From positions 64,001 through 128,000 of the IMG/VR virus record IMGVR_UViG_3300023202_000336: 64,000 nucleotides of DNA; one strand, written 5' to 3'. A model generated the notes under the pieces. That model was given only the letters and a program-made list of their open reading frames with translations, did no database searches and was not told where the DNA came from. This document shows positions 1 through 64,000 of the stretch, one piece after another (within the stretch, counting starts at the first letter, position 1; the number at the start of each line of letters is the position of its first letter). The position numbers were made by a program, and so were the translations under genes. The stretch comes from a virus.

Positions 1-10
1 GTTTGCTGGT

Positions 11-1042
11 GTGAAGAAGCGCGCCAGCGAGCTCTCCGAAGAACTTCGTAAGATTGCCCGCGGCTATAAGCACAAGGGCAAGGATGGTGATTACGAAGGT
101 GATTACGAGGAGGGCAGCAAGGGAAAAAAGCATAATCCCGGCTACCACAAGAAGGGTTCTTCCGAGCTCAATCCGCTTCAGGAATTCCTGGTAAAATCCG
201 CGCGCGTCAGTGAAGACCCTCAGGTCAAGGCCGCTGCTGACGCTGTCGAAGACGATGCGGCCTTGGCTGGCGCTGCGAGTGACGCCATCATGCAGGGGAT
301 CGAGGCTGGCGAGATCGGTGACGAGGAAGCCGCTCAGATTCTCGAGGAGGCGGTCCAGGCTGGTGCCGTTTCTGAGGAAGAGCTCGCGGAGGCAGCTGAG
401 ATGGTTCAGGCTGCGACTGCTGAAGGGGGCGGCGAAATGGCCGGAGCGGGAGAAGCCGATCTTGGTGGTGCCGAGATGGCTGGCGGTGAGATGGCTGGCG
501 GCGCGATGGATTACGAAGCGCTTCCCGAGGAAAAGCTGGCGTTCGCCGAAGTCGGCCCTGAGAGCGAGCACTACGTCAAGAAGCTCGCCTCGCTTTATCC
601 TGACGAGATGAATGCGGGGTATGCGTTCGGCCTCAAGCTGGCGCAGGAGCTGTCCGAGCTCGCCGAAAAGGAAACTGGTGACGAGGGCGACTACGAAGAG
701 AAGGAGGAGAGGGAAGAGAAGGGCGACTACGAAGAAGGTAACGGTGAGGATGAGAACGGCGGAGAAGAGGCCCCTCCGGCTGACGCTGTTCCGCCCCCTG
801 CCGAGGCCGCCCCTCCTGCTGCTCCTGAAGAGGTTGCTCCGATAGGTGCCGAGGACTATGCTCCTCAGTCTCCCGAAGAGGAGCAGGCTCTCCAGGCCGT
901 CCAGGAGGAGCTGGGGCTCGATGATGCCGCGCTCGCGCAGATCATGGCCGCCCCGGTCCCCGGTGAACTCGACAAGGTCGCTTCTGCGAAGTCGAAGTAC
1001 CGGTCTCTCATCTTGAATAAGGTTGCAGCTAGCTGGCAGTAA
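11..1042 (+). CDS. Acidic low-complexity head protein, scaffold-like (5' probably truncated by window edge)
   Basis: E/A/G-rich 343 aa, frame open to window start, upstream of capsid genes, repeated K-x-A motifs. Confidence 0.55.
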   Translation: MKKRASELSEELRKIARGYKHKGKDGDYEGDYEEGSKGKKHNPGYHKKGSSELNPLQEFLVKSARVSEDPQVKAAADAVEDDAALAGAASDAIMQGIEAGEIGDEEAAQILEEAVQAGAVSEEELAEAAEMVQAATAEGGGEMAGAGEADLGGAEMAGGEMAGGAMDYEALPEEKLAFAEVGPESEHYVKKLASLYPDEMNAGYAFGLKLAQELSELAEKETGDEGDYEEKEEREEKGDYEEGNGEDENGGEEAPPADAVPPPAEAAPPAAPEEVAPIGAEDYAPQSPEEEQALQAVQEELGLDDAALAQIMAAPVPGELDKVASAKSKYRSLILNKVAASWQ

Positions 1043-1072
1043 CCGTAACCTGTAAGCCAAGGAATCACGAAG

Positions 1073-1513
1073 ATGCCTAACGAAGATATCATCAAGGAAG
1101 CGGCGGACCTGCTCGACCAGCTGGTCAAGCATGCCGAAGCCGCTGACAAGCACGCGGAGGAGGCAGAGTCCGAGGCCAAGCAGGCGAAGGAAGCTGCCGC
1201 CAACGCGTCGAAGGAGCATCAGAAGACTGCTGCTGCGGAGGAGGCCGAGATCGGCCAGCTCGCGAAGCAGGCGTCTGATGCCCTCATGAACGCGGGCCTG
1301 CTGGGGTCGCAGGAGAAGGCTGACGAGTTCGCCAGCCTGATCCGCGACCCGAAGGTTGCGCTCGCGAAAATGGCCCAGTTGACGCAGTACGTCAAAGCAC
1401 CGAAACTGGGAAGCGTGGTGGTTGAGGATAACAGCTCGGCTCCCGCAGAGCCCACCGCCGACGAGCGTTGGGACATGCACATGAAGCAGGCGGCTGCTCG
1501 GCTCGGTCTGTGA
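1073..1513 (+). CDS. Hypothetical coiled-coil head-assembly protein
   Basis: SD AAGGA upstream, Ala/Glu/Lys helical composition, position in head cluster. Confidence 0.6.
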   Translation: MPNEDIIKEAADLLDQLVKHAEAADKHAEEAESEAKQAKEAAANASKEHQKTAAAEEAEIGQLAKQASDALMNAGLLGSQEKADEFASLIRDPKVALAKMAQLTQYVKAPKLGSVVVEDNSSAPAEPTADERWDMHMKQAAARLGL

Positions 1514-1556
1514 CGCTCCAGCCGTTTTCACCAAGTCTCTCTAAGGAGTAACATCA

Positions 1557-2222
1557 ATGGTTCTTCAGACTTCTATGGGGCAGAACAAGCTGGACGTCCG
1601 TTTCGGCGACCGCAATACTCTGCCGTACTACGTCGGCATTCTTGACAGTGCGTTGCTGTCAGATGACGACATCGTCGCTGCGATCACTGCTGGTCGGGTG
1701 ATGTCGCTCACCACTGGTACTAAGCTCGTCCCGGGAATCCTCGTGGCGGCTGCTGCCGATGGGGGCAACTTCCCGTACTACGCGTGGTCCGGCCTCGATA
1801 AGAACAACTCGCCGGACGTCGAGCGTACCCGTGGTATGCATGGCTATCTCGACAAGCCGGCCGGTGGTGTTGGTGGACCGCAGAGCCCAGGGTTCTTCGG
1901 TATCCCGACCAGCTCTGAGCTCGTCGGTCCGTTCGGCACCATCCAGATGGACAACAGCCTCGAGCTTTCGTCTACCGCGTTCGACACGAGTGCTGGTGCG
2001 ACTTATGCTCCGGGCGACCCTCTGACCGCTGTTGCGGCCGATAGCGCTGAGAAGTCCAATCGTGGTCTTCTCCGTCCGGCCGAGGCCGCTACCGACGTGA
2101 TCGTCGGTCGTGTTGCCGCGGCTGCTCGGTTCACCGGTCCGGAAGGGTTCGACCATCTGGCCTTCCGTCCGGACTTCGTGGCCGGTACCACCGTCCCCGA
2201 CACTATCCTCGATAACGACTGA
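1557..2222 (+). CDS. Putative head decoration/cement protein
   Basis: SD AAGGAG; directly upstream of the major capsid gene; Gly/Ala beta-rich with TYAPGDPLTA-type motif. Confidence 0.5.
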   Translation: MVLQTSMGQNKLDVRFGDRNTLPYYVGILDSALLSDDDIVAAITAGRVMSLTTGTKLVPGILVAAAADGGNFPYYAWSGLDKNNSPDVERTRGMHGYLDKPAGGVGGPQSPGFFGIPTSSELVGPFGTIQMDNSLELSSTAFDTSAGATYAPGDPLTAVAADSAEKSNRGLLRPAEAATDVIVGRVAAAARFTGPEGFDHLAFRPDFVAGTTVPDTILDND

Positions 2223-2272
2223 TAGCGTCGGATAGCCCTGCTCACTACGAGTGTATACAAGGATTCAACACC

Positions 2273-3211
2273 ATGACTCAAGAGAAGCTTAGCGCGGCTC
2301 AGTCGAATAAGATCTTCTTCGGTCTGCTCGATAGTGGGCAGGTGAAAGAGGCACAGGATATGGTCTCGGACTTTACCCGAGTTCGTATCCGGGAGAGTTC
2401 CTTCTTCGAGAAGATTCTCCCCTCGGTCAAGATCGCTGACGACGAGCTGACGCCCCAGCTGGATAACGACAAGAATGTGAAGCTGGTGGAGCGCGAACCC
2501 GCGTCTCCGGCGGCCGTCACTATTCCGCTCGGTACCCAGCCGGTTCAGTACTACTTCCGCGGCGATCGGTTCCCGGTCTTTTTCGACCGGATCGTGACGA
2601 CCAAGTTCACCAAGGATATCTCCGAACTCCGTACCTACGGGATGGATATCCGACAGGTGATCTCGGATAACGCGGTCCTCGATATGGACTTCGAGTTCGA
2701 CCGCAAGATGATCGCTGCTGCGCAGTCGATCGTCGGCGCGGAAGGCTCGACCGTCCCCGAGACCGGGGTCATCCAGAACCGGAAGATCGTCGATCCGCTC
2801 GGCATCACCCGTAACTCGCTCTTCGAACTGCGGAAGATCCTCCCTGAGACTTTCGCTCACCTCGAGAGTGTGACGATTCTCGTGAATAACATCACTATTC
2901 ACGACGTTGCGAAGTTCGGGCGAGACGACCAGGGCGGCGACCTCTCGGAGACGATGTTCGTCGAGGGGTTCCAGCAGAAGCAGCTGCTGGGCGCCAACTG
3001 GATTGTGACAAACAAGACAGAGCTGATCGAGAACAGCACCTTCTGGTTGTTTGCCTCGCCCGAGTTTATCGGGAAGAGCTTTATCCTGGAGGACGTGACG
3101 CTCTTCCTTGATAAGAGGGCATTCAATCTGGAGTTCTTCGCTTACACTGAGCGTGGTGCTACCATCGGTAACGCTGCTGCGGTCGCGAAGGCTCGGATCG
3201 CTACTAGCTAA
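2273..3211 (+). CDS. Major capsid protein (HK97-type fold likely)
   Basis: 312 aa, strong C/G-ending codon bias, followed by a strong terminator, C-terminal FFAYTERGATIGN pattern typical of capsid P-domain ends. Confidence 0.75.
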   Translation: MTQEKLSAAQSNKIFFGLLDSGQVKEAQDMVSDFTRVRIRESSFFEKILPSVKIADDELTPQLDNDKNVKLVEREPASPAAVTIPLGTQPVQYYFRGDRFPVFFDRIVTTKFTKDISELRTYGMDIRQVISDNAVLDMDFEFDRKMIAAAQSIVGAEGSTVPETGVIQNRKIVDPLGITRNSLFELRKILPETFAHLESVTILVNNITIHDVAKFGRDDQGGDLSETMFVEGFQQKQLLGANWIVTNKTELIENSTFWLFASPEFIGKSFILEDVTLFLDKRAFNLEFFAYTERGATIGNAAAVAKARIATS

Positions 3212-3236
3212 CTCCAGTTACGCTAGTTACTTACGA

Positions 3237-3272
3237 GAATCCCCCGGCCTGGAAGGGCTGGGGGATTCTTTT
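3237..3272 (+). terminator. Rho-independent terminator after capsid gene
   Basis: GAATCCCCCGGCC...GGCTGGGGGATTC stem followed by TTTT. Confidence 0.8.
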
Positions 3273-3437
3273 GTACGTCGGCCTGGCGTTTCGAACTGAT
3301 GAGTGGAAACCGAGGCCCGACCAGCCCACCTACGCACCTGGCGCTCTACTACACCTGTCGCTCTACCCGATATCGCTGCTATTACGATGGCTGGATAAAC
3401 CGTTGCAAAGTTTACTTAAAAGCTACTTTGAAAGTTT

Positions 3438-4457
3438 ATGCGAAGCAGAATAACGGATGAGGTCGCGAGAAAGGCTTATGAGTTCTACAAGCAGGGGCAC
3501 TCGCTTGTGGAAGTTGCTAAGAAGTATGAGTTTACCGCGTCTGGTCTCTCGGTTGCATTCTCCAAGCGTAAATGGCCTACACGTCCACGTGGACCCATCC
3601 CTGAGCGTGGAAGGCACCTCACTGCTTCAGACAAGGAAATTATCCTGAAAGCTTACTCTGAAGGGAATACAACTATTCGTTCACTCGCTAAGTCTTATGA
3701 GGTATCTGAAGGAGTGATTCGAAACCTGCTAAAGTCCTTCAATGTTCAAACGAGAAGAGATTGGTCGCGTCGTCGACAAGAGGACGGCAGCATCGTTTGC
3801 ATAGATTGTAGTGTACCAATAACAACTCAAAACGCCCAGAAGGATAAGTATCGTAAATCAGGATTGATCAGTCGTTGCCGAATTTGTCAGCGGAGACATA
3901 TCAGGTATAAGAAATATAAGCTGACGTATGACCAGCTCTTAAGACGTTTAAAGATACAGGGATATAAATGTCCGATCTGTGAAGGACATCTCGAGGAATC
4001 ACTTTTAAAGGTAGATCATTGTCACCGTCGAAAGGTAGTGCGAGGATTACTATGTAACGATTGTAACGTTGCTCTCGGGTATGTCTGCGACAATGCAGAA
4101 ACGCTCGTTCGAATGGCAGATTATCTTGCTACGGCTGATACTGGTTCCGTTGCTACTCGTACTGGCGTCTATAGCTGCGGTTCGACCGATAACGAGAAAC
4201 ATCGTTATGCAGTTTATGGGATTACAGCGGAGCGCTTCAATGAGCTGAAGGAAGCTCAAAATAACGTATGCGCCTGTTGTCAACATTTTCGGACGACTCA
4301 GCGAGCACCCGATCTAGTGATAGAGCATTGTCACATCTCCGGCCGGATCCGCGGCCTCACATGTCAGTATTGTAACCGAGCTATCCAGCACTTTAAAGAC
4401 CTTGCAAATCGATGTCTTCGCGCCGCTGATTACCTTCAGCAAGCGCAGGAGGGATAA
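3438..4457 (+). CDS. HTH plus tandem endonuclease VII-like domains (homing endonuclease-like)
   Basis: CPIC..VDHCH..RGLLCNDCN and CACC..IEHCH..RGLTCQYCN motifs; N-terminal HTH-like segments; AT-richer than neighbours. Confidence 0.8.
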   Translation: MRSRITDEVARKAYEFYKQGHSLVEVAKKYEFTASGLSVAFSKRKWPTRPRGPIPERGRHLTASDKEIILKAYSEGNTTIRSLAKSYEVSEGVIRNLLKSFNVQTRRDWSRRRQEDGSIVCIDCSVPITTQNAQKDKYRKSGLISRCRICQRRHIRYKKYKLTYDQLLRRLKIQGYKCPICEGHLEESLLKVDHCHRRKVVRGLLCNDCNVALGYVCDNAETLVRMADYLATADTGSVATRTGVYSCGSTDNEKHRYAVYGITAERFNELKEAQNNVCACCQHFRTTQRAPDLVIEHCHISGRIRGLTCQYCNRAIQHFKDLANRCLRAADYLQQAQEG

Positions 4458-4458
4458 A

Positions 4459-5463
4459 ATGCCGAGGCTTACTCACGAGCAGACCGCGGACGTGATAGCT
4501 CAATACGAAGATGGTATGACGATGCGAGCGATAGCTGAAAAGTTTAGTATTACTAAAATGGCGGTGAGTAAGCTGCTCCGAAGGAATGCGGTTGCTACAC
4601 GGCCAGTTGGACGCCCTAGTACTTTGAAGGCTGCACTTTCAGCAGCACCAGTGGGGTTGAGCCCGTCATATCTTCCTCCTGTTATAGGCGTCTTCCACAA
4701 TCTTGCGATCGTATCGGTCAATCCTCGAGAGTGGAATATTCACACGATAATGGGCCGGTTTGATCAGACGCATGCGCAGGCGGCCCAGTGGATGCTACAT
4801 CTTCAGAGACATCTGGTACTCTCAGGCTATAAGTATCTTATATTATGGGAAGATGAGGTGCATTCTCCGCCAGTAACCAATATGGTTAGGCACAAAGCTC
4901 GAAAGCAGACTCGAAAAGTTTATGCGCGAAAATGCAGTATCGTCGAAGTCGATCGTTCAACATCGAACGAGTTCTATCGGAAACACCATATACAAGGCAC
5001 CTGTACGGGCACCGTCCACTACGGTCTCGAAAACGAAAATGAGCTCGTCGCATGTATGAGCTTTAATCAAGGCTCTGCCTGTCGAGGTAAACGAGAAGAT
5101 CATTTGCTTCAGCGATATGCGACTGCATGCCAGGTGACGGGCGGAGCCTCGAAATTATTGGCCGCGTTTCGTTCGGATCATTCAGGTCCTATTGTGAGCT
5201 ATTCAGACGAACGATATGCTGCTGGCGGGAATCTTTACCAGATACTTGGCTTTTCCCAGGTACACGTTCATAAGCCGGATTACAGGTACTGGCGAGACGG
5301 AACTTGGTATCCGAAGAATGCGAAACAGAGGCGTCACCTTTATGCAGAAGCAGCTGATCGTGGTGCCCCTTTTCCAGAGGGGAGCAAAGAGTTCAATATG
5401 GCTGAGGCATTAGGTTATCTTCGCTGCTACGACATGGGAAAGATTACCTGGAGGCTTGAGTAG
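4459..5463 (+). CDS. HTH plus Hef-like homing-endonuclease-associated protein with Mom/GNAT-like C-terminal domain
   Basis: ATG at 4459 after SD; ILWEDE remnant, FYRKHHIQG, GGASKLL and SYSDERY..GNLYQILGF motifs. Confidence 0.6.
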   Translation: MPRLTHEQTADVIAQYEDGMTMRAIAEKFSITKMAVSKLLRRNAVATRPVGRPSTLKAALSAAPVGLSPSYLPPVIGVFHNLAIVSVNPREWNIHTIMGRFDQTHAQAAQWMLHLQRHLVLSGYKYLILWEDEVHSPPVTNMVRHKARKQTRKVYARKCSIVEVDRSTSNEFYRKHHIQGTCTGTVHYGLENENELVACMSFNQGSACRGKREDHLLQRYATACQVTGGASKLLAAFRSDHSGPIVSYSDERYAAGGNLYQILGFSQVHVHKPDYRYWRDGTWYPKNAKQRRHLYAEAADRGAPFPEGSKEFNMAEALGYLRCYDMGKITWRLE

Positions 5464-5536
5464 CTGTTCTTCTCAGCTCGAGCACCCTCTTGACAACTCT
5501 CCCTACGAGACATAGTAACCGCCGAAGGAGCCCACT

Positions 5537-6289
5537 ATGTCGAAGAAGACAGCGAAGAAGTCTTCGAAAAAGAAGAAGCCAGTAAAGAAGACTGCAAAGA
5601 AGGTAGCAAATAAGAAGACCGCGAAGAAGACCGCGAAGAAGACCGCGAAGAAGACCGCGAAGAAGACCGCGAAGAAGACTGCGAAGAAGGCGGTAAAGAG
5701 AAGCGTAGCTAAACCTACTTACGAGAACCCACCGAATTCCTGGTCAGAAGCTGCAGCGCATATTTTGAGTCAGATAGAGGGGGTCCATTTTACGCCTGAC
5801 GAACTCTATAGAGCATTTATGCAAAACACTCGGAAGGAGGTAACTATACGCTCTCCCTCAGGACCTCAGCACAGTATCGTTACGGCTTCACCCACTCCTG
5901 AGATGGAAGAGCAGCGGCTTCGTCGACGGTTGAGCAGTCTGAAGCAGAATCTCTCTCGTTACAGCAGAAAGCCTCAGATGCTCGCGAAGGAACTCGATGA
6001 TATTCTCTCTGGCGAGCTCGATCGTAATAAGAAAAAGGACCCGTTTGTAGAGAAGTGTGAGAAGTTCGTTGCGAGGGTACATAATGTCGTACACAACCTT
6101 CCGAGGTACCTTCGTTGGTGCGGCGACTCGTTGGCGGTTGAGCTGAGGAGTCTTGCAGACGAGGCTGAAGATATCGATAAGCAATGTAAGAAGGGAAAGT
6201 ATATCCCCGAAGAGTTGATTTCTATGAAACAACTTACCGAGATCGAGATACTCGGAGGTGATATTCATCGTGGTAAGGGGCCGGAATGA
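5537..6289 (+). CDS. Basic protein with histone H1-like KKTA-repeat N-terminus
   Basis: SD AAGGAG; KKTAKKTA.. repeats. Confidence 0.7.
   Translation: MSKKTAKKSSKKKKPVKKTAKKVANKKTAKKTAKKTAKKTAKKTAKKTAKKAVKRSVAKPTYENPPNSWSEAAAHILSQIEGVHFTPDELYRAFMQNTRKEVTIRSPSGPQHSIVTASPTPEMEEQRLRRRLSSLKQNLSRYSRKPQMLAKELDDILSGELDRNKKKDPFVEKCEKFVARVHNVVHNLPRYLRWCGDSLAVELRSLADEAEDIDKQCKKGKYIPEELISMKQLTEIEILGGDIHRGKGPE
5612..5683 (+). repeat. 12-bp tandem repeat x6 (AAGAAGACCGCG) coding KKTA
   Basis: Read directly. Confidence 0.95.
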
Positions 6290-6332
6290 AAACTGGCGGT
6301 AGCTTCTATTCATGTAGAGCGAGTACGACTCA

Positions 6333-8246
6333 ATGAGTCAGAAACTTATTGAAGCACGAGAGGCACTTGATCGGGGCGACTACGAAAGGGCGTGGTCGCT
6401 CTTCGATGCATTGATTGCTTACGGCGAAGAGGTCGAGAACGCACACATCGGGAAGGTTGCGATCTTCGTTAGGCGTGAGCAATTTCGAGAAGCAGCGGAG
6501 TATATAGAGAAGTGCGGTATTAATGCCGTTGAGATGTTGATTAACCTTTCTGCCTGTTATCGACACCTTAAAGAAGAAGAGAAAGAGATAGAGGTACTCA
6601 AGCGTATCGCTCGGACAGGGCAGAAGCGTTACGACGAGCCGTATCGTCTTCTCGCGCAGAAAGCGAAGGACCGTGAGGACTGGGAGTCTGCTTACGAAGC
6701 ACTCGTCCCGTTGTTCCACATGGAACCTGAGGACTTTTCGATTTGCTATTCGCTTGCGGAGGCATGTAAGAAGTTGGATCTTCGTAAGCAGGCTATCACG
6801 TATTTTGTACGTGCGATCGAGCTTGCAGACGGCGATGAGAAGACGGCTGGCTCGCTTCGAATGCTGATCGGAAGCCTCTATAAAGATTGTGCACAGCAGG
6901 AGAGCGCCGTCTGGAACTATCAGGAAGCCTACCGTCTTCTGGGTACATCAGATCCATGCTCGAACCTGATCGTACTTCTGCAGTATTTCCATCAGGCGAC
7001 GCTTCGCGACTTCTATGCGCAAAGCGTCGACTATAACTTACGCTTCATTCGCTCCCTCCCGAAGTACACGTATTCTCTCGAGCGGTTGGATCCGAAGAAA
7101 GAGAAGCTGACGATCGGATTCATGAGTGGCGACTTTCTCGCTCATTCGCTTGCGCATTTGATTCTCGAGGTTTTCAAGCAGTTTAGAGAGGTCGCACCGC
7201 AGCACACTTACATTTGTTATATGGAGCGCCCTGCGGAGAAAGAAGATCGTGTTTCAGAGATCTTCAAGAGATCGGTCGATGAATGGAAGTGTACCAGCGA
7301 TCTCTCCGATAAAGATGCTGCGGAAATGATTCATAATGACGGGGTCGACGTACTCATCGATCTCGCCGGTCATACCGCATGTAATCGTCTCAAAGTATTC
7401 GGACACAAGCCAGCACCTGTTCAGATGAGTTGGATTAGTGGGATGATGACACCGCCGGCGATCGAGACGATCAATTACTTCTTCACCGATAAATGGATGC
7501 TTCCGCCGAATGCAGCCGAGATCTGCCCTGAGCGACTTATACAGTTGCCTTCTGCATTTACTTACTTCCCGCTCGCGAACATTGAAGCGACCGAAAAACT
7601 GCCGAGTGAGAAGGACGGAATTATAAACTTTGGGTCGTTTAATAACCCGTGTAAGATCAGTACGACCGTACTCGAGACATGGGCCGACTGCCTCAAGGCG
7701 GTGCCGAACTCACGGATGCACATCAAGATCTATTCGAAGTCGACCGAGCGTAACTTCCGTAAGGTCTTCGAACGAAAAGGTATTGCGAAGGATCGACTCG
7801 TTTTCGTCTATCAGCTCCCGTCGGTCCCTGACGTACTGCAGTACTACACTCAGAATATCGATATCATACTCGATACTTGGCCCTGCGCCGGAATGCTTAC
7901 CTCGACGGAGGCGCTCTGGATGGGGGTCCCGATCATCACGCTGGTCGGGGATACGTTCCTCCACCGGCAGACGTGGTCGGTACTCAATCAGCTCGGGCTG
8001 GAGAATCTCGGCGCTGAGACGGAGGAAGAGTTCGTCGAGAAGGCGAAGTCGTTAGCTACCGATAGGAAGCGACTTACGGCGATGAGAGGTGGTCTCAGGG
8101 CTCGTTTTGAAGGTGCCCCCATGCGAGACGCGAGGCTTATAAGCTCAGCTATAGTAAAAGGTTGCGAGGCGGCCTGGATCGACTGGTGCGAGTCGAGAGC
8201 GCCTCTGAAGCATTTGGAACGGCGTCTGGAGCCTGTGACCACGTAA
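6333..8246 (+). CDS. TPR-containing O-GlcNAc transferase/SPINDLY-family glycosyltransferase (GT41)
   Basis: N-terminal TPR-like helices; DVLIDLAGHT, KPAPVQMSW, FGSFNNPCKI, DIILDTWP and EALWMGVPIITL motifs. Confidence 0.9.
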   Translation: MSQKLIEAREALDRGDYERAWSLFDALIAYGEEVENAHIGKVAIFVRREQFREAAEYIEKCGINAVEMLINLSACYRHLKEEEKEIEVLKRIARTGQKRYDEPYRLLAQKAKDREDWESAYEALVPLFHMEPEDFSICYSLAEACKKLDLRKQAITYFVRAIELADGDEKTAGSLRMLIGSLYKDCAQQESAVWNYQEAYRLLGTSDPCSNLIVLLQYFHQATLRDFYAQSVDYNLRFIRSLPKYTYSLERLDPKKEKLTIGFMSGDFLAHSLAHLILEVFKQFREVAPQHTYICYMERPAEKEDRVSEIFKRSVDEWKCTSDLSDKDAAEMIHNDGVDVLIDLAGHTACNRLKVFGHKPAPVQMSWISGMMTPPAIETINYFFTDKWMLPPNAAEICPERLIQLPSAFTYFPLANIEATEKLPSEKDGIINFGSFNNPCKISTTVLETWADCLKAVPNSRMHIKIYSKSTERNFRKVFERKGIAKDRLVFVYQLPSVPDVLQYYTQNIDIILDTWPCAGMLTSTEALWMGVPIITLVGDTFLHRQTWSVLNQLGLENLGAETEEEFVEKAKSLATDRKRLTAMRGGLRARFEGAPMRDARLISSAIVKGCEAAWIDWCESRAPLKHLERRLEPVTT

Positions 8247-8311
8247 GTGCTCGTAATAAGGTAAACAACCACTTATTATCAATACCCGTACATCTACTAG
8301 GAGTACGGACG

Positions 8312-8833
8312 ATGGCTCAGACGCCTCTCGGACATTTCCAGCGGACCCAGAACGGGCGCTTCTTGTACGGCCGCTGCAACAACTACCGCCTCAAGTCGGC
8401 GTTGGCCTCAATGCCGAACCCGAATCTCGACCTCGGGAGCACCGATCTCGATTCTGGTGCTTCTCCGCTTACGGTGAGCCACGACGTGGCTGCCGGCGTC
8501 GGTCAGACTTCGATCGTTGCTGATCAGCGTGAGAACTGGCCTTCGAGCGGCTCCGTGAATGGGGCTGGCACGTCCCAGGTCCTGACCCAGGGTGGGATCG
8601 CTGCACGGACCGAAGGCTTCCCGCGGGTGGATAACAACGGCGTTTCGTCGATCTCTGAGACCCAGGACTGGATCTACGATGATGGCGATCCGGCCGATAC
8701 CGGGGTCGGGTTCGGCTCGAACACCTCTCATGACTACACTTCCGCTGGGACCTTCCGGCCAGACCTGTCCTGCAAGGACGGCCTCGGGCGTGAGTCGCTT
8801 CAGGAAGAGGTCGAAGAGATCGTCGTTACCTGA
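8312..8833 (+). CDS. Hypothetical virion protein
   Basis: SD AGGAG, ATG at 8312, Gly/Ser/Thr/Asp-rich. Confidence 0.6.
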   Translation: MAQTPLGHFQRTQNGRFLYGRCNNYRLKSALASMPNPNLDLGSTDLDSGASPLTVSHDVAAGVGQTSIVADQRENWPSSGSVNGAGTSQVLTQGGIAARTEGFPRVDNNGVSSISETQDWIYDDGDPADTGVGFGSNTSHDYTSAGTFRPDLSCKDGLGRESLQEEVEEIVVT

Positions 8834-8913
8834 CGTAACCCGACAACATTACTAATCTTTACACTTGTAAAACGCAAGCTGCCGATTAACGTCCCGGCAT
8901 CAACGGAGATATT

Positions 8914-9237
8914 ATGTTCGGTGATGTCGATACTTCGAAGCCGCACACTATCGTCCGAGTGCACCATACGACTCGGATGATGGGGTTGCGTCGCATCGTT
9001 CTTACGCCCGGTGAATATCTCATCCAGGGTGATGCGCGGCGTTACATCTCGAAGACTTCTGATCGTCAGAAGATGCAAGCTGGTATCCTCGACGTCGAGT
9101 ATTGCACCGGCGTCGATGCAGCGCCGCTGATCGAGGACTCCGGTCCGCTAGTGGACGATCCGATCGAGGAGGCCGATGAAACTGTGAATGCGCAGTCACA
9201 GTTCGATACGGCCGATCGGGAGGTCCGCGGTTCGTAG
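8914..9237 (+). CDS. Hypothetical protein (possibly the 5' part of a gene continuing past TAG to 9714)
   Basis: SD GGAG; same frame as 9337..9714, separated by one TAG. Confidence 0.6.
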   Translation: MFGDVDTSKPHTIVRVHHTTRMMGLRRIVLTPGEYLIQGDARRYISKTSDRQKMQAGILDVEYCTGVDAAPLIEDSGPLVDDPIEEADETVNAQSQFDTADREVRGS

Positions 9238-9336
9238 GAGAAGCATCCGTACGATACCTCTTCGATCCCTTCGGATTCTGAGAACGCCGTCGAGACCTTC
9301 TATCACGAGCTTCCGACGGGGGCCTGCTTCCTCTAT

Positions 9337-9714
9337 ATGGGCGAGGTTTACGCGAAGATCGAAGACGAGTACGCGATGAAGATCTCCGATTACGAGACCT
9401 TTGTCTTCGAGGGCCATCATGGAGTGACGATCAGTCGCGAATTTTACGAGCAGCTCAAGCGTGATGAAGCTCCGGAAGAAGCCTCTGAAGACGTCTCTGA
9501 AGACGTGAGTGCCGTGAACGATGAAACGACTACTGCAGTCGTTTTCGACGATGTCGAAACGTTCGAGGATGCTGGCGATTTCGGCCACGTTATCGCGAAA
9601 GTTCCAGACGTTGACTCCGCGCCCGAGGATAAAACCGCTCCGGTAGAAGATCAGAAGCCTGAGGTTCTTAAGAGCGAGCTGACCGGTCGTCGGCGTCAGC
9701 GCTCCGCATCCTAG
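9337..9714 (+). CDS. Acidic hypothetical protein; frame open from 9238
   Basis: 33 sense codons between the upstream TAG and the first ATG. Confidence 0.5.
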   Translation: MGEVYAKIEDEYAMKISDYETFVFEGHHGVTISREFYEQLKRDEAPEEASEDVSEDVSAVNDETTTAVVFDDVETFEDAGDFGHVIAKVPDVDSAPEDKTAPVEDQKPEVLKSELTGRRRQRSAS

Positions 9715-9752
9715 GCAATTGCAGCCCTCGGAGGGTTGCGTAAAGTGGTATC

Positions 9753-9923
9753 ATGAAAGCCACGCATGCCGCTATCGGACGCGGACTTGCGAAGTTCGCG
9801 CATGCTCCGTTAGTAAAAATTGCTCACGTAAAGGAAGCTCGTCGGAGATGGCTCGAAGACGACGACCTCATTAAACTGTGCAGGCTCTTCAAGGAGAAGC
9901 ACAAGGCCGGGAGTGCTGAATGA
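9753..9923 (+). CDS. Small basic protein (56 aa, MKATHAAIGRGLAKFAHAPLVKIAHVKEA...), missing from the ORF track
   Basis: Translated by hand; ATGA overlap with next gene; K-x-A motifs like the head proteins. Confidence 0.55.
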   Translation: MKATHAAIGRGLAKFAHAPLVKIAHVKEARRRWLEDDDLIKLCRLFKEKHKAGSAE

Positions 9924-10951
9924 CTGCTCCGTCGATTCTTTCTGCACAGCATCAAGACACGACGCTCTACATAATTTTTGATAGAGCAATCTCGGTAACC
10001 GGTGGTTCCGAGCTTGATGGGTTTACGTTCACGCTCGATCCCGGCGGAGTTATCACCCCGTCTTTTAGCAGCGTCGACGACAACGCGCTGATCGCGACGC
10101 TTTCGTCCGCCGTTAATCCCGGCGAGACGTTGAACGTCGATTACGATAGTGGAACGGGAACTGTTGTCGAAGCGGTTGCCCCGAACGACCCTGCAGGTGA
10201 CTTCGACGTCGATGCAGTCGCTTACTTCGAGACACCAATTGTTCGGCGAGCAGAAACCGGAAGCGGTGCCGGGAACAATGACGACGTTACCATTTTCTTC
10301 GGAGAGCCGGTCGCATCGACTGACGGTGACCTTCTCGCCGGTATCACCATTAATGTAAACACCGCTTCAATCGATCTGAGTAGCGCAACCGCTTCGCTGA
10401 ACGCTGATCAGACCGAACTGACGATTTCGACTGGTACCAATTTCGTTTTCTCAGATACAGTCACTGTCGATTACGATGACTCGTCCGGGAACTTGAAGAC
10501 GTTCCCGACCGGATTCGTCGCAAGCTTTACCGGACTCGCAGTCACGAATCTTTCGACCGATGGGCTTCCGGATAGCCAGTACCCGAACAGCTTTGCCGTG
10601 AAGCAGCCGCTCGATGTGAAGGATAGCGTCGTTACCGGCGTGGTCGCGGTGAATCTCAACCCGGTTGATCTCGAGCTCGTCGATAAGTACGGGCCGATTT
10701 CCATCGTTACCGGCGGTGACTTTGGAACGTCGACAACTTGTACTATCGTTGGTGGTAATCAGAACATCATTGACGGTGTCGAAGTGAAAGAGTCTTTTAC
10801 GAAGGATGCATGCGGTTCGATCGTGAACGCAACCGACGCCGCTGCTGATTGGCAGGATAAGATTATCGACCGCATAAGTGTTGAGCTCGGCGCACTGAGG
10901 ACCATCGATCAGAACGTGACCAACGTGAACGAAACCGTAGTGAGTATCTAA
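9920..10951 (+). CDS. Virion structural protein with Ig-like repeats
   Basis: Two similar beta-rich T/V/D segments (..VDYDSGTG.. / ..VDYDDSSGNL..). Confidence 0.5.
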   Translation: MTAPSILSAQHQDTTLYIIFDRAISVTGGSELDGFTFTLDPGGVITPSFSSVDDNALIATLSSAVNPGETLNVDYDSGTGTVVEAVAPNDPAGDFDVDAVAYFETPIVRRAETGSGAGNNDDVTIFFGEPVASTDGDLLAGITINVNTASIDLSSATASLNADQTELTISTGTNFVFSDTVTVDYDDSSGNLKTFPTGFVASFTGLAVTNLSTDGLPDSQYPNSFAVKQPLDVKDSVVTGVVAVNLNPVDLELVDKYGPISIVTGGDFGTSTTCTIVGGNQNIIDGVEVKESFTKDACGSIVNATDAAADWQDKIIDRISVELGALRTIDQNVTNVNETVVSI

Positions 10952-11916
10952 TGACCGCACTTGATAACGCTCTTAAGAAAGTCGCTCAGCTCTATGAGGA
11001 TATGGATAACGTTGAGCGATGGTATCAGCGTCAGATGCGAACGTATCCGAACCGAAGAGCAGCATACGAGCAGCAACTTCAGAAGTATCTCGAGAGAAAG
11101 TCCAAGCGCGAGATGCGTCGCCAGCGAAATACCGCGAAGCAGGAGGCGCGTCGGAAGGCCGATAAAGAATGGCGTCAGCGAGTAACCAAGGGGCTGCGCG
11201 AAGCACAAAGTCGGCGGAAGACGCGAGAGGCTGACCCGGTTTACGCCGCGCAGCTGGCACGAAGTTATCAGGTTGCCGGGACCCCTCAGTCCAAGCGGCC
11301 CAGATGGCTCCATCATGCTGCCGCGACGCCTGCGTTCCAGCAGGCCTCGCAGGCGATTAGCGGTTTCAGGCGCGCAGGGGGTGGCGTGTATGCGCAGTCG
11401 GTGACTTCTCCGAGACACCGCCAGTTCCAGCGTCAATTAGGGAGGGTCGCCGAGCTTCCGGCGTATCAGGCCCGCGCCGCGCAGACTGCTGCGCAGTACA
11501 GGGCTCCGACTCCCGGGGCAGGGAGCGGATTCTTTTCGTCGGTCGGGGAAGGTCTCGGTAAAGCCTGGGAGGGCATTAAAGGAGTCGGGCAGACCATCGG
11601 AGGGCTTTTCGGTGGAGCCAAGACCGCTCAGTCGGCTGATCTGATGTCTCCGATGTTCGGAAGGTATCGGATGAACTTCAACCGCCCCTTCCGATTCAGA
11701 TCTCGGCGTCCGCTGATGACGTTCGGAAACGGTGGCCGTTTCGTTCCTGGGTCTGGCGAGCAGCGATTCGGGGGCCCGTTCGTCCCTGGATCAGGCGAGC
11801 AGCGCTTCGGTGGGAAGTTCAAGCCCGGATCAGGGGAAACATGGTTTAGTGGTCGTTTTAAGCCTGGATCCGGCGTGATGTTCGGGAAGGGTAAGCACCG
11901 TCCCAGGGGCCTTTAA
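10951..11916 (+). CDS. Very basic Arg/Gln-rich protein with C-terminal PGSG repeats (candidate internal head/DNA-binding protein)
   Basis: Composition; four ~12-aa repeats. Confidence 0.55.
   Translation: MTALDNALKKVAQLYEDMDNVERWYQRQMRTYPNRRAAYEQQLQKYLERKSKREMRRQRNTAKQEARRKADKEWRQRVTKGLREAQSRRKTREADPVYAAQLARSYQVAGTPQSKRPRWLHHAAATPAFQQASQAISGFRRAGGGVYAQSVTSPRHRQFQRQLGRVAELPAYQARAAQTAAQYRAPTPGAGSGFFSSVGEGLGKAWEGIKGVGQTIGGLFGGAKTAQSADLMSPMFGRYRMNFNRPFRFRSRRPLMTFGNGGRFVPGSGEQRFGGPFVPGSGEQRFGGKFKPGSGETWFSGRFKPGSGVMFGKGKHRPRGL
11737..11874 (+). repeat. Four ~36-bp imperfect coding repeats (F(V/K)PGSGEQRFGG)
   Basis: Seen in DNA and translation. Confidence 0.85.
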
Positions 11917-12794
11917 TGTCGATCGCTCCTATTGAGATCGCTCCTTCGTCCGAGCCGTCACAGACGAAGACGGCCCGCGTTCCTCACCAGGGCAGGAAGC
12001 AGCTCGTTTTTAAATTGACGAACGCCGACGGCAAGGCGCTGAAACTCGACGAAGAAGTTGAAAATCCGCCGGCCGATCTTCCCGACTTCTCACCGCAGAA
12101 ATCAGCGACTGGGACGAAGGTTTCTATTCGGCTTAAAAGTAGTCAGGGTAGTCTGACCGGCCCTTCGATGTTCGACATTCAGGGCGAGATTCTCGATCAG
12201 GAGAAGTATCGCGGGTTCGTCGTCTTTCAGCTTACGCAGGAAGAGACGAACCGCGCTGGAGTACACGAAGCTTCAATCGGCCGCTTCGTTTCTGGTGAGT
12301 ATCTTACGGACGTTTGGCGGGTACTCATAATTATCGAGCCGAGTGCTTTCTCTCAGCTTCAGGGAGTCGGTCCTCTGACTATTCCGGAGATTCGTCTCGC
12401 ACTTCTCGATCTCGAGACCACGACCGGTGGGGCACCGTTTAACAATCTGCTTGATGACGTCGAGTTCCAGGAAGTTGAGATCGTTCATGCGATGCGTCGT
12501 GTCATCGACAAGTGGAACGAGACGCCTCCTCCTGTGAACCCGCATACGCCCGCGAGTTTCCCGTATCGGTACTGGTGGCTTCAGGGTACGTGCGCGCATC
12601 TGCTTCTGATGGGAGCGGCTCGATACCGGCGTAACCGTCTCGACTATCAGGCCGGCGGAGTTGCCATCAACGATCAGTCGAAGGCGAATGAGTACGAACA
12701 GATCGGACGATTGAAGATGCAAGAGTTCGATCAGTGGATGATGCATGAGAAGACGCGTATCAACATGGACCGCGTGTGGGCGACCGGGATCTGA
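11916..12794 (+). CDS. Putative neck/head-tail adaptor protein
   Basis: NNLLDDVEF..NETPP..RNRLDYQAGGVAIND pattern; position between head and tail genes. Confidence 0.55.
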   Translation: MSIAPIEIAPSSEPSQTKTARVPHQGRKQLVFKLTNADGKALKLDEEVENPPADLPDFSPQKSATGTKVSIRLKSSQGSLTGPSMFDIQGEILDQEKYRGFVVFQLTQEETNRAGVHEASIGRFVSGEYLTDVWRVLIIIEPSAFSQLQGVGPLTIPEIRLALLDLETTTGGAPFNNLLDDVEFQEVEIVHAMRRVIDKWNETPPPVNPHTPASFPYRYWWLQGTCAHLLLMGAARYRRNRLDYQAGGVAINDQSKANEYEQIGRLKMQEFDQWMMHEKTRINMDRVWATGI

Positions 12795-12800
12795 CGCGTT

Positions 12801-13505
12801 ATGGCCGAACCCATTGTCGGACTCGGAGTTCCTGCCGCAGCGCTTCTCTACGAACTAGTCGGTAATCCTCTTCTCGGACGTTACGCAGGAACGCCGCTCG
12901 ACGAGCGCCGGCTCGATGACCGCCGACGTCGAGCGATACTCAAGCGAGTTGGTGCACATCCGAAGACACCTTGGACCGAAGTAGAGGCAGAAGAAGGTGA
13001 CGAGCCGAGCGCTTTCGTCGACCCCTCAAACATTGAAGCGGCCCAGACTGCATTCAATCTCAAGCTGACCCCCGCACAGAAACGTCTTGCAGAGAAGCAC
13101 GGTGTTATCCTGACCCACCCGCGCTCGAGTTCTGCAGTTTTTGCGCATGAGGCGGGCCATGCCGCTGAACAGCAGCAGCACAAGCGGCCGTTCTGGCCGT
13201 ACGCACTTTCTACTGGGCTTGCTGGTATCGGCGGAGCGCTCGCTGGCGGGATCGGCGGACATTATTTTAAAAGTCCGTACGCTGGCATGGGGATTGGCGG
13301 GCTTACGGCACTTGCGCTCGGTGCTCCGATGTTGTACGAAGAGTATCGTGCAAGTCGGCGCGCAGATGAGCAGCTGAAGAAAGATGAGAAGAGGAAGTGG
13401 CCTGGGCGCAAGCGCCTCGGATCCGCTTTTCTGACTTACCTCGGCTCGGCGCTTGCTCCTGCTCTCGCCGTCGGCGCTTATACAGGGTACAAAGCCTCAC
13501 AATGA
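12801..13505 (+). CDS. Membrane-anchored putative zinc metallopeptidase
   Basis: VFAHEAGH (HExxH) followed by Gly-rich hydrophobic helices and a later EEYRAS. Confidence 0.6.
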   Translation: MAEPIVGLGVPAAALLYELVGNPLLGRYAGTPLDERRLDDRRRRAILKRVGAHPKTPWTEVEAEEGDEPSAFVDPSNIEAAQTAFNLKLTPAQKRLAEKHGVILTHPRSSSAVFAHEAGHAAEQQQHKRPFWPYALSTGLAGIGGALAGGIGGHYFKSPYAGMGIGGLTALALGAPMLYEEYRASRRADEQLKKDEKRKWPGRKRLGSAFLTYLGSALAPALAVGAYTGYKASQ

Positions 13506-14317
13506 CCATTCGTCCGGAAAAAAGAGGGCCGTTTCGCAGGTTGACCGTCGACGCCCATTTCAACGCGATCGTTGAAAACCGGGTGCTCGTCGAGTGGGCG
13601 CTGAACAGAGAGTTTGACAATCCAGGGCCGTACAAGTTCACGCTCTTTCGTGGTTTCGCGGTGAACGATGACAACTTCATTCCGGTATCTGAAACGATCG
13701 ATCAGCCTTGGCTCTACGATAACAATCCGGCGAGGCCGGCGAAGGGAACCGACGTTTTTTACCGGGTAACGCTCGAGGACGGAAACGGAGACGTTTTTAC
13801 TTCGCAGGCGGTATCTGCCGGGACCAACTGGGAGCGTTACGACTGGACGCTTGCTCGGGAGATCATTCGTAAGGAGTCGCTGCTCCTAGCGAAACGGACC
13901 GGTACCGATGGGTTTCTTCTGAAGCGGCGGGTATTTGGAGACAGGTGCCCGTGTACCGATCCGGAGACACTTCGGACAGTCGATCCTGATTGCGACCAGT
14001 GCTTCGGTACCGGTATTCTCGGTGGATACTATGATCCCGTCCGTTACCCGGTTTCGATGAATCCGGTGCAACGGATCAAGAAGCTCAATCAGGACACGGG
14101 GCTTCAGTCTCAGATTATCGAGACAGTGCGTGCCTTGGCGCACCCTCGGCCGTCTCAGAACGACGTCTGGGTTCATCGATTTACCGATCAGCGATATATT
14201 GTACAACCAGATATCGTAGCGATCGCGCGTCACCGTGGCGTCGATCTCATCCTCAATCTTCGTCTCGAGGAACGAGCCCGTTCCGAGTCGATTTACGACA
14301 TCCCGGTGCCATGCTAG
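13502..14317 (+). CDS. Putative neck/head-closure protein with Cys cluster
   Basis: ATG at 13502 overlapping upstream stop; RCPC..DCDQCFGTG..GGY motif. Confidence 0.55.
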   Translation: MTIRPEKRGPFRRLTVDAHFNAIVENRVLVEWALNREFDNPGPYKFTLFRGFAVNDDNFIPVSETIDQPWLYDNNPARPAKGTDVFYRVTLEDGNGDVFTSQAVSAGTNWERYDWTLAREIIRKESLLLAKRTGTDGFLLKRRVFGDRCPCTDPETLRTVDPDCDQCFGTGILGGYYDPVRYPVSMNPVQRIKKLNQDTGLQSQIIETVRALAHPRPSQNDVWVHRFTDQRYIVQPDIVAIARHRGVDLILNLRLEERARSESIYDIPVPC

Positions 14318-14448
14318 AAGACGTTATCATTCGTCGTAGAAAAGGTGAGAAGCCGAGAGAGAAGGAGGAGCGGCCGGTAGTAGCCCCGCGGCCCGCTCGC
14401 CCACTCATCTCTCGTACGTATGGACCCCTTCGTCGCGTGAGATTCTGA
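14311..14448 (+). CDS. Small basic protein (45 aa, MLEDVIIRRRKGEKP...), missing from the ORF track
   Basis: Fills the gap exactly, overlapping both neighbours (TGATG). Confidence 0.45.
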   Translation: MLEDVIIRRRKGEKPREKEERPVVAPRPARPLISRTYGPLRRVRF

Positions 14449-15272
14449 TGACAAAACGTGACGACGGAAACGAACAGGACCTCCGGATACGGAATGACCT
14501 CGACGCGAAGCCGCTCGATGATGACAACCCATTTACCGGTACTATTCCTGAGGGGAAAGATCCCTGCGTCGACGGGCACGGTGATCAGACTGATATCCCC
14601 CCTCCTGAGCCCGAGCCGGGTGATGAGATCCTTTATAACTGGGCTGATATCTCAGAGGTATGTCCTGACGGCTTCTCGATAGATACGCTCGATCTCTTCA
14701 TGATACGTCTCATGAAGAACCATTTCTCGTCTGCCGACAAGATCTTCGATCCCGAGCTCAAGTCATTGGTTTTCTCTGAAGACTCTGGCGAGACGGGAAT
14801 CCGGATTGTATTCAATACGAACTGGGACGCCGAGAACGTCGGGTTTCTTCCGGCGATCATCGTCAAGCGTCTCCGTCAGCGGTCACCGCAGCACTCGGTG
14901 ATCGGCGACCGGGGTGAAACGAGCGATCTCGCCGCTGGGACTGAGCGCTTCGTACGTCATTATCAAGGCGGGCATCGCTTTCTCGTGATGGGCGAGACCG
15001 ATGCTCAGACAGAAGCGATCGCGAAAGAGCTCCACTTCTTTCTCACCTGCTTTAGCCCCATTTTCCGCTCGGAACTCCCGTTCCACGACTTCCAGGTAAC
15101 CGATCTCGGTGAGCTCGGTCTCCTCGATGGGACTGGGAATACGTTCGCCGTCCCCGTCCAGGTCGTTTACGCTTACGAGTTCGCCTGGACAATCCAGCGG
15201 ACTCGCCGAGACTTGAGGGGCGTTCGGATTTCTCTGACGACCAACCTTTCGTCGGATCCGACGAGGAGTTAA
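14448..15272 (+). CDS. Putative tail terminator/completion protein
   Basis: Directly before the sheath gene; PAIIVKR motif. Confidence 0.45.
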   Translation: MTKRDDGNEQDLRIRNDLDAKPLDDDNPFTGTIPEGKDPCVDGHGDQTDIPPPEPEPGDEILYNWADISEVCPDGFSIDTLDLFMIRLMKNHFSSADKIFDPELKSLVFSEDSGETGIRIVFNTNWDAENVGFLPAIIVKRLRQRSPQHSVIGDRGETSDLAAGTERFVRHYQGGHRFLVMGETDAQTEAIAKELHFFLTCFSPIFRSELPFHDFQVTDLGELGLLDGTGNTFAVPVQVVYAYEFAWTIQRTRRDLRGVRISLTTNLSSDPTRS

Positions 15273-15274
15273 TC

Positions 15275-17290
15275 GTGGCTGTATGCGCTCCTGTTGAGAG
15301 AGAATCGCTTCTGAGCAACTTCCTCGAGATGCCGGGGGAGCTGGTCGATGATCTGCGCACCATTATCGTCGGTCCCGATTACGCTTCTCGGAAGCACGAT
15401 GTCGAGTCTTCGACGAATCTCGTAGGAGCCTACGACGAGACGGCAGGTACCAGCAGCGCGTGGCCGAACCTTCAGAGTGACGAAACGGTCGATTTGACCA
15501 CAGCGAAGGTCTTCATAGCGAACGCGCTCGTGAACTACTACGCCGATACCGCACCTGCCCCCGGCGCAACTGAAGGTGCTCAGAGCGGTACGACTCCGAG
15601 CGCAATCATTCACGATAGTGGAAATACGATCTGGACTGGTTCGAGCTTCACTCCAGCGCTGAATATACCTGTCGAGGTTGGCGACTACGTGAAGTTGGAC
15701 GACGAGGGCGGAAACGTTCTCGAAACGAGAGTCGCAGGATTCGACTCATCCGGCTCAGACCCGGATATCCTCATCCTCGAGGACAACCTCCCTACCGCAC
15801 TTACCGGTGGCGCGAACTTCAACGTGATTCTCGCAGAGATCGTTGATGAGATCGAGCTCGATAGTACCGACGTTACGTTGGCTGCATCGACGGTTCAGGC
15901 GGACGCCGGTATTACCGCTTCGACCGACCGCACAGGATCGACGTCCTACCCCGTTATCGGAGGGACCGATTTTTCGGATGTATTCACTGATTACCGAGCG
16001 ATCCGTGATACGAACGAGAATACCGTAATCTCGGTTCGAGAGCCTTCCGAGCTCGGCTCGTTCTTCGTCGGTTACGAGAATCCCGATTCCGAGCTCGGGT
16101 TCGCGGTTGCGCGAGCACTCGCACCGGTCACGGATCCTCCGACCTCGAACCCGCCTGCGGTACTGTTTATTGCGCTTCAGTCGGACGACCTTGCCGGCTA
16201 TCAGGAAGCGTTTAGTCGTATACGTAATCGACGTGACTGGTACATAGTTGCCCCACTTACCGAGGACATCAGCGTGATCGGTGAGTTGACGACGTTGCTT
16301 TCGCAACGGAGCCTGCTTGACCTTACCAGCCATGGAATGGTCTCGCAGTCGCTGACGCTCGAGACCATCCTCGTATCCGGGGCTGGAAACACCGTGAACG
16401 TCGATGACTCGTTGACTTCTGGTGAGGATCGGACGGTAACGAGAGACGGAGGTATCACCGATCCGTTTGCTGACGCGATAGCAGGCGACATCGTTCAGAT
16501 CGCTGGCACTGATTTCACGATCGAGTCGGTCGTAAGTAACCAAACGGTAATTATTACCTCTCCCACTACGTCCGGTCCTGGGCAGACGCTCAACAACGTC
16601 CGTCATCCACTCTCGTTCGAGGAGCAGGCGGAAGATTACGGGCAGCGCGCTTCGGCTTTCATGAATCGTAATCTTTCCGTGATTTTCCCTCCGGACCCGC
16701 AATGGAACGGGGAAGTCGTCGAAGGCTATCTTTTCGCGGCAGCGACGGCAGGTATTCGCGGGTACACGATGCCGCATCAGAGTATCGTCGGTACGCTCTT
16801 CGAAAGTGGATGGTCGGTCCCTCAGTCTGCGGGCGAGTTCCTCCCGTTCCTGGATGACCTTGCTGCGGACGGTGTTTTCGTGATCGAGGAGTGCGAATCT
16901 CTCCCGGGGAATGCAGTTATTCGCGATGGGAACAATACCGACCAGAGCTCGACGATTGCATCGAAAGAAAGCCTGACGGCAAATTCCGATGCAGTACGGC
17001 GCTTCTATCGCGGACGGCTCGGAGCTTTCAGTGGTAAGAACAAGATAACGGTCGCGTTGATCAACACGCTGCGAGCGGAAGCAATTGGTGCCGGCGAGTT
17101 CCTGATGACCTCCACCAGAGTGAAACCTTTCGGGAGCGTAATCATAGAGCACGTGGTCGGCGCGCTGACGCAGGATCCTGTGAACATTACGAAGCTGATC
17201 ATTCCGATTACAGTGACGATTACGCCGAGCTTGGAAGATGTGGACGTTAGTATCACTATTCTGACCGAGTTTGCGACGGCGGTAGTATAG
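15275..17290 (+). CDS. Contractile tail sheath protein
   Basis: 671 aa; YLFAAATAGIRG and C-terminal IIIPITVTITP..VSIT pattern; followed by small tube-sized gene. Confidence 0.7.
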   Translation: MAVCAPVERESLLSNFLEMPGELVDDLRTIIVGPDYASRKHDVESSTNLVGAYDETAGTSSAWPNLQSDETVDLTTAKVFIANALVNYYADTAPAPGATEGAQSGTTPSAIIHDSGNTIWTGSSFTPALNIPVEVGDYVKLDDEGGNVLETRVAGFDSSGSDPDILILEDNLPTALTGGANFNVILAEIVDEIELDSTDVTLAASTVQADAGITASTDRTGSTSYPVIGGTDFSDVFTDYRAIRDTNENTVISVREPSELGSFFVGYENPDSELGFAVARALAPVTDPPTSNPPAVLFIALQSDDLAGYQEAFSRIRNRRDWYIVAPLTEDISVIGELTTLLSQRSLLDLTSHGMVSQSLTLETILVSGAGNTVNVDDSLTSGEDRTVTRDGGITDPFADAIAGDIVQIAGTDFTIESVVSNQTVIITSPTTSGPGQTLNNVRHPLSFEEQAEDYGQRASAFMNRNLSVIFPPDPQWNGEVVEGYLFAAATAGIRGYTMPHQSIVGTLFESGWSVPQSAGEFLPFLDDLAADGVFVIEECESLPGNAVIRDGNNTDQSSTIASKESLTANSDAVRRFYRGRLGAFSGKNKITVALINTLRAEAIGAGEFLMTSTRVKPFGSVIIEHVVGALTQDPVNITKLIIPITVTITPSLEDVDVSITILTEFATAVV

Positions 17291-17300
17291 GGAGCCGTAG

Positions 17301-17738
17301 ATGGCTGACGCAACTTGTTCTGAACACCGACTCGAGGGTACGATTCGTGGGACGAATTTTACCATCGAAGGAATCGATGACGCTGCGGCGGGGCTCGTTC
17401 AGAGCTTTCAGCTTCAGTTCAAGAGAGAGCTCGCAAGGATCTACGATCTTGCCGATCCTGGGTTCTACTACATTGAGGGGCCGAGCGAGGGGAGAGTTGG
17501 GTTCAGTAAAATCGTTGGCCCGAAAGGTGCTCCGAAACTGACGTGCGACTGTGAGCCGAGAACGCTCGTACTCAATGCTGGCGAGACGATCTGTTTTCCG
17601 GAACCGACCGCTGCCCAGATCGAAGGAGCGACGTACACTCTTCTCAACGCGCTCCCGTTTGGCATTAGTGGTCAGGGAAACTCGAATAACTTTTTGATCA
17701 GTTTTAGCATAAGCTATCTCTTCAGCGATTTAAGGTAG
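17301..17738 (+). CDS. Tail tube protein
   Basis: 145 aa after sheath; LVQSFQLQFKRELARIYDL..YYIEG pattern. Confidence 0.7.
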   Translation: MADATCSEHRLEGTIRGTNFTIEGIDDAAAGLVQSFQLQFKRELARIYDLADPGFYYIEGPSEGRVGFSKIVGPKGAPKLTCDCEPRTLVLNAGETICFPEPTAAQIEGATYTLLNALPFGISGQGNSNNFLISFSISYLFSDLR

Positions 17739-17745
17739 TGCCGTT

Positions 17746-20310
17746 GTGGCAACGTTCGGACAGAACGTAGGAGATCAGCAAGGCGCTGGGAACTCGGGTA
17801 ACGTCGGGCCCGGACAGCCTCCATCTACCGATTTTAATTTTCCGAGATATACCGATCTCGGCAGGTTTCCTCAGCCGCTCTACGTTCTTCGTGGAACCAT
17901 TCTCGCCGCGTTTCAGGGCCTGCAGTATTACGAGGTAGCAACCGATCACGGCCGTTACTTCGCGATCTACCGTGGAAGCAGCCGTGGTCAGATCGGTGCG
18001 ATGGAATCGGCCGGGTTTCTTCCTGGCGAGCAGGTTTGGATTGCGGTCGCCCCATCTCTTGGATCGTTTAACGGCGTTATCATCGGAGCAGCGAGTCACG
18101 CGCTCGCGGGCGATTTTCGTCAGGCGATCCCACTGACCGTTTTCCCGCAGGTAGCCGGGTTAGAAGTACAGGGCGGGGACGAGGGTTCGGGCGGAAGCGC
18201 CCGCATGTCCGGCCAGCTTCTCGCCGAACTTCCGCTACTGAGAAACTACAATAGCGGCATTCTCGATTCGGTCGACAGCGACTGGATGATGCATAACGCC
18301 ATCGGCGGTGCACTTGCCGTCGAGGCGTTCCGTACGTATCTTCAGGGCGGCCCGATGTCGGGCATCTACTGTTATAGCGACGGCGATCATACCCGGGTCG
18401 TTGGAAGTCGTTACGAGCTGATTACGTTCGCTGAAGAATACGAGGATCGTCAGCTTGGGCCGAACATCGTTCAGGTTGGCCGAAAAGTTTATTATCCGAT
18501 GGACGCTATCTACGAAAACGTTCCTCAGCGTCTTCGTGTGAGCGGCCCTGCGTACGGAGGTCACCAAGAGTTCCACTCCTACCGTGATAAAGATAATCTG
18601 GAAGACGAGGCTCCCGGGACGTTTGATCGTATTGCGTTGCTGCATGAATACCGCGGTCTCGATGGTGCTTACGTCCTTACGTCTGCGCATTCCATCACGC
18701 TTCAGAAGCGCGTCGGTGTTCGCGTTCCGATCGAGATCCTTGAGGGTGAAGTTGAGGAAGAAGAGGAAGATGGTGAAGAAGATGGTGAAGAAGAAGAGCT
18801 CACTCTTGAGGAGCAGGCCGAACAGTTCGGGATAGATACCGACGGGTTAACTGAAGAAGAAATACAGCAAGAGATTACCGAGGCTCGGAATCTTGCCCGT
18901 TGTGAACCAGCGGATCCAGAATTCTCGCCGAACAAGCCGGTCGACGGTGGAAGCGTCTACGCAACCGTTGTCCAGAGTCTTCGGATAAATACCGATCCGG
19001 AAGATACGAAGGATCCTCTCGAGTTCGCGATGAACTCTCGGAGCCTCGCCGACCGCATCGTCGACTGGCAGGCGCGCGGAGGGCTCGACGGTCTTACGGC
19101 TCAGTGGCGTCAGGGCCAGAAGCCGACGAAGATTTTTGATGAGGACGAGCAGCCGAAGGATTCGCTCATCGGTTGCGATCCTGGAATGTGGAAATGCGTT
19201 CCCAAGTCATTCACGCTCAACCTCGACCCGTATACAGCGAGTAAGCGGTACTTCCTCGGGAGAGCTATATTCACTATCACGGAAGATGGGAGCGTCGTCA
19301 TACAGGACGCGCAGGGTAGTCAGATAATGATGTCCGGAGGGAATATCTACCTCTCCGCACAGCACGACATTATTCAAGTGGCGGGCCGTAATAAGCTCGA
19401 CGTCGCCGGACGAGATATGGGTCACCGTGCTGGCCGTCATCTCGACCAGCAGGCGAATGAAGGCCGGATTACACAGGCTTCTGGTTCACAGATGTCGATC
19501 GTGGCGGGTATGGACGGCCACGGTGGCATTTTGATGGAATCGAGAGGCCAGCATTCGAGTACGGTCGATACCGGCGAGCTTCCCGCTACCGGCGGCGGTA
19601 TCATCATGCGCTCGAAGCACTTCATTGGGATGCGTGCGACGAACATTTCGATGAAGGCTCGTGGACCGACTGGGTGGTCCGCGCGCGAAGGTGGGAGCGG
19701 GATGATCACGCTCGATGCGGGAGATCTCGTAGCCTGGAGAGCGAAGAACGATCAGTTCTTCGGAAGTTTCGGGGCACAGATCATAGCTAAGCTTGAGAGC
19801 GCCGGAAACTCTACCGGAAAGATCGTGCTCGGTGCAAACTCGATGCTTGGACGTCTGCATGTCGTAAACGAATTGATCTATAAGCGTCTTCTCCATCAGA
19901 ACAGCGGTACCGAGTCGTTCGATGAGAAGCGCATTTTTGATCTTCTGAATTTCCTCGATGAGTATCTCAAGTCGCAGCTCGAGTACGAGAATCATCCTCT
20001 CGAGATCGGAGAAGACTACGAGCCTCGGTTCCTGGATTCGGCGCAGTATACGCTGCCGAGAAGTCAGTTCTTTACGCTCCCGCAGCCTGAGTGGGAGATC
20101 CGGTCGGTGAATCGTTTCGAGGGTAACTCGACCATGCTGAACGCGTTTATGATCGACACTCAGCTGAACGGATCGATCGCGTTCCCTGGGACCGAGGCCT
20201 GGAAGGTGACGCGAAACGAAATCTCTGAGCCCGACTATGGTGACGAACCGACCGTTGGTACGACTTTCAATCAGGTAGGCGCAAGCGGAGGCCTGAGAAA
20301 GGGGATCTGA
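17746..20310 (+). CDS. Baseplate hub/spike protein (gp5/VgrG-like)
   Basis: N-terminal OB-like PGEQVWIA segment; beta-helix-like ITEDGSVVIQDAQGSQIMMSGGNIYL repeats. Confidence 0.6.
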   Translation: MATFGQNVGDQQGAGNSGNVGPGQPPSTDFNFPRYTDLGRFPQPLYVLRGTILAAFQGLQYYEVATDHGRYFAIYRGSSRGQIGAMESAGFLPGEQVWIAVAPSLGSFNGVIIGAASHALAGDFRQAIPLTVFPQVAGLEVQGGDEGSGGSARMSGQLLAELPLLRNYNSGILDSVDSDWMMHNAIGGALAVEAFRTYLQGGPMSGIYCYSDGDHTRVVGSRYELITFAEEYEDRQLGPNIVQVGRKVYYPMDAIYENVPQRLRVSGPAYGGHQEFHSYRDKDNLEDEAPGTFDRIALLHEYRGLDGAYVLTSAHSITLQKRVGVRVPIEILEGEVEEEEEDGEEDGEEEELTLEEQAEQFGIDTDGLTEEEIQQEITEARNLARCEPADPEFSPNKPVDGGSVYATVVQSLRINTDPEDTKDPLEFAMNSRSLADRIVDWQARGGLDGLTAQWRQGQKPTKIFDEDEQPKDSLIGCDPGMWKCVPKSFTLNLDPYTASKRYFLGRAIFTITEDGSVVIQDAQGSQIMMSGGNIYLSAQHDIIQVAGRNKLDVAGRDMGHRAGRHLDQQANEGRITQASGSQMSIVAGMDGHGGILMESRGQHSSTVDTGELPATGGGIIMRSKHFIGMRATNISMKARGPTGWSAREGGSGMITLDAGDLVAWRAKNDQFFGSFGAQIIAKLESAGNSTGKIVLGANSMLGRLHVVNELIYKRLLHQNSGTESFDEKRIFDLLNFLDEYLKSQLEYENHPLEIGEDYEPRFLDSAQYTLPRSQFFTLPQPEWEIRSVNRFEGNSTMLNAFMIDTQLNGSIAFPGTEAWKVTRNEISEPDYGDEPTVGTTFNQVGASGGLRKGI

Positions 20311-20999
20311 TGAGCATGAGTGACGAGCAACTTCAGGAACTGGCGATTGGTACGCCGAGTGACGAGCAACTTCAGGAACTGGCGATTGGTACGCCGAACG
20401 AATCTTCGCAGGAGAAAGAAGACCCTCTGAAGGATATGCCTGACCCCGAGCCGCATGTAGTCGAACGGGCTCAGAAACTCGTTGATGACATGCAGCAAGG
20501 AAAGAAATTCTCGCAAGTTATCGATAGCGAAAAGAAAGAGAAGAAGCGGGCGGAGAAATCTGACGATATTCCTAAGAAGAGCCGTGTCGAGTTTCTCGCA
20601 CACATCCTCGAGGGTGTTCCGTTCAGAAAGACCTATGAGTTCTTCGACAGGAAGTTCACGGTTACATTCCGAACGCTCTCGAAGAGCGAAGAGGCGCAGC
20701 TCCTTAAGATCATAGCTGCTGAGGAAGTGCCGCAGCCGCAACAGGAGCAGGTCTTCTTCCAGCTCCTGCTCGCCGCCTCTATCGAGTCGTATACGGTCGA
20801 AGGCAAGAAGCACCGTATCGCGATATTCGGCACTGTAGCTCCCGAGGAAGACCCGCTCGAACGGTATCGGGAGTGGATGACTGAGACGAGCCGCGAGCGT
20901 TATCAGATTCTTAAGAGGGCTCATAAGCAGTTCCGTCGATTGCTTGCGATTATGATCGAGGAGGCAGGAAGCCCGGATTTTTGGAAGTCCCTCTCGTAG
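20310..20999 (+). CDS. Baseplate/tail assembly chaperone-like protein (T4 gp26-like)
   Basis: VTFRTLSKSEE motif; position. Confidence 0.45.
   Translation: MSMSDEQLQELAIGTPSDEQLQELAIGTPNESSQEKEDPLKDMPDPEPHVVERAQKLVDDMQQGKKFSQVIDSEKKEKKRAEKSDDIPKKSRVEFLAHILEGVPFRKTYEFFDRKFTVTFRTLSKSEEAQLLKIIAAEEVPQPQQEQVFFQLLLAASIESYTVEGKKHRIAIFGTVAPEEDPLERYREWMTETSRERYQILKRAHKQFRRLLAIMIEEAGSPDFWKSLS
20318..20397 (+). repeat. Perfect 39-bp tandem duplication (SDEQLQELAIGTP x2)
   Basis: Read directly. Confidence 0.95.
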
Positions 21000-21373
21000 C
21001 GGCCGTTCTTCGAGCCGTTTCGAGAGGGCTTCTCGATCTGAGAAGCTATGAGGATTCGCCGCGGTGGTGGGCCGGATTCACGCTGAAGCTCCGTATGGCG
21101 CGATTTGGTGTTCTTGCGGAGAAGTCGCGTCTCGAGGCTCAGTGCGAGTCTTCGCTGATCCCGCTCTCGAAGGGGTCGTTCGGGAGAGCTGAGCGCGCTG
21201 AAAAGCTGAGAAATGCCGTAAGTCGCTTCGAAGAGGCGCTGAGTTTCCGTGAGTCCGAGGCGTTGCAGGAGGGTGACGAACTCGACCTTCTGGCGAAATG
21301 GTATATCATTAACGCACCAGATAGGTTACGTAAGTTAGGGGTAGATTTTGGCTCTCTTGTATCCGATCGTTAG
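20981..21373 (+). CDS. Hypothetical tail assembly protein (TTG start, or -1 frameshift partner of 20310..20999)
   Basis: 19-nt overlap in the -1 frame at GGATTTTTGG. Confidence 0.5.
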   Translation: MEVPLVAAVLRAVSRGLLDLRSYEDSPRWWAGFTLKLRMARFGVLAEKSRLEAQCESSLIPLSKGSFGRAERAEKLRNAVSRFEEALSFRESEALQEGDELDLLAKWYIINAPDRLRKLGVDFGSLVSDR

Positions 21374-21803
21374 TTTCGATGATGACGACGATGAGGAAGA
21401 TCTCGGCGATAGTCCGTTCGATTTTTTCGAAGAAGATTCCGGCGACGACCCTTTTGTTGATTCCGAGAACTTTTTTACCCCTCTCGACGAGGATCCGGGA
21501 ATGAGCGTAGATATCTTTCCCGACGACGCCGATGAAGGTATTCCAGATCTGGCGATCGATTCGTTGACGAGCGTGAGCTCGTTCGGAGAAGGGGCTGCCG
21601 GGATCTTCGGACGTGACCTCTTCGGTGACGAGGATGAGACTGCCGAGGGGCTGAGGGTCGCCGAGAACGATATCGGGCATACGCTCCAGGAGGAGGGAAG
21701 TGCAGAAGCGGTAGAGGCGCTTGTTCGTAAGAACATCGCCGATTCGTACGGGGCGCTCCCTGTTTCACGTGGAACACTTCGTTCCGGATCCGGTGTTGGC
21801 TGA
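21348..21803 (+). CDS. Highly acidic hypothetical protein
   Basis: D/E/F-rich, TGATG overlap with next gene. Confidence 0.55.
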   Translation: MALLYPIVSFDDDDDEEDLGDSPFDFFEEDSGDDPFVDSENFFTPLDEDPGMSVDIFPDDADEGIPDLAIDSLTSVSSFGEGAAGIFGRDLFGDEDETAEGLRVAENDIGHTLQEEGSAEAVEALVRKNIADSYGALPVSRGTLRSGSGVG

Positions 21804-22282
21804 TGGCGACGGTAGTAGGTTGCAGCGGCGGCGCGGGCCGCATCATCGCGATCGACTCTCAGGAGGCGACGACACTGACTGTCGGGCTGAGTTATGCCGG
21901 CGGCGACGATGCAGAAGCGACCGAGGATCTTGTGAGGCTGGGTATCGTTACCCAGGTACAGGCTGCACAGAACATCGCGGCTCAGTTCCAGAACGCGCTG
22001 ACCGATGCGATTTACGTAACTCCGTTCGGCGACCTCCCGGGGACGGTACGAGTAAGCTTCGTCACCAATAGGACCTGCAACAAGGACGAAGAGGTTCCAC
22101 TCGACGCAATTCAGCACTACCTCAATCGCCGCCTTCTTCCGGGAAGGAATCTCGTCGCAGCGACGATCACGATCGGATCTGGTACGTTTCGAGGCTATCT
22201 GGTGGCCCTGCTGATTAACGGGAGTTCTCAGGGAACGCCGATTGTGAACTCGACGCTGGTATTCAAGGCGTGGCCACAATGA
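21803..22282 (+). CDS. Putative tube-initiator/baseplate protein
   Basis: IYVTPFGDLPGTVRVSF pattern resembling tube-like folds. Confidence 0.45.
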   Translation: MATVVGCSGGAGRIIAIDSQEATTLTVGLSYAGGDDAEATEDLVRLGIVTQVQAAQNIAAQFQNALTDAIYVTPFGDLPGTVRVSFVTNRTCNKDEEVPLDAIQHYLNRRLLPGRNLVAATITIGSGTFRGYLVALLINGSSQGTPIVNSTLVFKAWPQ

Positions 22283-22734
22283 TCAATTCGTTTCTCGTGA
22301 CGCTTCACAACTCGGAGACGCAGCCGACGAATCCTTCATCGGAGGTAGGCGACGTGCTCTGGCCGGATACGTATCTGCCGAAAACATTCAATACCGATGA
22401 GGCGATTGCCGAGAAGATACTCTTCGATGGCGAGGCAGACGCTCTCCGTCATTTTCTGAGAGCAATCCAGATGCTGTGGGTTGTTGAGAACAGTGTTCAC
22501 GCCAACACAATCTTTCAGGATGACCCGAGAACCTCTTATACGCAGGAGCAACTCGAGGGGCAGTTCAAGGGGACCGTACTCGAAAAGCAGCAGATCAGCC
22601 GTATTCTCGGCTGCATCGACAAGATTCCGGCGACGAAGTTCCTGAGCGGCGAGCTTCTTGAGACGTTTCGTTTCGCGCTTTCGCCGATGGATCGTCTCGC
22701 GGCTGTGATCGCTCATTTCGGGAAGCGACCGTGA
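22279..22734 (+). CDS. Hypothetical baseplate-region protein
   Basis: ATGA/GTGA overlaps on both sides. Confidence 0.55.
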   Translation: MINSFLVTLHNSETQPTNPSSEVGDVLWPDTYLPKTFNTDEAIAEKILFDGEADALRHFLRAIQMLWVVENSVHANTIFQDDPRTSYTQEQLEGQFKGTVLEKQQISRILGCIDKIPATKFLSGELLETFRFALSPMDRLAAVIAHFGKRP

Positions 22735-24203
22735 CTGAGTCTGTCGCTACGCCGTCGTCGATCCGGCTCTTCAGCCGTGGCGGTACGTACGATATCGCGT
22801 CGGTACGAGCCACGTTTACTGCGAACGGCATCAATGCTGCCGAGGTTGATCTCGCAGTTGGTCGTAACGAGCAGGGAAACCTCGTAAATATTGCGTTCGA
22901 TCGAGGAGACGATGCGGCAATATTTGTCAACAACGCTGACGTATTTACCGACTCGTCCTTTTCGACCTTCGGGTTCCTGAGGGCCTCCAACTTCACGCTT
23001 TTTAGCGGCGTGATCGATGACTTCGGTCCGAGCGATATTTCGTATGGAGCCTTCACTATTCGCGTGCGGATACTCGGTAACCTCGTAAAGCTCACGTCGG
23101 GGACACTTCAGGCGAACCAGATAGTACCGACCTCTTATCTCGATACGCGTGTCCCATTCTCTTACATGGTAGGAAAATCCGAGCAGTTCGTGCTCAACCC
23201 TGAACGTGCTGCGAATGGGTTTTTCTCCGAGCTCCGCCGAGCGCTCCTTGGCATCTCGGAGGATAAGACCGCGTCGGCAGGAAGCGTGACCTCTCAGATC
23301 CAGCTTCAGTTTTCTGGTTCGAACCTCGATGCGGCCGAGCAGCTCCTCGATACGAGAGGTGAGTTGAATTGGGATCAGCAGGCGCGACCGACTATTGCTG
23401 GGGTTACCAACCATATTAACGAACTATTTGGACGGGAGTGGTTTTACGAGTCGATTTTCAATCGAATCATTACGATTGGTGAGATGCTTCGATTCGCGAT
23501 CGTCGAGAACGGGAGTGGTATTAAAGTCGTTCCGTATCATCCTTTCTTTCGGAGAGCGGATGCGGTCGAGATCCCTTCGAGTACCTATAACTCGATCCAA
23601 CATGTCCCGGGGGAAGGGTTTCCGAATTACAGTGGGGCAGTCATGGTCTCGGGCGGGGGGCACGATTCCGCAAGTCCTGGAGACCTGGTGATGGGTCAGT
23701 ACAAGCGGCTGGGGAGTACGATCGGACAGGTTTTCACCGCAACGGCTCCACCGTTCTTCAGTGCGATGTCCTATTCGCAATTTTTCCCGAAAGGCGCCGA
23801 ACGCCGTGCCACCGTCGGAAACGTCGCATTCGCGAATATCCTCGCCAAGATCCTGACATGGGAGCTGAACTATAAGAGAGGATTGGTGGTTTCGTCTCCG
23901 ACGCTTCGGACGGATATTGCGCCTCTTTCTGCCGTGAGAGTCGATTTTCCGAATATCCCAGAGATCCAGGCAGGCACCGATACACCGGCTGTCTACGGGT
24001 CGGTACAAAAAGTGACGGTTGTGATGGATGCCTCACGGCAGTACGCTGCTACTACCTTTCATATAGGTTACGTACGATCCTACCAGCAACAGGAGCAGGA
24101 AATCGATCCTGATTTGAGCCCAAATGAGCACCCCTTCTGGAACACCAACTCGATTGGAGGACGTCTGGACTCAATCCAGGAGCGGGGCACGAGCGTCGTC
24201 TAG
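22731..24203 (+). CDS. Baseplate hub protein (gp27/gp44-like)
   Basis: 490 aa, beta-rich, C-terminal YGSVQKVTVVMD; position. Confidence 0.5.
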   Translation: MTESVATPSSIRLFSRGGTYDIASVRATFTANGINAAEVDLAVGRNEQGNLVNIAFDRGDDAAIFVNNADVFTDSSFSTFGFLRASNFTLFSGVIDDFGPSDISYGAFTIRVRILGNLVKLTSGTLQANQIVPTSYLDTRVPFSYMVGKSEQFVLNPERAANGFFSELRRALLGISEDKTASAGSVTSQIQLQFSGSNLDAAEQLLDTRGELNWDQQARPTIAGVTNHINELFGREWFYESIFNRIITIGEMLRFAIVENGSGIKVVPYHPFFRRADAVEIPSSTYNSIQHVPGEGFPNYSGAVMVSGGGHDSASPGDLVMGQYKRLGSTIGQVFTATAPPFFSAMSYSQFFPKGAERRATVGNVAFANILAKILTWELNYKRGLVVSSPTLRTDIAPLSAVRVDFPNIPEIQAGTDTPAVYGSVQKVTVVMDASRQYAATTFHIGYVRSYQQQEQEIDPDLSPNEHPFWNTNSIGGRLDSIQERGTSVV

Positions 24204-24906
24204 CGACGCTTACGACTCCTGGCGGAAGAATCAGACGCCTTCGAATCTCAAGCGGGTTATCGATGATCTCGAGCCGACGATCAAGTCGTCGATTCGTACC
24301 TACGTCGGTCCGCGCGTATCGCCGACTATCGATCAGCGGGCGAAGATCATCGCAGCGAGGGCGGTGAAGAAGTACGATCCGTCTCAGAAAGCGAATCTTA
24401 ATACTTACGTGTCGAATCAGCTTCGTGAACTTCAGAGGACCGCTCCGCAGATCAGCGACCCTCTTTCGCCGAGTGAACGATTTCGCCAGAATCAGGGCGA
24501 GATCATGACCGCTGAAACCGAGATCGAAGACCGTATCGGGCGTCCGGCGACCGATGAAGAGATAGCGAGAGCTACAGGATTCCCGGTGAAACGCGTGACG
24601 AAGGTCCGTGAGCGCATGCGTGCTAGGGTGCCGATGTCGGTATACGAAGACTCTTTCGGTGAGGATGATGACGACGGGGCTGAAGATATCGTCGCGTCGG
24701 AGCACACCGATTACGACGACTGGGTCGACGCCGTCTATCAGGACCTGGACGATATCGACCGGCTCATATTGATGCATCGCACCGGTTACCGAGGCACGAA
24801 TATCCTGAGCAATCGAGAAATCGCGATGAGACTCGACATGTCTCCAGCCTCGGTGAGCCAGCGGGCAGGGCGTGTTCAGAAACGATTGGATGAATTCTAT
24901 GAGTGA
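24124..24906 (+). CDS. Phage-encoded sigma-70-family RNA polymerase sigma factor
   Basis: KYDPSQKANLNTYV (region 2), RPATDEEIARATG (region 3), SNREIAMRLDMSPASVSQ (region 4 HTH). Confidence 0.85.
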   Translation: MSTPSGTPTRLEDVWTQSRSGARASSSDAYDSWRKNQTPSNLKRVIDDLEPTIKSSIRTYVGPRVSPTIDQRAKIIAARAVKKYDPSQKANLNTYVSNQLRELQRTAPQISDPLSPSERFRQNQGEIMTAETEIEDRIGRPATDEEIARATGFPVKRVTKVRERMRARVPMSVYEDSFGEDDDDGAEDIVASEHTDYDDWVDAVYQDLDDIDRLILMHRTGYRGTNILSNREIAMRLDMSPASVSQRAGRVQKRLDEFYE

Positions 24907-25450
24907 GCAGGAACTTCATTCGGATACCGCCGCATGGCTGGGTGAGCGGAGCGGATTCCGTCAGAGTATCGCAGGAGCATTTCTTGCAGGAGGCCAGGCT
25001 CCTGCTGAAGAGGAAGGTGCTCAAGAGGAAGAAGAGGCTCAGGAGCAGGAGGAACCGAGTCCGGGAAACCAGCAGTCATCTGATTTTGGGTGCGAGGTAT
25101 CTCACAACGACGCCTTCAGCGGCGTCGAGACCAACCCGTTCCAGTCCGAGGTCGAGGGAGGTTTCCCTGACTCGACAGCGATCACGAAAGACATTCTCGA
25201 TGGAGTAAAGGACTTCGAAACTGCCGAGAAGCTCATTCCGCTTCAGCGGCAGGTGAATGCGCTCGAATCCTTCCGTAAGACGACGCTGAACAGGAAGCAG
25301 CGCCGGGTCCATCTCCTTCGGCATTCGCAGGAGAATTGGGGCCGCGAAGAGCAGTATCAGTCCGAGCTCCAGGCAGCGTTGATAGGGCGTCAGATTGGTC
25401 TCTCGGGAAATATCGAGGCCGAGCAGACAGAAGAGAATGGCGAATCCTGA
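24899..25450 (+). CDS. Hypothetical protein
   Basis: ATG at 24899 overlapping sigma stop. Confidence 0.55.
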   Translation: MSEQELHSDTAAWLGERSGFRQSIAGAFLAGGQAPAEEEGAQEEEEAQEQEEPSPGNQQSSDFGCEVSHNDAFSGVETNPFQSEVEGGFPDSTAITKDILDGVKDFETAEKLIPLQRQVNALESFRKTTLNRKQRRVHLLRHSQENWGREEQYQSELQAALIGRQIGLSGNIEAEQTEENGES

Positions 25451-25508
25451 GCTTTTCAGAGGTGGAAGTGCTCTCTGAGAGCCCCAAAATAAGTCATAGG
25501 GAAGGGTT

Positions 25509-25889
25509 ATGGCCGAACTGCAAGATCTCGGGTTGGAGAAGCAAAGCGAGGGATTCGCGCTTGTTGCTCCGATGACGGATCTCGAGGATCGGATGAAGAA
25601 CCGGTTCCTCATTCAGTTTTTGAGCAGTCGGCGCGGGGAGCGCGGGAGCGTGTTCATTTCCGAAATGGCGGCAGGTCGTATCAAGTCGAATGCAGAGATC
25701 ATCTCACTGTTCTCACTCGCTTCGCAACAGGTCATGGTATTGCTTCGAAAGCTGAATAACGAGATTTTTCCGCTGCACACGAATCTCGACTCGTTCACTT
25801 TCATCGACCTCTTCAACGTCATTTTGAACTTCACTATCTTTACAACTGAAGGCAGCATCAGCGCGAACGCCGAGGTGAGTGAGTCGTGA
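25509..25889 (+). CDS. Baseplate wedge protein (gp25-like)
   Basis: 126 aa directly before baseplate J-like gene; RFLIQFLS..G pattern. Confidence 0.5.
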   Translation: MAELQDLGLEKQSEGFALVAPMTDLEDRMKNRFLIQFLSSRRGERGSVFISEMAAGRIKSNAEIISLFSLASQQVMVLLRKLNNEIFPLHTNLDSFTFIDLFNVILNFTIFTTEGSISANAEVSES

Positions 25890-27544
25890 CTTCTATCGAC
25901 GAAAATCTGACGCAGAGCGACATCGATGATGCGAAGGAAGCGATCCGCACGCTGCTGCAGGAACAAGATCCGACGCTCGATTTGAGTAACGGCGGGCCGG
26001 TCGATAGCCTTCTGGTCGACGGTACTTCGCTTGTTGCAGCACAGAACGATGCCGACGTCGATCGTGCATTCCTTCTTCAGAGTCTTCAGGCGATCGCTTC
26101 CGGGACCGTCACGGTTGAAGATGAGGACCTCGAGAACCTCATGGAGGCGTATTTTCTCGCGCGGAAAGAGGCGGTTCCGGCGACTGGAGACGTGGAGTTC
26201 ATCGTTTCCGAAGACCGGGTCTATACGATACCGGCTGGATTCACCATCCGATTCGGTGATCAGGCGTACGAAGTAACACAGACCTTTACGGTCTCTCCGG
26301 ATGGAACGACCGGTGTCGATTTTTCGGATGAGACGAATATCCGCCTTCAAGATATTTTCGACGAAGAGACCGGGTTCGGTCATCGATTCGTCATTCCGTT
26401 TTCGTCGGTCGAATCCGTTCCCGAAGCGATTCGTACCGCAGGTGATCGATTTACGCCGGATCAGGGCTTTTCTGGACTCGGCCCGATAGAGGCTGCTGAG
26501 AACTTTCAGGGCGGTACTGCTGAAGAGACGAACGCCGAGTTCGCATCGCGTGGACTTACCGGTGTTCTTGCCGAAACTGTTGGTGGAAGAGATAACATCA
26601 ACAAGATCGTCGGGCAGGCGGTCCAGAACGCGGTCTCGAATACGGTCGGTATCAACGATCCGCTGATGACACGTGATCGTAACAATGTCTTCAATCTCCC
26701 CGTTGGCGGGAAGATCGATGTTTACGCGAAGTCCGGAGCGATCGGCCAGGAGGCTTTCCAGGTCGATGCGGAAGTGGTCGATGTCGGGGCACGTCGCCTC
26801 AAAGTGAGACTGACTCGCGAAGAGAGCGCCGGTGTTTACCGAGCGGTAGTCGCTGGGTTCTTCGTATCGTCTCCTCCTGGAGGGATTACCGGCGAGATTA
26901 CGATCGAGTCCATCGAGCACTTCGCAGCGACGGTCGACGGGTTTAATCCGGAGATGCCGACCGAGATTGAGCGAGCATTTTCCGCTAATCAAGAGATCGA
27001 GATCACGTTTACCGATACGCGCGTCGATAGTCTTCTTAACCCGATCGTGACGCTGAGCTTCGTTGGTGAGACCATCAGCGGAGCGTATCAGGCCGAGACG
27101 CAGTTCCAGCCGGGTATCTTGTCGGCCGCTGACGCACTGAGTGCAGACGACGACGTTCGCCCTCCGGGGCTGGACGTATTGGTGAAAGCAGCAGTCCCGT
27201 GCATCACGAATATCAGTGTTGTTGCACAGACTCCCGAGGATTATAGCGGTCCCGATGAAGAGTCGCTTCAGCTTTCGATCGTATCGGCAGTCAACCTACT
27301 TCCGGTGACGCGTGCGTCGCTGGACGCGTTTACGATCTCTACGATCGTGCAAAATGCTGCACCAGATCTGACGGTTTCATCGGTAACGATGACCGGGACC
27401 GTTTTCGGGCAGGACGATACGGACATCTCTATTCCGCAGACGTCCTCGAAGCTCCAGATCCCGCTCAATACCACCGCGAAGGTTGGGCCGGCGAATACTT
27501 ATTTCACGACGACTTTCGATAAAGTGACGGTGACCTTTGTTTGA
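25886..27544 (+). CDS. Baseplate J/gp6-like wedge protein
   Basis: RKEAVPATGDVEF, YTIPAGF, GGTAEETNAEF and GGKIDVY motifs. Confidence 0.8.
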   Translation: MTSIDENLTQSDIDDAKEAIRTLLQEQDPTLDLSNGGPVDSLLVDGTSLVAAQNDADVDRAFLLQSLQAIASGTVTVEDEDLENLMEAYFLARKEAVPATGDVEFIVSEDRVYTIPAGFTIRFGDQAYEVTQTFTVSPDGTTGVDFSDETNIRLQDIFDEETGFGHRFVIPFSSVESVPEAIRTAGDRFTPDQGFSGLGPIEAAENFQGGTAEETNAEFASRGLTGVLAETVGGRDNINKIVGQAVQNAVSNTVGINDPLMTRDRNNVFNLPVGGKIDVYAKSGAIGQEAFQVDAEVVDVGARRLKVRLTREESAGVYRAVVAGFFVSSPPGGITGEITIESIEHFAATVDGFNPEMPTEIERAFSANQEIEITFTDTRVDSLLNPIVTLSFVGETISGAYQAETQFQPGILSAADALSADDDVRPPGLDVLVKAAVPCITNISVVAQTPEDYSGPDEESLQLSIVSAVNLLPVTRASLDAFTISTIVQNAAPDLTVSSVTMTGTVFGQDDTDISIPQTSSKLQIPLNTTAKVGPANTYFTTTFDKVTVTFV

Positions 27545-29012
27545 TTTCGATGCGCTCATAAAAGAAGCTCTTCGAGATCCGAAGCAACTCTGGCGTGCGC
27601 TCGATTCTTTCTGGCGTCATCGTACCGAACCGTCGACGCGTGATCTCGTCCAGTACCTGAGCTTCGCTAATCTCCTCTTGTACCTGAACGTGCGCGCGAG
27701 AAGTAATCATTTTGTTTCGATGCAGAATCCTTCTCAGATGCAGAAGGTGCTCAAGCAGCCTTGGCTTCCCATAGTGATCTTCAAAGATCAGCTCGAGGAA
27801 GTCGATTTCATCAAGTACGGTGATGGGTTCGATTACGACGATCCGCCCGAATTCGATTATGGAGATGGGACGGGAACTTCGACATTCCGTTATCCGCTCG
27901 ATGATAATGTTTTCGATGTGAAGGAACTCGTCGATTCGGTCACCGAAACACGTTTTGCGTTTGATGCCTCGCAGTTCGATTTCGACCGCGATAAGCGAGA
28001 GCTTGCGTTTGATATCGATCCGTTCACTATTGTGCCTTCGAAGACGCTTCAGGAGAGTGGACGCGAATATATCGTCCTTTGGGCACGGAACATCGAGATC
28101 GACCTGGAGGCACCGTTTCGGTGGAACGGGTTCCTCGCCCGATACAGCGGTATCACTTCGGAACAGTACGTTGAAAGTCTCAAGATACTTTGGAGGCTCA
28201 TCATACATGGCCCGAACACGAGGGACTTCAAAAGCGGGCTCATGGCGGCCCTCGGATTTCCGTTCGCGAAAGAGGACGGAGTCATCCGTCGGATCGACGA
28301 TGATGGGCACCAGTTACTGATTTCGACGGATGAAACGACGCACAAGGCGAGTAATTCACTCTCGGCGGTAGTACAGGTCGGTGACGAAGTCGAAGACGGG
28401 ACGCCGCTGACGGACGGTGTGAAGTTCTTCGAATACGAGGAGACGCTGTTAGCTACCGACGAGGAGCTTCCGGCGCTCTCGATGACGGTCCCCCTGAGCA
28501 CCGGGAAAGTTGTTGAGCTCCTTTTCCGTAATTTCGATACAGTCTGGGACTTCGAAGCTGGGCGGCCCTCCGAGTGGAGGTTTCCAATTTCTGGAGAGGA
28601 CCCTGACATCGAGCAGTTCTGGGTTGACGTCGATACCTTCGCGACGGCAAACGGTATCGATCTCGAAACGACCTTTGGGCTCCCCGACGTCATCAACCCG
28701 ATGCGGATGATCATCGACCAGCTTCTGAAGAACAACCTCTTCGTCGCTTCGCTGGATAACGAAGATATCCCAGTGAGTAATCCGGCTGGATTTGCCGATC
28801 GGGCGCGGAAATTGCTCCTCTCGCCGGCCCAGCTTATCGTGATCCATCAGGACGTTGGAAGCGTTTCCGACGCCTACGATCTTGGTGTTAACACTTCCGA
28901 AACCGTCGGGTTTGGATACCATGCACTTCCGTCGACGGAAGTAATTTCGGTCCCTGGAAGTGGTACTGATCTGACGTTTTTCGACTACGCACCCATGGTG
29001 GCAACCTCATGA
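27537..29012 (+). CDS. Baseplate wedge protein (gp7-like)
   Basis: Follows J-like gene; YVESLKILWRLIIHGPN..ALGFP pattern. Confidence 0.5.
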   Translation: MFDFDALIKEALRDPKQLWRALDSFWRHRTEPSTRDLVQYLSFANLLLYLNVRARSNHFVSMQNPSQMQKVLKQPWLPIVIFKDQLEEVDFIKYGDGFDYDDPPEFDYGDGTGTSTFRYPLDDNVFDVKELVDSVTETRFAFDASQFDFDRDKRELAFDIDPFTIVPSKTLQESGREYIVLWARNIEIDLEAPFRWNGFLARYSGITSEQYVESLKILWRLIIHGPNTRDFKSGLMAALGFPFAKEDGVIRRIDDDGHQLLISTDETTHKASNSLSAVVQVGDEVEDGTPLTDGVKFFEYEETLLATDEELPALSMTVPLSTGKVVELLFRNFDTVWDFEAGRPSEWRFPISGEDPDIEQFWVDVDTFATANGIDLETTFGLPDVINPMRMIIDQLLKNNLFVASLDNEDIPVSNPAGFADRARKLLLSPAQLIVIHQDVGSVSDAYDLGVNTSETVGFGYHALPSTEVISVPGSGTDLTFFDYAPMVATS

Positions 29013-29557
29013 GAGATGTATTCGACCTTTCGAAGTTCCTCCGTGGATACGTGAGGGTTTGGAACGAAGTCGGCGATGTGACCGAATCGGACAATCTCGT
29101 CGTTTTCAACGGTGGCGATATCATAACGCAGCTCCTCGCTGGTAATCAGGAGTATCAGATATCGCACTTCTATTTCCTCTACGAGAACACTGTCGGCTCT
29201 CCGGCGCCGATCGCCCCTGCTCGGAGCGATACTGCAACGTCGCTCCAGTCGATCACCCCGCCCCAGGATCTGTTGCGAGCGTCGATTCTCGACCCGGTGA
29301 CGCTCGAGGCGGCGGACGTGAATCACCTTTTCAACCGGGCGACATTCCTTTCCGTGACGGCGTCGTCGACGGGTGATGTGAACGGATTGAGCTTCGGCGC
29401 TGGGAGCGACTCGAAGGTCTTCCATCTCGGGATGGTTGCGGCGCCGACCGGAGCGATCGGTGGCGACATATTGTACGCCTCGTTCTCGCTCCCGACCGAA
29501 ATCCCGGCAGCTGGAAGTGGTCAGATCTCGGCGGCCTGGGCGACGGAGGCTGATTAA
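29009..29557 (+). CDS. Putative baseplate/tail-fibre attachment protein
   Basis: NLVVFNGGDIITQLLAG start typical of such proteins; overlap coupling. Confidence 0.45.
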   Translation: MRDVFDLSKFLRGYVRVWNEVGDVTESDNLVVFNGGDIITQLLAGNQEYQISHFYFLYENTVGSPAPIAPARSDTATSLQSITPPQDLLRASILDPVTLEAADVNHLFNRATFLSVTASSTGDVNGLSFGAGSDSKVFHLGMVAAPTGAIGGDILYASFSLPTEIPAAGSGQISAAWATEAD

Positions 29558-31302
29558 TGGCGACGTTTCCTCCGATGGTTCGCTTGTTCGTTGACGGTGA
29601 TCCGGCGAATGCGTCGACAACCAACATCCATATCAATCAGCTGATCCAGCGCACCGATTGGCTCAAGGATCAGCTCGAGCAGTTCATCGAAGGCAAGCGC
29701 CTGATCCTGCCGAACCAGCAGGTCGAGTCTGGGTTGATCCCGGGAACGCCGGTCTACATGGATACGTCGACCGACGTGTTCCGTGCTGCACAGGCGAAGG
29801 TCAGTGAAGACGATGCGAATCTCGCTGACCCGGAGACCTTCTGGCAGGGGATTATCCTGACGGTCAGCGGAACGACTGCTGACATCGCGCTGGTAGGTGC
29901 GATTGAGCAGGATACCGGAGACTGGGATGCGGTCTTCGAGGATGGATCGTTTGCTTCCGGTGACGTTTTCCTCTCAGCAGTCGAAGCGGGCAAGATTACG
30001 ACGGAGCGTGGAACGCTCGGTGTTTATATCGGGCACATGCGCTCCACTGGTGAGTTGCTGATCAAATCAGGGGCTCCGGGTGCTTTCCTCGATCACGTCC
30101 ACTTCCAGCGGCTGCTTCAGGGAGAGCCTGCTGGGACGGTGACGGATCCGGCGTTCGGTGATCCGCACGCGGTCGACACGCCCGATTCCAACGAGCAGGG
30201 CTGGCTCCCGGCGAACTCGACGTACTTTCCCGGATTCGTCGTTGGCGTACAGATTCCGACCGGAGCGAAATTCGGTTACAACATTCAGCATCCAGATGAA
30301 GAGGATCTTCGCGAGATCTTCCCGGTTCTTCCGGCCGATAATGCGCAGTTCAGTCAAGGCGGGGCGATCGTCGATACGTCGAAGATTGTCATCAACGAGT
30401 TCGGTATCTGGTGGCTGGATAACACTTACGGAAACGCGCCGTGGCCGGTCGATTTCGCTGCGAATGGGGTCGCGACCGATATCCTTCTCTGGTCGACGCG
30501 TATCATCGCGCAAGCATCGTTCGCTGATACGCTGCTCGCGATCATTTTGAATGAGCTCGCATCGGGTGAGATCGATAACATCGCAGTCTCGAGTATCCTT
30601 TCCGGAGCGAGCGGTGACCTCGAAGTTACCGGTACCGAAGGTGACGCTGTCAATGGCTTTCAGGGGCAGGTGACGGTCACCAACAAAGGCGTCACCGCTC
30701 AGCGTCATGGCCGCGGCCTGATCATTACTGCTCCGAGCGGAAACAATACCACTGGGTTCAAGGGTCTGCTCGATATCGATTTCGACGCAGATATCCCGGC
30801 TCAGCATATCTGGACCGAGTTGACCGGTGGCGGCGACAAGGTCGATCTTTTCACGACAAACGGCGTGAATAGCGGTACGTCGATTGGCCTTCGTGCACAC
30901 GTTCTCGGATCTGATATCGGGAACGACTTCATCGATTTCATGATCCACGTCGGTCAGGATCTGATCTCGACGGTCGATTACGAAGTGACGATCAGGATTC
31001 TCGGTGGGTCCGACACTGCGTCGCTCGTGACACCGGTTCTGCGTGACGTGAACGTATCGTTCTATCGCATGTCGATCGGGTCGCCGGCGTCAGATACGAC
31101 TTTCGTCCGTACCGAGCAGTTCCAGGTCAAAGAAGGTGCTCCGGGCGAACTTCAGCGGGCGAGCGTTGGACCGTTTGCGGACGTGTTTGTGAATCAGAAT
31201 GATTCGATTCTGGTACGGTTCGAGAACAACAACGCAGGGAACCCGCTTCCGGCTGGGACGTTCCGGCTGCTGCAGGTTCTCTACGATTTGAACAAGGCGT
31301 AA
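29557..31302 (+). CDS. Putative tail fibre/baseplate protein
   Basis: QLIQRTDWLKDQLE N-terminus, LIPGTPVY..A.A motif, Gly-rich beta segments. Confidence 0.55.
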   Translation: MATFPPMVRLFVDGDPANASTTNIHINQLIQRTDWLKDQLEQFIEGKRLILPNQQVESGLIPGTPVYMDTSTDVFRAAQAKVSEDDANLADPETFWQGIILTVSGTTADIALVGAIEQDTGDWDAVFEDGSFASGDVFLSAVEAGKITTERGTLGVYIGHMRSTGELLIKSGAPGAFLDHVHFQRLLQGEPAGTVTDPAFGDPHAVDTPDSNEQGWLPANSTYFPGFVVGVQIPTGAKFGYNIQHPDEEDLREIFPVLPADNAQFSQGGAIVDTSKIVINEFGIWWLDNTYGNAPWPVDFAANGVATDILLWSTRIIAQASFADTLLAIILNELASGEIDNIAVSSILSGASGDLEVTGTEGDAVNGFQGQVTVTNKGVTAQRHGRGLIITAPSGNNTTGFKGLLDIDFDADIPAQHIWTELTGGGDKVDLFTTNGVNSGTSIGLRAHVLGSDIGNDFIDFMIHVGQDLISTVDYEVTIRILGGSDTASLVTPVLRDVNVSFYRMSIGSPASDTTFVRTEQFQVKEGAPGELQRASVGPFADVFVNQNDSILVRFENNNAGNPLPAGTFRLLQVLYDLNKA

Positions 31303-31303
31303 C

Positions 31304-31684
31304 ATGGCGTTTTCGGTAACGCTTGAGAAGCAACTCACGGCGACGGATCCGGCTACGCAGCCGGAGCCGATCAAAGTGATCTTGAAGGTGACCGCTTTCG
31401 ACGGGATCCCCGACGCTGGCGTGTTTCTCTTCCTCGTCGATACGGTGACCGGAGTCCCTTTCTTCGATACCATTGCTTCTGTCGTTGATTACGATGAATT
31501 TTTCGTAGACGTGATCAGCGGGAACACGCACGTACGGAAGTCTGAGGTCGAGAAGGTCTTCGAAACGTCCGAAGCTGCCGAAGAGTTTATCACCAGTGCT
31601 GAAGGCGGCATTCAGACGCTTGTGGATGACTTCAAGCGGATCGACGATTTCGATCCGCCGGTGACGAACGTCATCAGTGCCTAG
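31304..31684 (+). CDS. Hypothetical virion protein
   Basis: Contiguous ORF in operon. Confidence 0.55.
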   Translation: MAFSVTLEKQLTATDPATQPEPIKVILKVTAFDGIPDAGVFLFLVDTVTGVPFFDTIASVVDYDEFFVDVISGNTHVRKSEVEKVFETSEAAEEFITSAEGGIQTLVDDFKRIDDFDPPVTNVISA

Positions 31685-31961
31685 ACAACGTGTTGTCGAT
31701 ACCGCATTCCTCGTGCGGCTCGCGAGGAATAAACTTTTTCGTTGGATGAACTCGCTCGAGCCGATTCGTAAGATCGCCTCCGGTCAGCGGAAAAGCAGCT
31801 GCTGCGGGAAGAAATCGTTCACTGCGAAGAACGTTCCTTCGCATGTCTTTCAGTCGGTTATTCGTCAGCCGACTTTTCGCGACGATCTTTTACGCCTGAA
31901 ACAAGACCTCGGCGTACAGGAGCTCACTCTCCAAGTACTGCACCTTCGGGAGACGCTGTAA
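31677..31961 (+). CDS. Small basic hypothetical protein (SSCCG motif)
   Basis: Overlaps upstream stop. Confidence 0.5.
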   Translation: MPRQRVVDTAFLVRLARNKLFRWMNSLEPIRKIASGQRKSSCCGKKSFTAKNVPSHVFQSVIRQPTFRDDLLRLKQDLGVQELTLQVLHLRETL

Positions 31962-32595
31962 AGTCGATTCCGAGCTCCATCAGATGCGCGATGAGCTTCT
32001 CGGCCTGCGATTCGACCCACTGATCGATCTCATCAGCTTTCGACTGCTGGACGCCCCACGTTGCCGCGTACATCGCAGCATCGTCGGTCCCCTCTTTTCC
32101 GGGGAGACGATCAGCAGCGAAATCGAGGATCTTCGGGGCACGCGTGAATCCTTCGTCATCGAGGACGACGCGGACGTACTTCTGGATATCGCGCCCCCAC
32201 GGCTGTTCGGGTGAGCGTGTCGTAGGGTCAGGGTCGTTCAGCCGGATCTCAGCGACGGCCCAGGCAGTATCGTCGACGCTCGGGACCCCCTGCTCGAGGC
32301 CGACCCCTTGGCGATTGAGCGCTGAGATCGTCTCATCGAAGACGGGGACCTGCTTATAGACCGCGTCTGTCGTGAGGACGTTCTGGAGCGCCATCAGCTG
32401 GTCGTAGACGCGTCGGGGCATCTCGACCCCGAAATCTTCTTTCACCTGGAGCTGGATCGTCACGCCGTCCCAGTCGATGACCTCGAGACCGTAGGCCTTC
32501 ATCAGGCCGGCGAGGAGCACCGTTGCGAAGGTTTCTCGCTCGCCGCTGAGGAACGGGGCGAGATCGACTTTCAGGTGGCGTTCAAGGATCGGCAT
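31924..32595 (-). CDS. Hypothetical protein
   Basis: 223-aa ORF with typical codon bias. Confidence 0.65.
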   Translation of the reverse strand: MPILERHLKVDLAPFLSGERETFATVLLAGLMKAYGLEVIDWDGVTIQLQVKEDFGVEMPRRVYDQLMALQNVLTTDAVYKQVPVFDETISALNRQGVGLEQGVPSVDDTAWAVAEIRLNDPDPTTRSPEQPWGRDIQKYVRVVLDDEGFTRAPKILDFAADRLPGKEGTDDAAMYAATWGVQQSKADEIDQWVESQAEKLIAHLMELGIDFTASPEGAVLGE

Positions 32596-32616
32596 GTATC
32601 TGTGTACGCGCGAACA

Positions 32617-33570
32617 CTATTCTGAGAGGCGGACCAGCAGGTCGGCATCACCACGAGGGAGCGTCGGCAGCACCGAGGCGAGCTCACCAGCGTCCAGATC
32701 GACCAGCCCCGGATCCACTGCCGCGAGCGCCTCCTTCTGGACCTGCGTCACGTCGATCGACTTCCCGTTCACGAGCTTCGCTTCTGCGTACTTATAGGAG
32801 GCCAATTTTGAGAGTTTTTCCGTGGTGCGGCCCGAGGCTATCAGATCCTCAGGAAGCCCAATCTCGCTGCCGTATTTGGCCGTGAGACCCGTCTCTGCAT
32901 CGAAGTGCTCGATCGCTTCCATCGCTGCCTTGATGAAGTCCTCGTCAAAACGCAGAGTAGCGTCCTCAGCCATCTTGCTCAGGACTTCGGCCAGCTTCTG
33001 CTTCTCGTCGGTGTAAGCGGCTTCTTTCGCCAGATTCAGCCGTTCGAGAAGGGTCTGCTCGATGGTCTCCTCGGTCGGATACCCGAATCCTGCCGCTTTG
33101 TGCAAGTACGTGTTCAGATAATCCGGGATGTGCGCGGCGAACTTCTCAGCGCGGGCGAGGAGCCTGGCAGCTGCCTTCTTTCGCCACGCGTAGGGGTAGC
33201 GGTGCCGGTTCTCGTAGAGCGCCCGAGCCGCCGTTTTGGTGGATCCAGCGTCGTAGGCCGCGAACTTTCGGATCTTCTGTCCGCCAGCCTCAGCCACCAG
33301 TGCGTAGTCGTGTTCCTGCAGCTTCGGCGGCGCGTAATTGGCGATCTTTTCCTGCGCCTGCGAGCAGTCCTTCTCGATGCGCCAAAACCGTGCGTACTTC
33401 TTCAGTTCATCGATTTCTTCGTCGTGAGCCTCTTTCACAACACCTCTTATGAACGATAAGAAGGTTGCGTTTTTGCTTTTGTGGTGATAGTTATCCGGGT
33501 CAGACGCTTCCTTGACGAGGTCAGAACGACCGACCAACTGAAGCGCTTTCTCGATAGTCAAGGTGCTCAT
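32617..33570 (-). CDS. Hypothetical helical protein rich in K-x-A motifs (possible head-associated protein)
   Basis: LVKEAS, LHKAAG, LAKEAA, LSKLAS; SD-like GAGGG upstream. Confidence 0.6.
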   Translation of the reverse strand: MSTLTIEKALQLVGRSDLVKEASDPDNYHHKSKNATFLSFIRGVVKEAHDEEIDELKKYARFWRIEKDCSQAQEKIANYAPPKLQEHDYALVAEAGGQKIRKFAAYDAGSTKTAARALYENRHRYPYAWRKKAAARLLARAEKFAAHIPDYLNTYLHKAAGFGYPTEETIEQTLLERLNLAKEAAYTDEKQKLAEVLSKMAEDATLRFDEDFIKAAMEAIEHFDAETGLTAKYGSEIGLPEDLIASGRTTEKLSKLASYKYAEAKLVNGKSIDVTQVQKEALAAVDPGLVDLDAGELASVLPTLPRGDADLLVRLSE

Positions 33571-36004
33571 GCGAATTGACCCTCATGGGACGCTGGCGTT
33601 ACTGGGAGTCGACGTTGGTCGGATATATCCGACATCGACTGATTGTCCACTCTGTAGATCGATCGGCAACCTCGAAATCAGGTCTGCGCACCATTTCCAC
33701 TGCCGGAACTGTCACTTCATCGGCGACATCGTCGAATTCTATGCAAGTGCGAAAGGGCTAGAGCTCGCAGAGGCGGTCAGCGAGCTCCCGCGACTCGGGG
33801 TCGCCGATTTCGAGGGTCGACATAAGTTCTACCTCGAGAAGAAGGAGCAGCAGCAGGAGCTGAAACAGTTCTTCGCCAGCGCTTCCGAGACCTTTACGAA
33901 GAATCCACCGCAGTCGACTCCCGAGATCATCTCGCGCCTGAAGATCCGCCATAATCGGCAGGTCTTCAAGCATCTCCAGCCGCACGTCGGGATCGCTCTT
34001 CGATCGCAATTCAAAGAGCTGGATATGAAGCTCCCGAAGCATGCGAAAGAGGCGCTCAGGCTCTGGGGGGTACGTTGGGCACTCGTGATCCCGACGTGGT
34101 CAGACGCCGACGTAGTCGGGATGTGGGTCATCACGAAGAGCAACGCTTGCTACCTCCCTTTCACGGATGAGATCAACTATCCGGCAGCCTTTGCGATGGT
34201 CCCGTCGATCCACGACGACACGGTCGTTGTGGTCGACGATATTCTGGCGGCGCTCCGCATGAGTGTCTGGTCGGTACTCGAGACGGGGCGTTGCCACGGG
34301 TTCGTCGTACCGTACGGTCTCAACGACCGGGCGGAGCTCTACAGCTGCGGGAAGACCGTTTTCTGGTCGGTAACGCGGAACCTCTCGTGGTTAATGCGCG
34401 CGATTTCGACGCCAACAGCGGCTATTCTCGATTCGAAGCTGATCGGTGACTTCGATCCGCTCGAGTCGTATCCGTGTCGCGGGAGCTTCGTCCAATTCAA
34501 ACGTCTCGTTTCCGAAGCGCTCCCTGCGCATCAGCAGCTCGCGGCGGATCTCACTTCGCTCAAGAAGAGCGAAGCACGATCGATGCTCTCCGGCGCGTCG
34601 TTCGAACCGGGTGAGAAGGCGAAGATGCTCGCGTACGTACAGGGATCGGACAGCATCTTTCTGTCGCAGCTCTTCGACGACGAGGTCGATACGGTCGCGG
34701 TGACGTGGGATGGTGAGACGATTTACGACACCGAAGAAGGATGGCGCCTCCCTGGTGGGAAGGTAATCGCGTCGGCGAAGCTCTTCATTGATCAGATACA
34801 TGCTGCAAGCGACGCGAACGAAGCTCTGGTACGAGGGTCGATCGTCTTCAACAAGCGGAGCTATATTTTCCGAGAGAAGCTCGGAATCATTCAGGAGAAC
34901 CCGGCGAAGTGGATTACAAATTATCTCGTCGGTATCGGTGCTTCGGGCGGTATCCCCTACTTCGATATGAAGTGGAAAAAGAAGTTGATCGAAGTTGCGC
35001 AGCAGTTCCAGGAGCCAGAGGTTATTTCGGAAGCGCAGGGTTACGGCTGGCGCGGGCCGGAGGACCGCAAGTATCTGCGGATGCCGAGCTTCGTAGTCGA
35101 TTCTACGGGGGTCCATCCTACCGCTGGCCTTATGGAAGGCCCTGCGCTCGTCCTCCCGCACCCGCTTTCGTCGCGCGAGTGGAGTGCCTTCCGAAGCATG
35201 AGTTTTGCGCGATTGGTGCTCGTGTTTTTAGGGACGATGGTTCGAACGCGCCAAGGGTTCCCGGGATTTGGAATCATGTTGACGAACGAGCCACATGTAA
35301 TCGCACGAATAGCTTACACGATCTCGGCAGACGTCGTCAGTTGCCCTTCGAACGAATACATCGATCAGCACCTTTTCGATCCGTTGCCGCTCTTCACCGA
35401 GTGGAACGAGCAGAGCATTCCGAAGATTTTCGAGAAGCGCGGAATGAAGAACATCATGCTAAGCGTCGATTCGCATACCGCTGAGGTGAGTAAAATCTAT
35501 ACCGATTGGGTACACCTTCGTATCGGGGACATCGTCGATTATCAGGCGCTTCGAGCAGTCTTTCTCCTGCTCCCGAAGTTACTCCACGACGACAAAATCG
35601 ACCCAGCGTCCCCCGAGTTCTTCAAGCGTATTGCTGCTTCGCTTCAGGCTGAGCTCGATGAGAGTTGTGACGGTCATCAGCTTCTGATGGCCGCGTCTCA
35701 ACTCGATCACTACTGCAGCTGTAGAAATCAGTTTACCTCGGCGAGCCGTCTTCTCGAATTCATATTCTATGGGATCGAGCGAGATTTCATCACCCCGCGT
35801 ATCGAAGACGACGGCGTCGTGATACTTCACGAGGAGTTCCTCGCCGCTACGTCGAGTACGCTCGTACCGGTTCCGTCGCTTTCGGAGCTGACGGAAACGT
35901 TCTCCGAAGCACGTTTCCTCGTTCCCGACCGTAAACCACGTAGCGCGTGGAAAATCAGCCGAACGACCTGGGACGTAAATCAGACACTGATCGCCGCCCG
36001 TTAA
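33569..36004 (+). CDS. DNA primase-type zinc-finger protein with a large uncharacterised C-terminal region
   Basis: CPLC..FHCRNCHFIGDIVEF..GLELAEAVSEL (CHC2-like zinc-binding domain). Confidence 0.6.
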   Translation: MRIDPHGTLALLGVDVGRIYPTSTDCPLCRSIGNLEIRSAHHFHCRNCHFIGDIVEFYASAKGLELAEAVSELPRLGVADFEGRHKFYLEKKEQQQELKQFFASASETFTKNPPQSTPEIISRLKIRHNRQVFKHLQPHVGIALRSQFKELDMKLPKHAKEALRLWGVRWALVIPTWSDADVVGMWVITKSNACYLPFTDEINYPAAFAMVPSIHDDTVVVVDDILAALRMSVWSVLETGRCHGFVVPYGLNDRAELYSCGKTVFWSVTRNLSWLMRAISTPTAAILDSKLIGDFDPLESYPCRGSFVQFKRLVSEALPAHQQLAADLTSLKKSEARSMLSGASFEPGEKAKMLAYVQGSDSIFLSQLFDDEVDTVAVTWDGETIYDTEEGWRLPGGKVIASAKLFIDQIHAASDANEALVRGSIVFNKRSYIFREKLGIIQENPAKWITNYLVGIGASGGIPYFDMKWKKKLIEVAQQFQEPEVISEAQGYGWRGPEDRKYLRMPSFVVDSTGVHPTAGLMEGPALVLPHPLSSREWSAFRSMSFARLVLVFLGTMVRTRQGFPGFGIMLTNEPHVIARIAYTISADVVSCPSNEYIDQHLFDPLPLFTEWNEQSIPKIFEKRGMKNIMLSVDSHTAEVSKIYTDWVHLRIGDIVDYQALRAVFLLLPKLLHDDKIDPASPEFFKRIAASLQAELDESCDGHQLLMAASQLDHYCSCRNQFTSASRLLEFIFYGIERDFITPRIEDDGVVILHEEFLAATSSTLVPVPSLSELTETFSEARFLVPDRKPRSAWKISRTTWDVNQTLIAAR

Positions 36005-37662
36005 TCGAGCGGCTGTTTTTCCATCAATTTCGCGAGCTCTTCGTCGGGCTCTTCCGGATCGCGGAGCGTCGAATACTTACCGACCTTCTTCGTGATCCCC
36101 ATATACTCGGCGATCGTATCGGCGTCCCAGCTGATCATTCGAGCACGTTCGGCGATGTTGTACTTCTTATGATGTTCGTGTGGAACACACGAGGGGGTAC
36201 GTTCGTGAAAGAAGTGAGCAAGAGGACCACCTACACGAATTACTTTTGCACCGAGCTTCTGCGCCCGCGCAACCACCTCGTCATCCTCTGCGCCCCAGCC
36301 ACGGAAAAGCTCAGAAAAACCACGAATATGACGAAGGAAAGAAGTACGGTGAAGGCAAATACCGCCGCCAATAACCTGATCAAAAGCATGGTCATAATTC
36401 CTCGGGTCGTTTACGGCGCTGAAGTCGAACTCTCCGTATTTTGCGTCTCGAATGAACTTTCGATGAAGATGATAGAAGATAGAATAAGGCATTGCGATAT
36501 CGGCGTCGCCTTCGACGATATTTTCGTACGCTGTTTGAAGACTCTGCCCTGGGATGATAGTATCGGTATCCCACACTGCTATGGCTTTTGACTCGATCCA
36601 CGGAAGTACCGTATTGAAGGGGCGGCCACGGCACCACACTTCAGCTTTACTTCGTTGTACGAATACGTAGCGGATACGATCATTATCTTTGAAAAAGTTG
36701 AAGAGCTTCGGTTCATCGTCTACTTCTACTACGTAAAGTAATGGTACGTGAAGTCTTTTCGTTACGTACTCTGACACTACTAACAGGTTCTCGAGTCTAT
36801 CGGTCGAATCGATTTTCACGGGCATGATTGCGGTGAGTTCGTTGAGCATAGTTTCGGCCCCTACTGTATTACAGGAATTCGACGCGACATTTTTCGGTCT
36901 TTCTAGGAACTGGCGAGCAGCGACGTTAAAGGTCGTATCTTTTTCAAAGATATCTGATTCACGTATATGTTTAAGGAACGGCTCATACGCCACCTTTTGA
37001 CATAGATCTATTACGTAGGACTGTGAAAAGTTAACGTTGTTTTCGTATAACATAATACGCCCCTGGTCGTCCCAAGTATTTCGGCCGAAGCCATTCAGAA
37101 TCACCCCAGATACAAGCTCTGGATATTTTGATCTGAGCGCCGTCGTGACTTCTCCGGTGTATATCCCCCATCCTTTCAGAATATAGTGCGCGTAAGTAAG
37201 ATAGATTTTTAGAAACTCACTACCAGCCGGTGCTAAAAGTCCGCTGGTCATCAAACGCTGTGAGCCATCAGAGAGGTATTCCCATGGTACAAGGCACTTA
37301 TTAGTATTCAGAAACGGTTTAAGATCTTTGAGGAACAAAGTATCTATATCGTAATAGACCCCGCCCCGTTCGTAAACGATTTCAACTCTTGCAAGGTTTG
37401 AGATAGCTGCGTGGTTCGGCATCGTTTCGCCGTTAATTTCTCGTTTAAAGTTGTAGTACTCGACATTGGCATACTTTTTAGCGCTGTTCCAATACTCGTT
37501 ATCCTCCGGTTCCGGGCCGTCAATATATATTGTAATCGATTCCGGATCCTGCGTATCGTAACATGATTTAATACTTAGGTAATGATAAAGACAAAACGGT
37601 TTAGCATCCTTACCGTTAACAGGGAGTACGAGGAATATAAAATGGAATTTTTTTGGAATCAT
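36001..37662 (-). CDS. Bifunctional glycosyltransferase: DXD/GT32-like N-terminus fused to GT2/GT7-like C-terminus
   Basis: YERGGVYYDIDT; AVWDTDT; FRGWGAEDDE. Confidence 0.85.
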   Translation of the reverse strand: MIPKKFHFIFLVLPVNGKDAKPFCLYHYLSIKSCYDTQDPESITIYIDGPEPEDNEYWNSAKKYANVEYYNFKREINGETMPNHAAISNLARVEIVYERGGVYYDIDTLFLKDLKPFLNTNKCLVPWEYLSDGSQRLMTSGLLAPAGSEFLKIYLTYAHYILKGWGIYTGEVTTALRSKYPELVSGVILNGFGRNTWDDQGRIMLYENNVNFSQSYVIDLCQKVAYEPFLKHIRESDIFEKDTTFNVAARQFLERPKNVASNSCNTVGAETMLNELTAIMPVKIDSTDRLENLLVVSEYVTKRLHVPLLYVVEVDDEPKLFNFFKDNDRIRYVFVQRSKAEVWCRGRPFNTVLPWIESKAIAVWDTDTIIPGQSLQTAYENIVEGDADIAMPYSIFYHLHRKFIRDAKYGEFDFSAVNDPRNYDHAFDQVIGGGICLHRTSFLRHIRGFSELFRGWGAEDDEVVARAQKLGAKVIRVGGPLAHFFHERTPSCVPHEHHKKYNIAERARMISWDADTIAEYMGITKKVGKYSTLRDPEEPDEELAKLMEKQPLD

Positions 37663-37737
37663 ATCGTTCCCGTGACGTTTATATAGTTAAGTGGTTCGAT
37701 AAAATACAGCATGATTGCGGTGAGTTCGTTTAGCATA
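36822..37737. repeat. 29-bp direct repeat pair (36822-36850 and 37709-37737, 1 mismatch) flanking the GT32-like domain
   Basis: GCATGATTGCGGTGAGTTCGTT(G/T)AGCATA; on the minus strand both encode MLNELTAIM. Confidence 0.9.
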
Positions 37738-37802
37738 TGATAAGTTATCGAAAACCCAACCGGGCTTATCAGCAAGTAAAAGTATTTTCATGGCGGTGCC
37801 TA

Positions 37803-38447
37803 TTAGCGTCTAGTTAGGGAAATCCAGGTAGCCTGTTCAGTAACGTCATCTTGTAAAAACAACGGATCGTTAGTAGCAAGTACTATATGTCTCCCCATGT
37901 TACGGGCCAAATATCTATCCGCTGGACAGTTATCGCTTTTAATAGCGCTATCACGGCATGCCTTTGATATTACTTTTAGAGAGTTCTCGACATAACTTTC
38001 AGTAACATGTAACACAGCATGAGTACCACACATATTAAGTATCCGTATACATTTAGAGCTATATTTATATATCGCTACTTTTCCTAGTTCAGAGTGACCG
38101 GGCCCTACTGGGCCATATAGAGAGTGGCCTAAGTATACGCGGTCTGTTTCGTCCGGTATATCTATGATAGGAGTATACCACCCTGTTTCTTTTGCGTCAT
38201 CTTCGAGTACCAAGGCCGGCAGTCTACCGCGTATGTAGCAGGCGGCATGGAAGGCAGCAAGGTTGGCACCAAGATATTTCTTTCTACTCTTAACCCCCGG
38301 GATTCTTTCGTGACGTGTAATACCAAGTCTCTCAAACATATTTTCGATGTTTTTACGACGCGCTACATCTTGATCTAAGTTAATGTAAAATACATTAACA
38401 TCTTTCCTGAGGTCGAGTTTCATATCATCCCCATCAATCGTAACCAC
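37803..38447 (-). CDS. Glycosyltransferase family 25-like
   Basis: VFYINLDQDVARR and LVLEDDA motifs. Confidence 0.75.
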   Translation of the reverse strand: MVTIDGDDMKLDLRKDVNVFYINLDQDVARRKNIENMFERLGITRHERIPGVKSRKKYLGANLAAFHAACYIRGRLPALVLEDDAKETGWYTPIIDIPDETDRVYLGHSLYGPVGPGHSELGKVAIYKYSSKCIRILNMCGTHAVLHVTESYVENSLKVISKACRDSAIKSDNCPADRYLARNMGRHIVLATNDPLFLQDDVTEQATWISLTRR

Positions 38448-39685
38448 TCGTTTGCAGTTTGTTTCGGTGAAGACTGCACGACTGGAGGCTGCACGTTGTT
38501 TACGGAATGCTCCCTGATTGTTTCAGCAATCATTTCAGCCGCCTCACGCGGATCGACGGTACGAATATACGAGTCGGGAGTATGTTCTGTTTCCCGCCCG
38601 GGATACCATTCGAAACGTGACGCTTCCAGCTCGATACCTCGTCCGTCGATGATCTCACCGGTTACGAAATCGTTCGGTCCAGCGACAAGAGTTCCAGCCG
38701 ACATCGCTTCTGCTACCGTAAAGTTCCAGCTATTTTTAAGTGAAGTGTCGAGTACGAGATCGCACGCGTTGTAGAGGTAGTTCATCTCTTGATCCGAAAG
38801 TCCTGGGGCTTTAGTCTTCTGATCGAAGAATCCGTATCCGAGTAGTATATCGTCCTCGAGTTCCAACTCGTTTCCGATCACGAGTGACTCGATATCGAGC
38901 CATTCGTTCTCGGTGTTAGCGGGTCGATATGGTGACATATGAAGGTAGCCTCTCACTTTTCCATCGATGAACGGATCTTTTTCGTTGAGAGTCTTCAGAT
39001 GCGCGATGGTCTGAATCGCGAGTGGGATCCCCTTCTTGATCGTCGGATTCCCGGAAACCAGTATGAGGAAGTCGTTCGGATCGACCTTTTCGTTGAAGAG
39101 ATGCTGACGAAGTTCCTCGGGCCCGTATTCGCCCGCATGTACGTTGAGTGGACGGAATATCGATGAATCTACCGCAGGCGGGATATACCACATATTCCGC
39201 GCAGCCACGTACGTATCGATATCTACCTTGTTCTCCTGCGTAGCTTCGATGAGTGCTTCCCGATAGGCGGCTCGAGCCATATATGAAGGCGTTACGAAAA
39301 AGTCGAATTTGGATACCGTTTTAAGATACTTCCCGTCGATAAAGGGAGTATCGATAAGGCCGTAACCGATCGAAAGACTATTGCGGACTTCCAGATTATC
39401 TGCCAGATCTTCGAGTGTCCCTATATCGAGTGTATGCGTAATACCCAGCGTTTTCTCAGCAGGTACGGCGTTTAGGACTTCTACGTTATCAGGGGGATCG
39501 AACTGATACGCCCCCTGGTAGGGGGCCCTGACGGCTACGAGAATACGTTCGAAGCGAGGCCCCCAGAGGGGGAGCATATCTTTGAGAAACCGCCCGAAAA
39601 GGTAGTGATCACCCGGGTGGGGGGAGCAGATCATGAGTTGAGCCATCGCGCGAACGCTATTCCTATTTGAGGCAGTTGTCAACAA
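38420..39685 (-). CDS. Glycosyltransferase family 4 (GT-B fold)
   Basis: YNACDLVLDTS..SW..TVAEAMSAGT motif. Confidence 0.8.
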   Translation of the reverse strand: MLTTASNRNSVRAMAQLMICSPHPGDHYLFGRFLKDMLPLWGPRFERILVAVRAPYQGAYQFDPPDNVEVLNAVPAEKTLGITHTLDIGTLEDLADNLEVRNSLSIGYGLIDTPFIDGKYLKTVSKFDFFVTPSYMARAAYREALIEATQENKVDIDTYVAARNMWYIPPAVDSSIFRPLNVHAGEYGPEELRQHLFNEKVDPNDFLILVSGNPTIKKGIPLAIQTIAHLKTLNEKDPFIDGKVRGYLHMSPYRPANTENEWLDIESLVIGNELELEDDILLGYGFFDQKTKAPGLSDQEMNYLYNACDLVLDTSLKNSWNFTVAEAMSAGTLVAGPNDFVTGEIIDGRGIELEASRFEWYPGRETEHTPDSYIRTVDPREAAEMIAETIREHSVNNVQPPVVQSSPKQTANEWLRLMGMI

Positions 39686-39767
39686 CCTTGTGGTGCCCCC
39701 TCGAGGGGCTTTCCGTTATCTGTGAACGCGCGTACAAAATCGAAAGCCCCCTGGGGGGCATAGTGAA

Positions 39768-39796
39768 TTCAGAGCCTTATTTACGTATATATAAAT
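39768..39796 (+). promoter_or_regulatory. Putative promoter for the structured RNA (TTCAGA-16-TATAAA; contains TATATATAAA)
   Basis: AT-rich island; 10-mer shared with the CRISPR leader. Confidence 0.4.
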
Positions 39797-39804
39797 GAGG
39801 AAAG

Positions 39805-40460
39805 TTATGCTATCGCAAGATAGCGTGGCTGGCAGCCGTAAAGCAATTTACGGTGGTCGCGCGGTTCTGAAGAATCGTGCGGCGGCGGAATCGCGATTCG
39901 TCGCGATTTCGTTTTGCCCTTGGTGGGACTGCGGTCCAGCGGACCGGGATCCTAAGGGATCCCGCTGCCGCCTTTCGGCGAAGTACGCCGGCACCTGGAG
40001 AGACGGTAATAAGCTCCGGGTGTAAAGCCCGCAAGGGTCAAAACCCGGAGTGAAATGGCCGTCTAGGAGTAAGCCCTACGTCATGAGGCATCTGAAACCG
40101 TCGTGACTCCTCCACGACAGACCCTCAGGGCAGCGTGAAAACAAAGCGCGTAAGACCAAGGTTCGGGCTGGTCCACGCTCGTAATAGAAGGACAAAACAA
40201 AACAAAAAGGATTAGGAGATGGCGCTCCGACATCCCATCTTCTTAACAGGGTACGTCCCTGAGAAGATGGCCTGCTATGTTACCCCTTGAGTGGGGAAGT
40301 TCCGCGAGGAGCAGGCGATGCCCGTTATCGATAAACGGGAAGTCTAAGGTATACCACCGCCCTTTGGTAGGAGTATATCGGAGGCGTTTTGTCCCGCGAT
40401 AGCAGCCACCTCCACGCGGTGCGGGATGGACACTTGGCTTGTTGCCAGGTGACTAGGAGC
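39805..40460 (+). ncRNA. Candidate large structured non-coding RNA (~600-650 nt), class unassigned
   Basis: More than a dozen hairpins, several with GCAA or UUCG tetraloops and G-U pairs favouring the + strand; 5'/3' long-range complementarity; no credible ORF. Confidence 0.7.
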
Positions 40461-40491
40461 TGCACGGCTGACCCGGACAGGAGACACGATC

Positions 40492-40896
40492 ATGAACATC
40501 GACCATACCGTCACCATCGACTACCTGCGGGCCTGGCGCGTCCGCCGTCTGCTGCGGCACCTGCCGCAGCACTACGAAGATGGCGGCGACCCCGACATCC
40601 CGCGCGGCGATGTCGGGGTCATCACTGGCCCCGGGATAGGGGCCGGGGAGCCCACGGGATACCGCGTCGAAGAGCGGGTAGTGGATGTCCCCGGATTCGG
40701 GGACATCCACGTCTGGATCCGACTGTCCTCTGGGCACCGGATCCAGGGTGGAGTCGTCGTGGGCTCAGGCACATGGAGGGTCCAGGACGCCTACGTCCCG
40801 GGCATGCAGGAGTTCGACATGGCTCAGCTGTCGGCCATCGTTGACCAGTTGGATGTCGACCTTCTGCGGCAGACTGAGGACCTACTAGACGCCTGA
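40492..40896 (+). CDS. Hypothetical protein
   Basis: SD AGGAG; flanked by 11-bp direct repeat CTGACCCGGAC. Confidence 0.65.
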   Translation: MNIDHTVTIDYLRAWRVRRLLRHLPQHYEDGGDPDIPRGDVGVITGPGIGAGEPTGYRVEERVVDVPGFGDIHVWIRLSSGHRIQGGVVVGSGTWRVQDAYVPGMQEFDMAQLSAIVDQLDVDLLRQTEDLLDA

Positions 40897-40989
40897 CCCG
40901 GACCAGGGCACCGTCTCCGCACGGTGCCCGCGCCCTGGCCACGCGTCATCACCACCGGCCCTTCGGGGCACACAGGAGACCTTCATGTT

Positions 40990-41931
40990 ATGACAGACAA
41001 AATAGAAAAACTGACTCCAGAGCAAGAAGCTCTGGTGCCCGTTTACCGCCAGCGATACTTCGATATCGGCTGGTCGACGGACGAGACCGATCGGGAGGCG
41101 GCCGAGAAGGCCATGCGAGAGTTGCACGAGATCAAGGGTTGGGATCAGCCGGAGATCGTCTGGTTCCAGAGCCCCTACGCGGCCGTGGACACGATCATCG
41201 AGTCCTCGGACAAAGATCCCGAAAACACCGATATTTCGATGAACGGCCCCTGCGCCGCGCTGGACGCGGTATGGGGGTGCTTCTACAAGTTCGGCGAGGA
41301 ACTAAAGCCGGACATGTATAAGGAGGAGGACAGTCGTCTGCTCGACGCCTGGGACCGACTGTGCAAGAGCTGCGGCCCCTGCTGGCTCTATACCAATTAT
41401 GTCCTGATGACGGACAAGCCGGTGGAGGCCCACTACAACGATGGGGAGCTCGTGCACTGTGACACGGGCCCCGCACTACGGTATTCAGATGGTCACGAGA
41501 TGTACGCTATCGACGGCGTGCGTTTGCCGCGGTCTATCGCCAAGAAGGCAGTGATGACTCCTTGGGAGATGACGCTCGAGGAGATCGAGGATTCGGATCT
41601 CGACGAGGATGTCCGCACCATCCTGCAAGACAGGTGGTGCTACAATGAGATCGATGATGCCGGCGATTACGTCGGTTCGGGTGGCGGTCGTTTTCTCAAG
41701 GAGACCGGTGCCGTTTCGATTCACGAGGACGTATACAAGGCTTACAAGGACGTGGCCATCATGCGAAGCCTCCTGCGCGACAAGTACGGCAGGAAGTGGT
41801 TGATGTGCGCTGATTCGTCGACCACGCGAGTGTACTACATTCGCGTCGATGACTCGGCGAGCACGTGCGAGGAGGGGCACATGTCGATCAACGGCGGTAC
41901 CCCAGACAGTGATATCCAGGTCAGCTCGTAG
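40990..41931 (+). CDS. DUF6745-like phage protein
   Basis: IEKLTPEQEAL.. start; LVHCDTGPALRYSDG..YAIDGV motif. Confidence 0.7.
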   Translation: MTDKIEKLTPEQEALVPVYRQRYFDIGWSTDETDREAAEKAMRELHEIKGWDQPEIVWFQSPYAAVDTIIESSDKDPENTDISMNGPCAALDAVWGCFYKFGEELKPDMYKEEDSRLLDAWDRLCKSCGPCWLYTNYVLMTDKPVEAHYNDGELVHCDTGPALRYSDGHEMYAIDGVRLPRSIAKKAVMTPWEMTLEEIEDSDLDEDVRTILQDRWCYNEIDDAGDYVGSGGGRFLKETGAVSIHEDVYKAYKDVAIMRSLLRDKYGRKWLMCADSSTTRVYYIRVDDSASTCEEGHMSINGGTPDSDIQVSS

Positions 41932-42005
41932 CAGGCCCTGGTTGCTTTTCCATTTCACACCGTTTTAATTTTTGCCAACCAAAGAACCCGAGAAGGAGCA
42001 ACAAC

Positions 42006-42452
42006 ATGTCCGAAGACAGCATACTCGAGGTCAGCGAACGCATGCATATCTCGGCCCGCAAGGGCGCCGACCCCGAGACCCGCTTGATCGATGGCATTAC
42101 CGCCACGATCGACTACGGCAAGAGGGGCCGCCAGGGCGACGTGTACCTGAAGCGCCTGACATGCGACCGCAAGCTGGTCAAGGGCCTGAGGAAGACAGAC
42201 AACCCGCAGCTGGTGCCCGGTACCTCCATCGGCAGCCGCCACACGCTGCGGATGGACCGCGGTGAGGAGATCTACCTCCGCAAGAATCCCAGTCCCCTCC
42301 AGGGGCCGATCATCTACGCGCCGAACGGGTTCTACCTCGAGCATCCGAAACACGCGGACTTCGATTGCCGTCTGCCCGGCGTTTACGAAGTCACCTTCCC
42401 GGCCGACAAGGTCGCAGAAGAGCTCGGCGAGATCCGTCGCCGGATCGACTAG
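42006..42452 (+). CDS. Hypothetical protein commonly paired with DUF6745 proteins
   Basis: RQGDVY, GSRH and EHPKHA..LPGVYEV motifs; SD AAGGAG. Confidence 0.65.
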   Translation: MSEDSILEVSERMHISARKGADPETRLIDGITATIDYGKRGRQGDVYLKRLTCDRKLVKGLRKTDNPQLVPGTSIGSRHTLRMDRGEEIYLRKNPSPLQGPIIYAPNGFYLEHPKHADFDCRLPGVYEVTFPADKVAEELGEIRRRID

Positions 42453-42502
42453 TCGATCCACTGATCCTCGCTGCAGCTCGTCTAGACGAGCTGCAGCGAG
42501 GA
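42442..42502. repeat. Two adjacent perfect spacerless palindromes (18 bp at 42442-42459; 38 bp at 42465-42502), both centred on CTAG
   Basis: GGATCGACT|AGTCGATCC and TCCTCGCTGCAGCTCGTCT|AGACGAGCTGCAGCGAGGA. Confidence 0.95.
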
Positions 42503-42550
42503 CATCCGCCGCGACCTGAAGATCGTCTCATAAGACCGAAAGGAAGAAAC

Positions 42551-42856
42551 GTGGATCGAGGTAATACCTGGCCTGAGCAGGAGGTCATCGAGGCCTGGGC
42601 TCAGCGTCATGGAATCAAGGCGTCGAATAAACAGCTCATGGAGCTCAAAGAAGAAATGACGAAGCTCTCGTGCAGTTTCGATAAAGCGCGACTTGTATTT
42701 CTCGCGGGCGAAGTATTCGATCAGATAGGTGACGTAGATGTACATGAGCAAGCATTTTTATACGCGAGCGCTTTCGGCCGCGAAGAACCGAACGATGACG
42801 ATTACTGTGCTGCGGTACGGGACGCAATCGATCACGGTATGGAACTCGATCTATGA
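42551..42856 (+). CDS. Hypothetical protein
   Basis: GTG start after AGGAAG. Confidence 0.55.
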   Translation: MDRGNTWPEQEVIEAWAQRHGIKASNKQLMELKEEMTKLSCSFDKARLVFLAGEVFDQIGDVDVHEQAFLYASAFGREEPNDDDYCAAVRDAIDHGMELDL

Positions 42857-42880
42857 GGCGAATGTCTTCTATGTTACGAT

Positions 42881-43096
42881 ATGAAAGCAACTATCGAATA
42901 CGAGTTGCCGGATGACGAAAAAGCACTTATCGTGGCATCTTGTATTAACAAAATACTAGGAGGAGCATCTGAAGCTCACGAACAGCTTCGTATGCTTCTC
43001 AAGCACGAAGAAGATATATCGGAAAAGATTCGCGAGAAGATAGTGGACATAATAAAAAACCTCTATGAGGATACGCAAATAATAGATCTCGTTTAA
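42881..43096 (+). CDS. Small hypothetical protein
   Basis: MKATIEYELPDD start. Confidence 0.55.
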   Translation: MKATIEYELPDDEKALIVASCINKILGGASEAHEQLRMLLKHEEDISEKIREKIVDIIKNLYEDTQIIDLV

Positions 43097-43108
43097 TAAG
43101 GAGAAGAA

Positions 43109-43627
43109 ATGAGCAAAGTAAAAGCGGTAACGTTTGTTATCGTAGTTGCTGCAGTAACGTTTCTCGTTGTCGAGGGTGTCCTTCCGGTGCTGGTTGCAGC
43201 TTTCGAAGCCGGAGCACAGGACGAACAGAGGTCGTCAACAGCGATAGAAAAGGCAGAGGAACTGCCGAGGACGGTGAAGGTCGAAGCGGTCGCTACGGGC
43301 TACTGTCCGTGCGAGAAGTGCTGCGGTCGATTCGCCGATGGAATAACGGCGAATGGAAGGTCGGTTGAGATGCATCCGTATGGGATTGCCGCTGATCCTT
43401 TGGTATTGCCGTACGGGGCGAAGATCGATGTCCCCGGGTACGGTCGTGCCGAGGTCGACGATACCGGAGCGGCGATGAGTAATTCTGAGGTCCCTCACGT
43501 CGATCTCAGGTTCAAGACACACGACGAGGCTCTCGAGTGGGGTCGACGAGATGTCATCTTAGAGGTCTCGACGGTCAATCTCGTGAGGGACCAGATCGAG
43601 TCCCTCCTCGCCCATACGCTTCGGTAG
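43109..43627 (+). CDS. 3D-domain (MltA-like) cell-wall-associated protein with N-terminal TM/signal segment
   Basis: ATGYCPCEKCC, GITANG, IAADP..LPYG, DTGAAM and HVDLRF motifs. Confidence 0.85.
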   Translation: MSKVKAVTFVIVVAAVTFLVVEGVLPVLVAAFEAGAQDEQRSSTAIEKAEELPRTVKVEAVATGYCPCEKCCGRFADGITANGRSVEMHPYGIAADPLVLPYGAKIDVPGYGRAEVDDTGAAMSNSEVPHVDLRFKTHDEALEWGRRDVILEVSTVNLVRDQIESLLAHTLR

Positions 43628-43667
43628 CTCAGCGGAAGAGTAAGTCTACTACGTGTGTTGCGTAGTG

Positions 43668-43712
43668 CGAGGGTCGGCCGGTGATTTCTGGATGTTCGGT
43701 CGGCCCTCGTTT
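43668..43712 (+). terminator. Terminator-like hairpin overlapping the first bases of the repeat-like leader
   Basis: CGAGGGTCGGCCG / CGGTCGGCCCTCG then TTT. Confidence 0.55.
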
Positions 43713-43799
43713 ATGCTCGCTCAGGAGCTTTGTATCTGAGACTCGGGCGAAATCCGTCGAGGCCCCGTATCTGAGACGCATCTGATATCGGAGCCTCGT
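43707..43799 (+). CRISPR. Degenerate mini-array in the cas12 leader: one full variant repeat, a 17-nt spacer, a 3'-half repeat and a loop fragment
   Basis: TCGTTTATGCTCGCTCAGGAGCTTTGTATCTGAGAC (43707-43742); AGGCCCCGTATCTGAGAC (43760-43777); GAGCCTCGT near 43791. Confidence 0.75.
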
Positions 43800-43824
43800 C
43801 CCACCAACCGCTAAGGAGAACGAG

Positions 43825-45549
43825 ATGCAAAGAGGACGCGATCCAGCGAATATTTACAGCTTCGCTGCATACGTATACCGCGAGGATTACGAGCGGACCG
43901 GCGATATACTGTTCAATGCGAACCGGTTCGGAAACGCGCTTGTCGCGATCGAACTCCACCGTCGCGAAGAGTGCGAGAAAATACTTCGACAGTGCTCGAA
44001 GGATTACACGGACGCGCGCGCCAAGGAAGACGCGCTCGTCGACCACCTTCAAGCGATCGGCAAGGAGCTGGGTCGATATCGCCAAAAGAAGCGTGAAAAG
44101 AAGACGCCGAAGGAGCTCCGTGAAAAGTACACGGAGGTCGAAGGGCAACTCGAGAAGCATCGAAACAGCGTGGTGCTTCCGATCCGCCGGGAGCTCTACA
44201 GGAGCCCCAAAGTCAAGAAGCTCCTGAAGAAGCTACATGAGAAGGTAACCGCGGATAAAAAAGAAGCGCGGGCCAACAGGAACTGTTACTGGGGGACGGG
44301 TGGTCTCGTGGAGAAGGCCCACGAGAATGACGGAGAAGGGCCGCCTCCGTCATTCAAGCGATTCGACGGAACCGGTCGAATCGGTGTGCAGCTCCAACAG
44401 CAGTCAGGAGCTCCTCCGTGGACCCCGGAGCGGCTCACGAGAGAGAACACTCTCCTGATGCTCGATGTGGACCAGATGCCCGATGATTTCGTCGGCGCCG
44501 ATCTGAACACAAGGTACAAGAAAAGTCAGAAGAAACGCTGTCCGGTCCGTATGAGGATCGGTTCGGAGAAAGCCAAGCCGGTGTGGCTCGACTTCATGGT
44601 CAAGTTCCATCGACCGCTTCCAGAAGGCTGCAAGATCAAAGCAGCCTGGATCCTTTTCAAAAAGGTCGGGACGCATACGAAAACGTATTTTCAAACGCAA
44701 GTGGCGCGTCCCGAGGGGTTCATGAGAGACGACGTCGCCGATGGCGGCCATGTCGCGGTCGATCTTGGCTGGAGAAAGTTCGAGGACGACCGGGTCCGCG
44801 TCGCCTACTGGCTCGGAGATGATGGAGAACAGGGTGAGATCGCTCTCGATCCGGAGCTCCTGAGCCGAGACCGGAAGAACCGGTCACTCCAGTCGATCTA
44901 CGATCGACAGTTCGACTCCATGAAGGAGCTCCTCCATGGCTGGATCACCGAGCACAAGAGTTCGGTTCCGGAGTGGCTGAAGGAGGAGACGAAGACCCTG
45001 CCGATCTGGAGATCGAGGTCCCGCTTGGCAAAGGTCATCATCAAGTGGAGGAAACACCAGTTCGACGGCGACGTCGAACTGTATAAAACCGCCGAAAAGT
45101 GGCGGAAGAAGGACAAGCACCTCTTCGACTGGCACAAGTTCCAGGCGAGGATCATCAGGGAAAAGCGGAAGGCGCTTTTCCGAGAGGAAGCGGCAAAGCT
45201 CGCGAGGCGTTATCGCTGCGTCATATTCGAAGATATGAAGATCAGCGATATGGCCAAGGACTCACCGGTGAGCAGCGATGACATGGATCCAATCAAGGAT
45301 ATCATGAAACTCGCGTCGCCAGGGGAGCTTCGAATGGAGTTCGAGAGTCGATTCCGAGACTCCACCAGACAGAAGACGAAGAACACGACGAGAGAATGTT
45401 CGGAGTGCGGTTTCGTTGACGGAGAGTTCGACTTCGTGAATCTGTACCACGAATGCCCGAACTGTCAGGCGGAGAAGGATCAAGATCTCAACGCCTGCGA
45501 GAACCTCCTCGCACGAGAGTTGGGGCCACCAGACGCTTCGGCCGCTTGA
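43825..45549 (+). CDS. cas12m: Type V CRISPR effector, Cas12m (V-U1)-like, 574 aa
   Basis: RFDGTGRIGVQLQQQSGAPPWTP, CYWGT and V(R)MRIG..W matching the remembered Cas12m pattern; RuvC-I VAVDLGWR (D313), RuvC-II IFED (E469), CSEC/CPNC zinc finger, DQDLNA (D554); adjacent array. Confidence 0.8.
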   Translation: MQRGRDPANIYSFAAYVYREDYERTGDILFNANRFGNALVAIELHRREECEKILRQCSKDYTDARAKEDALVDHLQAIGKELGRYRQKKREKKTPKELREKYTEVEGQLEKHRNSVVLPIRRELYRSPKVKKLLKKLHEKVTADKKEARANRNCYWGTGGLVEKAHENDGEGPPPSFKRFDGTGRIGVQLQQQSGAPPWTPERLTRENTLLMLDVDQMPDDFVGADLNTRYKKSQKKRCPVRMRIGSEKAKPVWLDFMVKFHRPLPEGCKIKAAWILFKKVGTHTKTYFQTQVARPEGFMRDDVADGGHVAVDLGWRKFEDDRVRVAYWLGDDGEQGEIALDPELLSRDRKNRSLQSIYDRQFDSMKELLHGWITEHKSSVPEWLKEETKTLPIWRSRSRLAKVIIKWRKHQFDGDVELYKTAEKWRKKDKHLFDWHKFQARIIREKRKALFREEAAKLARRYRCVIFEDMKISDMAKDSPVSSDDMDPIKDIMKLASPGELRMEFESRFRDSTRQKTKNTTRECSECGFVDGEFDFVNLYHECPNCQAEKDQDLNACENLLARELGPPDASAA

Positions 45550-45556
45550 GAATGTT

Positions 45557-45606
45557 TTCGAGCGGCTACGTCGTCGATAAGATGACGTAGTCGCTCGAAG
45601 TCTTTT
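45557..45606 (+). terminator. Terminator between effector and array leader
   Basis: 19-bp stem with G-U pairs, GATAA loop, then GTCTTTT. Confidence 0.75.
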
Positions 45607-45645
45607 ATGCGATATTGTTTATATATAAAAATTTTGACAGTACTG
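45607..45645 (+). promoter_or_regulatory. AT-rich CRISPR leader/promoter
   Basis: GATATTGTTTATATATAAAAATTTTGACAG in a GC-rich context. Confidence 0.65.
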
Positions 45646-46229
45646 TTAGATATGCCCGCTCAGAGGCTTCGTATCTGAGACGAGGCGCGTGATCTCGAAC
45701 TCCTGGAGTATCCGCGTCGCTTATGCCCGCTCAGAGGCTTCGTATCTGAGACTGGGGCCTGCCAAACCACGCCCGCTTATGCCCGCTCAGAGGCTTCGTA
45801 TCTGAGACAGCGCTAGGTGAAGGCTGGCGGGGATGCCACGACCGTTTATGCCCGCTCAGAGGCTTCGTATCTGAGACGGATCGTTTTGGTGGTATCCCGC
45901 TTATGCCCGCTCAGAGGCTTCGTATCTGAGACGCCAATCCATCCAGGTACCCGCTGATGCCCGCTCAGAGGCTTCGTATCTGAGACTAGGCGCGTGATCT
46001 CGAACTCCTGGAGTATCCGCGCCGCTTATGCCCGCTCAGAGGCTTCGTATCTGAGACCCGCCTCGAGCACCCGTTTCGGGGGCGTTGATATCCCGCTTAT
46101 GCCCGCTCAGAGGCTTCGTATCTGAGACGACCACGCCTGCCGTCTCCGCGAACTCGGCTTCGCCCGCTGATGCCCGCTCAGAGGCTTCGTATCTGAGACG
46201 CCAATCCATCAAAGCCTCGTACCTGAGAC
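45646..46229 (+). CRISPR. CRISPR array: 9 repeats of 36 nt (CCGCTTATGCCCGCTCAGAGGCTTCGTATCTGAGAC) plus a terminal half-repeat; spacers 35,20,33,19,18,35,35,35,(11) nt
   Basis: Parsed by hand; CTCAGA/TCTGAG hairpin near the 3' end followed by AC, as in Cas12m-type repeats. Confidence 0.95.
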
Positions 46230-46248
46230 ACCAACCAAGGAGAAAACC

Positions 46249-46809
46249 ATGCGTTTAGTCTGTGTTCTACTTTTCGTGTTCGGCCTCTGTGCCGAAGAAA
46301 CCTCCAAACTCCCCAGCACCGCCCAGCGTCTCGTCGATCGCCACGATCACGCGCTGGCCGAACTGCGTGAGCGATACCTCGCCGACGTCGCCGACTTGCG
46401 CGAAGACGTCACCCACGACCTCGAGCGGGAACTCAAGAAGACGACCCGTCGCGGCGACCTGGAAGGGGCCCTCGCGATCAAGGAGAAGATCACCGCGCTC
46501 AAGGAGCAAGAGGAGGCGATCGCTGAAGCGCCGACCGATTTCCTCGGACGTAAGAGGCAACCTGAATTCGTCGGAAACACCTACCGATACAGCTCATGGT
46601 GGGTTCGCTTTGATAAGGACGGGTCGGTGAAGACAAACTGGACTTCCCGCGACCTGAGAGACGGTGAATGGAGGATGGAAGGCGAAGAGATCGTCCTCGA
46701 ATTCAACGGGGAAGAGCACGTGAACCGCGCCTTCATCAACGAGGATGGAGATCTGGATTTTAACGGGGCGCAGCTGTTCCGCCTCGAGGAGAAGGACGAG
46801 GACGAATGA
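46249..46809 (+). CDS. Secreted-type protein, paralog A1 (signal peptide, coiled coil, variable C-terminus)
   Basis: SD AAGGAG; hydrophobic N-terminus; KKTTRRGDLEGALAIKEKI. Confidence 0.75.
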   Translation: MRLVCVLLFVFGLCAEETSKLPSTAQRLVDRHDHALAELRERYLADVADLREDVTHDLERELKKTTRRGDLEGALAIKEKITALKEQEEAIAEAPTDFLGRKRQPEFVGNTYRYSSWWVRFDKDGSVKTNWTSRDLRDGEWRMEGEEIVLEFNGEEHVNRAFINEDGDLDFNGAQLFRLEEKDEDE

Positions 46810-47496
46810 TCCTGATCCTGGATCAGTCGCCAGGAAAGGCGGCGAAGGCATACGCAGACAACGACCTCGTGGAGGAAGAACCGTGCGAATTCTGATGGCT
46901 ACGCTATTCTTGTTGCCGACCCTCTCCCTGTCCTCCGAGGAGGAGCAGGACCCGATGCCCGCGTCTGCCAAACGGACCGTGGCCCAGCACGATCGCGAGG
47001 TGCAGCGCCTCAAAGAACGCTACCTGTCCGACCTCGCCGAAATCCGCGAAGACACCCTTCGCGACCTCGAGCGTGACATGGAAAAGACGACCCGTCGCGG
47101 CGACCTCGAAGGGGCCCTTGCGATCAAGGAGAAGATCACTGCGCTCGAGGAGCAAGAAGAAGAGATCGCTGAGGCACCGACGGATTTCCTCGGGAACGCG
47201 AAGAAGCCGTTTTTTGCTGGTAGAACTTTTAACCATGTGCGCGGTGGTGGTTACCATATCGCATTTTCGGAGGATGGAACGTTGACGACGACGAACTGGG
47301 GCCACAGGTACAACGTCGGCGAATGGACCTTTGAGGACGGAACTATCCACATGGTTTTCGAGAACGGCGGTAACCCACATGAAGCAGAGGTAGATCCAGA
47401 AAACCAGAGGCTCACCTTCATGAACGGTGACGTTTACGTGATCTCGGAAGACAAATGATCCTGATCCTGGATCAGTCGCCAGGAAAGGCGGCGAAG
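46805..47496. repeat. Perfect 43-bp direct repeat (46805-46847 and 47454-47496), equal to the start of gene 47455
   Basis: AATGATCCTGATCCTGGATCAGTCGCCAGGAAAGGCGGCGAAG seen twice. Confidence 0.95.
46883..47458 (+). CDS. Secreted-type protein, paralog A2
   Basis: GTG start after GGAGG; near-identical coiled-coil block to A1, divergent C-terminus. Confidence 0.75.
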   Translation: MRILMATLFLLPTLSLSSEEEQDPMPASAKRTVAQHDREVQRLKERYLSDLAEIREDTLRDLERDMEKTTRRGDLEGALAIKEKITALEEQEEEIAEAPTDFLGNAKKPFFAGRTFNHVRGGGYHIAFSEDGTLTTTNWGHRYNVGEWTFEDGTIHMVFENGGNPHEAEVDPENQRLTFMNGDVYVISEDK

Positions 47497-48012
47497 TGCT
47501 ACGCGGATAGAGATATTTCGAGAGGAGTAAATGACGTTATAGAAGTTCTCGAAAACGTGTACCTTCGCCGCCTTCGGCGCGATTATGATGACTCGTCTCC
47601 ATTCGTATCGTGGTGCGGTCTTACGTATCGTAACTTCATGTGGCTTTATTGGCTCGGTTGGTTTCTCGGCATCGAGTACTTCGTGTTAAAAGATAAAGAT
47701 CATAAAAATTCTCTGAAGCTAGATAGCATCAGAACGGAATACGAAAAGCTATCGAAAGGGATGAAGAGACCGCTTCCTCTTTCGTCGTGGCCTCAATCAC
47801 CGTTACCAGCAAAGTTTCGTATGCCGCTCTCAGAGTCGGATCTTCATCCAGCTTCAAAAGGTGACGCGCATCCAGCCGTGTTCGCCTACAGAAACTACTA
47901 CCAGACGTTTCCGGATCGCGAGTGGAGACGTCGAGAAAAACCGTTGTGGTGGGATCCGGCAAGTGCTGAAGATCCCGACGATTTCACCGAGACGATCATG
48001 GCGGTCGTCTAA
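47455..48012 (+). CDS. Divergent pyrimidine-dimer DNA glycosylase-like family protein
   Basis: MILILDQSP..AA..Y.D, PF..W....NF.WL and AYRNYY resemble the phage family starting MNIF.LD. Confidence 0.5.
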   Translation: MILILDQSPGKAAKCYADRDISRGVNDVIEVLENVYLRRLRRDYDDSSPFVSWCGLTYRNFMWLYWLGWFLGIEYFVLKDKDHKNSLKLDSIRTEYEKLSKGMKRPLPLSSWPQSPLPAKFRMPLSESDLHPASKGDAHPAVFAYRNYYQTFPDREWRRREKPLWWDPASAEDPDDFTETIMAVV

Positions 48013-48024
48013 TTACGCGGAGGA

Positions 48025-48627
48025 ATGATGACGAAAACGCGTAGAAAAATGGTTGAGGTTTTAAATACATCGCTTCTCGATTTGGAAGATCTTGCGCTCA
48101 AAAGATTAGAAGAACGGAAGTTACCGGGTGATCCCAGTATTCCAGACGGTCTCCGTAGAGCTATAGAGGCGTTATCGAGAGCTGATCTGAAACCTGTTAC
48201 TAAGGAGTCGATTTGCGATGCTATGGCAGAATTGGCGCAGTTTCCTATATCAGATCCCGGCTATATAGCCTTCCGTAATAGTAAGTTAGATATAGGGGCA
48301 AGTGTACTCGTTGGTACACCGATTTACGTGAAAGCGAAGCGTAATCCGAATAATCATAATTATGCGACTGGCCACGTGTTTTTTGCAAGTTCAAATATCG
48401 ATAATACTTGGTCGTTAGGTATATTAAACAGCGGCACTATTGGTTTGGGAAATAGTCCTCCCGATTCTTTCGATGGAGTAGAGAGTTATTATCTCAGAAT
48501 AGCTACCGCAGACGAGGTACGTAGGACCATAACCGTTATGGTACAGATTATTAACCGCGAAGCTGTCGAAGTTAAAACCATGGGAATAATAGTAGGTTAC
48601 TTAGATACAGCTTTAAAAGAATTGTAA
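48025..48627 (+). CDS. Hypothetical protein (AT-rich)
   Basis: SD GGAGG, 200-aa ORF. Confidence 0.6.
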   Translation: MMTKTRRKMVEVLNTSLLDLEDLALKRLEERKLPGDPSIPDGLRRAIEALSRADLKPVTKESICDAMAELAQFPISDPGYIAFRNSKLDIGASVLVGTPIYVKAKRNPNNHNYATGHVFFASSNIDNTWSLGILNSGTIGLGNSPPDSFDGVESYYLRIATADEVRRTITVMVQIINREAVEVKTMGIIVGYLDTALKEL

Positions 48628-48641
48628 GCAGTATTCTTTTG

Positions 48642-48677
48642 TTGATTATGCCCGCTTAGGAGTTGCGTATCTGAGAC
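48642..48677 (+). repeat. Solitary CRISPR-repeat variant
   Basis: TTGATTATGCCCGCTTAGGAGTTGCGTATCTGAGAC, same 36-nt register as the array repeat. Confidence 0.85.
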
Positions 48678-48690
48678 AAAGCAACCAACA

Positions 48691-48718
48691 GCGACCCACT
48701 GGGTCGTTTTTCTTTTTT
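48691..48718 (+). terminator. Terminator 13 nt downstream of the solitary repeat
   Basis: GCGACCC-ACT-GGGTCGT then TTTTCTTTTTT. Confidence 0.8.
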
Positions 48719-48733
48719 ACGGGAGGATTACCT

Positions 48734-49378
48734 ATGGCAAGACTGAGCCAAAAAGAAGTCATCAACACGATTCGCGATTGCTACGGCGATTTCGAATCGG
48801 TAAGGGAGGGCGATAACGTCCGGGCCTACATCGGCCCGGATATCGAGGTCGTCGTTCCCCCTGGCGGCCCATTCAAGGACCCCGTCGTGGTCAGCGTTCC
48901 CGAGGAACGTATGCACTACGAGTTTCCGATTACCGCGGGTGGCATCGGCGATGCGGTCTTCTTCTTGAGAAAGAAGACCGCATCGCTGAAGGTCAAAGAC
49001 GGCAAGCGGCTCAAGAAAAACGAGCTGATCGCCCGTCGTGCCCTGTGGATGGCCTTCAAGGCCGCAGTCCCGCTCGAGAGCAAAATCCTCCACGTCGAAG
49101 ACGAGGAGGTGCTTTCCGAGAAGGAGCTGTGGAAGAAGGTGCAACCGAGCAGAACCGAAACGAAGTGGTCCATATTTCTCCGGTACCACTTCGGTCGGGC
49201 GCTCAACCTCAGCATCTGCTGGAACCGGGACGAGGTATGGATCGAACCCGACATCCTGACTCCCGGACGGCAGTCCTGGGTGAGTTCGTACAAGAGTGGA
49301 AGGGATCTCATCGCGAAAGCGATCGAATCAATCCGCGACGAGATCAAGGCACTGCGCGGTGCAGTGATTTTCAGGTGA
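48734..49378 (+). CDS. Hypothetical protein
   Basis: SD GGAGG. Confidence 0.65.
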   Translation: MARLSQKEVINTIRDCYGDFESVREGDNVRAYIGPDIEVVVPPGGPFKDPVVVSVPEERMHYEFPITAGGIGDAVFFLRKKTASLKVKDGKRLKKNELIARRALWMAFKAAVPLESKILHVEDEEVLSEKELWKKVQPSRTETKWSIFLRYHFGRALNLSICWNRDEVWIEPDILTPGRQSWVSSYKSGRDLIAKAIESIRDEIKALRGAVIFR

Positions 49379-49380
49379 TC

Positions 49381-50496
49381 ATGAAAGGTTGGAAAGAGCT
49401 ACGGCCGAATGGTCGCCAACTTGCCGAGTACTGCGGAGAAGACGGAATCGGGTTCGACTATATCCGTTTCTCCAAAGGACCCGGCAGAACCGAGGCGAAG
49501 GAATTCGCCTCGGAAGAATCCCTCGCCGAATTCCTCGATTCAGGAGGTTTTACGCGATTTCCCTGCGTGTACGTAAAAGCACGAGGATACAAATCAAAGC
49601 GTAAAGCCAGAGTCCATGTCGGTGAGGGGACGCTCGTGGTAGCCATGGAGAACGGTATCACCGTTTCTCGCATGAGAGTTACCGTGAGCAACAGCTACCA
49701 AGAGGAGAGCTACGTGAGGGACAAAAAAGAGTCTCTGCAGGTGCGCAGAGAAAAAGTTCTCGACCGCTTGAGAGTGGTCGAGGCCAACGAGAGTAATACA
49801 GGCGCTGAATCTGCGTTGGGTTCGCGCTACCGTCATCAACTCAGTGAGATTGAGAAAGCAATTTCACGTGCCGAGGAAAGGGACGAAATGTCCGACATCG
49901 ATAAGACCGAAACCGAGATCGAGAAGACCGAGGTCAGCAAGGCCATCGAACCCCACGAGGAGCAGGAGAAGGCGATCGAGCGCAGCCTCGCGCGTGTCTC
50001 CGCCAGCGACGACGACAAGGGCAAGGCCAAGGAGGCCGAGAAGCCCGCGGACCGCAAGCGTGACCATCGCCCGCGCAATCGTCGTCACGAGATCACGGAT
50101 GAAGATGCGTTCAACTTCATCTTCTACGGCTCGCTGACTCCTCCGAGTACCGAGTACCTCCTCGCCGACGAGGTCCTCGATCGTCACGGCGGCTTCCTCG
50201 ACATCGGCGCCATCAAGCGTCTCATGAAGGCCGGCCGGTGCACCATCTGGCTCAACCCGGATGAAAACCCCGTCGAGCAGCTCGGCGGCGAAAAGGTAAA
50301 ACCCACCTACAACGGGTTCCTGGTCAAGAACGACCACGGGAAGTGGGTCGACCCCGAGTGCCGCGTGAACGGCGTGGTGGTGCGGATGGCCGCGATCGAG
50401 ATCGCCTTCAAATACCGGTACTACGATCGTACCGATACCTACATGATGCAGGTGGACTTCCGCATCCACCGCGCTGCACTCGACGTCGTCGAGTGA
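49381..50496 (+). CDS. Hypothetical protein with probable internal in-frame start at 49888
   Basis: ATG at 49381; second SD-like AGGAAAGGG plus ATG at 49888, where codon bias changes. Confidence 0.55.
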   Translation: MKGWKELRPNGRQLAEYCGEDGIGFDYIRFSKGPGRTEAKEFASEESLAEFLDSGGFTRFPCVYVKARGYKSKRKARVHVGEGTLVVAMENGITVSRMRVTVSNSYQEESYVRDKKESLQVRREKVLDRLRVVEANESNTGAESALGSRYRHQLSEIEKAISRAEERDEMSDIDKTETEIEKTEVSKAIEPHEEQEKAIERSLARVSASDDDKGKAKEAEKPADRKRDHRPRNRRHEITDEDAFNFIFYGSLTPPSTEYLLADEVLDRHGGFLDIGAIKRLMKAGRCTIWLNPDENPVEQLGGEKVKPTYNGFLVKNDHGKWVDPECRVNGVVVRMAAIEIAFKYRYYDRTDTYMMQVDFRIHRAALDVVE

Positions 50497-50540
50497 AGAA
50501 AGAGGGGCCGGCTGTACGGCCGGCCCCTCTTTCTTCTTTA
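50495..50540. terminator. Strong, probably bidirectional terminator
   Basis: 18-bp perfect stem GAAGAAAGAGGGGCCGGC / GCCGGCCCCTCTTTCTTC. Confidence 0.85.
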
Positions 50541-50598
50541 GTTTGGCGGGCGTAATCCCGTCACGGGGTAGTTGTACCCTACAAAAAGGAGGTCGTGT

Positions 50599-51171
50599 AT
50601 GACCATGATAAGAGTGGACGCGACGGATCTCGCGAAAGATCTCGTGAAGGCGGCGTATTCGCATCGCGGGATCATCAGCGAAGGACGTCTCGTCCAGTTT
50701 CGGCTTCTCATCGGGAAAACCGACGTCTCGTTGTCGTCGGTTCTCGAAGAGATAGCCCTCATACCGGGGAACTGGATAGAGGGGAAAGTAACCCCCGAAG
50801 TCGAAGGCAAAGAGAAGTCGGCGCATATGGTCATCAAGATCGTTGCGAACATGATCGGAGCCTACATATCGACGTCGTTCAAGTTCCTGGGAGAAAAGCT
50901 GGAAGCACACAAAAACAATTCAGAAGAAGTCTTCGAAGAGTTCAAGTCGATGAGAAGTCGGCTCCTTCGTGCGTCGAAGCTGATCCAGCCCCTGGTATTT
51001 CTCGATAAGAAGTGGGAGATGGTGGAGCCCCACCATGTCGAAGCAATCGCGGAGAACATCGAAGACGCTCACAAAAGGCTCGGCTCCACCGGTCTTACGA
51101 TGTTCTTGGGTCCGGGGACACTGGACGCAGTCCGCACATGGTACTCCGAACTCGAACTCGAGGAGGAGTAG
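50599..51171 (+). CDS. Hypothetical protein
   Basis: SD AGGAGG, ATG at 50599. Confidence 0.65.
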   Translation: MTMIRVDATDLAKDLVKAAYSHRGIISEGRLVQFRLLIGKTDVSLSSVLEEIALIPGNWIEGKVTPEVEGKEKSAHMVIKIVANMIGAYISTSFKFLGEKLEAHKNNSEEVFEEFKSMRSRLLRASKLIQPLVFLDKKWEMVEPHHVEAIAENIEDAHKRLGSTGLTMFLGPGTLDAVRTWYSELELEEE

Positions 51172-51186
51172 TAGGAGGCACTTTTA

Positions 51187-51882
51187 GTGGATGACGAACC
51201 TCAACCGGAAGGTGTCGAGGTTGAGGTACCCGAGAAGCAGGATGGTCAGCGGTCCCTGAACAGGCACGGCCTGTTCAAACCGTTGACCATCCACTTCAAC
51301 GGTATTTCTGCGGACACCCCTTTACCACGCATACGAGAGCGACTCATATGGTTGAAGGTGTTAATCGAAAATGCCGCGAGGCCTGATAACAATGCCGTTT
51401 ATTCGTTGAAGTTGAAGAGAACGGCAACGATTGATTTCGCTATAAATGCGGTAGAGAGAAAAGCAAAACGTATACATACGCCCCGCAAGACGGCTGAAGG
51501 TTACACGTTGATGAGCAGGTCGGAAGCGTACTATAAGACAGTTGGTTCGGCGATTATGTATCTCGACGCGATGATCAGGTATAACGATTTCGCGCAGCTG
51601 TTAGAAATGATTGATACGCTTCGTCACAATGATCCGTCGGTCCTCGACGAGCTTCCTGAACGTCATTACTCAAAGTACTTTCGGTTCAATAGACCGATAT
51701 ACGGCACCAAATATAAAGAGCTGCACCATAAGTTGTTAAAAGAGAAGGAGTCGTACGAGCGCCGAGCAGCGATATTGGAGGTAATTGGAATTGAGAAGAA
51801 TGCAAAACGCGACACTATCAGAGAGGCCCTCCAGGACATCTTGCCTGAAGGGTTGTCAATCGTTTCGAATGAACCTACGTGA
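51187..51882 (+). CDS. Hypothetical protein
   Basis: SD AGGAGG, GTG start. Confidence 0.65.
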   Translation: MDDEPQPEGVEVEVPEKQDGQRSLNRHGLFKPLTIHFNGISADTPLPRIRERLIWLKVLIENAARPDNNAVYSLKLKRTATIDFAINAVERKAKRIHTPRKTAEGYTLMSRSEAYYKTVGSAIMYLDAMIRYNDFAQLLEMIDTLRHNDPSVLDELPERHYSKYFRFNRPIYGTKYKELHHKLLKEKESYERRAAILEVIGIEKNAKRDTIREALQDILPEGLSIVSNEPT

Positions 51883-52022
51883 GCCCCCTCTTCGTTTCGT
51901 GAATCATTACCCTTGACCCAACAGCGTCGAGGAGTATTGATCTCGGGACGAGAGGAGGCACCAACGGCCTATACGGTCGCGATGCCATCTATCTTATTTT
52001 TTAGCTATCAGTCGGGACCGTC

Positions 52023-52328
52023 GTGAAAACAGTTACAACGCGTATATTAGCCGAAGCGGTGATACTCGATAAGAGCCTCTATCGAGAGATGGGAAGCCCG
52101 TCGAAATTGACGCTGATATATAGCGATGCCGATTTACTGTTGTTTCCCGGATCAACGAAGCAGGTGTACAAGAAGAATAGGTCGATATTAATACCTCTGC
52201 TCGACGAGATAAGAGTCGATGGTGACATCAAGAAAGGCGAATTCGACACTACCGTAGAGTACGCTTGTGGATACCCTATATATAGGGTCAGAGACTGTTT
52301 AACAAAAAGATTTCCTTTTGTTTGCTAG
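52023..52328 (+). CDS. Hypothetical protein
   Basis: GTG-start ORF. Confidence 0.5.
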   Translation: MKTVTTRILAEAVILDKSLYREMGSPSKLTLIYSDADLLLFPGSTKQVYKKNRSILIPLLDEIRVDGDIKKGEFDTTVEYACGYPIYRVRDCLTKRFPFVC

Positions 52329-52340
52329 AAAGGAGCAAAC

Positions 52341-53090
52341 GTGCTAGAATTAGGAGATATCACACTCGCTGTTGATGATAGTAAGCACGCTCTCATTATC
52401 CTCACCGAGAACTTCGATCATGTACCAGAATGGGCACGAACTTCTAAAGAGAACGACAAGGTATCCCTAAATATCAAGGGTGGCCTTGTCGAGTTGGAAG
52501 TCCCATACACAACTCTAAGGCTCGATAGCGATCAGGAAGAGAGTGCGTCAGAGGTGACAGCGCCTCCTCCACCTAATGAGTCGCGCGAAACAGATAAGCC
52601 TAAAAAGAAGAGTAAAAGAAGCGCATATAAGACGCGTTTAAGGGCGACGGCATGGCTCCCCTATTTGAAGGGGGTACTCGCTAAGCACGGGTTTACTTAC
52701 GCGGAAAAGCACGACCACGGCGGAGGCGGTAACCCTAAAATCTGGGAATTCGTCACCGATGGGAAGCGTAAAAATCTTCGGTGTACGGCGTTTACCGAAA
52801 GTCCGAAACGGAAATCAGAGCCTGCGAGGGCTACGCTTAACATCGAGCCTTTCCGTAAGTATAGTGACCTTGTGGACTATTACGCGTTTACATACATGTC
52901 GAAAGAAAAGGTGTATCTCGTCTCGAAGAGTTACATCAATGTAGTAGTCGACGAGCACGTGAAGTCAGTCACCGATAAGCGAGGCGAAGCTCCGGTTACC
53001 TACACCGTCACTCCGCGGCATCTCGACGATATTTGGCTTCGCGAGAGGCGGAAGCCAGCTCATAAGCGCATACTCGAGGTCCTGACGTAG
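52341..53090 (+). CDS. Hypothetical protein
   Basis: SD AAGGAG, GTG start. Confidence 0.6.
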   Translation: MLELGDITLAVDDSKHALIILTENFDHVPEWARTSKENDKVSLNIKGGLVELEVPYTTLRLDSDQEESASEVTAPPPPNESRETDKPKKKSKRSAYKTRLRATAWLPYLKGVLAKHGFTYAEKHDHGGGGNPKIWEFVTDGKRKNLRCTAFTESPKRKSEPARATLNIEPFRKYSDLVDYYAFTYMSKEKVYLVSKSYINVVVDEHVKSVTDKRGEAPVTYTVTPRHLDDIWLRERRKPAHKRILEVLT

Positions 53091-54932
53091 TCATATCGAC
53101 TCGACGAATACCTCAGCGAGCTTCGGCCATCTATTGAGCATGTGATAGATGGCCATCACCCCGAAATTAATGGCGTGTACCACGTCGTCGGTTCTTCTAC
53201 TCATCCGTTTAACGAGTCTCTTCGGAGATCCGCGCGGATTATCGATGGACTCTTCGTAGATGTTAAGGAAGTCACGAAGATGGTCATCGAGGTACTCATC
53301 GTTCTTCGGCAGGAGCACCTGTCCTGACTTGATAAGTTCACAGAGTAGGAGGACCGAGCGTGGTTTGTCGAGTGTAAAGCTCGAACGAGCGCCGATTAGT
53401 TTCGCCGGCTTGTTGTAAAAGACGAGCGGTTTAGTAGTAGCGGTAACGCTATAAGTAAAAGGAATTACTCTTTCAGCCGGCCACCCAGCGGCGTTGAGCA
53501 TCTGCTCCTGAACGTTTCCTTGTCCGCCGTAATCGATAGCTACATATTCGGAATGACTCATACGTGCGACGTTTGCGACGAGTTCCGCTTCGTGTGCATG
53601 ATCTGTCTCATACGGGATCTTATGAAGCCATTTCACTTCTATCACACCCGACGTGAGCACGCCCATCAAGGCGACTGCGGTATTAGATACGAAGTCTTCC
53701 GTATCGGTGGTTTTCTCTTTACCACGTCCGCCCCAGTCAACTCCCACCAGCTGCATGATGTACTGACCGTGAGGCATGTTCTCAGGGTGACACGGTTCGA
53801 CCTTACATGCTTCGCGAATCTGTTCGGCGGTAATAACTTTCGCACCGACGTCGTACGACTCTCCGAGAATCTCGTTATGAAAGACATATGCGGGCTTGTT
53901 CTTCTGAACTTCGAGTATTTCCTGCCACGAATTCGGAGATTCGTAGTGCATAGGAAGGGTCGGTTGTGAGACGTGATATCCTGCGAATTTAGCCCGGCGC
54001 TCGGGAAAATCGTGAACGAAAAATCCGAGCTTACTATTCAGCGGCTTACCGCACTTAGAGCATACGAGCGTCTTGGACCCTAACATCTGAAGCAAGTCAC
54101 CATCGACCGCCGATCGGTTTACACGTTTGCATCCGATTTCCTGACACGGTATATGCCATATCCCTTGAGAAGAGTCCTCCCAGTACAGCTGTATCGGATT
54201 ATCAAATGTTTTCGGCGTACCCGTCATTCGCATGATTTTAAACGGAGACGCACCCATACAGGCTTCGATGATAGGTATGTCCTCGATAGCGAAATCCTGG
54301 GTTTCATCGAGATCTACTTCGTCTGCAGGAACTCCTCGAATGCGGTTCGGATCCCCGTGTGAGTACATGTAGTAAAGATTCGATTCGTTACCAATGCTTC
54401 TCTGTAGTACAGTATCGATGCTTTTATCTCCGATTATGAACCGCTTCGCAGGAGACGTCGAGAGGAACGGTTTCACGTAGTTCTGACTGAATTTACGTAC
54501 CTGCTCGAAGAGAGGCATGACTGTGAGAATGTTGTAGAACGGTTGCGCAGATGCTCTCAGTATCTGAGACGCCGCCATATTTGTACTTTTCGACGTCTGG
54601 CGCCCGGTACGGAAAATCATACGTCTGGGCATATTTTTCAGGCGAAACATCGGTTCGAAGAGAAAATGAGACCACTCGAGAGAGTACGGTTTTCCTCTTA
54701 AACTAAATAACAGCGGGAGCATCTTTGAAAGTGGGCGATCATCGCAGTGGTCGTATTTTTCGAGATACGACTCGACCTGATCCGCGACCTGTAAGGGACT
54801 CCCCGTCATTATGCCGCAACTTTTATTGCACAATTGCGAAAATGCAAGGAGCTTTTCGATGACCAAGCCATTACCCCTTGATGTAACGAAACTTAGGGAT
54901 TTCGTGATAGAATCAAATACGGTCGAAGGCAT
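53091..54932 (-). CDS. terL: Terminase large subunit (true start possibly 54809)
   Basis: GRQTSKST Walker A-like, DEVDLDE Walker B, TGTPKT, CxxxxC/CSKC zinc region, GVDWGG and DDVVHA nuclease motifs. Confidence 0.85.
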   Translation of the reverse strand: MPSTVFDSITKSLSFVTSRGNGLVIEKLLAFSQLCNKSCGIMTGSPLQVADQVESYLEKYDHCDDRPLSKMLPLLFSLRGKPYSLEWSHFLFEPMFRLKNMPRRMIFRTGRQTSKSTNMAASQILRASAQPFYNILTVMPLFEQVRKFSQNYVKPFLSTSPAKRFIIGDKSIDTVLQRSIGNESNLYYMYSHGDPNRIRGVPADEVDLDETQDFAIEDIPIIEACMGASPFKIMRMTGTPKTFDNPIQLYWEDSSQGIWHIPCQEIGCKRVNRSAVDGDLLQMLGSKTLVCSKCGKPLNSKLGFFVHDFPERRAKFAGYHVSQPTLPMHYESPNSWQEILEVQKNKPAYVFHNEILGESYDVGAKVITAEQIREACKVEPCHPENMPHGQYIMQLVGVDWGGRGKEKTTDTEDFVSNTAVALMGVLTSGVIEVKWLHKIPYETDHAHEAELVANVARMSHSEYVAIDYGGQGNVQEQMLNAAGWPAERVIPFTYSVTATTKPLVFYNKPAKLIGARSSFTLDKPRSVLLLCELIKSGQVLLPKNDEYLDDHLRDFLNIYEESIDNPRGSPKRLVKRMSRRTDDVVHAINFGVMAIYHMLNRWPKLAEVFVESI

Positions 54933-55404
54933 CGTCAGAGACGAGAAAACACTTAAGGAGGAGGTAGAAGCTCACGAGCGACTGCTTCGGTGCAAAAAGG
55001 TCGAGGTTCGAGACGTCGTAAGACTCGTGAACACAGTGCAGCCGAACGCTCAGTTCAGGGATCATCAAGATATCCCGGGAGTCTGCGTGATAGCGAGGGT
55101 GCAGCGTCGGCATCATACCGAGACAGTCGTTATGTCCGAACCTCCAGAGAGTGGACCGCTCATCAGGGCCCGTCTACAAGACGTGCTCGATAAAGTCGAG
55201 AGGATGGAGAACGTTTATACGAATCATCTTCTTTATGAAGAGCTTCACCCTTTTACCGACGGGAACGGTCGTTCAGGACGGGCGGTATGGCTATGGCAGA
55301 TGTTGCGTACTGATATACCGTGGGGTTATCGATTCGAGCTACCGTTCCTGCAGAAGTGGTACTATGACTCGTTCTCTATGCTCGCTCAGGAGCCTCGTAT
55401 CTGA
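54859..55404 (+). CDS. fic: Fic-domain protein (AMPylase motif intact)
   Basis: HPFTDGNGRSGR; ESNTVEG; SD AAGGAG. Confidence 0.9.
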   Translation: MTKPLPLDVTKLRDFVIESNTVEGIVRDEKTLKEEVEAHERLLRCKKVEVRDVVRLVNTVQPNAQFRDHQDIPGVCVIARVQRRHHTETVVMSEPPESGPLIRARLQDVLDKVERMENVYTNHLLYEELHPFTDGNGRSGRAVWLWQMLRTDIPWGYRFELPFLQKWYYDSFSMLAQEPRI

Positions 55405-55407
55405 GAC
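55372..55407 (+). repeat. Solitary CRISPR-repeat variant forming the last codons and stop of fic
   Basis: TTCTCTATGCTCGCTCAGGAGCCTCGTATCTGAGAC. Confidence 0.85.
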
Positions 55408-55470
55408 GAGATGGATCATCGAGGTAGGCATATATGAGGCAGATAGACACCCGAGTATAGGAGTATATAT

Positions 55471-55534
55471 GAGAAAGTAATCGCGAGCTACTAATGCACG
55501 AGAAGTAATAGCGAGCTACTAACGTACGAGAAAG
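55471..55534 (+). repeat. Imperfect 28-29-bp tandem repeat (GAGAA(A)GTAAT.GCGAGCTACTAA.G.AC) x2 plus partial
   Basis: Read directly. Confidence 0.8.
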
Positions 55535-55548
55535 AAGAGGATACTAGA

Positions 55549-55860
55549 GTGAAGTATACGAGAGTGAAACATGCGAGAAACAAGAGTGCCGCGACCTCCG
55601 GTGAGAAATTCATTTGGAGTGTATTCGCGTGGTCAGCGTTAGGCGCTATCGTTCTAATAGCCTTTGATTACATATGGCCCTACGCAGTCGCAGCCGCGTT
55701 CTGGTGGTCAGTTTTATGGAGCCTTTGCTGGGTTCTGAATACTCTATTCGACAAAGTTGAGTGGCTGGATGACTGGCTTGTAGGAGGGCCCGGACTGAGA
55801 GAAGTAAAAAGGGAGGTCGCTAAATACCATAAAGAACAAGTATTAAAAAAAGAAAGTTGA
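55549..55860 (+). CDS. Small two-TM membrane protein
   Basis: Trp-rich hydrophobic helices; SD GAGGA. Confidence 0.6.
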   Translation: MKYTRVKHARNKSAATSGEKFIWSVFAWSALGAIVLIAFDYIWPYAVAAAFWWSVLWSLCWVLNTLFDKVEWLDDWLVGGPGLREVKREVAKYHKEQVLKKES

Positions 55861-55879
55861 TAGCGCCGAGTGATTGTTC

Positions 55880-55907
55880 GGGCGGGACAAGCCCCCGCCC
55901 TCTTTTT
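55880..55907 (+). terminator. Rho-independent terminator
   Basis: GGGCGGG / CCCGCCC stem then TCTTTTT. Confidence 0.75.
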
Positions 55908-55909
55908 AA

Positions 55910-55988
55910 ATCGAGTCGAGCTACCGTTCCTGCAGAAGTGGTACTATGACCCGTTCACTATGCTCGCTCAGGAGCTCCGTATCTGAGA
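55910..55988 (+). repeat. 79-bp near-identical copy of the fic 3' end (55328-55406), containing solitary repeat variant 55954-55989
   Basis: ATCGA.TCGAGCTACCGTTCCTGCAGAAGTGGTACTATGAC.CGTTC.CTATGCTCGCTCAGGAGC..CGTATCTGAGA in both places. Confidence 0.92.
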
Positions 55989-56075
55989 TAAAAAAAACTA
56001 GTGAATCAGAAAATAGATGATATAGGGTATAATAAAACGAAGGTAGGCGTATTTCTGTAATAAAGGGGGGACGTC

Positions 56076-56765
56076 ATGATAGATGCGATGGTAGCATATT
56101 ACGGTAGGCAATTTCGAGTACGTAATAAGAACGTGTATAGATACCTTTCAGGAATGCAAAAGGATTATAACGAGAGAGCTCGAACGAGGTGTAGAGGGTT
56201 CGAATACATGCGTTTACGGAATAGAGGGTCAAATTACTGTGGGAACCCATTTTGCCCGACGTGTTGGCACCGTAAACAAGAACATCTTATTAGCTTCATC
56301 ATGGATGCTCGATCAGATTTATTATTTTTGAGAGTAACTGACGAGGTCCACTGGGAAGATACACTTAACAAAAGATATCTCGATAAACTAAAAAGTAGAA
56401 AATATAGACTCATAGCTCAATGTATTTCTTTTGATAACCTTATAGGCGTGATCGATGATATCGGGTATAAAATAGCAGGCATATATAGCGCGAGTAGAGA
56501 GGTTCACGATGAGGATACACCAGGAGTGTCTTATGTACACGAGCAGGCGAATGATCCTTTGTCGGAGGTGATAGGAGCGGTAGAAAAGCTCGAATACGAA
56601 GGAAGCGATAAAGAGAGTCTTATACATGATTGGCAAGATACTATGAAGCACCCGTATAAGTTTCGTAGGCACTCGAGGTTTAACGAGTATATTCGTAGGT
56701 TTGAAACGTTTCGTATTGAACGAAGTTGGGCGAAACGCGGAATTGTACCCCGAGGAGGACGTTGA
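56076..56765 (+). CDS. Hypothetical protein with a CxxxxCxxC motif
   Basis: YCGNPFCPTCWHRK. Confidence 0.6.
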   Translation: MIDAMVAYYGRQFRVRNKNVYRYLSGMQKDYNERARTRCRGFEYMRLRNRGSNYCGNPFCPTCWHRKQEHLISFIMDARSDLLFLRVTDEVHWEDTLNKRYLDKLKSRKYRLIAQCISFDNLIGVIDDIGYKIAGIYSASREVHDEDTPGVSYVHEQANDPLSEVIGAVEKLEYEGSDKESLIHDWQDTMKHPYKFRRHSRFNEYIRRFETFRIERSWAKRGIVPRGGR

Positions 56766-57859
56766 TGGCTAATCCGGCATTTATAGCTCTCGGAGATCTT
56801 CATCTTGATTTCTATATTTGGCGTAAATTCAAGCAAGTAAAAGGCGATTCGTTTCTAGGATTCACCTCTTTGATAAATAGAGGTATAGCTCTCGGCGTTC
56901 CGGTCGTACTCGTAGGCGACATATTCGATACAGTCGAGCCAGACCCAGCTATTATACGATTTTTTCGAAGAGAGATGGATAGATGCAGGGATAACGACGT
57001 TGAAGTATACGCGATTCAAGGGAATCACGATCGACGCCCGATACCCTGGTACTCCGCAGTCCACGACTGGCCTATTCATATCGGAGACGGTGAGGAAGTA
57101 GATATAAACGGTATCGGATGCGTTGCTTTCGACAATATGACGCGCGATAAAATAGAAGACGCTATAATGAGCCTGAGAGACTGCGTGCCGAAGCCAGACG
57201 TCCTGTTTCTTCATCAAGCGGTGCGTCAGATGCTGTCATTCGAAGGGGCGTGGAATTGCGATCTCGATTGGATACCGGAAGGCATCCCGGCCACTATAAT
57301 GGGTGATATACATAAAGAATGGGAACATAAAATACGCGAAGGACAGAAGGCGTATTATACCGGCTCGAGCCATCCGAGAGAAGCGCCGGAGATAGGTTCG
57401 AAATCATGTATCGTCGTAAATGACGATCTTTCGGTTGAGAGACTTCCAATTGATTATAGGCCTATGACGAAACTCTATGTGAGATCTGATAAAGAACTAG
57501 AGGATCTGCGATCATGGGTCAACGAGGCTGTCGAGTCGAATCCGAAACTTCCTCCGTTCGCCTGGGTTGTGGCGTCTCCGGAGAAAGAGAGCGATATACT
57601 GGAGTTCAGAGAATCCTTCGAGGACGGCTCAGTTATAATCATAACCGAACCTTTCACATTTAAAGATGATATAGAAGATCCAATAGTTGATGATGAGGAA
57701 TGTTTAAGTATAGAAGCGCTACTTTCAAGATTCTTCGATCCAGATGAAGAACCAAAGAGTTATTCGTTTGCGGCTGACCTGCTCGGTCAGTCGAAGAGCG
57801 TTCTCGACGTAATAGGAGAACGCAGGGACCAATTCTATCAGGAGACCGAAGGTTCATGA
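56765..57859 (+). CDS. sbcD: Mre11/SbcD metallophosphoesterase nuclease
   Basis: GDLHL, GDIFD, GNHD, LHQ and GDIH motifs. Confidence 0.9.
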   Translation: MANPAFIALGDLHLDFYIWRKFKQVKGDSFLGFTSLINRGIALGVPVVLVGDIFDTVEPDPAIIRFFRREMDRCRDNDVEVYAIQGNHDRRPIPWYSAVHDWPIHIGDGEEVDINGIGCVAFDNMTRDKIEDAIMSLRDCVPKPDVLFLHQAVRQMLSFEGAWNCDLDWIPEGIPATIMGDIHKEWEHKIREGQKAYYTGSSHPREAPEIGSKSCIVVNDDLSVERLPIDYRPMTKLYVRSDKELEDLRSWVNEAVESNPKLPPFAWVVASPEKESDILEFRESFEDGSVIIITEPFTFKDDIEDPIVDDEECLSIEALLSRFFDPDEEPKSYSFAADLLGQSKSVLDVIGERRDQFYQETEGS

Positions 57860-59388
57860 CGGACACCGCCGAACTGGTATACGTGATAAGAGATTCGCTG
57901 AAGAGCGATCTGCTGAGAGAGCTGGAAATAGAGGTTGAAGAGGACTCGTTGACTTTTCCGGCTACCGACGATGAAGAAGAGTTCACTATCGAATGCTGGC
58001 GTTTCCCGAAAGAAGAGGTGAGTAAGTTAATTGATTATGGGTACAACTGTACCTCGCTCGCTACTCCTACTAACGAAGACCTTGGGGAAGAGATTCCGGA
58101 GGGGCGAAAGATCGAATTCTTGGCTCTGATGAATCCGGACAATTCCCCCGCACATCACGATGTAGATCCTCGTGAAAGATTCACGGTCGATATCAATAGC
58201 TGGAACAGCCCAGCGCCCGAAAAATTCAAGAGTCGAATCAAGGAGATATTCGAGGAGAGGCTGATGCCGGTAGTTCGAAAGAACATCGGCATTACGGTCC
58301 CTCACGCCGTAAAGGCGTCCACGGTTACTGAGGGAAACACTTTCATCGTCCATGTATGGTCCTCTCCGGTCAGTGCGCCAGACCATGGATATGTTGTTCC
58401 TCCGCAGATGTGGGGAATACCAGTTCCTTGCGTCGATGGTAGTTCCCTTGGGATATGGGCGGACGGTAATCCAGTTATAACAGAGGAAGGTGATGAAGTC
58501 GCTGCTTTCGATGAATATAATCTCTACATCTATTTCGACGCTGTTGAGACCGGCAGTGAAAGTGAGGTTGCTATTCTCGAAAAGATCGCAGAAAGTGTCG
58601 CAACGCAACTTCGTGATGGCCTCGAATACGATCTCGATAAAGTAAAGACTAGTTATATAAAGCAGTGTGGTAAGCGTGTAGAGATGCAGAAGAAAAATCT
58701 TAAGAAGCAGATGACGGATCTCGAAACTAGAGCTACAGAGTTGCAGCAGGAGATGGTGCGTACTCTGCGAGAACATAAGGAAGCTCGAGTACGGGTGGAA
58801 ACGTTCGATAAGCATTCAGATGACATTAACAAGATGCTTTCGGAAGAGTTCGACGCGCTTACCGAGATGCCGAAAATCGAGAGGGTGGAGTACCGTGGTA
58901 ACAGTCTCGCTGTTCATACGAAAACTCTTTTCTGTACCGACCCGAGGACCGATAAGGTACACGAAATCGGGGCTTTCAAGCTGGTTATCGATGAGCTGAG
59001 AGGCGATGTATACTTCTATAACAAAACGAGAAAGATAAATGCGTATAAAGCTCAAATGAACGGTCCCCACCTCTTCCCCGACGGGAGAGCGTGTCTCGGG
59101 AACATGACGAAGGTGTTTCCGCAGCTCATTTCGAGTTATGAGTGGAGCGCGGCTATCAACATGGCGTTGAGTTTTATCGAGCACGTAAATGTGGACGATA
59201 CCGCCGGCGCCCATATCGACATGTGGCCGATAGCTACTGACCCGAGTAAGGAACGTAGAGAAGCTGTGGAAGAGGTTGCTGAAGCCGCAGAGGTTGTAAC
59301 AGAAGGGCATGATGTCCCGGTTACAGAAAACACCGTACCCGCTGCTGCGACGGAAGACGCAGCAGATACCGTAGAAAGAGAGGGATAA
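57856..59388 (+). CDS. Prokaryotic E2-like ubiquitin-conjugating domain at the C-terminus, fused to a coiled coil and an unknown N-terminal region
   Basis: NGPHLFPDGRACLGN (H405, C413) ..FIEHVN.DD.AG..I..WP. Confidence 0.75.
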   Translation: MTDTAELVYVIRDSLKSDLLRELEIEVEEDSLTFPATDDEEEFTIECWRFPKEEVSKLIDYGYNCTSLATPTNEDLGEEIPEGRKIEFLALMNPDNSPAHHDVDPRERFTVDINSWNSPAPEKFKSRIKEIFEERLMPVVRKNIGITVPHAVKASTVTEGNTFIVHVWSSPVSAPDHGYVVPPQMWGIPVPCVDGSSLGIWADGNPVITEEGDEVAAFDEYNLYIYFDAVETGSESEVAILEKIAESVATQLRDGLEYDLDKVKTSYIKQCGKRVEMQKKNLKKQMTDLETRATELQQEMVRTLREHKEARVRVETFDKHSDDINKMLSEEFDALTEMPKIERVEYRGNSLAVHTKTLFCTDPRTDKVHEIGAFKLVIDELRGDVYFYNKTRKINAYKAQMNGPHLFPDGRACLGNMTKVFPQLISSYEWSAAINMALSFIEHVNVDDTAGAHIDMWPIATDPSKERREAVEEVAEAAEVVTEGHDVPVTENTVPAAATEDAADTVEREG

Positions 59389-59393
59389 GATAG

Positions 59394-60062
59394 ATGTTTC
59401 TCCCCCATAGTTTCAAAACAGAAGTAGGGGGCGTTCCCGAGATAATCATCTCTCAGCAGGCGTACTACGACATGTGGACCATCGTCGACAAAGTTACGAC
59501 CGAAGTGGGGTGGATGGGAACAGCTCACCGTAGAGACGACGGCAATCTTTTCATCGAAGAAATTCTCTTGCTGAAGCAGCAGTGCCACTCGACCACTACC
59601 GAGATGTCCCCTGAGGGGTACGCAGATGCTGTTACGCGTCTTGCGATGGAGGACGCCGAGAAAGGAATCAATCCGGAGTCGCCAGACTACAGGGCCAACA
59701 AACTTTTCTTCTGGGGCCATTCTCACGTAAACATGGATACGTCTCCTTCGTCGCAAGACGATGCCCAGATCGAAATATTCAGAGGCGATGGATGTCCGTG
59801 GTTTATCCGCGGCATCTTCAACAAGAAGAAGAGAGCAGAGTTCACTGTATTTTTCTTCGACGCGAATCTGGCGGTCATAGACTGCCCGTGGTCGATAGAG
59901 GCTACCGTCGACGATGGTAGAAGAGAATTCTGGGAGAAGGAAATCAGTGATAAGGTCAGTACTTTCTCGTCGAGCTCGTATTACGGAAGTAACAAGCACA
60001 AAGGCAGCAGCTATACCCCTCGTAGGACGGGTGGTCAGTTCAGTGATCGGTGGAGTAAGTAA
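59394..60062 (+). CDS. JAB/MPN-family metallo-isopeptidase
   Basis: EVGWMG and WGHSHVNMDTSPSSQD (E..HxH..S..D). Confidence 0.88.
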   Translation: MFLPHSFKTEVGGVPEIIISQQAYYDMWTIVDKVTTEVGWMGTAHRRDDGNLFIEEILLLKQQCHSTTTEMSPEGYADAVTRLAMEDAEKGINPESPDYRANKLFFWGHSHVNMDTSPSSQDDAQIEIFRGDGCPWFIRGIFNKKKRAEFTVFFFDANLAVIDCPWSIEATVDDGRREFWEKEISDKVSTFSSSSYYGSNKHKGSSYTPRRTGGQFSDRWSK

Positions 60063-60769
60063 TGAGCGATACCGTGGATACTCTTCGGCATATCAAGGTA
60101 TTCGACGCCGAGGAGTTCGCGAGCAAGCGGGTCGACGTGATAGGGGCCGGAGCTACCGGCTCCCGAATCGCGCTCGCGTTGGCGAAGCTCGGGATCACGA
60201 ATCTTCACGTGTGGGATTTCGATAAGATAGAGTCTCATAATATAGCTAATCAGGCTTACGGACTTAAAGATGTCGGTAAGCCGAAAGTACGTGCGTTGGA
60301 AGAGCTTATTCACGAGCAGACGGGGATTAGTATCGCTCCTCACGAAGAGGCTGCTACGAAAGAGTCCGATCTGGGAGCATATGTGTTCCTTCTCACGGAT
60401 ACCATGGCTTCGAGAAAAGAGATTTGGAAAGGTGCTTTGAAGTACAAAGCCCACGTAGAACTCGTCGTAGAAACGAGGATGGGAATCAGCGAAGGAAGAG
60501 TCTATTCCGTAGTTCCGTCAGAACCGGCGGAAGTTTCATTTTACGAAAAGACGTTCTGCGACGATGACGAAGCAGAGGAGAGCATGTGCGGTGCTCGGAC
60601 CGTAGTCGGCTCCACCGCTGAGTTGGTGAGCGGCTACGCTGTGTGGGCTTTTCTCAGGTACTATAAGTATAATCTCGAACGAAAAGAAGAGCGACCAGAG
60701 GTAGAAATGCTGTTTTTTGCCAGCCCGGCAATGACTATGACGAACTCGCCGAAACCGGTGCTCGTCTAA
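60062..60769 (+). CDS. ThiF/E1-like activating enzyme
   Basis: VIGAGATGS, DFDKIESHNIANQ, ETRMG and SMCG motifs. Confidence 0.9.
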   Translation: MSDTVDTLRHIKVFDAEEFASKRVDVIGAGATGSRIALALAKLGITNLHVWDFDKIESHNIANQAYGLKDVGKPKVRALEELIHEQTGISIAPHEEAATKESDLGAYVFLLTDTMASRKEIWKGALKYKAHVELVVETRMGISEGRVYSVVPSEPAEVSFYEKTFCDDDEAEESMCGARTVVGSTAELVSGYAVWAFLRYYKYNLERKEERPEVEMLFFASPAMTMTNSPKPVLV

Positions 60770-60795
60770 CCAACTTCAAAAGGGAAGAACAAACT

Positions 60796-61047
60796 ATGAT
60801 CGACATTTCCATCGGAGCGCCTCCCCGCTCTCCCATGCGCACCGTCACCGTCCCCGACGATGCTTCCGTCGCGGATGCCATCGAAGCGGCTGGGCTCAAC
60901 GGCCCGGAGTATCGGAACTTCGAGATCCGGGCGGGCGGCAACCACATCGATCACCCCGAGCGCGAACGCGCCACTCCGGGGATGACGGTGATCCTGGCCC
61001 CTCAGGTGAAGGGGAACGAGTTCGAAATTCGCATCAAGACACGATAG
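60796..61047 (+). CDS. Ubiquitin-like (beta-grasp) protein with a C-terminal extension after VKG
   Basis: 83 aa; VTVPDDASVADAI..G...VIL..VKG-NEFEIRIKTR. Confidence 0.75.
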   Translation: MIDISIGAPPRSPMRTVTVPDDASVADAIEAAGLNGPEYRNFEIRAGGNHIDHPERERATPGMTVILAPQVKGNEFEIRIKTR

Positions 61048-61110
61048 ATGGCCAGAAATACCGGGGAGGAATCGTTCTCCCCGGCGTCATCTATGAGGAA
61101 GTGAGATAGC

Positions 61111-63474
61111 ATGATTACGAGAGTAAAAATTAAGAACTTCGGCGTTCATAAGTATATGGATATCGAGTTAGAAAAAGGTATAAACGGGATCATTGGTACG
61201 AATGGTTCCGGTAAATCAACGATACTCGAAGCTATTAGATTCGGATTTACTGGTCAGGTATCTATGTCGGGGAATAAAGACGATAATGTTTCATGGGGCG
61301 AAGATCGCGGTAGTGTAGAGATTTGGTTCACGTACGGTGACACTGATTATCAGCTGAAACGTACTCTTGGAGCTGGTTCTTCTCAGCGTCTGATCACCCC
61401 GGAAGACACTTATCGTCGAAAGACTGAAATCGAGCAGTATTTGAGAGAGCTTCTCGGCGCGAGTGCTGACGCGCTTTTGAACAATATTTTTCCTCCACAA
61501 GGAGATATAGATAAGATACTTTTCGATACGCGTACCCAACGTTTGAAAGAGATGCAGCAAACCGTAGGGCTCCAAAGAGCTGCGGAAGCTGAAAAAGCCC
61601 TCGGTAACGAGATTAACAGTTATATATTAACGATAGGTCTTGACGCACAGATAGAGGCAATCGAAGAAGAATTTGAAAAAGTAGACGAAGAGCTGAAAGA
61701 TGCCACTCGACATAAAAGTTCAGTAGATGACGAGATAGATTGTCTCGAAACCTATAGAGATAAGCTCAACGAGTTCATGATTTCGCAAGAAAATAGGGTC
61801 ATATTGGATGATACCAAAAAGGAAATAGACGGCCTCGAACGAGAGCTCTACAAATCTAATCATGAGCGTCTTGAAATATCCAGTCATATAGAGGCAATGG
61901 CGTATCTTCGTGACTCGAAGAAACCGCTCGTAGAGGATGCTCAGGAGAAACTTCTCGACATCAGGTCGAGAGAGAAACAGATCAAAACGGTCGAATCTTT
62001 GAAAGAGAAACTCGTAAAGATAGATAAAGCGATAGTGGATCTCACAGAGTCGCGAGATGACCTTCTCGATATTATAGAGTCTAAGGAAGATCTCTTACGA
62101 AAGAAGCGTTCCAAGCTCGATCAATTAGTAGACATCGAGAAGGAAAAGATCCCATACCCGGAGACAGAAGAGGAAAAAGAATATAAAGAAGAATATCAGA
62201 ACATCGCAGCTGAGCTCGATGATCTGACGAAAAAGGAGCTGTTTTCGGAAGAGCTGGACGATCTTCAGAAGAAGTTAGAGGGTAGGAATCTCATGCTCGA
62301 GTCTATCGACGAGGGTAGCTGCTACGCATGCGGAGCTCCTGTAGACGACGTTAAGAGGGCCTTTGTTGAGAATGAAATAGAGGAGCTAGAAGGGTCGATT
62401 TCGGAGGTTTCAAAGGCTCTTCGCGCAGAACGCGATGAGAAGGTACGCGAGTTGACCGAGTATCTCTCTGGTCTCGAAAAGAAAATAGAGTATTACATTA
62501 AGACGGCCCGCGAGGTAATATCCTCGAGAAGAAAGAAAATCGAAAAAGAAGTAGAGGAGCTCGAGAATGACTTGAAGATGCTCAGGTCCGAGAAAGAAAC
62601 GCTCGGCGAGCTTCGTGCAAAGAAAACAGCAGTAGAAGAGCAGATATCCAATAACGAAGTAGTAGAGTCTCATGACGTGGATATCGACGAGCTTAAGAGC
62701 ACGGTCGATAAATACGATAAGGTTCTTACGAAATTGAGTGATCTCGAGAGCGAACTTAAGTTAAAGGAACAGAAAATAGAGAATATAGAATCCTCGTTAC
62801 AGCGAGCTAATGAAAGGAAAGAAAAGATAGAAAGTAATACCGTCAGTTTTAGTGATGAGGAAATAGCTGAGGCGAAGGAGAAAGTGGACGTTCTTGCTGA
62901 GAGACTAAATTTTCGTAAGAGCCTCATAGAGGCCCTCACTGGACTGGAAGTGAAATATAAGGAATACTCTTCTTCGCTTAAGAGCCTTCATGAGAAATAT
63001 GAGAGGGAAAAGAAAGATCAAGAATGGGTGAAATTCTGTAAAAAAGTAAGAGACGTGTTTCATGTAAGTGCACTTCCGTCCCTCGCCATGAGAGAATACG
63101 CGACGGTACTGAACAAGCGTGTCGACTACTATCTGTCTACGTGGGAGGCTCATTTTACTATGGAGCTCGACGAAGAGCTGTCATTTATAGCTAAATTCGA
63201 CGATAGAATACATCCGGCGAAGAGGTTGTCGGGTGGACAAAGGATAATTGCGAGTACAAGTTTTAGACTCGCGATGGGTGATACGTTCGCCAAACGCGTC
63301 GGATTGCTAGTTTTAGATGAGCCATCAGTCTATCTAGACAAAGATAACATCATACATCTACAGAGACTTTTACTGAAGTTGAAGGAGCTGGCCGGCGCGA
63401 CCGGTAAACAGATCCTCTTGGTTACACACGAAGAGACATTAAGTGGTTTCTTCGATAACATCATCAGACTGTAA
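61111..63474 (+). CDS. sbcC: Rad50/SbcC SMC-family ATPase
   Basis: GTNGSGKST, CYACG zinc hook, LSGGQ, LVLDEP and LVTHE motifs. Confidence 0.93.
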   Translation: MITRVKIKNFGVHKYMDIELEKGINGIIGTNGSGKSTILEAIRFGFTGQVSMSGNKDDNVSWGEDRGSVEIWFTYGDTDYQLKRTLGAGSSQRLITPEDTYRRKTEIEQYLRELLGASADALLNNIFPPQGDIDKILFDTRTQRLKEMQQTVGLQRAAEAEKALGNEINSYILTIGLDAQIEAIEEEFEKVDEELKDATRHKSSVDDEIDCLETYRDKLNEFMISQENRVILDDTKKEIDGLERELYKSNHERLEISSHIEAMAYLRDSKKPLVEDAQEKLLDIRSREKQIKTVESLKEKLVKIDKAIVDLTESRDDLLDIIESKEDLLRKKRSKLDQLVDIEKEKIPYPETEEEKEYKEEYQNIAAELDDLTKKELFSEELDDLQKKLEGRNLMLESIDEGSCYACGAPVDDVKRAFVENEIEELEGSISEVSKALRAERDEKVRELTEYLSGLEKKIEYYIKTAREVISSRRKKIEKEVEELENDLKMLRSEKETLGELRAKKTAVEEQISNNEVVESHDVDIDELKSTVDKYDKVLTKLSDLESELKLKEQKIENIESSLQRANERKEKIESNTVSFSDEEIAEAKEKVDVLAERLNFRKSLIEALTGLEVKYKEYSSSLKSLHEKYEREKKDQEWVKFCKKVRDVFHVSALPSLAMREYATVLNKRVDYYLSTWEAHFTMELDEELSFIAKFDDRIHPAKRLSGGQRIIASTSFRLAMGDTFAKRVGLLVLDEPSVYLDKDNIIHLQRLLLKLKELAGATGKQILLVTHEETLSGFFDNIIRL

Positions 63475-63488
63475 AAAAGGGTCACATA

Positions 63489-64000
63489 ATGCCCAGAATC
63501 ACTTTCATCAACGACGACGGCGCCGGATTCGGATCCCCGCGCGAGGTCCCCTACGGCACCACCATGGCCGGTCTCTTCCGCGAGATCTGGCCGACGGGTA
63601 ATCCGGAGCACTTCCGGTTTACTCTCAACGGTCGCTCCGCTACCGGTGACGATCGTCTCTCGGATGGCGATCGTGTCGCCATGATCGCCGCTACCGACGA
63701 GGCGCGTTACCCGGGTTACGGCCAGCGCCTCGGCGGTACCGTCGGTGGTTATGGTGCGGTCGACCGCGATGGTGGCGACCGCGTCGCTTTCATCGCTCCG
63801 CACGGCACCGGTTTCGCCGATTGGTACTACATCCGTCCTGGTACCACTCTCGAGCAGTTCGTTTATGAGCGTCTCGGTCGTCATTTCGACGTTCGCAATC
63901 ACGTCATCAGCGTCGATGGCGTTCAGGGTCCCCCGGCCTCGCAGGTTCTCCGGGCGAACAACCATATCTCGGTCACTCCGCGCAACATCAAGGCTGCGTC
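63489..64000 (+). CDS. Tandem ubiquitin-like domain protein (runs off window; missing from the ORF track)
   Basis: Hand translation: MPRITFINDDGAGFGSPREVPYGTT..TLNGRSATGDDRLSDGDRVAM.. / ..VAFIAPHGTGFADWYYIRPGTT..LRANNHISVTPRNIKAA. Confidence 0.75.
   Translation, partial: MPRITFINDDGAGFGSPREVPYGTTMAGLFREIWPTGNPEHFRFTLNGRSATGDDRLSDGDRVAMIAATDEARYPGYGQRLGGTVGGYGAVDRDGGDRVAFIAPHGTGFADWYYIRPGTTLEQFVYERLGRHFDVRNHVISVDGVQGPPASQVLRANNHISVTPRNIKAA

Follow-up and report, generated by a model that had tools for sequence, protein, structure and literature searches.

Cas12m orthologues that carry D-E-D, H-D-D, or N-D-D triads bind dsDNA in a PAM-dependent manner and do not cut it (Bigelyte et al., PMC11013384). 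Binding of dsDNA without cutting by Cas12m, irrespective of the guide, is also reported in a 2026 preprint (10.64898/2026.03.26.714355). Four D-E-D orthologues showed no dsDNA nuclease activity (PMC11013384); it has been speculated that the D-E-D clades of Cas12m might hydrolyse DNA (PMC10442227). The crRNA of Cas12m has a length of 50-60 nt, and 18 bp are read in the heteroduplex (PMC11013384). In Cas12m2, the scaffold is 36 nt and the heteroduplex 17 bp (Omura et al., PMC10442227). The mature crRNA of PmCas12m consists of approximately 33 nt of the repeat and approximately 17 nt of the guide: the pre-crRNA is cut by PmCas12m after repeat nt 2-3 and at guide nt 17-18, the optimum guide length is 17 nt, and the efficiency drops above 20 nt (10.64898/2026.03.26.714355). 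The two helices of the PmCas12m scaffold are formed between positions -28 to -26 and -17 to -15, and between -23 to -20 and -6 to -3 (10.64898/2026.03.26.714355).

The window analyzed here is a stretch of 64,000 nt (positions 64,001 to 128,000 of IMG/VR record IMGVR_UViG_3300023202_000336). It lies within a complete phage genome of 180,134 bp, which has terminal repeats and a CheckV completeness of 100. Downstream of a cas12m gene, the window contains a CRISPR array in which spacers of 33-35 nt are mixed with spacers of 18-20 nt. Truncated guides uncouple binding from cutting in Cas9 and Cas12a. The preliminary description had accordingly proposed one effector with two outputs, in which the 33-35-nt guides license cleavage of competing elements and the 18-20-nt guides bind and repress host genes; deletion through recombination between repeats was given as the alternative. 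This interpretation is partly supported by the present analysis: the recombination alternative gains from it, whereas the division into cutting and repressing guides does not.

The cas12m gene and the type V-M assignment

The cas12m gene (P0001; 43825-45549, + strand) encodes a protein of 574 aa. The RuvC triad of this protein is D-E-D, a TNB domain of the zinc-finger type is located at the C-terminus, and two CxxC pairs are present in the translation. Residues 43-563 match the Cas12m of PDB 23vw with an E value of 6e-47, with the D, E, and D motifs aligned. The match to Cas12m2 (PDB 8hhl) has an E value of 1.3e-24, and Cas12f1-like_TNB is matched in Pfam (9.3e-7). A near-identical Cas12m (570/574 residues, four differences) is found in a sister strain, on a 2931-bp JGI contig from another sample, and two contigs from two sources encode the identical P0001 protein. 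It should be mentioned that the scans of genome collections leave out near-identical records.

Just past the stop codon of cas12m, a 20-bp hairpin followed by a T-run forms a strong terminator-like element (45556-45600, + strand). Next to it is the AT-rich leader of the array (45601-45645, + strand). The array itself is located directly 3' of cas12m in the same orientation, and this layout is shared with 19 other viral Cas12m loci. Cas1 and Cas2 were searched for in the complete 180-kb phage genome and are absent, whereas the positive controls were detected. Since the effector, the repeat architecture, the layout, and the missing adaptation module agree, the locus is, on the grounds of its sequence, a type V-M CRISPR-Cas system. 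The array is genuine and belongs to the phage's own Cas12m.

Organization of the array

The array (45646-46199, + strand) consists of nine direct repeats of 36 nt and eight spacers. Repeats 1-5 are at 45646-45681, 45717-45752, 45773-45808, 45842-45877, and 45897-45932, and repeats 6-9 at 45951-45986, 46022-46057, 46093-46128, and 46164-46199 (all on the + strand). The spacing from start to start is 71, 56, 69, 55, 54, 71, 71, and 71 nt. The spacers are 35 nt (S1, 45682-45716), 20 nt (S2, 45753-45772), 33 nt (S3, 45809-45841), 19 nt (S4, 45878-45896), 18 nt (S5, 45933-45950), 35 nt (S6, 45987-46021), 35 nt (S7, 46058-46092), and 35 nt (S8, 46129-46163) in length. These values, taken from the repeat coordinates, are exactly those given in the preliminary description. 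A 30-nt core is the same in 9/9 copies of the repeat; a chance origin was considered and rejected, as nine identical 30-mers cannot arise by chance. The 5' boundary of the repeat is fuzzy by about 1 nt, and a 36-nt repeat, which fits the family, was assumed. An extra C is found upstream in 5/8 repeat copies; if the repeat is taken as 37 nt, the short spacers become 17-19 nt.

S6 is a copy of S1. The two spacers differ only in the first base (T for G), as had been noted before, so that 34/35 nt match overall and 17/18 in the first 18. The base following the last position of S1 and S6 also differs (C for T) and is counted here as part of the repeat. Beyond repeat 9, there is a decayed terminal unit (46200-46229, + strand) of 11 nt and a 5'-truncated, diverged repeat. 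The 11 nt on the 3' side of repeat 9 (46200-46210) are identical to the first 11 nt of S5. This identity had also been pointed out earlier, and it is confirmed here with the restriction that the edge of the half repeat depends on the boundary. In the alignment, the partial repeat corresponds to repeat positions 15-36 and begins 9 nt past repeat 9; the division into 11 nt and a half repeat shifts slightly with the choice of the boundary.

Pairing is possible between the 3' end of S5 (CAGGTAC) and a GTATCTG in the 3' half of the repeat before it (45922-45950). The resulting 7-bp hairpin is an alternative that would compete with the handle stem, and it may be due to chance.

On the downstream side, an RBS and an ORF (46230-46809, + strand; ORF 46249-46809) encoding 186 aa with a signal-peptide-like N-terminus begin 20 nt past the partial repeat of the array. 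There is no terminator-like site on the + strand between 45601 and 47000, and therefore transcripts of the array probably read into this ORF. The two ORFs after the array (46249-47458; 186 and 237 aa) are paralogues of each other, with signal-peptide-like starts and weak matches to DUF7934.

Fold of the repeat and its solitary copies

The array repeat can form the two PmCas12m-type helices in the same register, with pairing of positions 9-11/20-22 and 14-17/31-34. In 9/9 array repeats, pairing is possible at 9-11/20-22 and 14-19/29-34. No Rfam family matches the array repeat.

Outside the array, approximately 18 solitary copies of the repeat core are found genome-wide, all on the + strand and with 0-8 mismatches; just one of them is identical to the array repeat. 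They are mostly located before or between phage genes. Those within the window are at 43713, 48648, 55378, and 55960. After several solitary repeats, the 3' end of the repeat is present once more as an 11-nt copy (GTATCTGARAC). Two "alleles" of the repeat can be distinguished: the array has C11/G20, whereas most solitary copies have T11/A20 together with a change of A19 to G. Thus, the 11-20 pair is C-G in 9/9 array repeats and T-A in 11/18 solitary copies. This switch is compensatory and lends support to the pseudoknot helix of the scaffold. The handles of Cas12m that are scattered over the phage's own transcripts seem to be the more unusual feature of this genome.

Comparison with other viral Cas12m arrays

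The array was compared with 20 viral Cas12m loci from IMG/VR plus Virus Rctr197k, which provided 125 non-redundant spacers. Wherever an array was found in these loci, it was just downstream of cas12m. The repeat length is 36-37 nt, with GAC or AAC as the last three bases, and most spacers are 34-41 nt. Spacers shorter than 30 nt account for 8/125; their lengths are 13-29 nt, and most of them are found amid decayed trailer repeats. One locus (L008) has a single 13-nt spacer between perfect repeats. The share of short spacers in the present array, 3/8, is in excess of that in the comparators (Fisher p = 0.019). Moreover, the short spacers here are atypical in that they have perfect repeats on either side, occupy the middle of the array, and are all 18-20 nt.

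A 22-repeat Cas12m array (L020 = L021; 6106-7662) contains two exact spacer duplications. The duplicates are five units apart (7=12 and 14=19), and the intervening spacers are unduplicated; the spacing of S1 and S6 is also five units. In phage Cas12m arrays, short spacers and duplicated spacers are known to occur as a minor feature. In Virus Rctr197k (KX853510; L001:2204-5686), the deposited annotation "similar to transposase" belongs to a homologue of Cas12m (30% identity, E value of 5e-60). This homologue is followed by an annotated CRISPR array, the trailer of which has variant repeats and shorter intervals.

Scans with the repeat pattern gave an unrelated 87-kb phage as the sole match. This match is a hairpin cluster with a loop word, no Cas12m is present in the fragment, and it was set aside. 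In this phage (IMGVR_UViG_3300027832_000009; L003:1230-2030 = L002, L004, L005), approximately 11 hairpins share the loop word GAGGCYTCGTATCTG, and their stems co-vary. The intervals in this hairpin cluster are 22-38 nt and similar to each other, and a 10-nt tandem repeat is present in the middle of the cluster.

Duplication and remodelling of the array

Repeat-like units are also found in the leader of cas12m (43707-43777, + strand): a solitary repeat variant (43707-43742), 14 nt, and a 5'-truncated repeat (approximately 43753-43777). The partial repeat corresponds to repeat positions 10-36, and its score was reached by 0/2000 shuffles. The region of the cas12m leader (43700-43830) and the array tail (46157-46254) are paralogous modules, as the alignment extends past the repeat. 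The leader module has the order of repeat, 14 nt, partial repeat, and then a CCAACC...AAGGAGAA...ATG leader; the tail module has the order of repeat, 11 nt, partial repeat, and a similar RBS leader. The word AATCCRTC precedes the partial repeat in both of them. In the alignment of leader and tail, 7/8 anchored positions match (p ~4e-4, by hand count). Because these modules align, the word shared by S5 and the tail is part of a duplicated module, rather than an independently acquired spacer.

The repeated spacers keep their order in both halves of the array: S1...S5, followed by S1'...S5'. This double order may have resulted from unequal crossing-over or from the fusion of two array variants. 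As the genome is without an integrase, recombination at the repeats is the sole in-house way for the array to change. S2, S4, and S5 would then be truncations of 35-mers that were once longer. Most likely, the mixed spacer lengths record reshuffling of the array, and not a second mode of action. With respect to the alternative raised in the preliminary description, remodelling fits better in view of the S1/S6, S5/tail, and leader/tail copies and of the missing cas1 and cas2; truncation of the short spacers is the presumed, rather than the directly visible, part of it. If the short spacers were neutral scars, random deletion would predict a spread of lengths, whereas all three are 18-20 nt.

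Several other origins of the short spacers were considered and rejected. Short spacers as decayed fragments of the repeat gave p >= 0.48 against shuffles. A motif shared among them, or derivation from the long spacers, gave p >= 0.03, uncorrected over 21 pairs. The pair of 7-mers shared by S2 and S8 is compositional. No paralogues of the short spacers were found after the solitary handles.

Search for targets

In the phage's own 180-kb genome, no protospacer was found above chance with blastn-short for any of the spacers (best, 13/13 or 17/19). The observation that no convincing protospacer is present in the window thus holds for the entire genome. The comparison of the array with GenBank phages and plasmids gave matches at the chance level, except for one repeat-like match, which led to Rctr197k. 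Exact 20-22-mers of S1/S6, S7, S8, S3, and S2 had 0 matches in IMG/VR. Among 185,579 prokaryote genomes, the first 22 nt of S8 had one match (23/23, then 5/12), which is inside a mazG-like gene of the uncultured bacterium NR2_7_metabat (L027:1501-1535; G002:C361).

This mazG gene was rejected as the target of S8. The flank is CAA, which is not a YTN-type PAM; the remaining spacers match that bacterial genome only at the chance level; and the mazG orthologues in the relatives match no better. In addition, in 101 related GC-rich genomes, the genes that contain exact 20-mers of S1 are unrelated and have an R-D-L-E-L coding word in common. Since 20-mers of S1 occur in unrelated genes, approximately one chance match per 22-mer is estimated across the collection. 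A spacer search of the kind suggested in the preliminary description, covering the phage genome, phages, plasmids, and, with S8, prokaryote genomes, gave no target above chance.

Proposed mechanism

On balance, we favor the explanation that this is an ordinary phage type V-M array, remodelled by duplication and by loss of the 3' part of spacers, and that all of its units would be equivalent guides for binding only, as judged from the related systems. Each repeat would fold into the Cas12m scaffold, as is expected from the family. Cas12m would cut the transcript near the 5' ends of the repeats and approximately 17-18 nt into each spacer, and this processing would yield crRNAs of roughly 50-56 nt. 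The crRNAs would direct PAM-dependent binding to dsDNA, by which transcription or replication would be blocked while the DNA stays uncut. Of each spacer, the first 17-18 nt alone would be used; the spacers of 18-20 nt would do the same job as those of 33-35 nt, and the extra 15 nt of a 35-nt spacer would be removed or left unused.

The length of the 35-nt spacers would have been set by a Cas1-Cas2 integrase, and these spacers were probably inherited or acquired in trans. In a genome without adaptation genes, later changes would have occurred by recombination between repeats, with S6 produced from S1, the tail copy from S5, and the tail module from the leader module. In addition, some spacers would have lost their dispensable 3' half. 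Truncations that keep at least 17-18 nt would persist, because they would be without cost.

The short spacers have the length of the mature guide. This means that spacer length would carry no functional switch, which is simpler than a model with two outputs. The array may be regarded as a natural example of how a CRISPR array evolves when its virus carries no integrase, through duplication and trimming to the functional minimum. It also suggests that type V-M does not require the spacer bases past nt 18 in vivo.

Alternative explanations

Because Cas12m pairs or retains just 17-18 nt, spacers of 18-20 nt are full guides and not shortened ones. From what is known of the family, it is not plausible that length switches the enzyme between cutting and binding. 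P0001 keeps the D-E-D triad, for which hydrolysis has been speculated (PMC10442227), but the four D-E-D orthologues assayed had no dsDNA nuclease activity (PMC11013384), 17-18 nt of the guide are paired or retained in the three Cas12m that have been solved or assayed, with no known role for nt 19-35, and no host target was found. Long guides for cleavage and short guides for repression, as proposed in the preliminary description, are thus very unlikely with an effector that is a Cas12m, of a family that is not known to cut, whose tested members bind without cutting and have a guide of 17-18 nt. It might also be supposed that the array is not used for targeting: the repeats would be docking or cutting sites at which Cas12m processes polycistronic RNA, or would titrate Cas12m, and the spacers would be filler. 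The handles scattered genome-wide in transcripts on the coding strand are in line with this, as is the terminator-free run of the array into ORF 46249 behind a partial repeat, in the same manner as in the cas12m leader. A target is not detectable for any of the spacers; however, with metagenomic phages it is usual for targets to be missing. The length of five spacers is the canonical 33-35 nt of all related arrays, which indicates that these spacers were made by an integrase, and the nine array repeats are identical, whereas the solitary copies have 0-8 mismatches. A non-targeting array is therefore judged improbable, though not to the same degree as the two outputs. The least credible case is an artefact of assembly, or a chimeric consensus into which array variants were collapsed. 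Arrays are hard to assemble from short reads, and a strain with a Cas12m differing at 4/574 residues exists in another sample. However, each short spacer has a unique sequence and is flanked by full repeats, whereas a collapse would drop whole units and not parts of unique spacers. Furthermore, the genome is closed, as its contig has terminal repeats, and the identical protein was found on two contigs from two sources.

Two further explanations assign a meaning to the short length itself. The 54-56-nt units might have been copied from processed crRNAs, or have arisen in another process by which the guide protected by Cas12m is measured. They would re-enter the array by recombination at the repeats, and the guide size of their spacers would be due to the mechanism itself and not to selection acting on random deletions. 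We know of no CRISPR system with such a mechanism, which counts against it, and the other short intervals in the phage genome (9-15 nt) and the short spacers of the comparators (13-29 nt) argue against a general ruler. The agreement in length is nevertheless close: the short spacers of 18-20 nt (17-19 nt with a 37-nt repeat) match the 17-18-nt cut and the 17-bp duplex (10.64898/2026.03.26.714355; PMC10442227), they sit between perfect repeats, and, by our own arithmetic, the probability that 3/3 fall in a 3-nt window under uniform truncation is approximately 6e-4. Such a ruler seems doubtful. The short units might otherwise be dedicated regulatory guides in the manner of CreR, tracr-L, or scaRNA, which would steer Cas12m to host or phage promoters or to cas12m itself, and the long spacers would be ordinary guides against competitors; the two would then differ in their targets, not in cutting or binding. 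The word of S5 is seen again in the array tail; in the form AATCCRTC, it is also present in the cas12m leader, beside a partial repeat. The approximately 18 + strand solitary repeats before or between genes indicate that the phage uses the handle beyond the array, the short spacers are grouped at the minimum length for function, and regulatory mini-arrays are widespread (PMC10120712). However, full or seed-anchored matches of S2, S4, and S5 in the 180-kb genome are at the chance level, and no significant motif is common to the short spacers, or is shared with the sequences after other handles. We regard this regulatory role as unlikely, if less so than the ruler. In broader terms, the short spacers may be guide-sized by mechanism or by strong selection, having been kept or regenerated from processed crRNAs, and at least one of them, S5, may take part in Cas12m-based control of phage or host genes. 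We consider this possibility, too, unlikely. If the clustering at 18-20 nt is due to a ruler or to a regulatory role, it would tie into the wider use of Cas12m handles by this phage.

Comparison with known systems

In type V-K CAST, a nuclease-dead type V effector is served by a normal array and by an atypical unit with a spacer of approximately 17 nt for a second task. This atypical unit is delocalised and its repeat has diverged; it serves transposon homing by targeting a tRNA gene, whereas the short units of the present locus are inside the array. Repeat-like units beside a cas leader, short spacer-like segments, and the use of the effector for repression are features of CreR/CreA, tracr-L, and scaRNA (PMC10120712) that the present locus resembles. 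The repeat-like units in question are the repeat and partial repeat in the cas12m leader. Those RNAs act via partial (approximately 11-nt) complementarity to a known promoter, whereas no complementary site above chance was found genome-wide in the phage. A further difference is that the effector here, by analogy with its family, would be non-cutting in any case.

The phage Cas12m arrays of IMG/VR and Rctr197k are similar to the present array in the order of cas12m and then the array, in the repeats of 36-37 nt, and in the degenerate trailer repeats. The main difference is in the short spacers, which are 3/8 and between perfect repeats here and 8/125, mostly amid decayed repeats, in those arrays. 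Compared with the described type V-M systems (MmCas12m/Cas12m2, GoCas12m, and PmCas12m), the carrier here is a lytic-type 180-kb phage and not a plasmid or a prophage; 3/8 spacers are guide-sized, spacers are duplicated, and solitary repeats occur genome-wide. In the other respects compared, the locus agrees with them: the homology of the effector extends along the entire protein, the 36-nt repeat has the same pair of helices, the array is directly downstream, adaptation genes are missing, and the carrier is a mobile element. By analogy with these systems, the expected output would be silencing based on binding with a 17-18-nt guide.
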